From assembly GCF_001447785.1 (NCBI RefSeq), contig NW_015164247.1, forward strand, positions 154,600-218,599: a stretch of 64,000 bases of DNA, in the 5' to 3' direction. The notes beneath the pieces were generated by a model. The model was not told the DNA's origin. It made no database searches and was given only the letters and a program-made list of their open reading frames with translations. Source of the stretch: Gekko japonicus (taxonomy: Eukaryota). Below, piece by piece: positions 1-64,000 of this stretch (position 1 is the stretch's first letter; every line of letters begins with the position of its first letter). The position numbers and the translations under genes are program-made.

Positions 1-2642
1 CAACAAGGTTAACATGAGGATCACTAAAAACCTGCCTTACTGGCTTAATGTAAAGAGTACTGCACTCTCAACATTTTTTAACACAGTACATACAGTACCT
101 GTTACAGAGTGAAGTTATTTTTTCTTTGCCACTCCCTCAAATGGCTCATGCAAATACATTGATCCCCCCCCAACCACGGTAATACATTGGTTCTGTACCC
201 GTATCGTTTACACAGCAGGGGACAAGAGTAAATAATATCTTATGACAATCCTGGAATACAGTCTGCTGTTTGCACAGAATGCAAATCAAGTGAATCACAG
301 CAGACATCTCAAAATGGATGCAAAGGAGATTACTTAAGAAAGTGAGCCATGCCACATTGCAAGTGAAGGAACAAGATAGAATATACAGACAAAAATTAAC
401 CATGTGAAATGTTTAAATATTTTTGCAGACAGACAAAGGGAGAGATTAGTTGATGGATGTGAACTGTTTTTCTTGCACAGCAGTACCTTGGCGTGCACTC
501 TCTCTCACTGCACACATTAACCTCTCTTTCCCAAACACACACTACACAGATAGCAACACTCTTCCCTTGTTCCCACAGTCATATGACACACCCACACATT
601 TATCTCCCTTCCCATGCCTTCACTCAAATATACCGACAGCTGCACCCTCCCTTCCCTGTCACACATAGCATCAGTGACACCAGTATCCATCCTTACTTCT
701 TCGTCAAACACACAATCTTCTTCCCCTCTCCTTCACCTACTGGCTCCTGAAAGGACACTCGGTCTGGAGATGCCTCTCTCCCCCTTTTAGGACAAGGCTC
801 CACCCTGTAAAGTTCAACCTGCCAGTCACACACGTGCTGCATTAGACAGAACTTCCCCTTTTGATTTCTAACCTCAGAAACAGCTGCACAGGAAAGCCAA
901 TACCTTTCCACTTAAAATGACGTTCTGGACCTCATAACTTTAGAGATACACAGCAGATTTTCACCAAACCAATGAGAGGTAGACCACTACAGTGTCACTG
1001 AATTCCGATTATAATCTAAATCAGTAAACAGAGAAACTTAAGGAAAGAACAGTTGCAAACAAGGAAACATTTGCTATAATTCAGCCATTTACCAAAACCT
1101 TTTAAAAAACAAAATCTGTCCAATTATACCCCTCCCCAGGCAACTCTTTTGTACCAAATTTGATACTGATAGGACATATTCATTATAAGCAATAGAATAT
1201 TCAGGCTGTGTAATGACAGGACATTAGAAAAACCAGCTGGCTTCATTAATACAGCTGCTCTTCCAGCTGCATAATTAATGTAAATAATGTATTTCAACAA
1301 GAGTGAGAGCTCCTTAATGCAATCACTTGACAAGTGATGGTTTTATTAATTTCTATTTCATGCTTAGAAGCATGACATTTCAGAAAAAGTAATATCATGC
1401 TGTGCCAAATTTTCATGAGCAAACATTCCAAGACCAACAAAGCAGCTTTTGCGAGCTTTGAAATGTTCTCTAAGAGTCAACATAAAGCCACATCATAGTA
1501 AAGGCAGAATGTATTGTCCTCAGTCTGAAATTCTCCATAGGCCTCTTGACGACTTCACAGCAAATATAGCTACATGATGAACAGAAATCATGAAAACAAA
1601 TCTGAATGAGAGCAATGCTTCTTATCTTCACTCTTCACTGTAATACAACCCTTAGAATTATCAGAATACTTCCGAACCAGGCCCATAGGTAGGATTTGGG
1701 GGCGGGGCTTTAAAATTTTTAAGGGGGCTTGGGTCTAATGTCCTCCTTACACATACAAAGCTCACGAGGCATAAAAACCCACCCTCCAGTCCTTGCTCCA
1801 ATGAACACCAAGCTTCACTGAGACTTGGGCTGCGAGGCGGGGAAGGATGTAAGGAGGGCTGTGGCATGTCATGCAGGATCAGGGTGCAGTGGTCATTTCC
1901 CTGGGATGCTGCAGGGGTGCAGAGCCAAGAGGATGCATGCTCTTCCAAGCTCTCCTGCTTCTCCTCCTCCGTGCTTGCCTTGCAAGACCAGCCGTCCTCC
2001 ACCCAAGTGAAATGCTGGGAGAAGGAGGATGAGGGAAACCCCCCCCCTTGGAAGTCTCTGGGTCTCACTGTAGCTGAATAGCTTGGCTGTGATTTCTGGA
2101 GGGGGTGGGATTCCGTTCCCTAGTGGCTCAAGCCACAAGCCAAGCCCCAGCTTCAAAGAAGGGGAAAAAAGGTTGGGCGTGGGAAATGAGAAGTTGGGGA
2201 CGGTGGAGGGAGGGCGGTCCTGGCTTCTTCTCTCTGCGAGGCTTCTCAGCTGTGCTATAGGAGTGTGGCTTGCCACAGGGGCATGTGCCTTTAAAAATGT
2301 TTTTAAAAGGCAAAAAAGGGTTTTTCGGGGGAAATCTTGCGGGGCTGTCACACCTGCATCTCGACAACCTTGATATAATCATCATGGATATGTTGTGTGT
2401 GTTTTTTTAAAAAAATAAAGGGTTTATGTCCCACAGTAATGATAAACTATCCCAACTTCTAAAGCAATTGCCCACTTTCCTGGAACACGAGACACGTGTC
2501 ATAAGGAACAGTGCTCCGAAGAGCCACAGGTGGCATAATGAAGAGCCACATGTAGCTTCCAAGCTCCTGAGTATGATTGTGTTAGATCACTTGAGGATAG
2601 GGACACATTTTTAAAGCCTGGTACTTTAAAATTATATTTATA

Positions 2643-4677
2643 CTAGCAGTAAAGCCCGTTGTGGAAATAAATACAACGGGATCTAGAAAGAGGCTCTGGG
2701 GGAGTACTCTGGCTTTGGGCAAACAGTGTCATTTTGCTGTGGTGACCTCAGCAGGGTATAATGGCAGAGTCCACTGTTTTCTCCAGAGGAACTGATCTCT
2801 GCTCCCTGAAGAGCAGTTGTAATTTTGAGTGATCTGTAGCCCTCACCTGGAGATTGGCAACAATTGTTACCCAGGATGAAATGGCTGGTTTGGAGGGTGG
2901 AGTCTATGGCGTTGTACCTGTCTGATGTCCCACCCCTCCGCAAACCCCACCCTTTCCAGGCTCCACCCCTCAAATCCCCAGGAATTTGCCAGCCTGGAGT
3001 TGGCAACCCCATCTCCTTTGCAGGTAACCATCAACCTACCATTATCTGCCCCTTTGACTTCAGCTGAATTCCGCTCTCCCTTCTGCAGAGCAATTGTAAT
3101 TTTGAGTGGTCTCCAGCCCTCACCTGGAGATTGGCAACAATGGTTCCCCATGATGGACTGAGTGGTTTGGAGGGTGGAGTCTATGGCATTGTACCTGTCT
3201 GAGGTCCCACCCCTCCTCAAACCTCACCCTCTTCAGGCTCCATCCCTCAAATCTCCAGGAATTTCCCATCGGGAGTTGGCAACCCTATCAGGATTGGCCC
3301 CAATATGTTTTCTCCCAAAGGCCAAAGTAGGTGACTGGACCAAACTAAGTTGCCTACCATCAGGCACTGAGGGGAAAGTAGGGTTGCCAGCTATAAGGAG
3401 GGAAATACCTGGAGTTTTGGTGGGTGGATTCTGTAGAGGGCAGAATTGGGGGGGGGCGGAAGGACTCAGCAGGTATAATGTCATAGGGTCTACCCTCCAA
3501 AGCAGCCATTTTCTGAGTTTGAGGTGTGGAATGCAGTGAAGTCCAATCAGCTTCCATATGCAAAAGACCTTGAAGGTTCCATATGCAACTGACATTCCAA
3601 CTGCCTTGCGGGGAGGGGGGTGAGTTTGAGGTGTGGAATGCAGTGAAGTCCAATCAGCTTCCATATGCAAAAGACCTTGAAGGTTCCATATGCAACTGAC
3701 ATTCCAACTGCCTTGCGGGGAGGGGGGTGAGTTTGAGGTGTGGAATGCAGTGAAGTCCAATCAGCTTCCATATGCAAAAGACCTTGAAGGTTCCATATGC
3801 AACTGACATTCCAACTGCCTTGCGGGGAGGGGGGTGAGTTTGAGGTGTGGAATGCAGTGAAGTCCAATCAGCTTCCATATGCAAAAGACCTTGAAGGTTC
3901 CATATGCAACTGACATTCCAACTGCCTTGCGGGGAGGGGGGTGAGTTTGAGGTGTGGAATGCAGTGAAGTCCAATCAGCTTCCATATGCAAAAGACCTTG
4001 AAGGTTCCATATGCAACTGACATTCCAACTGCCTTGCGGGGAGGGGGGTGAGTTTGAGGTGTGGAATGCAGTGAAGTCCAATCAGCTTCCATATGCAAAA
4101 GACCTTGAAGGTTCCATATGCAACTGACATTCCAACTGCCTTGCGGGGAGGGGGGTGAGTTTGAGGTGTGGAATGCAGTGAAGTCCAATCAGCTTCCATA
4201 TGCAAAAGACCTTGAAGGTTCCATATGCAACTGACATTCCAACTGCCTTGCGGGGAGGGGGGTGAGTTTGAGGTGTGGAATGCAGTGAAGTCCAATCAGC
4301 TTCCATATGCAAAAGACCTTGAAGGTTCCATATGCAACTGACATTCCAACTGCCTTGCGGGGAGGGGGGTGAGTTTGAGGTGTGGAATGCAGTGAAGTCC
4401 AATCAGCTTCCATATGCAAAAGTCCAATCAGGTTCCATATGCAACTGACATTCCAACTGCCTTGCGGGGAGGGGGGTGAGTTTGAGGTGTGGAATGCAGT
4501 GAAGTCCAATCAGCTTCCATATGCAAAAGACCTTGGAACGCTGGGCGGGACTGCACAAAGCAGCCAGTCAACCCAGCCAGTGTCTTCTGAGTGGCAGTTT
4601 TTCCGGCCTAACACTAAAGGGGCCAAATTTAGAATGTTCATATAGAATGTTCTTACTCAATTATATATAAGGAGAGA
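2643..4677 (-). mobile_element. Non-autonomous Helitron, long copy (2035 bp) with internal tandem array and MITE fragments
   Basis: Minus strand starts A|TCTCTCCTTATATATAATTGA (4677) and ends with hairpin CCCGTTGT-n10-ACAACGGG, 8 nt, CTAG|T (2643). No TSD, inserted in AT. Both ends match the copy at 49623-50010. Confidence 0.85.
3514..4535. repeat. 107-bp tandem repeat, about 9.5 near-identical copies
   Basis: Unit TGAGTTTGAGGTGTGGAATGCAGTGAAGTCCAATCAGCTTCCATATGCAAAAGACC...; unit starts at 3514, 3621, 3728 ... 4477; explains the serial 106-aa ORFs. Confidence 0.97.
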
Positions 4678-4824
4678 TTCTATAGAACAGTGAGCCATAT
4701 CTTGATATTACAGGAGTATGATTCTACAAGCAGCAAATGTACAATTTATATATTATTAGCAGTACTATGATTTGCCAGTCGAAATGTTTCTAATTACTCC
4801 TGGTTTCTCCAATAAGTCTCCAGG

Positions 4825-5101
4825 AGCCAGTTTGGTGTAGTGGTTAAGTGAACAAACTCTAATCTGGGAGAACCGGGTTTGATTCCCCACTCCTCCACTT
4901 GCAGCTGCTAGATGGCCTTGGGCAAGCCATAGTTCTGTCAGGGCTGTTCTCTCAAGGGCAGCTCTGGAAAGAGCTCTCTCAGTCCCACCTACCTCACAGG
5001 ATGTCTGTTTTGGGAAGGGGAAGGGGAAGGAGTTTGTAAGCCGCTCTAAGACTCCAAGTGAAGGGCGGGATATTAATCCAATCTCCTCCTCCTCTTCTTC
5101 T
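4825..5101 (+). mobile_element. tRNA-derived SINE (Squam3-like); further copies 14524-14790, 22247-22476, 60765-61035 (+), 52598-53050 and 55419-56071 (-)
   Basis: TGGTGTAGTGGTTAAG A-box, GGTTTGATTCC B-box, conserved body, (TCT)n tail; multiple mutually similar copies. Confidence 0.8.
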
Positions 5102-8100
5102 TTTGCTTATTCTAAATCTCTAAAAAAATAGGACTTGCTGAAAAATTTAGAGAATAATTCAGACAATAATGACAAAAATTGATGTCTCTAGCTTGAAAAA
5201 CTGTGGCAACTGTAGTCATCTCCAGCCTATACCCTAGAGTTCTTGAGATACAATATATTATTTTGTCCATTTTAAAAGGAAAACTGGCAGCCTTTATATG
5301 CTACTATAAACTATCTTCTAATTGTTTCAGGGGGTAGCTGTGTTGGTCTGCAGTAGAACGGTTAGATTCAAGTTCAGCACCATCTTAGAGACCAGCAAGA
5401 TTTTGGGGGTGTAAGCAAAAGCTCTGTTCATCAGGGATCTGACAAAGGGAGATTTGACTTTTGAAAGTTCTCTTTTGAAAGAAAGTCAGTTTCAGCTGGA
5501 GTTGAATCTATCTATCTTTTGACTGACTACAGAGCAGGCACATTAATCATTTCACACATCTTAAGACATCACAGTTGCACAGCGTACTTCATTCATAAAA
5601 CAAGAAAATCAATTATATTCAAGTATTTAAAGTAGAACAATATTTTTTCTCAGAAGACAGCCAACTATACAGAACATTTAATTCTGCAAAAAAGCATAGG
5701 CAGGGAAATTTACTGTTTCCATTTTAAAAACCCGGATTCCACTTTCTGTATAGATTAGAGCAGTGGTTCTTAACTTTTACTGCCTACGAAATACACAACA
5801 TTATCACCAAACACATCCCCCTAAGTTTTAAGCAAACAATCTGAATGTATAAACAGCACTCCAGACAAAGCACCTTTACTTAATATACTTATTTATCTAA
5901 AATGTTTTTAAGACCACCTTTCTTCCAACACAGGTAAGACTCTAGGTGGGTAATAACATACACATTTTTAAAAATTAAATTATTAAATCAATATAACAAA
6001 TATTACATTCTTAAAAAGTATAAAGCCAGGAAGAAAAAAAGATAGGTCTCTAAACACCAAGCATATCTCCAAACATTCTCCCAAATTATTCCGTTTTAAG
6101 GTGTCTCTGAAAGGTTTCTCACATTCTGCAGCAAACGGCTCCAGAACACCAAAAAAAGTCCTTGTCCAGGCAGCATGTAAAACGGGAGGGTCAGTAGAGA
6201 AGGCCTTGGTGGGAAAATAGGAGTTTCATGGAATACACTGATCTCTGGCATACATTCAATAGACTGGTGTGCCTGATGGCCATAAACCAACTCCCAAGTG
6301 TTAAGTTTAGTTCCTATTTGACGTATGTCACTTTTAAAGAAATGCCACTTTTAAAGAAATGTTATCCTTAGGGCAGAAGGAACAGTGTCAAAGAACTCTC
6401 TCCTGCCAACTGTCAGAATCCATTGCAAGTGGGAAGACGGAGTTACGTGAAATGCCAAATACTCCCCCCCCCCAAGTCTTGAATGCCCCTCAAACTGACT
6501 GCATGGATTATGGCCCTCAATAAGAATCTCTAGATTACAGACAGTGCGATAAGGCATGATTTGTGGGTAAAACTCAACAAGAGAAGCCCTGACCTGGATA
6601 GTCCAGGCAAGCCCAATCTCATCACTCTAAGCAGGGTCAACTCTGGCAAGTACTTGGATGGGAGAACTCCTTGACATACCAGAGGTGGGAGGCGGGGGCA
6701 GGCTTTATTCAGCCACCTCTCTGAATATCCTCCAGGCCTCCAGTAGGGGTCAATCACCAGAGGTCGCCATGACTTCCAGATGCACACACACCACATATTT
6801 TAAAAATACCACCAAAAAAGAGAGAGAAGTAGGAGAAGCTACTCAGTGAAAATTATAAAAGAACTAATGGGGAAGGATTCATCATGCCTTTGGAACATCC
6901 AGATTAAGCACTTGTTGGCCAAGATGAAGGGTAGAAGTGTGTGTGCTTTGGCTTCTCACATTCCAGTTGGTGCACATTCATTACCAGAAGGACTCCACAA
7001 GACCAGAGTCATCTGTACAACAACTAAAATTCACAAATCCTTGAAAAACAAATTGATTCCCTGTAACTGGTGGTCTCCAAGAAATCATCTGCCCAATCAT
7101 ACATATAGGAGTTCCATGACAGCACAGAAAGAACTCCGTAAAGTTTTAAAAGACTAACTCAGAAACTGACATTCAAATCCCCTCCTCCATAGAAAGTATT
7201 GCTTTCTATGCATGCCCTCAGGAAAGCCGCGAGCACTTTTTGCTGAGTTCCTTCAGACCACTGCAGATAGCTCTCCTGAATGTGGTCAGAGAGAATCCAG
7301 CAGAAAAAAAGTAGGGCAGGTTCTACCAATCGAGCAACAACAACTGCAGGCAAGCAACCTGGGTTTTTTCCCTTCTTAGTCTCTGTACAGTCCTACAACT
7401 GAAGTATTAGGAAGGTGAAACACCTGAAGGTAGGTGCTAGCATTGCCTCAACAAACAGGCAGACCACATAGCTCGAGCATACACAGCTAGATAAGACTGT
7501 TGCTCAGACAAAGGCCTGTATGGGAGTTGGAAACATGTATTTCCAGCATCAGAAGAATTGTGGGCAAATTTCATCAGGGAGCCCGGAAAAAGAGACAAAC
7601 TCCATGTGTATGGAAATCTTGAGGAACTAAATTCATATTCCTGTGGGAATCAGTTTGAGACTCTGGATTCATGCACTTACAGAGAGCTGTGTCTAAGAAA
7701 ATTTAATAAACATAATCACAATGTTGACATCTTAATCCTAAACAACATTACTTTCCAGTACTACAAACATTACTGAGTGTGAATGTTTCCCATAATCACA
7801 TACAAGTGCTAAGTAATGAATGCATATTCCATGTCACTGAGGCACCACATATTCTGTTTCAGCTGAAATAAACGACTATTGCATTGTGCAATGCAAATCG
7901 TAACCATTAGCATACAAATAGGATAATTAAAGTCAAATGATAATTAGAAGATATGAAAAAGTTATTTTCAAACAACAAACATGACTAGCAATTTTGCTGG
8001 GCCCAGGAAGGGGAGAAAAGCATTTTAGTGCTATTGAGCAACTACAGGATAGCTGCATTCCTCCCACTCGCATTAGTATCAGGTAGCATCTCCTGCGGTT

Positions 8101-8227
8101 GCCAGATAGTGTCGTCAATGGGAGAGTGAAGAACAGTGACGACACTGAGCAACTGGTTCTGGTATTTCCCCATTAGAACAACTGCCATTAATATAATATT
8201 CTATGTTGCCCAATGGATGATCTAAGC

Positions 8228-8758
8228 CAGTGATTCTCAAGTTTTCATATTTGATGTCCCATCAATCACAAAACAGGAGGGCCTGGCGGGAGCTGGTCCA
8301 TGGGGTCACGAAGAGTCGGACTCGACTGTGCGACTGAACAACAACAATCACAAGAGCCTGGGTCCAGTCCCAGTATGATAGCCACAAACCTTTCACATTT
8401 CCAGAGAACAACATTTATATGTTTACAGGTATTCTGTTATTGTATTTATCACCTATGGTAAGTTTTAAGGACAAAAAAACCCGCAGTTGTACTGTTAGGA
8501 GTCATTTTTATTGTTATAGCTGCAAAACACAAACAAAAATAATCCCATTAGTCATTGAAAACCGCAATAAAAAAGGAAAAAGAAAATTGTAATAATATTG
8601 TTTTGTAAGTTTTACTGCTACGGTAACTGAAAAATGCAAGGATAGTAAATAAAAAATTGCAGTAGTGTCAGTGCGATTGAGGGTAATTGTAATTGTTGTG
8701 GGAACGCTGCATCATACCTACAGTGTTTCTACATTGCACTGCTGGCTGAGAACCACTG
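8228..8758. mobile_element. hAT-Charlie-like non-autonomous element with a nested 73-bp Bov-B 3' tip (8272-8344)
   Basis: TIRs CAGTGATTCTCA / TGAGAACCACTG; 8-bp TSD ATCTAAGC/ATATAAGC; Bov-B tip flanked by TSD CAATCACAA. Confidence 0.7.
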
Positions 8759-9766
8759 ATATAAGCAATGCAAAGTAAAAATAAGGCTTTAAAAATGAAA
8801 ACTTAGGCCTTGTGCAAGTGCGACACTCCTGGGTCTGTAATGACAGAAGTAACTGGACATGTCCAAAGCACAAAACATTTCTTCCTGTGTCTTCTTTCTT
8901 CTGGATGGCACATTCTTTAATAATCTTAAGAAGTTAGGCATTATTGCAGCAACATTAAAACAACTAGGGCTCTACCACAGGCCCCTGCTTCTTCTGCCAT
9001 TTATAACAAAAATCAGATGGACTGTTATGAAAAGAAATGGGTCTACCCAAGCTGGAATGCTCTCCTTACCCTTGCTCCCCTTCCAGCACCTACTAATGAT
9101 GTACTTGTCTGACCAGGCTTTCTGCTGAATCTCCCCCCACTTTAAGCTGCTTTGGGTCTCCACTGGGGAAGTAATTTAATAAATTACTATTGTCTATTAT
9201 TTGTTTGCTCTACTGTGTTCTGCTGCTTCTCTGGTGCATGTTTTAGTTTCAATTCTGCTCTACTGTTCCACGTGCTTTATTTTAGTTCTCTGCTTTTGAA
9301 AAATATGGTTTGTATGGATTTGTTGGAAGTCTGGTCTCCTACTGCTTTTACTTTGCTTCTTCAGCTGACTCTTCAGAATGGTTTTTGCTGCTTATAATGT
9401 GATAATATTGTTGATTTTATGCTTGGGATGGTGGTGTTGACCTTTATTTATTTATGTTATTTATGGCATTGTTAACTTAAGAGTGTGATTTGTTGTGAGT
9501 TGCCTCGAGAGCCTTCTGGATGAAGGGCAAGATTTTAAAAAAATGGTTTCAATAAATAAAATTAATTGAAAGGAAGCATGTGGTTCTCCCAAGCAGACAC
9601 CCATCCAGGGTCCAACCAAACTGGCTTAAGCTTCAGCAAGACTAATGCATCATGCCCCTTTACTGGAAAGAAGCAAACTAGTCTCATATATACATAATCA
9701 ATTCGCTCCTTTCTTTTAAACGAAAATGTAACCTGTATCATAACCAAGGTCAAAGAAGTAACCAAG

Positions 9767-9901
9767 TTACTTTTGGTGTATGTTGTAGTATAGTGTTTTG
9801 CTCCATAAAAGTGACAAAAGTTGTCATTACTCTTACTTTTGGTGTATTTTGTAGTATAGTGTTTTGCTCCATAAAAGTGACAAAATTTGTCATTACTCTT
9901 A
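9767..9901. repeat. 66-bp direct tandem duplication (2 copies)
   Basis: TTACTTTTGGTGTAT(G/T)TTGTAGTATAGTGTTTTGCTCCATAAAAGTGACAAAA(G/T)TTGTCATTACTC twice. Confidence 0.9.
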
Positions 9902-12900
9902 TAAATTCTTCCCCTAGCCAAAGACTACAGGTTCTCTTTTGACTGCTGCTGCCAAGTACATCTCTCTAAACCTGATCTGGATGTGTAGGTTTGACTATGT
10001 ACCACTATATTATGTTTATTTAGAATATTTTTATCCCATCTTTCCAAAAATCTTGCTTGAGGTGGCCCTCTCTGTGTTTTGGCTCACTTTCTGGTACTCT
10101 CATGAAGGAGAGTTAACATCTCCATCTACAGTGTGAAATAATTATGAGATGTTAAACTTGGCAGTTTTCCGTCTTTTATACCTAATTTTTTCAATAGTGG
10201 AAGTATTACCTTTGATACTCTAAATCAGGTTCAAGTATGCTTAGATAGTGTACAAAAATCAAAAGATGCCTGCTAATTACGGAGAATGCTGATAATCTGC
10301 CAGAGATTCAGTTAATGTTGAGATTATGGCATTACACTAGTGAATGCTGACAGTGACCATCAGGTGCCTGTCTTCGTTCACTGGTTATCATTCACCTGAT
10401 GCAATAAGAAATTCCCACTAATGGCCATATGCTGGATATTCACTGACTAGATAAAACACATTAGGCACTTGGCTAGTAATTACAGCTGACACCCTGCAAG
10501 AATACAGGCACAAACGCACCCTCTTCTTTCCTCTGAGAACTATAGCTCTCCACTGTATTACATGTATTGTAGTTTGACTACTACTGCCAACATCACCTGT
10601 TCTAGTCCCAAACTGGTTCAATGTGTGAAGAATCCACTTTATATCACTTACACAGTTTCATATCCACGTGTTCAGTATGTCATACTAATTTTTTGATCCT
10701 AAATATGTAGTGTTGCGTATGCATGTGTTCTGTATGCCATACTAATCCTTTGATCCTAAATATTTGTGCTGTTCTAACCGGCTGCTGTAACAGTTCCATC
10801 CTAAAAGCCCTCTAAAATCCTCTCCATAACATTCTCAGCATTGAGAAAAATCCGTTCTGAAGATCCATAGAAGAATACCAGCCAAGAGCAGCCCCATCCC
10901 CATCTCAATCCCCAACCAGTTTCTGGCCTTTAGAATTTTACAGGCAACACCCTCTATAGCCACTCTACAAATTCCATTTCTCCTAAACGCTATGGTATAC
11001 CATAGCGCTTGCCCTCCAAAGCTGCTGTTTTCCTCTAGAGGAACTGATATCGGTAGCCTGGAGATCAGTTTTAATTCCCAGAGAATGCTAGGCCCCACCA
11101 CGATGTTGGCAGCCCTGAGTATGGCTTGGCTTCTTGCTGTGAAGAAGAGATAAAACAGTTCCATTTTCAGAACACTGTCGTCCTCAAGGTATCAACAGAC
11201 ATGCATCAAATTTCAATTATTGGCTGGAGAAACACCTTACCAATTTGGATACAGCTTTGAGCAAATCAGAGACCCAAGCTTCTTTTATATAGATTTAGAG
11301 AGATAAAATGAAGCCTGTATTCTGCAAGCATCAATATATATTGCTGGCAGCTACTGAAAGTGTTCCATCCTCTAAAATCAACTCTGATCCAAGTAAGTAA
11401 AGAGACAGCAGAAGTCAATGGCAAACCACCTCTGCTCATCTCTTGCCTTGAACACCCTGCAGACGGCGTCACCCTGAGTTGGCTGCAACTTGACAGCATG
11501 TTAATGATGAGTGACACAGTCTTCATGCACAATTATTCAAAAACCTGCCACACAACTGGTATGCTATCCTGAGCAGGGTCTAAGCACTGAAAACAGAGTA
11601 AAGGACAGGATACACTTTACTGGAGTCTGGCCAGCTCAGGCAGTATCTCCACAACAATGAGCAAAAATAGATCATACTGTGGAGATTAATGGAAATGTAT
11701 TTCCCTCTGTCTATTACACATACTTACAGGGGGTGTCTGGATCAAGTTATGTTCTGAGGTGTATTGCTGGTACAACTCAACCCCTTCTCTAGAACAGAGT
11801 GTGAGTGCTTGTGCAATCAAACCAGCACTTGTAGTTTAAGAAACAGATTTGTACTTTCCTATATGACATGCTTTCTCAAGAACTACCTGTCTTAGAGCTC
11901 CTTGTGCATAGGCAGGAAAAGAGAAAAAGCATCACAGTTATCAACAGCATCACTCCAAGTGATAGCGGAAGCTAATAACAGCAAGCTTTGTTGGACTCTT
12001 CTTCAGGTTAGATGTTAAAAAAAAGCAAGAGGAGAATGTTAGAGACGCTCCAGTAGGGGACACCATATAATTTTAGAAGTACAGAAAATGGCATTTCAGA
12101 ATTAAAACAACCTTTATTTCATTGCTTATGAGACTGTAGATATGGGCACGATTGTGGTACATATTACAAGGCTTTAACAAATGATACTTTGTATGAGTTA
12201 TTCAGTATAAGAGCCAGACTTCGTTGACAGCTTGGTTGAAGAGACCATTAATCACAGTGCTCCCTTTTCAGAAAGTATACCCTAGTAGTTGTGTCTCCTA
12301 ATTCAAACATCCATTAATATCCTAGCATGTTTGGAAATACAGTAAGTATTTACTGTAGGTCTACAGAAGTAAAGTAACATTAGTAACTTACTATACAAAA
12401 TGCTGGTTAGTACAAACCATCAGAAAAAAGTTCAGAATATAATAATCTTTATAGTTCTGAAGAAAGTCACCCCCTTCTATACTATAAACCTTAGCTCACT
12501 ACAAATGAACAGTATCTGCCATCATTAGATATATCAAGCTACATAACCACATAACTCCTGTTCTAAACAAAGCTCTCTATTTTACAGCATACTATGTCAC
12601 GTGACCGACTTCTATAATAGATAAGATACCCCCAGCAGTATGAAATCGGTAATTCAGATGCTTTTTATTCCAACTGCTTTACTAATGACAGACTCCAACA
12701 GACTACTGAAAGGGAAAGCAGCACCTATAAGTATTAGTAGCTCATTTTCTCTTGATAAAAAACAATTACTGACATTCAGAAATATTTTCATTTTATTTAA
12801 GCAAGTCTTTGGCTATAACTGAAAAGGCATCTTTTTTTCCATAGCTACACATCTTATGATTAAAGTTTTAGCATGGGGGAAAAAAAGAAAAAGACCACAC

Positions 12901-15900
12901 AAGGAAGAAAAGGTCACGCGCTCCCCATTTCCCAACTGTAGGCAGAAGATGGGCAGTATTACATCAGTCTAGATTTATGAAGTATGCAACCCCCACCTTT
13001 TATTTGTATTTTAATTGTTTTAAATTTAATTCATTTGTATTTAAATTGTTTTAAATGATTTTATGTGGTTTTATTGGTATTGTACCAACTGTGTAAGCCG
13101 CCCTGAGCCCGCTCATGGGGAGGGAGGGGTACAGATTGAATAAATAAATATAACATGTACAGGACAATCCTAAACAGAGTCAAGGTACTTAGAAGGGGGT
13201 AACTGCGCTTAGGGTTGCACAGTTAGTGTCTTTGAAAGAGGCCAAAACAACTGAGAAATGGTTTAGAATCACATTTCCACTTTACGTATTTTAACAAGTT
13301 TACAGCTTGCAGATAAATGCAAAATATTTGATGTATCTTTTAAAATGTATCTAACATTAATGTAGCTTACTGCAGTAACACCCTACAACATGTAGGTGGT
13401 TAGACTAGGATTCCAAAAGGATCTATTTGTATTCTGTTCTTTTTATTCTTCAGTGACAATAGATCATACACAATGACCTGCTGTTATTGACACATCACAT
13501 AGAAAGTTACCATGTTTCCATTAATAGCTACTTCAGCTAATATTTCCCTAAAAGTCTAAGTACCAACTCTCAAGCCCAAGTAAGTAAACTATAAAAGATA
13601 AACAGAAGTCACTAGCATTCACAATGCTGTTAGACCTTAACTACAAATTTTTACAACTGATTTAATCCTTTAGGGGGGAAAGCTACGTGTTCCCTAGTAC
13701 TTCACATTTTAACCAGTCTTTAATTATTCTGTATCAGCAGTGTCTTGTCCCATAATGCCTTACGCAAGTAAACATAACATTCCAGAGCTTATCCTACAAC
13801 CCTTTATGCACACTGAAGAGGATTAGGGATTTCTTTAGTTGAAATACTGCAGATAATTTAAGCCCAAAGCTACAGCTTTATAGGGCAAGATAAGTATTGT
13901 AGAAATCAGGTAGTTTTAATATTGAAAATACGTGGTTTAAACCTTTAATCCTTTCCCCTGGAAAGTTATTGCTGCCACAGGGTACAGAAGTGGTTTTGAG
14001 GACTTCACTAGTGGGCACTTTTTGAAGTTTGGGAACAGAAATGTAGGCATCACAATAAAATGGCTGCCAACTGGGGCTAGGCCAATCATGAGGGATGCGT
14101 TCAATCACAAAATACTGGAGGATTTCAAGCCAAAGCATTCTTCTACGATGGAGACAGCTATTTCCAAATGGGTTCTCCCTGCAGATGTGAAAATTATACT
14201 TCATGGGAATCTTTAGACACATCTTCTAATTAATTGGGGGAAAGTCAACACTGGCTCTTTACTTTGGGGGAAGAAGCCAGTGGGCACCAGGAACACACTG
14301 GCAGACGCCATGGGACCCACAGGTACCATATTGGACATCACTGCCCTGTGTGAACCAATGTGCTGATCAAGTTCAGCATCAACATGTTGTTCCTTCTCCT
14401 AGGGTGGGGAGAACAGCTGCAGCCTGCTCATGGGCTCTTCTCAGCTTCAGATTTGGGGAACAGCCATCCCTTGGAAGCCAATATTGTTGCTATTCCTCCT
14501 GTTTTTAGGAAAGTCTGTAAGGCACTAGTTTGGTGTAGTGGTTAAATGTGTGGTCTCTAACCGGGGAGAACCGGGTTTGATTCCCCACTCCTCCACTTGC
14601 AGCTGTGGGATGACCTTGGGCAAGCCATAATTCTGACAAGAGCTGTCCTTGAAAGAGCAGTCCTTGAAAGAGCTATCTCAGCCCCACCTACCTCACAGGG
14701 TGTCTGTTTGGGGAGGGGAAGGGAAAGGAGTTTGTAAGCCTCTCTGAGACTCCGAGTGAAGGGCAGGGTATAAATCCAATCTCTTCTACTTAAGAGAACT
14801 CTTGGTTAATGGCAACAGGAATTAGTTCTGGGATCATTTGTACAGTGGTTGTTGGATTTTTATTTTAACTGGCTTTCTTAGGTAGTGCACTGATTTTATG
14901 AACTATCTTTAGGTTCCTCTGACAGCCTGCAAAAGGCAGGCTAAAAGATTTCAATAAATATAGCATGTAAATGGCCTTTATGTTATCACAAGTGACCCTG
15001 CCTGTCATCTGCACAGCAGCCAATTTATACTACTAAAGAGAAATTCCAGGCCTGTGCCATGTTGAACTATGGCTAGGAGGATTATCTGTCTGAATATTTC
15101 ACCACAAAGACCAACACCCTTCATATCCAAGAGAAAAGAACTCATTAGGAAGTGGGCTTGGCTCAACCCTTTCCTTCAGCATGCTCCATTTTTATGTGCA
15201 CGGAACTTTCCTCCGTGGGGGAGCATTCATACATGAAGCCTGCCCCCACCAACCTGAAGAGATACAGTCCAAGGAAGACTTGGCCAGTTCATACAATCTG
15301 CAGAATTACTGTACACTGATTAGGAGTCAAGGATGGTAGTTAAAACAGATTAATTCAATGCCATTTTGTTTACATTGCCACACATGACCACACCCTTGTC
15401 TTCTGCTTCAATTGATTTAGAACCCCTTTCTTCTTTTCTGCACAGAGGATCACCAGTGTGGATCAGAAACTCAAACTTCACTCACACTGACATGATCTAG
15501 AATAAATATTGGGGGGGGGGAGAGAAGTGACCCATACAACTCTGGACTACAAGTTTAGAGAAAACAGAGGATATTAAAATAGCTGAGCAAGCTCACAGAG
15601 GTACCACTGAGTCTATATAGCCAAGCTTGGTATTCTCCTGCCTTCTGCTGAATCCTCCACACTTCCAGGTGCAGCACTCTAAACACACACCTTTAGTTTT
15701 CCTTCAGTCAGGGGCTGGTTCAATGCCCAACACAGTTGCTTAGACCAAAATATCAGCTAGAGGGTGGGGCAGGAGCAGAACCATGTCCCCTCACACCGCT
15801 ATCTCTGCAGCACAACCAAATGCAAGGTCGGATGCAACAGCAGCCACCTTCAACCCAAATTAGCATCATCCTTTGCCATCCTGCTGACTGCAAGACAGGT

Positions 15901-16149
15901 GTTTCTACACCCTGCCTTGCACCTGGCAGTGCTAAACGGGAGAAGACACACACTCTTTCACCGCTACCGCCTATCGCAGATCCAAAGCTTCTTCAGCCTG
16001 TTACCATGCCCAGCAGGGAGGCAGGAGGTGGTGCATCCCCTATAAACTTACTCCGCCCAGGCAGGCTGCAGAAGCTACCCGGTGGGGCACCACGGGAGGA
16101 AATATCCCTGAATCTGACACCAGGCTTGTGGTCAAGGCGGTTCCTTCAG

Positions 16150-17530
16150 CAACCAGAAAGGCAGCACGGGAAGAGGAGCCCCCCCCCCCCCCCGGGCTCG
16201 GTCCAAGGCAGACTGCAGGGCCAGCTATGTTGCACCGATCAGGGTGGCGTCGGAAGGCGGCGCCTGGAGGAGCAGCAGAGCGCCTTGAGGCTGTCCCCGA
16301 ATCCCCTCGACGAGGCTCTCAACCCCCTGGCCCGGCACTGGCGCGACCCCTGGAAGAAGAGCCGCCCCGGCGGGCTAGCGCCGTCCCGTTTTCTCCCAAC
16401 TTCTTGCCAACCGACTGCCCACCCCTGCGGCCGCCTTGGCCCTGCCACCTCCTCCAAACCCGACAGATGGAGAGAGAGAAACAAGGAGCGCTGCGCGACA
16501 GAGACGCGTCCCGGGAGCCGTGGCGGGCTGCGGGGTTTTTCGCGGCTTTCCCCCAAGACTCGACGCCCGCCCGGGAAAACACTCACCGGTTCCTCACAGG
16601 GTGATTCCCCGGCACCTTTCGTTCACGCAGCCGGCAGCACCGCCATCCTAGCTGGGGTCGTGCTGGGGTCCTGGCTGCCCCCACCCCCGGCCTGGAGTGA
16701 CACCGCCTCCCGCCTCCCACTTCGGCTGCAAGCAGATGGTCCTCACAGAAATGGGTGTGTGTGTGTGGAAGCCCCGGTCGAGGAGGAGACCCGCCGTTCC
16801 CACTCGCTCGGCGCTGCTGCTGCTGCTGCCCCTTTGTTCGCCTCGGACGGCGGGGTCCTCCCTGCTCTCTCTTTCTGCACTGGGCTGCAGCGCCCGGGCC
16901 TCGCCAGCCTCTTCTCTCGGCGTCTTTTCCGCCCCCCGCTCTCCCTCCCCCCGCCCCCCCTCGGGGCAAAGTCACGGTCCCCGCCGGAGCTGAGGCATCA
17001 TCTCGCAAGGAAGCCCGCCGCTCCTCCTCCCGCGGCCAACAACACAACGGCGGCAACAAGCAATCAGGCCTCCGACCCGGAAACTCATCCGCCGCCGGAG
17101 CCGCACGGGAAGCGGATCTGCTGCCCGGGCTGGGGTGGGAGGGGAGCAGCTGGGCGGAGCCGCCGCCGCCGAGGAGTGAACTCTCCGCCGGGGGCCGGAG
17201 GATGCATCCCTGGGAAGCGAGAGGGTCGTCAAGGGTACCCGCCGGGTAAGGTGAAACGGACCGGGCGAGGACCGTCAGACTCCCGTTCCCTCTTTTTAGT
17301 GCGCCGGTGTGGCTTTCGGTTGCGTCGATTGCGCCTGTCAGAGTTGCAGTCCTTTGCAGGGAGGGGGCAGACCTGGAGTGGAAGGAAGCCCGCCCGGAAC
17401 ACAGCGGGGGCTGCTGTCTCAGTAAGCGTGCGTAGGTTGGAGCTGCGGTCGTGTGCACAGTTTCCTCGGAAGTGGAGACCACTGCATTCTATCGAAGTAG
17501 ATGGGGCTGCCTGTTTGAATGCCCCCAGCC
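16150..17530. promoter_or_regulatory. CpG island / bidirectional promoter of ANKIB1 (-) and KRIT1 (+)
   Basis: High GC with undepleted CpG. Outward-facing splice donors: minus strand CCG|GTGAGT at 16587/16586 and plus strand CGG|GTAAGG at 17245/17246. ETS-like CCGGAA near 17077. A head-to-head KRIT1/ANKIB1 arrangement is known in mammals. Confidence 0.85.
16587..17050 (-). other. ANKIB1: Probable non-coding exon 1 of ANKIB1; intron 1 runs from 16586 past the left edge of the window
   Basis: Perfect minus-strand donor GTGAGT at 16586-16581 in the CpG island. Gene identity comes from synteny only, no ANKIB1 coding exon was found, and the TSS is approximate. Confidence 0.55.
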
Positions 17531-18114
17531 ACCAACGCGCCTAAAAGCAGTGTGTTTACAGAAGCCTAGATTGTATTTTTCGCCCTGACCATGCTTGTTC
17601 TGTATCCGCAAGGAGCTGAGGTTTTTTTTAAAAAAAATACAAGGGAAAAAGCGTTCAAACGTGTGGTCCCAGCTCTTCAGCTGAAAATGGTAGAATCTTG
17701 GAAATCGCCTTGATTCCAACCTATGTATAAAATTGCATCCCGCCCCCCCCCCTGTACTAATATGGCTGTTTGGAGGGGAGGGGCCATGGCTCAGTGAAAG
17801 AGTATCTGCTTAGCATGCAGAAGGGCCTGGTTTCACTCCAGGGCACCTCCAGTCGAAAGGACCAGGCAGTAAGTGATGTGAAAGATCTCAGCCTGAGGCC
17901 CTGGAGAGCCCGCTACCAGTCTGAATAGACAATACTGACCTTGATGCATAAGGCAGCTTCATGCGTTTACCGTGTCTTTGCACTACTGAGTAAGCATGCA
18001 AAGGAGGCATGCTTGTCATCTATTTCCCTCACTACAATTATCTGTTTTCCTGCAGTCTATTCCACTCTATAGCATTGATTCTGAATGGACCACTTAATCT
18101 CAGATTAAATGGCT

Positions 18115-18375
18115 ATTAGAGACCAATCCTGTCCCTCCTCTTCTCCAGATTGAACATTCCCAAATCCTTCAGCCTTTCCTCATAGGGCTTAGTCTCCAGG
18201 CCCCTAATCATCCTTGTCACTCTCTCCTCTGCACCTGCTCCATTCTGTCCACATCCTTTTTGAAGTGAGGCCTCCAGAACTGTACACAATACTCCAGGTG
18301 CATCAATACTCCAGGTGCAGCCTGACCAATGCAGTATACAGTGGGACTGTGACATCTTGCAATTTGGATGTTATG
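18115..18375 (-). mobile_element. CR1 LINE fragment
   Basis: Minus ORF ...RMIRGLETKPYEERLKDLGMFNLEKRR. Confidence 0.75.
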
Positions 18376-19287
18376 GGTTATAATCATTACCCAGACTAAT
18401 CAACATAAAATCTCACATCAGCTTTTGTGTATGACATCTTGCTATTGAGGTGATTAAAGGATGGTATTTGATTGTACTTGCTATGCAGGTTTACCAGCTG
18501 GTGTAATTGCTGAGGTGGTAATTATCCCAGACCAATTACCACAGAAAACAAAGGTGTGATCTTGTATATGTAGGAATCTGGGTTAGATCCACACACTGAA
18601 GTTGGGCTCCTTGGGTGAGAAGGTTTTTGTCACTCCCAGGCAAAAGACTTGCACTGCTGCCACCTCCTCTGTTCACATCCTTGTTTAGATCTCATCGTCG
18701 TGCAGCCTTTAACCATGATTTGCTTGTAGTCAGACACTTCTGTACAGACTTGAGTATTAAACTTAGCCACTGTCCTTGCTATGTAGCCCTGTCTTTAGTG
18801 GATGATTCATAACTCTGCTTTTAAAAAAAAAATAGGATTAAAACACAATCCTGATTGAATTTAATAGTTTCATTTTAACTTCGGTATGGGTTGAGCTGTC
18901 AGTAACAGTCTCATCATTACAATTCCTTACCTGCAAAAGTGTTAACAAATATAGGCAATTGTTTAAATAATATACCAGTTACACCTTTTACAATTTCATA
19001 AACTCTTAATGCAGTAAAAATGTTTATTGTTGCCATAGGAAATATTGCACCTTGTCTTAAAATGTTTTAATTTTGTTAGTAATTTTGTTTGTATGACAGT
19101 AGTTATTTTCATTTTAGAACTATAAATCCTGATTGTAAAGGCGCATTATATGAATGCAAAACTTATGTCAGTGGAATTTTCCTTCTGTATAGTGGTCCCA
19201 GATGAGAGATCTGCATTCACAGCTTACGTGCGCTTACCCTTTCATCAGATGGTGAATGCTGTAAGCTTTGATAGCAGAGTATTATTT

Positions 19288-20184
19288 CAGGGTTGCCACT
19301 TTCTGGAAAGTCAGGGAAATGAAAATAAGTCAGGGAAATGAAAATAAGTCAGGGAAATGAAAATAAGTCAGGGAAATGAAAATAAGTCAGGGAAATGAAA
19401 ATAAGTCAGGGAAATGAAAATAAGTCAGGGAAATGAAAATAAGTCAGGGAAACTGGTCTGAAGTCAGGGAAAGTCAGGGAAGTTGTGATTAAAATATATT
19501 CAAGCGGTGGACTTTTGACCTGCTGCTGCAAGAGCATGATCTGTTCTTGTGGCAACTGGAATAGAGAAGTAGCAAATACAAGTAGAACTTAATGATGCCC
19601 TTTCCCAACTATTTTAGATAGAATGTTTATATAGTTTTTAGTGTACCTTTAAAACAATAACAAAAATGTTATGTCATTTGTTAGCATTCAGAGTTTACTT
19701 GAATTGAAATTTGTATCTTGGTGTAATTTTTGGTGCAATTGCAAAACAGATGTTGCTGCAGTTAATGTTGAAAGAAGCTGATATTAAATCTCTTTGACAA
19801 ATATTTTTGCAGTTGAGACTTGTGTCGTTGTAGAGTGGAACCCTTACCTTGCATTAATGCAATATGACCAGTGTCCCCTCTAAGCAGAGTTAGTGTGAGC
19901 TAGCTCACAGTTTTTTAGCCTCCAGTTCACACATTCTTGTCTTAACCCACGAAGGAGGGCTCCTTAGCAAACTAATTTACGCAGTAGCCACATCGCTCGC
20001 TCACAACTCTCATGCCAGTAGCTCACAAAGTAGAATTTTTGCTCACAAGACTCCACAGCTTAGAGGGAGCATTGACCTATTCATTTTTTAACGTTGTTAT
20101 AATTGAATGGTGGTCAGGGAAATTGACAGATGTTGGTCAGGGAAAGTCAGGGAAATGAAAAATAAATTTTTAGTGGCAACCCTG
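19288..20184. mobile_element. TIR DNA transposon remnant with subterminal GTCAGGGAAA repeats and a nested MITE (19869-20074)
   Basis: TIRs CAGGGTTGCCACT / AGTGGCAACCCTG; GTCAGGGAAA motifs near both ends; no clear TSD. Confidence 0.65.
19308..19452. repeat. 19-bp perfect tandem repeat (AAGTCAGGGAAATGAAAAT) x ~7.6
   Basis: Read directly from the sequence. Confidence 0.95.
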
Positions 20185-20817
20185 TAAGAGCAAGAAGCAT
20201 GAAGGCAAGCCCTGCATACTGACAGGAAAGGAGGTCTGAGATCAATACCATTCCCCACATTCAGGTGACTTGAAATCAATAGGTTTAGACTAGAGTAACT
20301 CTGCATAGGATTGCACTGATGCAGTGTCGAAGCTGATAGTCATATCTCTTCAGCACTGTGTACCCAGTTTCTGTGGAGTGTTGCAAACTGCAGGCATAAC
20401 TCCACATGTTAAACGCAGATCTCGTCTCAAGGACCATACGTGCAGCCTATTTTTGTATATGTGGTTCCTGACCAACAAAGGACTGGAGCACACATTGCCT
20501 TCGGGGTAGAGCGGGATATAAATTCAAAGATAAATAAATTAAAAAATAGTATCACATCTCTTAGATCCAAACAGCCTATCTTGTATTCCTTAAGCAAGAA
20601 TAATTATGCAATGGCTTTCTTTAAAATATATATATAACTTTATATGTATATAATTTTTAGAAGCCAATCAAGTAGTCAAAGCACAAAGAAAAAAATGGGT
20701 TCTGAATATAGAAAAGCAAAAAAAGCAGGGGAGAGAGAATTATAGTTTTTTGTGAACCTGTTTTTTAGTAATTTAATTTATTGTTATTATTATTTTCAGT
20801 AACAAAAGGAGTAATAA

Positions 20818-40744
<19,927 letters not shown>

Positions 40745-41569
40745 AATAAGAATAGCTATGTCATGAATTTTGTAATGCCTGTATTATAAATTTTGTAATG
40801 TCCGTATTATAAAGCCTTACATGTGTATGAGTTGTACAGGGATAATATGCTAAGCTTATTGAATTTCAGAAGCTGCATTGTTTGGTAAATGTGTAAATAC
40901 CTTGTTGCCTCCTTTTTTGATGCTTTATTGGAGAATAATATTTTGTGTAGTGCGAGTGCGTATGTAAACTCAAGTGTACGAATATTAAATAAGACCGAGT
41001 TATTTACAGGGCCTAATAGATTCTAGAGTAAGTATATGTTGTATAGTTTTTAGTAGGCAATGTAGGAGCAAGTGCCATACAGTAGCCCTAGTTCAATCTG
41101 GTAACTGCAAACTGATCTCTCGGACTGAGAGCTGAAAGCAGGCACACACAAGGGCTTTTTGGAGATACTGGAAACTTTTTGTTCTGTGATCCTTCACAGC
41201 CCCTGAGAGTCTAGAAACCTTCCAGTAAAGAATAAGAGGCTGCAGGTAGAGGGGGAGATCAGGAACAAAATGTGCACTTTTCTTTAATACACAAGGCTTA
41301 TTGGAAACCAGATAATATTTTAGTTAGCGTTTGTCACCCTTGCTTTATAACTCAGTTTGAAAATAAAAGTCTCACTATACATCCAGAGTACTGTATGGAA
41401 AGAGTTGCTAAAAGCTGCCTTGAATAATACTCAGTGTTTAATGAATTCAGCATATTTCATTTTTTTTTACTTATAAACTCATTTTAGTTCTAATTTATTT
41501 TGTGTACGTATTTTTGAAATACCTCATTTGTATAAATGCTTACAGATGACTTTTTATATAATTTTTTTA

Positions 41570-41575
41570 AATAAA
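41570..41575 (+). terminator. Probable KRIT1 polyadenylation signal (alternative AATAAA at 41362-41367)
   Basis: AATAAA ending an AT-rich 3' UTR, followed by a GT/T-rich tract (ctttgttgttg). Confidence 0.55.
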
Positions 41576-41683
41576 ACTTTCATTTTAAGTAAGCCTTTGT
41601 TGTTGAATTTAGGATTCATATACTCTCCTGTGCCTTTTTATTAGTATTGTTTAACGGTTCCTTACAATATAAGTCTTGCCCCC

Positions 41684-42041
41684 TGTGCTGCCCCCAGCCA
41701 GCGTTAATGTACCTTTAAGAGTAGTTTCACCTGGGAATTGGAGTCCACAGTTAGGGGTCCCAGAAGCTTCCCTCTGACTGGCTCATTAAGAATAATTTCC
41801 TGAGCTCAGAGGCGCAAAGATAGGAGTTTTATTGTTCTTTTCCGTTTCTTTGTCCATCAACCCTTACTGCAAGGAGAGGGGAAGCCCATCTCTTTTCTCA
41901 CCACGGCTATAGAACTGACCTAGATTACAAGATGTAACTTTCCACCCAGCTATCAGCTTGATTGTGAGTAAACGATCTTCTGAATGCGTGTGAAGTTAAA
42001 TAAAGATGATTTAAGCTCTCCTCAGTAGTCGTGCGTTGACA
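41684..42041 (+). mobile_element. Possible solo LTR downstream of KRIT1
   Basis: TG...TGACA ends, AATAAA about 40 nt before the end, CpG-retaining; TSD imperfect and left end uncertain. Confidence 0.35.
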
Positions 42042-42368
42042 CACCTAGAGAGCGTTGGCTTAGCACAGCTCATGCTCGACAGGAAAACCCCCTGAGAAGG
42101 CTGTACTGCTCAAGTTGTGAGACATCAGAAACTGCCTTATACCGAATCAAACCATTAGTCCATCAAGACCAGTACTGTCTACTTAGAATGGCAGCGGTAC
42201 TCTAAGGTCTTAGAACTTTCACATCACCCACTACTTTCTCCTTTCTCTGGAGATGCCAGGAATTGAACTTGGTACCTTCTTTGCATGCCAAGTAGATGCT
42301 CTACCACTGAGCCATTGTATAAAGACAACCCACTATTTAACTTAAATTAGCACCTGTAATGAGATAAG

Positions 42369-42715
42369 AGGGGCTGCGATGGCTCAGAGGTTAAGAGGCT
42401 GAGCTGCAGACTGGAAGGTCGGTAGTTCGGCAGTTTGAGACCCTAGTGCCGTGTGATGGAGTGAGCTCCCGTCTCTGGCCCCAGCTCCTGCAAACCTAGC
42501 AGTTCAAAAGCAAGAAATTGCAAGTAGATAACTAGGTACCACTGCAGTGGGAAGGTAACAGCGTTCCGTGTGCCTCGGTATTTAGTAATGCAGACCACAT
42601 GACCATGGAAGCATCTTCGGACAGCGCTGGCTCTTCGGCTTGGAAATGGAGATGAACACCGCCTGCAAAAGTCAGATTTGACTGGCTTTCAAGCAAGTGA
42701 AACCTTTACCTTTAC
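42369..42715 (+). mobile_element. Sauria SINE
   Basis: GGGCTGCGATGGCTCAG head, ACCTTTACCTTTAC tail, TSD TAAT(G/A)AGATAAGA. Confidence 0.8.
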
Positions 42716-45700
42716 TTAATAAGATAAGAATCCACTGTCCATATTCAGCTGGGGTGGTGGTGAAGAGGGATATCGCACGTTCAAATTTCCAGTAACTCTG
42801 AAATTATAATTCATTATAATTATTTATCGTTATGGTAGGAAGGGGGAAATGGTGTCTTTCCTTGCTGGGAAACCTCTTTAGGCCCAGGGTTCCCTGTGGT
42901 AACCTCCTGTCACCATTCAGGACCTCCTGAGAACATCTAGACTGACCCACTGAGAAGGCACTCTTCCAGTGCAGTACTAGATCAATGATAAAGTGACAGG
43001 GTAGAAACTCTAGAAAACACCCTATAACCAACCAGTAGCACTCATGCAGTAGCACATGAGGAAGAGATTAAGAGAAATATCCCAGAGAAATAAGTTGTAT
43101 TAAACAAAGACAGAAAAATTACTTTATTAAAAAGGTGTATTATGAAAGGGGAGGGGGAGGAAAAGAATGGTTGAATTCCAAAGGTGGTGGGAAAATGGCA
43201 AAAACAAAATATAGGGGAAAGCACAGAGCAACAGCAGAACAGAGATGTTAAAAAGAAAAGCAATACTATTGAACTAAGCCAAACACATATTACCAAGGCT
43301 GTAGCAGAGCAGTAGCAGAGTTCCTTGCAGTAAAGAGGTTGAAGGGAGTCATTTTATTGATTTATTATATTTATATCCCGCCCTACCCTTGACAGGCTCA
43401 GTGCGGCTCACATTTACCGACACAATGTGCCCGGGCGACATAAAACATTTAAAAGAAAGTTAAAAACTTATAAAGTGCTCGCAGTAGACATTCTTCAATG
43501 GGTTAAGGTGGCGTGCTATTAGATATATATAATCTTGCAATCCCAATTTAGCAGTATATCGGTCTCCCACAACACTGTGGCTCGATCAGGGTTCAGGGCC
43601 ATCCCACCACCGCAGATGTTAATGATGGTAGTTGTTGGTGGTAGTGGTGGGCAGCTCCTAGTTGAAGGCCTGGTGGAAGAGCTCATTAGGAGTCATTAAC
43701 TCCTACCCAACCTGTGGACTCATTTTCTGCTGAAGATTGCAAACGGAAGACAACAGAAAATCCCAAATGTCCAGATATTTATGGTAAACCGAATTGGACC
43801 TAAGCCAGCCTCCTTTCTAAGAGTGACAAACTGATTTCTCCAATCCCACGCAAATCCCCATGTATGGTGTCAGATGCTACTGTTACTAGTCAAAGTCATA
43901 TAAGAGAGATTCCCACCTCCATCGAGCATCTGGTAATGGCTCTGAACTTCCATGACAAATAGATGGTGCCGTCTAAACGGGATTGTCCTTAGTTATAAAG
44001 GGCTTAATTCTGCCAGGATAGTTCAATGTGGAATGGAAATGAATGGGCCTTTCTAATGAAAACCTCCAGGGGTCCAAAATCCCAGATACTCTAGGTGTGC
44101 TGTTGCCCTAGTAAGGCGTTACAGTTGCTGTCACAATTATAATTCATTGCTTTGTAGTTACCATTGTAGGGGGGCTCTTCATGCATTTCAGTGATGCTGA
44201 CAGGGAACTGTAACCTCATCTGGTTTCATTAAAGAGAATTCACTATTTAACTTAAATTAGCACTTGTAATCCCCCTCAGAAGACCATTATATCTACTACT
44301 GTGGCCAGGAATCTCATAGAAAAAATGGTGTGGCCTTTATAGTCAACAAGAGAGGGTATAAGTTTTCCTGCATCAAAGCTCACTTCATTAGATACAGATA
44401 GAATGAATGTCCTTCTGTCCAGGTCAGAAGGTGGGAGGGGTGCAGCAAAGAAGGCCCAGCTGGAGTCAGGATGCAGAGATACACTGCAAAGCACAATCAG
44501 ATATAATTAATTTAAACTTATATTTAATTTAAATATACCTGAAGTACCCATAGAATCATAGAGTTGGAAGGGATCTCCTGGATCATCTAGTCTAACTCCC
44601 TGTACAATGCAGGAAATTCACAAATACTCCCCACGCACACACAGTGACTCCTGCTCCATGCCCAGAAAGTCCAGTTGCAAATGGCCATGAATGGTACTCT
44701 TTTATCTGCAGCAGAAATAGCACTTCTTGTGCGCTATTGTTTATTTTTATCACATGTAAAAACTGGTGAAACCCTGTAGTGTTACAGGCTATATGATATG
44801 GTTGCATGTTTGTCTCATTATCTACTTGTGCACTCAGAAAAAGAGGCAGAGGTGGCCAAGATCAGGCCAGGCTGGAGCAGACCTTTGGTTCAAAAGCTGG
44901 ATAGCAGGAGTCTTGCTGCAGGAAACTGCCCAAGCTAGTTCAGGGAGCTCAGTGAAAGGCTTATGTAGCTCTACCCATACCTGTACCCAGACACAGGTCT
45001 TAGATCCTATTAATATATACAGAACAGTTCTGTCTGCTGCATGAAACTGAAGTATGGGATGCCTTGAGGTGCCAGGAGTCCAGGCTTTGGCTTTGGCGTT
45101 GGCTGTCTGCCTTCTTTGGTCCTGGGGGAGCCCATAGGGTTTGCTGGAGGTGGACTGATGCACTCAGAGTTCCTGGTCTGCTTATTCCATGGCTTCTGGA
45201 ATGGGAGCCTGCTGTAGTGGATAAGGCAGGGGGTGTTCCCCTAGACCAATAGTACTCACCATGTGGGTTGTGGAGAGTCATATTCACAATGACCATCAAC
45301 CAAAACAGCCACATTTACTTGTACCCCCATGAGGATAGCAGCTTTTCTGTCTGTCCAGCAGCAGCTGTTTCTGTGTGGGAACCAACTGCCAACCGTAATC
45401 CCCACCAAGCAAAGGCCTGGCATGCTTTCCTGAAACACAGGGCGGGTGCCACATTGGATAATGCTATAAAGAAGAACCGCAGATGGCTCCAAAACCACTT
45501 AGTATCGCTGCCCTAGAGGAGTCAGGGGCTTTTGGTATGATTGGGATCGTGGTGAAGCTCCTCAGCCTTACAGGAGTCTTCCTCCCAAATGAGGCTAGGC
45601 CAGTGCAAATCTTGACAGTGTTACAGTTGATATTTCTTACAATTCCCTTCTCATCGGTGATGGAAAGTGCTGTCAAGTCACAGCTGACTTATGGTAACCC

Positions 45701-47334
45701 CAAAGGTTTTCAAGGCAAGAAATGACTAGAGGTTGTTTGCCATTGCCTGCTTCTGCATAGCAACCCTGGATAGCAACCCTGGAGGTCTCCCATCCAAGTA
45801 CCAGCCAAGGCTGGCCCTGCTTAGCTTGCAAGATCAGATCAGATGGGCCCAGCCTGGAGCATCCAGGTCAGGGGCCTTGCTATTACTGTCAAGTAAACTC
45901 ATTGTGATGATGGCCAGGTGGAGTTTTTAATAGTTCAACAGAAAGCTGTTAATCGACAATTTTTCTTAGTTATGCCTGCTACTGATGCTTATAGTCTTTC
46001 AGATTTAGAGAGCGGTGTCTTTTTATTTTTTTTTTAATATATTTTGCTCTCATACCAGAAGGAAAAGAATCTAACCTTGAGTAGTGGTGTTCTGGTGAAC
46101 ATTTTTGAGCTTGGGCATGAGTCAGAGGATGGCTTCTTATAGTCATTTGGCACTTACTCAGATGTTTTTCCTAGCCTCAGTTAAGTATTAACCATGGTTT
46201 AGGATGTATCTGTACCAAACAAGTCCTGGTTAAGACTATTTCTGTACTTTCCTGTGCCCAAACTTTTGTTACTATCTGCCTATAAATGCCCTCAAGAGGC
46301 CAAGCTTAGCAAACAGAATCATGGTTTCACTGTATGGTTAAGGTGTTCATAAAGGTTAGGGCAAAAAAAAAAATCTTAACTTTGCACTAGCCATTATTAA
46401 GCATTAATTCTTCACCAGGCCTTTCACATATCTTAAACAAATGGGGACAACAGTTTCTTATAATCACAAGGTTGTTGTAAGGACGAAGACCTAGAAAGAC
46501 TGTGGAGTACTCTGAAGACATGTCGTTATTTAGATTACTTGGATAATCTACAGGTTGATGTGTCTACTAATTTATATCAGTCTACGCTGTGTGCCCATCA
46601 GTTAATTACTAGCCAAGCAGAGAAACTGTTTGACGTAATACCTGACAAAAATATGCTCACAAGCTGAAGTGGTATTCTCAAGGCTGCTATACTTAAGCAA
46701 AACAGAACTGGACTGGTCATGTCAAATCAGCCAATAAGGGTTGTGCCAGGTTGGAACTTTCACTTCAAATGCACTGGCAGTTACAAATTCTATGAGGTGA
46801 GAGTGATGTGAAGGAAATGTGCTGCTTATCACAAGTTTAACATTAAAATGGAATGAGATCTATAAACAAAACGGAATCTAAGTAGAGCTCTTCAGACAAA
46901 TAGCTTGCCTTTCAACCCACGATACAGGAATCAGGCAACTTAATTTAGTGATAACTACAAGGGAATTTCATCGACATTTTTAAAAGATGCTAATGCTTTA
47001 GGTTTTCAAATATGTATATTAGTTGTTTTTGAAAAAACTTATTATGATTAACTTGTGTTGTAAATTAGTTTCTCTAATCCTTAAATGTAGCAGTTTTTAG
47101 AATACCAGTTCAACTTTTGGCATACTTTGTCATGAATTAAATCAAATATTATATTAGTTTTGCTAATACTGAGTTTGGTTTAATAATAATTAAATTATTT
47201 ATGTTTAGTTTAATTAAATCCACTCCATACATTTTTATTTTGTTTTTGTTTTTTGTATTTTTCAAATTCAAAAAATACTGGAAAGTACAGAGTCGTACCT
47301 GTCAACCTAATTAGTAAAAATTATTTTGGAAAGT

Positions 47335-55062
<7,728 letters not shown>

Positions 55063-55634
55063 ATAGTGAATAAAACTTTTATTTTCAACTCAATTGGTTT
55101 GTGCCATTAACGGAATAAAGGAATACATATTAAGTGCTTATTGCTTGTGGAATCCGAATGGGTCTTTTAAAGTTAATATACTTCTGTTTCTGACTGAATG
55201 AAGGTACATGAAATACTTACCTGATTAGAATATATGACTGCAGTAGTAATGCCTGCCCTTTGTCTACATTGCAAGAGATTTCTGATTGCTTACACCCGTC
55301 TTGTCTTGTGTGTCGTCAACTCCTTGTGCTGGGGTCCCCAAACTTTCTGAGCCCGCAGAATTCCTTGGAATTCTGACACTGGGTGTGGTGGGTGCAATTA
55401 CCAAATGACTGCTACAAGAGAAGAGAAGAACTGGTTTTTATACCCAGCTTTTCTCTACCCTAAGGAGTCTCAAAATGACTTACAATCGCCTTCCCTTCCT
55501 CTCCCCACAACAGGCACCTTGTAAGGTAGGTGGGGCTGAGAAAGTTATGAGAGAAACTGTGACTGGCCCAAGGTCACCCAGCAGGCTTTATGTGAAGAAA
55601 TGGGGAATCAAACCCGGTTCTCCAGATCAGAGTC

Positions 55635-56038
55635 TGTTGGAAATATGTGTGTTGCAAGGTCTAAAATTCAGTCATTATAGGGTTAATGTGTGTTTACCTT
55701 GTGTGCTGTTGTTTAGACTGACCTGGAAGGGAACCTGGCACAGAGCCAATGGGAAGAGAGCCTGGGAAACGGATGCCTATTTACCAACAATCATTGGTTA
55801 ATGCATTCAGGTGATTTCCTTCTAGGGGTCAAGAAGAAGAAGAATCTCCATTGTTGTAGACCTTGTGGTCAAAGTGTAAAGATGTAGTCTTAGGTGTCTT
55901 TGTTGTTTTATATATTTCCTGTGAACCCTTCCCCTTAGAAATAAAGATTTTTACATAGAAGAAAATGCCTGCTCTCCAGTGAAGCAAAGATCCATTGCAA
56001 TCTCTGAATATTTAACTATTTTGCCAATTTTTCCAACA
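55635..56038 (+). mobile_element. Solo LTR (404 bp) inserted in a SINE
   Basis: TGTTGGAAA...TTTCCAACA termini; 5-bp TSD GAGTC (55630-55634, 56039-56043); internal TATA-like tract and AATAAA (55940); host SINE (55419-56071, minus) resumes exactly after the TSD. Confidence 0.8.
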
Positions 56039-56659
56039 GAGTCCACTGCTCTCAACCACTACACCACGTTGGCAAGAGGCACAGCCAACCACAAAACATT
56101 TGCCATGGGATGCAGAGCCACCCACAAAATGTCAGGGAGTGAAGCTGTGCATAACTCTAACTTTTCAACATTTCAGGCAGAAGGTCTCGCTTGGACATCA
56201 TATGCGAGAGGTGGAATTTGCCTCTACGAGTCCAAGGCCAACCCCGGGGCTCAGGGAGGAAGAGAACGTTTCGCCCCGCCCCCTGCAGGCATTGCAGCTG
56301 CTGCCAAGAACAGCGGTGGCGGCCATAACTTTTTAAGGAGCCCCGAAGGAGAGCTGGGGGAGCCAGAATGACCTCTCACGTGTGATGTCCAAGCGGCAAC
56401 GTGAGAGGTGGAATTTGCCCCTACGTGTCCAAGGCCCCCACTGCACTGCGGTGGCAAAAGCAATTAAAAAAAATCTGTACAGACAATCAAATCTCCACGG
56501 GCTAGTCAGAAGCTTTGCTGTTCAAAAAGCCCCACCAGGGCTGCTGAGATGTCATTCTGGGTGACGTAATTGCAGTGCGCGTGCAAATTGCACACACCGG
56601 AAGGTCCCAGCCAGCAGCCTGAAGCCCCTTGCCGGAAGCAAGGTAGGACCTGGCAACCC

Positions 56660-58556
56660 TATAACCACCCTATCACTAAATTCAGCCACTGTACCAAAAG
56701 ACTGGAAAGTAGCAAATATTATATCAATTTTTAAAAAGGAATCCAGTGGGGAATCAGGAATTATAGGCCAGTCAGCCTAACGTCTGTCCCAGGCAAAGTA
56801 GTAGAAACTGTAATCAAAGATATAATTGTTAGGCACATTGAGGGACAAAGCCTGCTGAGGAAAAATCAGCATGGCTTCTGCAAAGGGAAGTCCTGCCTCG
56901 CCAACCTTTTTGAGAAACTGAATCATGTAGACAATGGTGACCTGGTAGATATTATATACCTGAACTTTCAAAAGGCTTTTGACAAGGTACCTCACCAAAG
57001 ACTCCTAAGTAAACTTAGCAGTCCTAGGATAAGAGGACAGGTTCTCTTGTGGATTAAAAACTGGTTAAATGACAGGAAGCAAAAGAGCAGGAATCAATGG
57101 ACAGTTCTTACAACTGTTCTCACAGCAGTGGGGTCCCACAAGGATCAGTATTTTGGCTGATACTATTTAATTTATTCATAAATGATTCTGGAACCAGGGG
57201 TGAATAGTGTAATGGCCAAGTCTGCAGATGACATAAAATTATTCAGGATGGTGAAGACCAAGGCTGTGAAGAGCTCCAAGATGACTTCCACATACTGCGG
57301 GTGGGTGACTGTGGCAAATGAAGTTCAGTGTTGGTTAAGTGTCAGGTGATGTACATTGGGACAAAAAATCCCAACTTCAAGGATAGGCTAATGGGGTCCG
57401 AATTTGTTGAGGCTGAGAGGGAAAAAGATATTGGGGACGTAGCAGTTAGCTCAATGAAAGTGTCAATCCAGTGTGCTGCAGTGGTGAAAAAGGCAAACTC
57501 TTGTGTTAGGGATTATTAGGAAAGGGATTGAGAATAAAGCAGCCAATATTGTAATACCCCTGACAGGGGTCATTTTGTAGAAAAATAGCTGCTGGAGCTC
57601 ATTAGCATAACTTATTAGCATATGCCACACCCCCTGACATCACCGGAAGTGTGCACCAGCCCCTCTGACAGGCAGAAGCACCTGGGATCCATTCTTCCCC
57701 CCCTCTCCCTTCGCCTCCAAGTCGGGCGAAGGAAAAGGGGAGGGGGAGGATCTCAGGTGCTTCTGCCTGACAGAGGCGGCTTCACTACAGGGAAAAGTTG
57801 AAGAGTCTGGCCTGGGTTGTTTCAGTTCAGAAAAGAGATGACTAAGGGTGAAATTATATTTATTTATTTATTTCCTTCAATTTATATCCTACCCTCCCCA
57901 CACAGCAGGTTCAGGGCGGGTTCCAACTTATAATAATCTGCTGAGTGCAGATTTACATCATAAAAACAGAATAACAAAATACATACAATAAATACAATAA
58001 AATAAGTACAGCATTAAATACTTTAAAATAAATTATACCCCAACAGACACATAAGAGTGACTCATTTGGAGGTGGAGGGGGGAGGCCAGATTGAATTGGA
58101 TATAAAATTATGCATGGGATGGAGAGAGTTGACAAAGAGAAATTTCTCTCTCTCCTAAAATAGTAGAACTCGAGGCCATCCAATGAAGCTGATGGGCAGT
58201 AGATTCAGGATGGACAAAAGGAAATAGTACTTTACAAAGAGAGTGATTAAAATGTAGAATTCGCAGCCAGAGGATGTAGTAGTGATGGCCACAGGAATAA
58301 ACAGCTTTAAAAGGGGATTAGATAGATTCATGGAAGATAAATCTATCAATGGCTACTAGCCATGATGAGTGAGGAGAACCTCCATATTCAGGGGCACTGA
58401 TCCTCTGAATCCCAGAGCCAGAGGGCAACAATCAGGGCAAGGCCTGGGCCCCTGTTGTAGGCTGTCCAGAGGAACTGGTTGGCCACTGTGTGAGACAGGA
58501 TGCTGGACTAGATAAGACTATTGGTCTGATCCAGCAGGTCTCTTTTTATGTTCTTA
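56660..58556 (+). mobile_element. CR1 LINE 3' portion (degenerate RT), with nested insertions at about 57564-57780 and 57855-58095
   Basis: Frameshifted RT motifs (NYRPVSLTSVPGK, QHGFCKGKSC, LNFQKAFDKVPH, SGVPQGSV, ADD) and a CR1-type 3' end TTCTTA. Confidence 0.85.
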
Positions 58557-58769
58557 CACTCGTCTGACACCTTTGCTAATTGGAAACCATTCTGTTTCGC
58601 TATATTATGTCCAGGCTACCTGTGGCAAACCCCCCTTTTAGAAAAACTGGCAGTAGGAGGAGGTGATGTGACAGGTCACCCGGGAGAATCGCTGACAGCA
58701 GACAATACCGACTTTGATGAAGCAAGGGTCCGACTGAGTAGTACAAGGTGTTCATGTGTAATATGGAGC

Positions 58770-59420
58770 CGGGGAGTTGCGGGCGAGGCCGGCCAGCTCT
58801 GCCTACGGGGCCTTAGCGCTTCTTTTTGGATTCTGCATGGCCCAATCAGAACAGCTCTTTACAACTTCAGCAGCATCGTGGCTCGCCGGCTCAGCCGTGG
58901 CCCCAGACGCACACAGCCCCAACCGGCCACCCGGCCAGCCAGCCAGCCAACCAGGCTGCTGGCTTCTCCCACCCGAAAGCCAGCCCCGCTGTCACCTTGT
59001 TGCTGCTCGCTGGCTGATTGGCTGCGGCGCGGCGTTCGTCAGATGAGCAGAGATCAGCCCAGCGCGAGCTAGGTGGCCTTGGCCCCGCCCCCTTCGGTGA
59101 GTCGCGGCCGGGACCGGCTCTCCTGCGGGCGCGAAGATGGCGATGCCGAGTTTGTCGGAGGTGGGCAGCTCGCTGCTGGAGAAGGCTGCCGGGAGCTCTC
59201 TGTCCCTCCTCCTGGCCGCCCTCGCCCTGAGCTTGGGGTACTTTCTTCAGGCGGGCTCTCGCAGCCGGAGACAGCCCAGCGCCGGCCAAGAGGTAGGAGT
59301 GGGTTGCCGCCTCCTTTCCCTCCTCAGCACCCCGGGGCGACTGATAAGAAGGTCGGTTGGGGGGTGAGAGAGATCGTCAGTTCCTGGCTGGGACGCCGGA
59401 GGGAAGCCTCCGGTAAGAAC
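58770..59420 (+). promoter_or_regulatory. CYP51A1 CpG-island promoter (CCAAT boxes, CRE half-site, SRE-like element, GC box)
   Basis: CCAAT 58842-58846, inverted CCAAT (ATTGG) 59017-59021, CGTCA 59037-59041, ATCAGCCCAG 59053-59062, GGCCCCGCCCC 59081-59091, all upstream of ATG 59137. Confidence 0.75.
59137..59292 (+). CDS. CYP51A1: CYP51A1 coding exon 1
   Basis: [38 protein letters not shown]...GQE; donor GAG|GTAGG; inside a CpG island. Confidence 0.88.
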
Positions 59421-62400
59421 GTGGTGGTGTGACAAGTTCAAAATGCTCTGGAGGGGGATGGCTGGTTACCAAAGCCTTGACCAGGTTGGTCCAGGCTAGC
59501 CCGGTCTCGGAAGCCACGGCGAGTCAGTCCTAGTTAGTGCTTGGGTGGGAGACCGCCCGTCAAGAAAGTCTCGGGTGGGTACAGGGAGGAAGGCAGTGGC
59601 ACCTCTGAACTTCGTTTGCCTTGAAGTCCGTAGTCAGTTGACTGTGCGACCTGACGCTGCAAATGGGGGGGGGGGGGGGGTTCCCTGCAATGCTCCCTCT
59701 AAGTTGTGGAGTCTTGTGAGCAAAAATTCTACTTTGTGAGCTACTGACATTAAAGTTGTGAGCGAGCGATTTGGCTGCTGCATAATTAGTTTGCTCTGGA
59801 GGCATCCTTCAAGAGCTAAGACAAAAAGGTGTGAGCCGGAGGCTAAAAAACTGAGCTAGCTCACACTAACTCAACTTAGCGGGAACACTGGTTCCCTGGA
59901 GCATGTGTCAGGTATTTGGCAAATGGCACTTTTTTTGTTTCTACTGTAGGTGTCTCCCAAGGAGACTTAAGCCAACATTTTAGGCGTTTAGGTGGTGGGG
60001 TGTGAAAAAAGGGGTTTTGAATGCGGGAAGGAGCCTTGCTGTTCATCAGTCTGGCCAAGGATTTGGGTGTGTGTGTGGGTGCTTAAGGGAGGAAGAGTAC
60101 TTCCTTGTGCCTTGTCTGCCTGAGGCCAAAAAAATTGTGCATTCTCATTGCACTCAGGGTGGGGATGCTATTGAGGGTGGGTTATCCTGGCTGACTGTAC
60201 CAGCAATCCTGTAAAGAGCTATAGGGCGCCTGCGTGTGCGCATTGAACTTAATGGATGAGTGGGGGGGGGGGGGGGGGTCTACATAGGATCTATGTTGAG
60301 ATGGCAGCAATCTGGGATATCCCTGCTCTGGTGGGGCAGATTAGAGGCTTGCTCAAGAAAGGGATGCAGGCAGGCTGGCTTCCCTGAAAACTGTCCATCT
60401 CTGTTTACAAAATGCTAGGATATTTTTCAGTGTGCGCAACTTGAGTGTTTGAAATGGAAGCCACTGCCAGTATTTTTGTTTCTCTTGGCTAATTAAGTCA
60501 GCCCAGAAGAGCTTGTCTTCATTGCCAGCTCTCCTCAAGATTGCCCAAATACCTGAAGGGCTTCCTTTCCTGGCTGGAAGCTCTATTGCAAGTCTAATCC
60601 ATAGGTGAAAGGCTCCGGACTTTATTCCCATGCTTGGCCCCAAGTGACCTCACTGGGCCCACTGGACTCTGCTATGTTCCCATAACTGAGGTGCTAGCCC
60701 TCATGCAGCCGTAAGTCTCTTGGGTACCATCCATGCAGTCACAGGACAATCCTGCACCTTTCTGCTGGTGTAGTGGTTAAGTGCGCAGACTCTAATCTGG
60801 GAACCAGGTTTGATTCCCCACTCCTCCACTTGCACCTGCTGGATGACCTTGGGCAAGCCATAGTTCTGTCAGAGTTGTCCTTGAAAAAGAGCAGTTTGTG
60901 TCAGAGTTCTCTCAGCCCCACCTACCTCACAGGGTGTCTGTTGTGGGGTGGGGAAGGGAAAGGAGTTTGTAAACCGCTCTGAGACTCCAAGTGAAGGGCA
61001 GGGTATAAATCCAATCTCTTCTTCTCTTCTTCTTCTGTCAGCATTTGGATGGTCCTCTGCAAAGTGTTTCCTCCCATGGAAGTAGCCCCATAACAGAAGC
61101 ACTGATTGTGTGTGGTGGGGTGTGTGTTACAACTTGTTTTGGATGGGAAGTCTCTCCCGCCCCAAGGGTGAGGCTTGCAGTTTGGGAGTATTCCTGGGTC
61201 CTGCCCTGTTTGAGAAGAAGGAAATCCATATACAATATCTGTGACAAAAATAACGAAGAGTCACTAAAGATATGTGTGCAAAATCATTTACTGTAGTAAT
61301 TCTGTAGAAAATTCTCTTCTGTTACCGCTTACACACAATGAATATTGCACAATATAAACAAATCCGCTTCACAAGAATTGCTTTATCTGAGTGTAGCAAT
61401 CACAATTCTTGGGATCTGTTGTTAGTCAACATGGGATGTTTCCTTCAAGAGTTGATAAGTAGAAATTGATAAGAATTGTGTTTGGATTTCCACCTCCTCC
61501 CGTGATCTCTCATTATTGGCTTCTACTGTTTGTGAAGAAGGCAGAGGAGACGTTCTGGAGTGTATTTCATCAGTTTAAGCTGATAGGTCAACAGCTTTTT
61601 TATTGCTACTTTTATTTTATCTTATACTCAGGGCTATTTTTGGGCAGGAACGTACAGGAATGGAGTTCCGGCTGGCTCCACGCCCACACAGCCAAAACCT
61701 CTGTGTGCGTGGCTACAGAGGGAAGGCCTGGAGAGCGACCTGCCCCATGACTCCAAGGCGGGCAGGCCAGGGGGGGCCCTGGAAGGATCAGCACTCCCCA
61801 GCCTGTCCAATTTTAAACTGCCTTCCCTTCCTGGGGGGGCTTGCCCTGCGGGGCACCTGGGCAAGCCAAGGGAAGGCATAGGGTGTTGCCTAATATGCTA
61901 ATAAGATGTGTTGTCGGGGTGTGGCCTAATATGCTAATGAGTTTCTGCTGTTGGGTGTTGCCTATTATGCTAATGAGTTCCTGCTGGGCTTTTTCTACAA
62001 AAATGTCTACTCTATGCCTATTTTGATATGATGTCTACTCTAGGCTTATTATATTTTAATTTATACTTTTTGTTAGCTGCTTCAAATGCCACTTTAACAG
62101 TAGAAAGGTGAGACATGAATTTTCTAAATATAATCAACTAAGCTGTCAGAGCTTAAATGTTATGCTGGAACTGCAGTCTTTGTATCTACTTGTGAGTAGG
62201 CCATATGGGATTCAGTTGAACTTGTGAGTAAGTATACGCAGGAGTGGGTTGCATGGAGCATGTACGTGAATGTATAATAGTGGTACAAGTGCCCTGCTTC
62301 CCTTAGCAGTGATGAGTTTCAGGGACAGAGCTACAATGGTTGGTTTCCTTTGGATGAGGGGACTTGAAAGCTTATGATGCTGGGTACTATTTGCTTTCTG

Positions 62401-63517
62401 TACACATTTACTAGTACAGTGTAGAAAAAGAGGCAGCAGATCTACCAGCTCACAGCTTGTGTTCTCACTTGTGTCCCGAGCTCGAAGTCCAAATGATCCC
62501 TCTTGTCTCTCTTACTGGTCTGCTCGTCTTCTCTCAGGTGGGATGGATCACCTTTTTGAAGCTCTCCAAGGTACTTGAGAACAGAGCTATTAGGAGGCTA
62601 TCTCTTAATGCCTATTTTTTCGCTGCAGTTAGTTGAAGTTATAAGCGAAAAGATTAATTTTAAGATTTAAATGTATCAGGATGAGTATAATAAATTTAAT
62701 TTGTTTTTGATTTCATATTAGTGAAATTTTGAGTGTTTACAGAGCTCGTCAAACATGGTAAAAATAAGCCAAATTCCAAACTATGTTCAAGATGACACTG
62801 AAGTATTCATATGCCTCATGTAGGTCAAACTTGTATAGAGACAATATATAGCCAAAAAGTAAGCATGACCTAATGTCTCCTAGAAGTCATACTGTGGTGG
62901 AAACGTTTTGTAAATTAGCTTTTCTGGCTTTTAATCAACTTCCCAATATGTTGCATTTTGTGTATTCATATACAGGCATTTTTTAAAATCCCCAATCTTA
63001 AATGTATACATAGATCCAGTGGTACACAGGGTAGCTTAAGAAATTCTAGCTATAGTAGCAGGACCTTGGATGGAGCAAGACAATTATGCTTTGCTACCTG
63101 TCTCATTTTAAGGAAATTAACGTTCTCAAGCATGCTGGTTAGTGTTGGTGCTGCTGTTACTATCATGGATTAAATAGGTTGTGCCTGTTCTTTCCCATGG
63201 GCCACACCCTATCTATGCTCACTTCTGTCCTACTACAGGTAATAATGATTGTTGGTTGTTTTGATTATTGTCTGACTACCATACCCACTGGGCAGATTGC
63301 AACTGGTTATTATTTTTCTTAAGCCTCCAGTCATGATTTATACTTAGGCTGAAAAGCTCTTGGGCATGCAGCCTAGTGTGATGCCATATTATTAAAAACA
63401 TTTTTTTTCCTTCTGCAGAAATATCCTCCTTTTATATCATCAAACATTCCCTTTCTGGGACATGCAGTTTCATTTGGGAAAAGTCCAATTGAATTTTTAG
63501 AAAATGCCTATGAAAAG
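59137..63517 (+). CDS. CYP51A1: CYP51A1 lanosterol 14-alpha demethylase, partial (coding exons 1-2; continues beyond window)
   Basis: join(59137..59292,63419..63517). Exon 1 has a Kozak AAGATGG start and a hydrophobic membrane anchor; exon 2 [33 protein letters not shown] is the characteristic CYP51 proline-rich hinge; both junctions phase 0. Confidence 0.93.
59688..59890. mobile_element. hAT-type MITE (203 bp); second copy in opposite orientation at 19869-20074
   Basis: TIRs CAATGCTCCCTCTAAG / CAGTGTTCCCGCTAAG; perfect 8-bp TSD GTTCCCTG (59680-59687, 59891-59898). Confidence 0.85.
61629..62005. mobile_element. MITE related to the 38641 hAT element
   Basis: CAGGGCTATTTT start; right end is the reverse complement of the TAGAAAAA...CTCATTAGCATA...GCCACACCCC subterminal motif seen at 38655 and 57578. 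Confidence 0.6.
63419..63517 (+). CDS. CYP51A1: CYP51A1 coding exon 2
   Basis: 99 nt; polypyrimidine-CAG acceptor and AAG|GTGAGT donor. Confidence 0.95.
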
Positions 63518-64000
63518 GTGAGTCTTTTCCTTGATAATATTCTGTAGTAACTGAATTGCTTAGAATATTTGAGCTTCATATTGTCTTGAGTCTGAAGCAG
63601 TCAAAATAATACCAAGCATTCAAATGTCATTACAAACAAGATGTCATTATGACTAAGACCTTATAACAAGCCAGTCACTCCAAGCTTCCAAACTGTGTAC
63701 AAGCTAGTCCACTTGAGGTGAGTCAAGAGGCCAAAGAGATAAATGAAATATAAGGAGGAATTGCCCATAGCTATATATACATGCAGGTCTGTGGCAGTTC
63801 AAGATCTGAGGCACAAGTATAAAATCTTGGGCAGCAGTTAAGCCAAGAGTAATGCAAAATGGAAGCGAAATAGGAACATTGACATGTATCAGTGAGTGCT
63901 CTGCAGATACAGAAACATGTGATTTCGAGCCAGTTAAAGTGTATATTGGCAAAGTTGAAAGCAGCAGTCCAGAAATATGTGTTAACAGAAAACTGCTTAG

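Follow-up and report, generated by a model that had tools for sequence, protein, structure and literature searches.

Canonical Helitrons are recognised by their TC...CTRR ends, a subterminal 3' hairpin, insertion between an A and a T (A|T) and the lack of a target-site duplication (TSD) (PMC12001565). The internal arrays of Helitrons and Helentrons are able to expand into satellite DNA, a process that has been reviewed (PMC12628747) and described in the Pacific oyster (PMC7492417), and Xenopus contains both Heli2Xen minisatellites and a few Heli1Xen1-derived arrays (PMC12001565). A previous reading of the gecko DNA described here, made from the letters alone (the sequence-only reading), had invoked Drosophila, in which Helitron-internal repeats have seeded satellites; this precedent is established and extends to oysters and Xenopus. 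The process is, therefore, already known from Drosophila, bivalves, plants and Xenopus, and the current picture is left unchanged by the present locus. In the literature searched, no paper on Helitron-borne arrays of squamates was found.

Heli1Xen1 is a canonical Helitron family that has been identified in Xenopus, Lacertidae, Cordylidae, Bufonidae and Polypteridae (Li & Pollet 2025, PMC12001565). It has TC/CTAG ends, a TA-rich left end (TATATAAA), which is more variable than the right end, and a hairpin of the form CCCGTTA...TAACGGG (PMC12001565). Its non-autonomous copies number from hundreds to over 20,000 in Lacertidae and Cordylidae, and the tandem arrays derived from it are few (4/43 in X. 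laevis) (PMC12001565). Heli2Xen, a Helitron2 of Xenopus, has non-autonomous copies that are largely minisatellite (166 bp) and carries arrays at both ends of its autonomous copy (PMC12001565). In the Pacific oyster, Cg_HINE is an element of the Helentron type in which conserved flanking modules surround a central array of satellite-like monomers (140-180 bp, with a diversity of 8-21% within clusters); most of these arrays are short, few have at least five units, and related flanks hold differing internal content (PMC7492417). DINE-1 and DINE-TR1 of Drosophila are non-autonomous rolling-circle elements with central repeats that vary in number and are able to become satellite (cited in PMC12628747 and PMC7492417). 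They are of the Helentron/Helitron2 type, with subterminal inverted repeats and T-rich insertion sites.

Termini and insertion sites of the two elements

The window analysed here is a 64-kb stretch of Gekko japonicus DNA (GCF_001447785.1, contig NW_015164247.1, positions 154,600-218,599 of the forward strand) that contains no Ns. It harbours a long copy on the minus strand (2643-4677) and a short copy on the plus strand (49623-50010), separated by 45 kb and both non-coding, in which a 5' end, a body, a motif and a 3' end are colinear. The long copy starts with TCTCTCC... at 4677 (5' terminus TCTCTCCTTATATATAATTGA, 4657-4677, minus strand) after an A at 4678, and the short copy starts with TCCCTCC... 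at 49623 (5' terminus TCCCTCCTTATATATAATTGA, 49623-49643, plus strand) after an A at 49622. These first 21 nt are common to both copies with one mismatch. When up to three mismatches are allowed, the motif that they form is matched at exactly two places of the window, with none expected in shuffled sequences. Past this point, the 5' regions of both elements can be aligned only patchwise (in the long copy, the subterminal body at 4536-4656, minus strand), and the two copies represent subfamilies that have diverged from each other.

The conserved 3' region occupies 2643-2737 (minus strand) in the long copy, where CTAG (2646-2643) is followed by a T at 2642, and 49915-50010 (plus strand) in the short copy, where CTAG (50007-50010) is followed by a T at 50011. 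The elements terminate in ...GATCCCGTTGTATTTATTTCCACAACGGGCTTTACTGCTAG (long copy, minus strand) and ...GATCCCGTTGTATTTATTTCCACAACGGGCCTTATTTCTAG (short copy, plus strand), and their 3' ends are 91.7% identical across 96 bp. Both contain the hairpin block CCCGTTGTATTTATTTCCACAACGGGC, found at 2680-2654 on the minus strand and at 49973-49999 on the plus strand, and nowhere else in the window even with three mismatches tolerated (none expected). In the long copy, this hairpin (2654-2680, minus strand) reads CCCGTTGT-n10-ACAACGGG; it has an 8-bp stem and a 10-nt loop, ends 12 nt before the end of the element, and folds as single-stranded DNA with z-scores of -4.0 and -4.4 for the two copies.

No TSD was detected at either copy, the flanks having no direct repeat in common, and neither copy contains terminal inverted repeats or a poly-A tail. 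All the coordinates and features that the sequence-only reading had given for the two elements were found in place: the A|TC(T/C) start, a common 3' end of about 100 bp, a hairpin with a 10-nt loop followed by CTAG|T, and no TSD. When the joined flanks of each copy were compared with the window in search of paralogous empty sites, only a neighbouring SINE was matched. This tRNA-derived SINE (4824-5105; loose-end consensus GCCAGTTTGGTGTAGTGGTTAAG...) lies 146 bp from the 5' end of the long copy and exceeds every other repeat of the stretch in abundance by a wide margin, with a raw-read depth of about 55,000-68,000 compared with about 2 for unique DNA.

The two elements, thus, present the traits of the canonical (Helitron1-type) class: a TC start, a CTRR end in the form of CTAG, a GC-rich hairpin at the usual distance of about 10-12 nt before the 3' end and, at the two insertions inspected, exact A|T integration with no TSD and no terminal inverted repeats; raw-read depth, taken for each end separately, also indicates a multi-copy family with conserved ends. 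Their likeness to Heli1Xen1 includes the TC start and CTAG end, a TA-rich left end (TTATATATAA here, TATATAAA there), a hairpin that opens with CCCGTT and closes with AACGGG, and the existence of thousands of short non-autonomous copies in lizards, and the greater depth of the 3' end than of the 5' end (see below) fits a variable left end. They differ in the hairpin stem, which has GT/AC here and A/T there. Membership of the gecko family in Heli1Xen1 is a lead, drawn from a comparison of the ends with the motifs quoted in PMC12001565.

Because of the TC...hairpin...CTAG arrangement, the A|T sites without TSD, the lack of terminal inverted repeats and poly-A, the recurring ends and the resemblance to a published family, both stretches are most probably copies of one large non-autonomous family of canonical (Helitron1-type) Helitrons, in which the internal array is specific to the lineage of the long copy. 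This agrees with the Helitron identity originally proposed. It is highly improbable that the ends come instead from some other interspersed repeat, be it a SINE, a MITE or a piece of a larger element, and that TC, CTAG and A|T are coincidental. Base-by-base inspection covers two copies, and neither an empty site nor an autonomous partner was seen, which would leave room for such an explanation, but target-site duplications, terminal inverted repeats and A-tails are all lacking, the distance between hairpin and CTAG is the canonical one, each of the two elements sits exactly between A and T, and the ends closely resemble those of a bona fide lizard Helitron family (Heli1Xen1).

The tandem array, the single motif and the MITE block

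The long copy contains a tandem array at 3514-4535 (minus strand), to which Tandem Repeats Finder assigns a period of 107 bp, 9.6 copies and 99% matches, and which is composed of nine full units plus a partial unit of 51 bp. The periodicity of 107 bp is perfect, with zero deviations, over the 909 bp between 3514 and 4422, and units 2-9 are identical to one another. Unit 1 deviates only in its last nine nucleotides, five of which differ (TGATTGGAC replaces TTCAAGGTC), and the partial last unit ends after ...CCTCAAACTCA, where it is joined to other sequence at 3514. In the short copy, a single motif (49781-49878, plus strand), which aligns with the array unit at 88% identity and with one gap of 5 nt, occupies the same relative place in the same orientation, with no trace of a second unit. 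The near-perfect array of about 9.5 units of 107 bp and the single diverged motif of about 96 bp (49781-49876) reported by the sequence-only reading are, thus, confirmed with minor adjustments.

Where the eight identical units adjoin, the junction GGAACC|TTCAAGGTC is a repeat of what lies immediately upstream of unit 1 (GTTCCAAGGTC), and the duplicated 107-bp segment extends from about 12 nt before the first TTGCATATGGAA to 2 nt past the second. This 12-nt repeat brackets the motif in both copies; it was considered as the direct junction of the duplication and rejected, its spacing being 82 nt and the period 107 nt. The junction has at most 1 nt of microhomology and, therefore, the mechanism of the first duplication is not evident from the sequence. 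The junction of unit 1 looks like a local duplication or conversion of 25 nt, judging from a Tandem Repeats Finder row at 4395-4444. If no homogenisation is acting, the zero differences in 909 bp would place the divergence among units below about 0.3% (Poisson bound), and the units would then be far younger than the 8-12% divergence between the two copies.

An Rfam scan of 2300-5200 at E values up to 1 gave only sub-threshold chance matches to known RNAs, and no hammerhead or retrozyme signal was found in the unit. Each 107-bp unit holds TTTTGCAT, which matches seven of the eight positions of the octamer ATTTGCAT and is separated by 8 nt from a CCAAT box in inverted form (GATTGG). This pairing resembles that of a promoter and might possibly represent a captured regulatory fragment.

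Between the array and the conserved 3' region, the long copy carries a cluster of MITE fragments in alternating orientation (2738-3513, minus strand), about 780 bp that are missing from the short copy. The fragments derive from one high-copy, MITE-like repeat of about 230 bp (ends GGGTTGCCAA...) and form one direct pair of 211 nt (85%) and three inverted pairs. A free copy of this MITE, also of about 230 bp and with ends GGGT(G/T)GCCAA...TGGCAACC, is located at about 51350-51580, a further fragment lies at 11025-11076, and there are thousands of copies in the genome. The junctions of the block are abrupt on both sides, with the truncated last unit at 3514 and with the Helitron 3' region near 2738. 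The rest of the cut unit is not resumed beyond the block, and the MITE itself is cut off at 3514, a point past which other genomic copies continue (loose ends at 3514 in contigs of two other organisms, B and C); neither joint, therefore, has the look that a clean nested insertion would give. Filler DNA or recombination may have replaced the body of the long copy, as these joints suggest. Both are on record for Helitrons, and the filler-DNA model has been discussed (PMC7492417). Bypass of the 3' end was also considered as a source of the block and rejected, no second internal hairpin-plus-CTAG being present.

With one and 9.6 units in its two copies, the gecko family shows a monomer number that varies within one element family, a behaviour like that of DINE-TR1 and Cg_HINE. 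Like DINE-1 and DINE-TR1, it is a non-autonomous rolling-circle element with central repeats of variable number; in contrast, it has Helitron1-type ends and A|T sites, and it is known with an array of 9.6 units and not with a long satellite block. It also shares with Cg_HINE the arrangement of conserved flanks around a monomer array and the presence of different content between related flanks, but its units are of 107 bp and identical. As in Heli2Xen, the host is a vertebrate and the repeats belong to a non-autonomous Helitron, although here there is one internal array in an element of the Helitron1 type.

Abundance and context in reads and contigs

Positions 1700-5600 of the window were used as a query against four runs: contigs (X1) and raw 100-nt reads (X21, about 1 in 100 of the run) of organism A, which is the species of the window; contigs of organism B (X6), a related one; and contigs of organism C (X8), 231 of which were placed. 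In the organism A reads, the summed depth of the unique left flank is about 1-3, while the 3' hairpin (place 2664) reaches 7,501, the conserved 3' region (place 2732) about 7,970 and the MITE block (2748-3533) about 4,000-12,000. The bin with the 5' end (4582-4712) has a depth of about 1,010, or about 1,400 after correction for the 96 element bases that it contains, so that the 3' end outnumbers the 5' end by a factor of 5-7, each end being counted on its own. The unit-bearing bins 3534-3664 and 4451-4581 have depths of about 800 and 2,700. Depth falls to 0 in the middle of the array (3796-4188), which indicates that reads fitting several units were assigned to one end of the array and that the depths there need to be summed. 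The relative abundances in the organism A contigs agree with those in the reads.

Both ends and the unit are, thus, each repeated hundreds to thousands of times, and the unit is of the same order of abundance as the 5' end, which would give each element about one unit or a few. The sequence-only reading had made its proposal depend on the termini recurring as a linked pair; the reads of the same species bear out recurrence for each end counted on its own. The 107-bp unit is likewise highly repeated, and it and its tandem junction also occur elsewhere. Depth in bin 3665-3795 is 69 and in 4189-4450 it is 140-180, compared with about 2 for unique DNA; on our reading of the placement rule, these values are estimated to represent reads that run from unit to unit in excess of one locus, that is, tandem copies elsewhere. 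With respect to stand-alone arrays of the monomer, depth reveals many further units elsewhere, and tandem junctions are present in the other data, as measures that carry neither context nor array length.

In organism C, a contig of 171 nt (4508-4678, 11 differences) joins the 5' end, the body and the start of the unit, and another of 127 nt (3545-3671) spans the unit-unit junction with 0 differences. The other matching contigs of this organism differ by about 4-7%, unlike the identical one, which could mean that organism C is a close relative or that organism A DNA is present in that sample. In organism B, whose unique-flank contigs diverge from the window by 8-13%, the unit is abundant, as is the 3' end, and the 5' end is almost absent (word depth of 424 in bin 4582-4712 vs 504,880 in the next bin), suggesting that the left end is lineage-specific or that the unit is also carried in other contexts, either with other left ends or alone.

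These data bear on the reliability of the assembled array. An artefact of assembly in its length or perfection, with a wrong copy number or with unit differences erased by polishing, seems unlikely to a marked degree. A perfect identity over 909 bp is unusual, and the Logan contigs and 100-nt reads are too short to span the array and to give independent confirmation of the number of units; on the other hand, an array of 1 kb is within reach of any long-read assembly, unit 1 keeps its distinct 9-nt variant, the array junctions are defined and asymmetric on both sides, and unit-unit junctions are present in the independent data.

They also bear on an alternative origin, in which a tandem array existed beforehand, as part of an ancestral element or as a captured host satellite, the motif of the short copy would be a collapsed remnant, and the identity of the units would reflect ongoing homogenisation. 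Cases of tandem repeats captured by Helitrons are known (PMC12628747), the summed depth of the unit bins is far beyond that of one locus, with reads that enter a second unit (3665-3795), the identical 127-nt contig of organism C crosses a unit-unit junction, and organism B is rich in the unit without this 5' end. Nevertheless, the motif lies at the same position and orientation in two diverged subfamilies, within a homologous Helitron body, the similar depths of unit and 5' end fit one to few units per element and not a large satellite, and the short-copy motif has no second-unit trace. This origin is, thus, a minority possibility, to be taken more seriously than an assembly artefact.

Two organism A contigs (2460-2660 and 4653-4846) match the assembly exactly over both boundaries of the long element, which they enter by 18 and 25 nt (the bridging threshold was 31 nt). 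No empty-site joint over 2642/4678 was found among the joints listed, with organism B contigs reaching only to 2469 on the left flank. Metagenome, viral and prokaryote genome contigs were scanned for exact patterns of the 3' terminus and of the unit core, and neither was found, which gives no hint of a viral vector and no extra flanked copies.

Origin of the array

In the reading preferred here, a motif of about 100 bp would have been part of the family body, and the non-autonomous copies would depend for their mobilisation on a RepHel protein supplied in trans from another locus. This protein would recognise a 5' end with TC and a 3' end with hairpin plus CTAG, and would insert the copies between A and T without target duplication. 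A segment of 107 bp with the motif would have been duplicated in tandem in the lineage leading to the long copy, through unequal exchange, slippage or aberrant rolling-circle copying, recently enough for 909 bp to keep perfect periodicity. From two units on, unequal exchange or slippage could readily add more, and this expansion may have taken place either at the present locus or in a master copy prior to insertion. In a separate event, the downstream body would have been swapped for MITE fragments, as filler DNA or by recombination, cutting the last unit. We infer the direction from single motif to array, as well as the mechanism of expansion, its timing and its order relative to insertion.

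The sequence-only reading had presented the short copy as a single-unit sibling of an element caught turning an internal motif into a satellite. The states of one and 9.6 units at the same position sustain this image in part, but the 5' bodies are diverged and about 780 bp of MITE block separate the two copies further. In the same way, one family in which both states are present agrees with the proposal of a tandem-repeat nursery, although the direction of change is a matter of interpretation and the unit is also found elsewhere.

A bolder and doubtful proposal is that a Heli1Xen1-like subfamily of squamates, from a family possibly acquired horizontally, is now spreading and expanding a 107-bp minisatellite, in young arrays dispersed in introns and variable in length between individuals. 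If so, it would be the first birth of a satellite from a Helitron1-type element in an amniote. The locus offers one-unit and ten-unit states of one motif in a single lizard-type Helitron family with exact coordinates, potentially a clean vertebrate case of transposon-internal motifs becoming dispersed minisatellites, and the array is a candidate length-variable marker within an intron. Its main practical value lies in the repeat annotation of this genome, which has to deal with a family that numbers thousands of copies, varies at its left end and carries MITE fragments as well as internal arrays.

Other repeats in the window include a perfect 19-bp tandem repeat of 7.6 copies (19308-19452, AAGTCAGGGAAATGAAAAT, 100% matches) and tandem duplications at 33037-33125 (42 bp, 2.1 copies, 100%) and 9767-9901 (66 bp, 2.0 copies, 97%). 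The segment 16001-18000 has a GC content of 0.62, compared with about 0.40 around it, and resembles a CpG island or a promoter.
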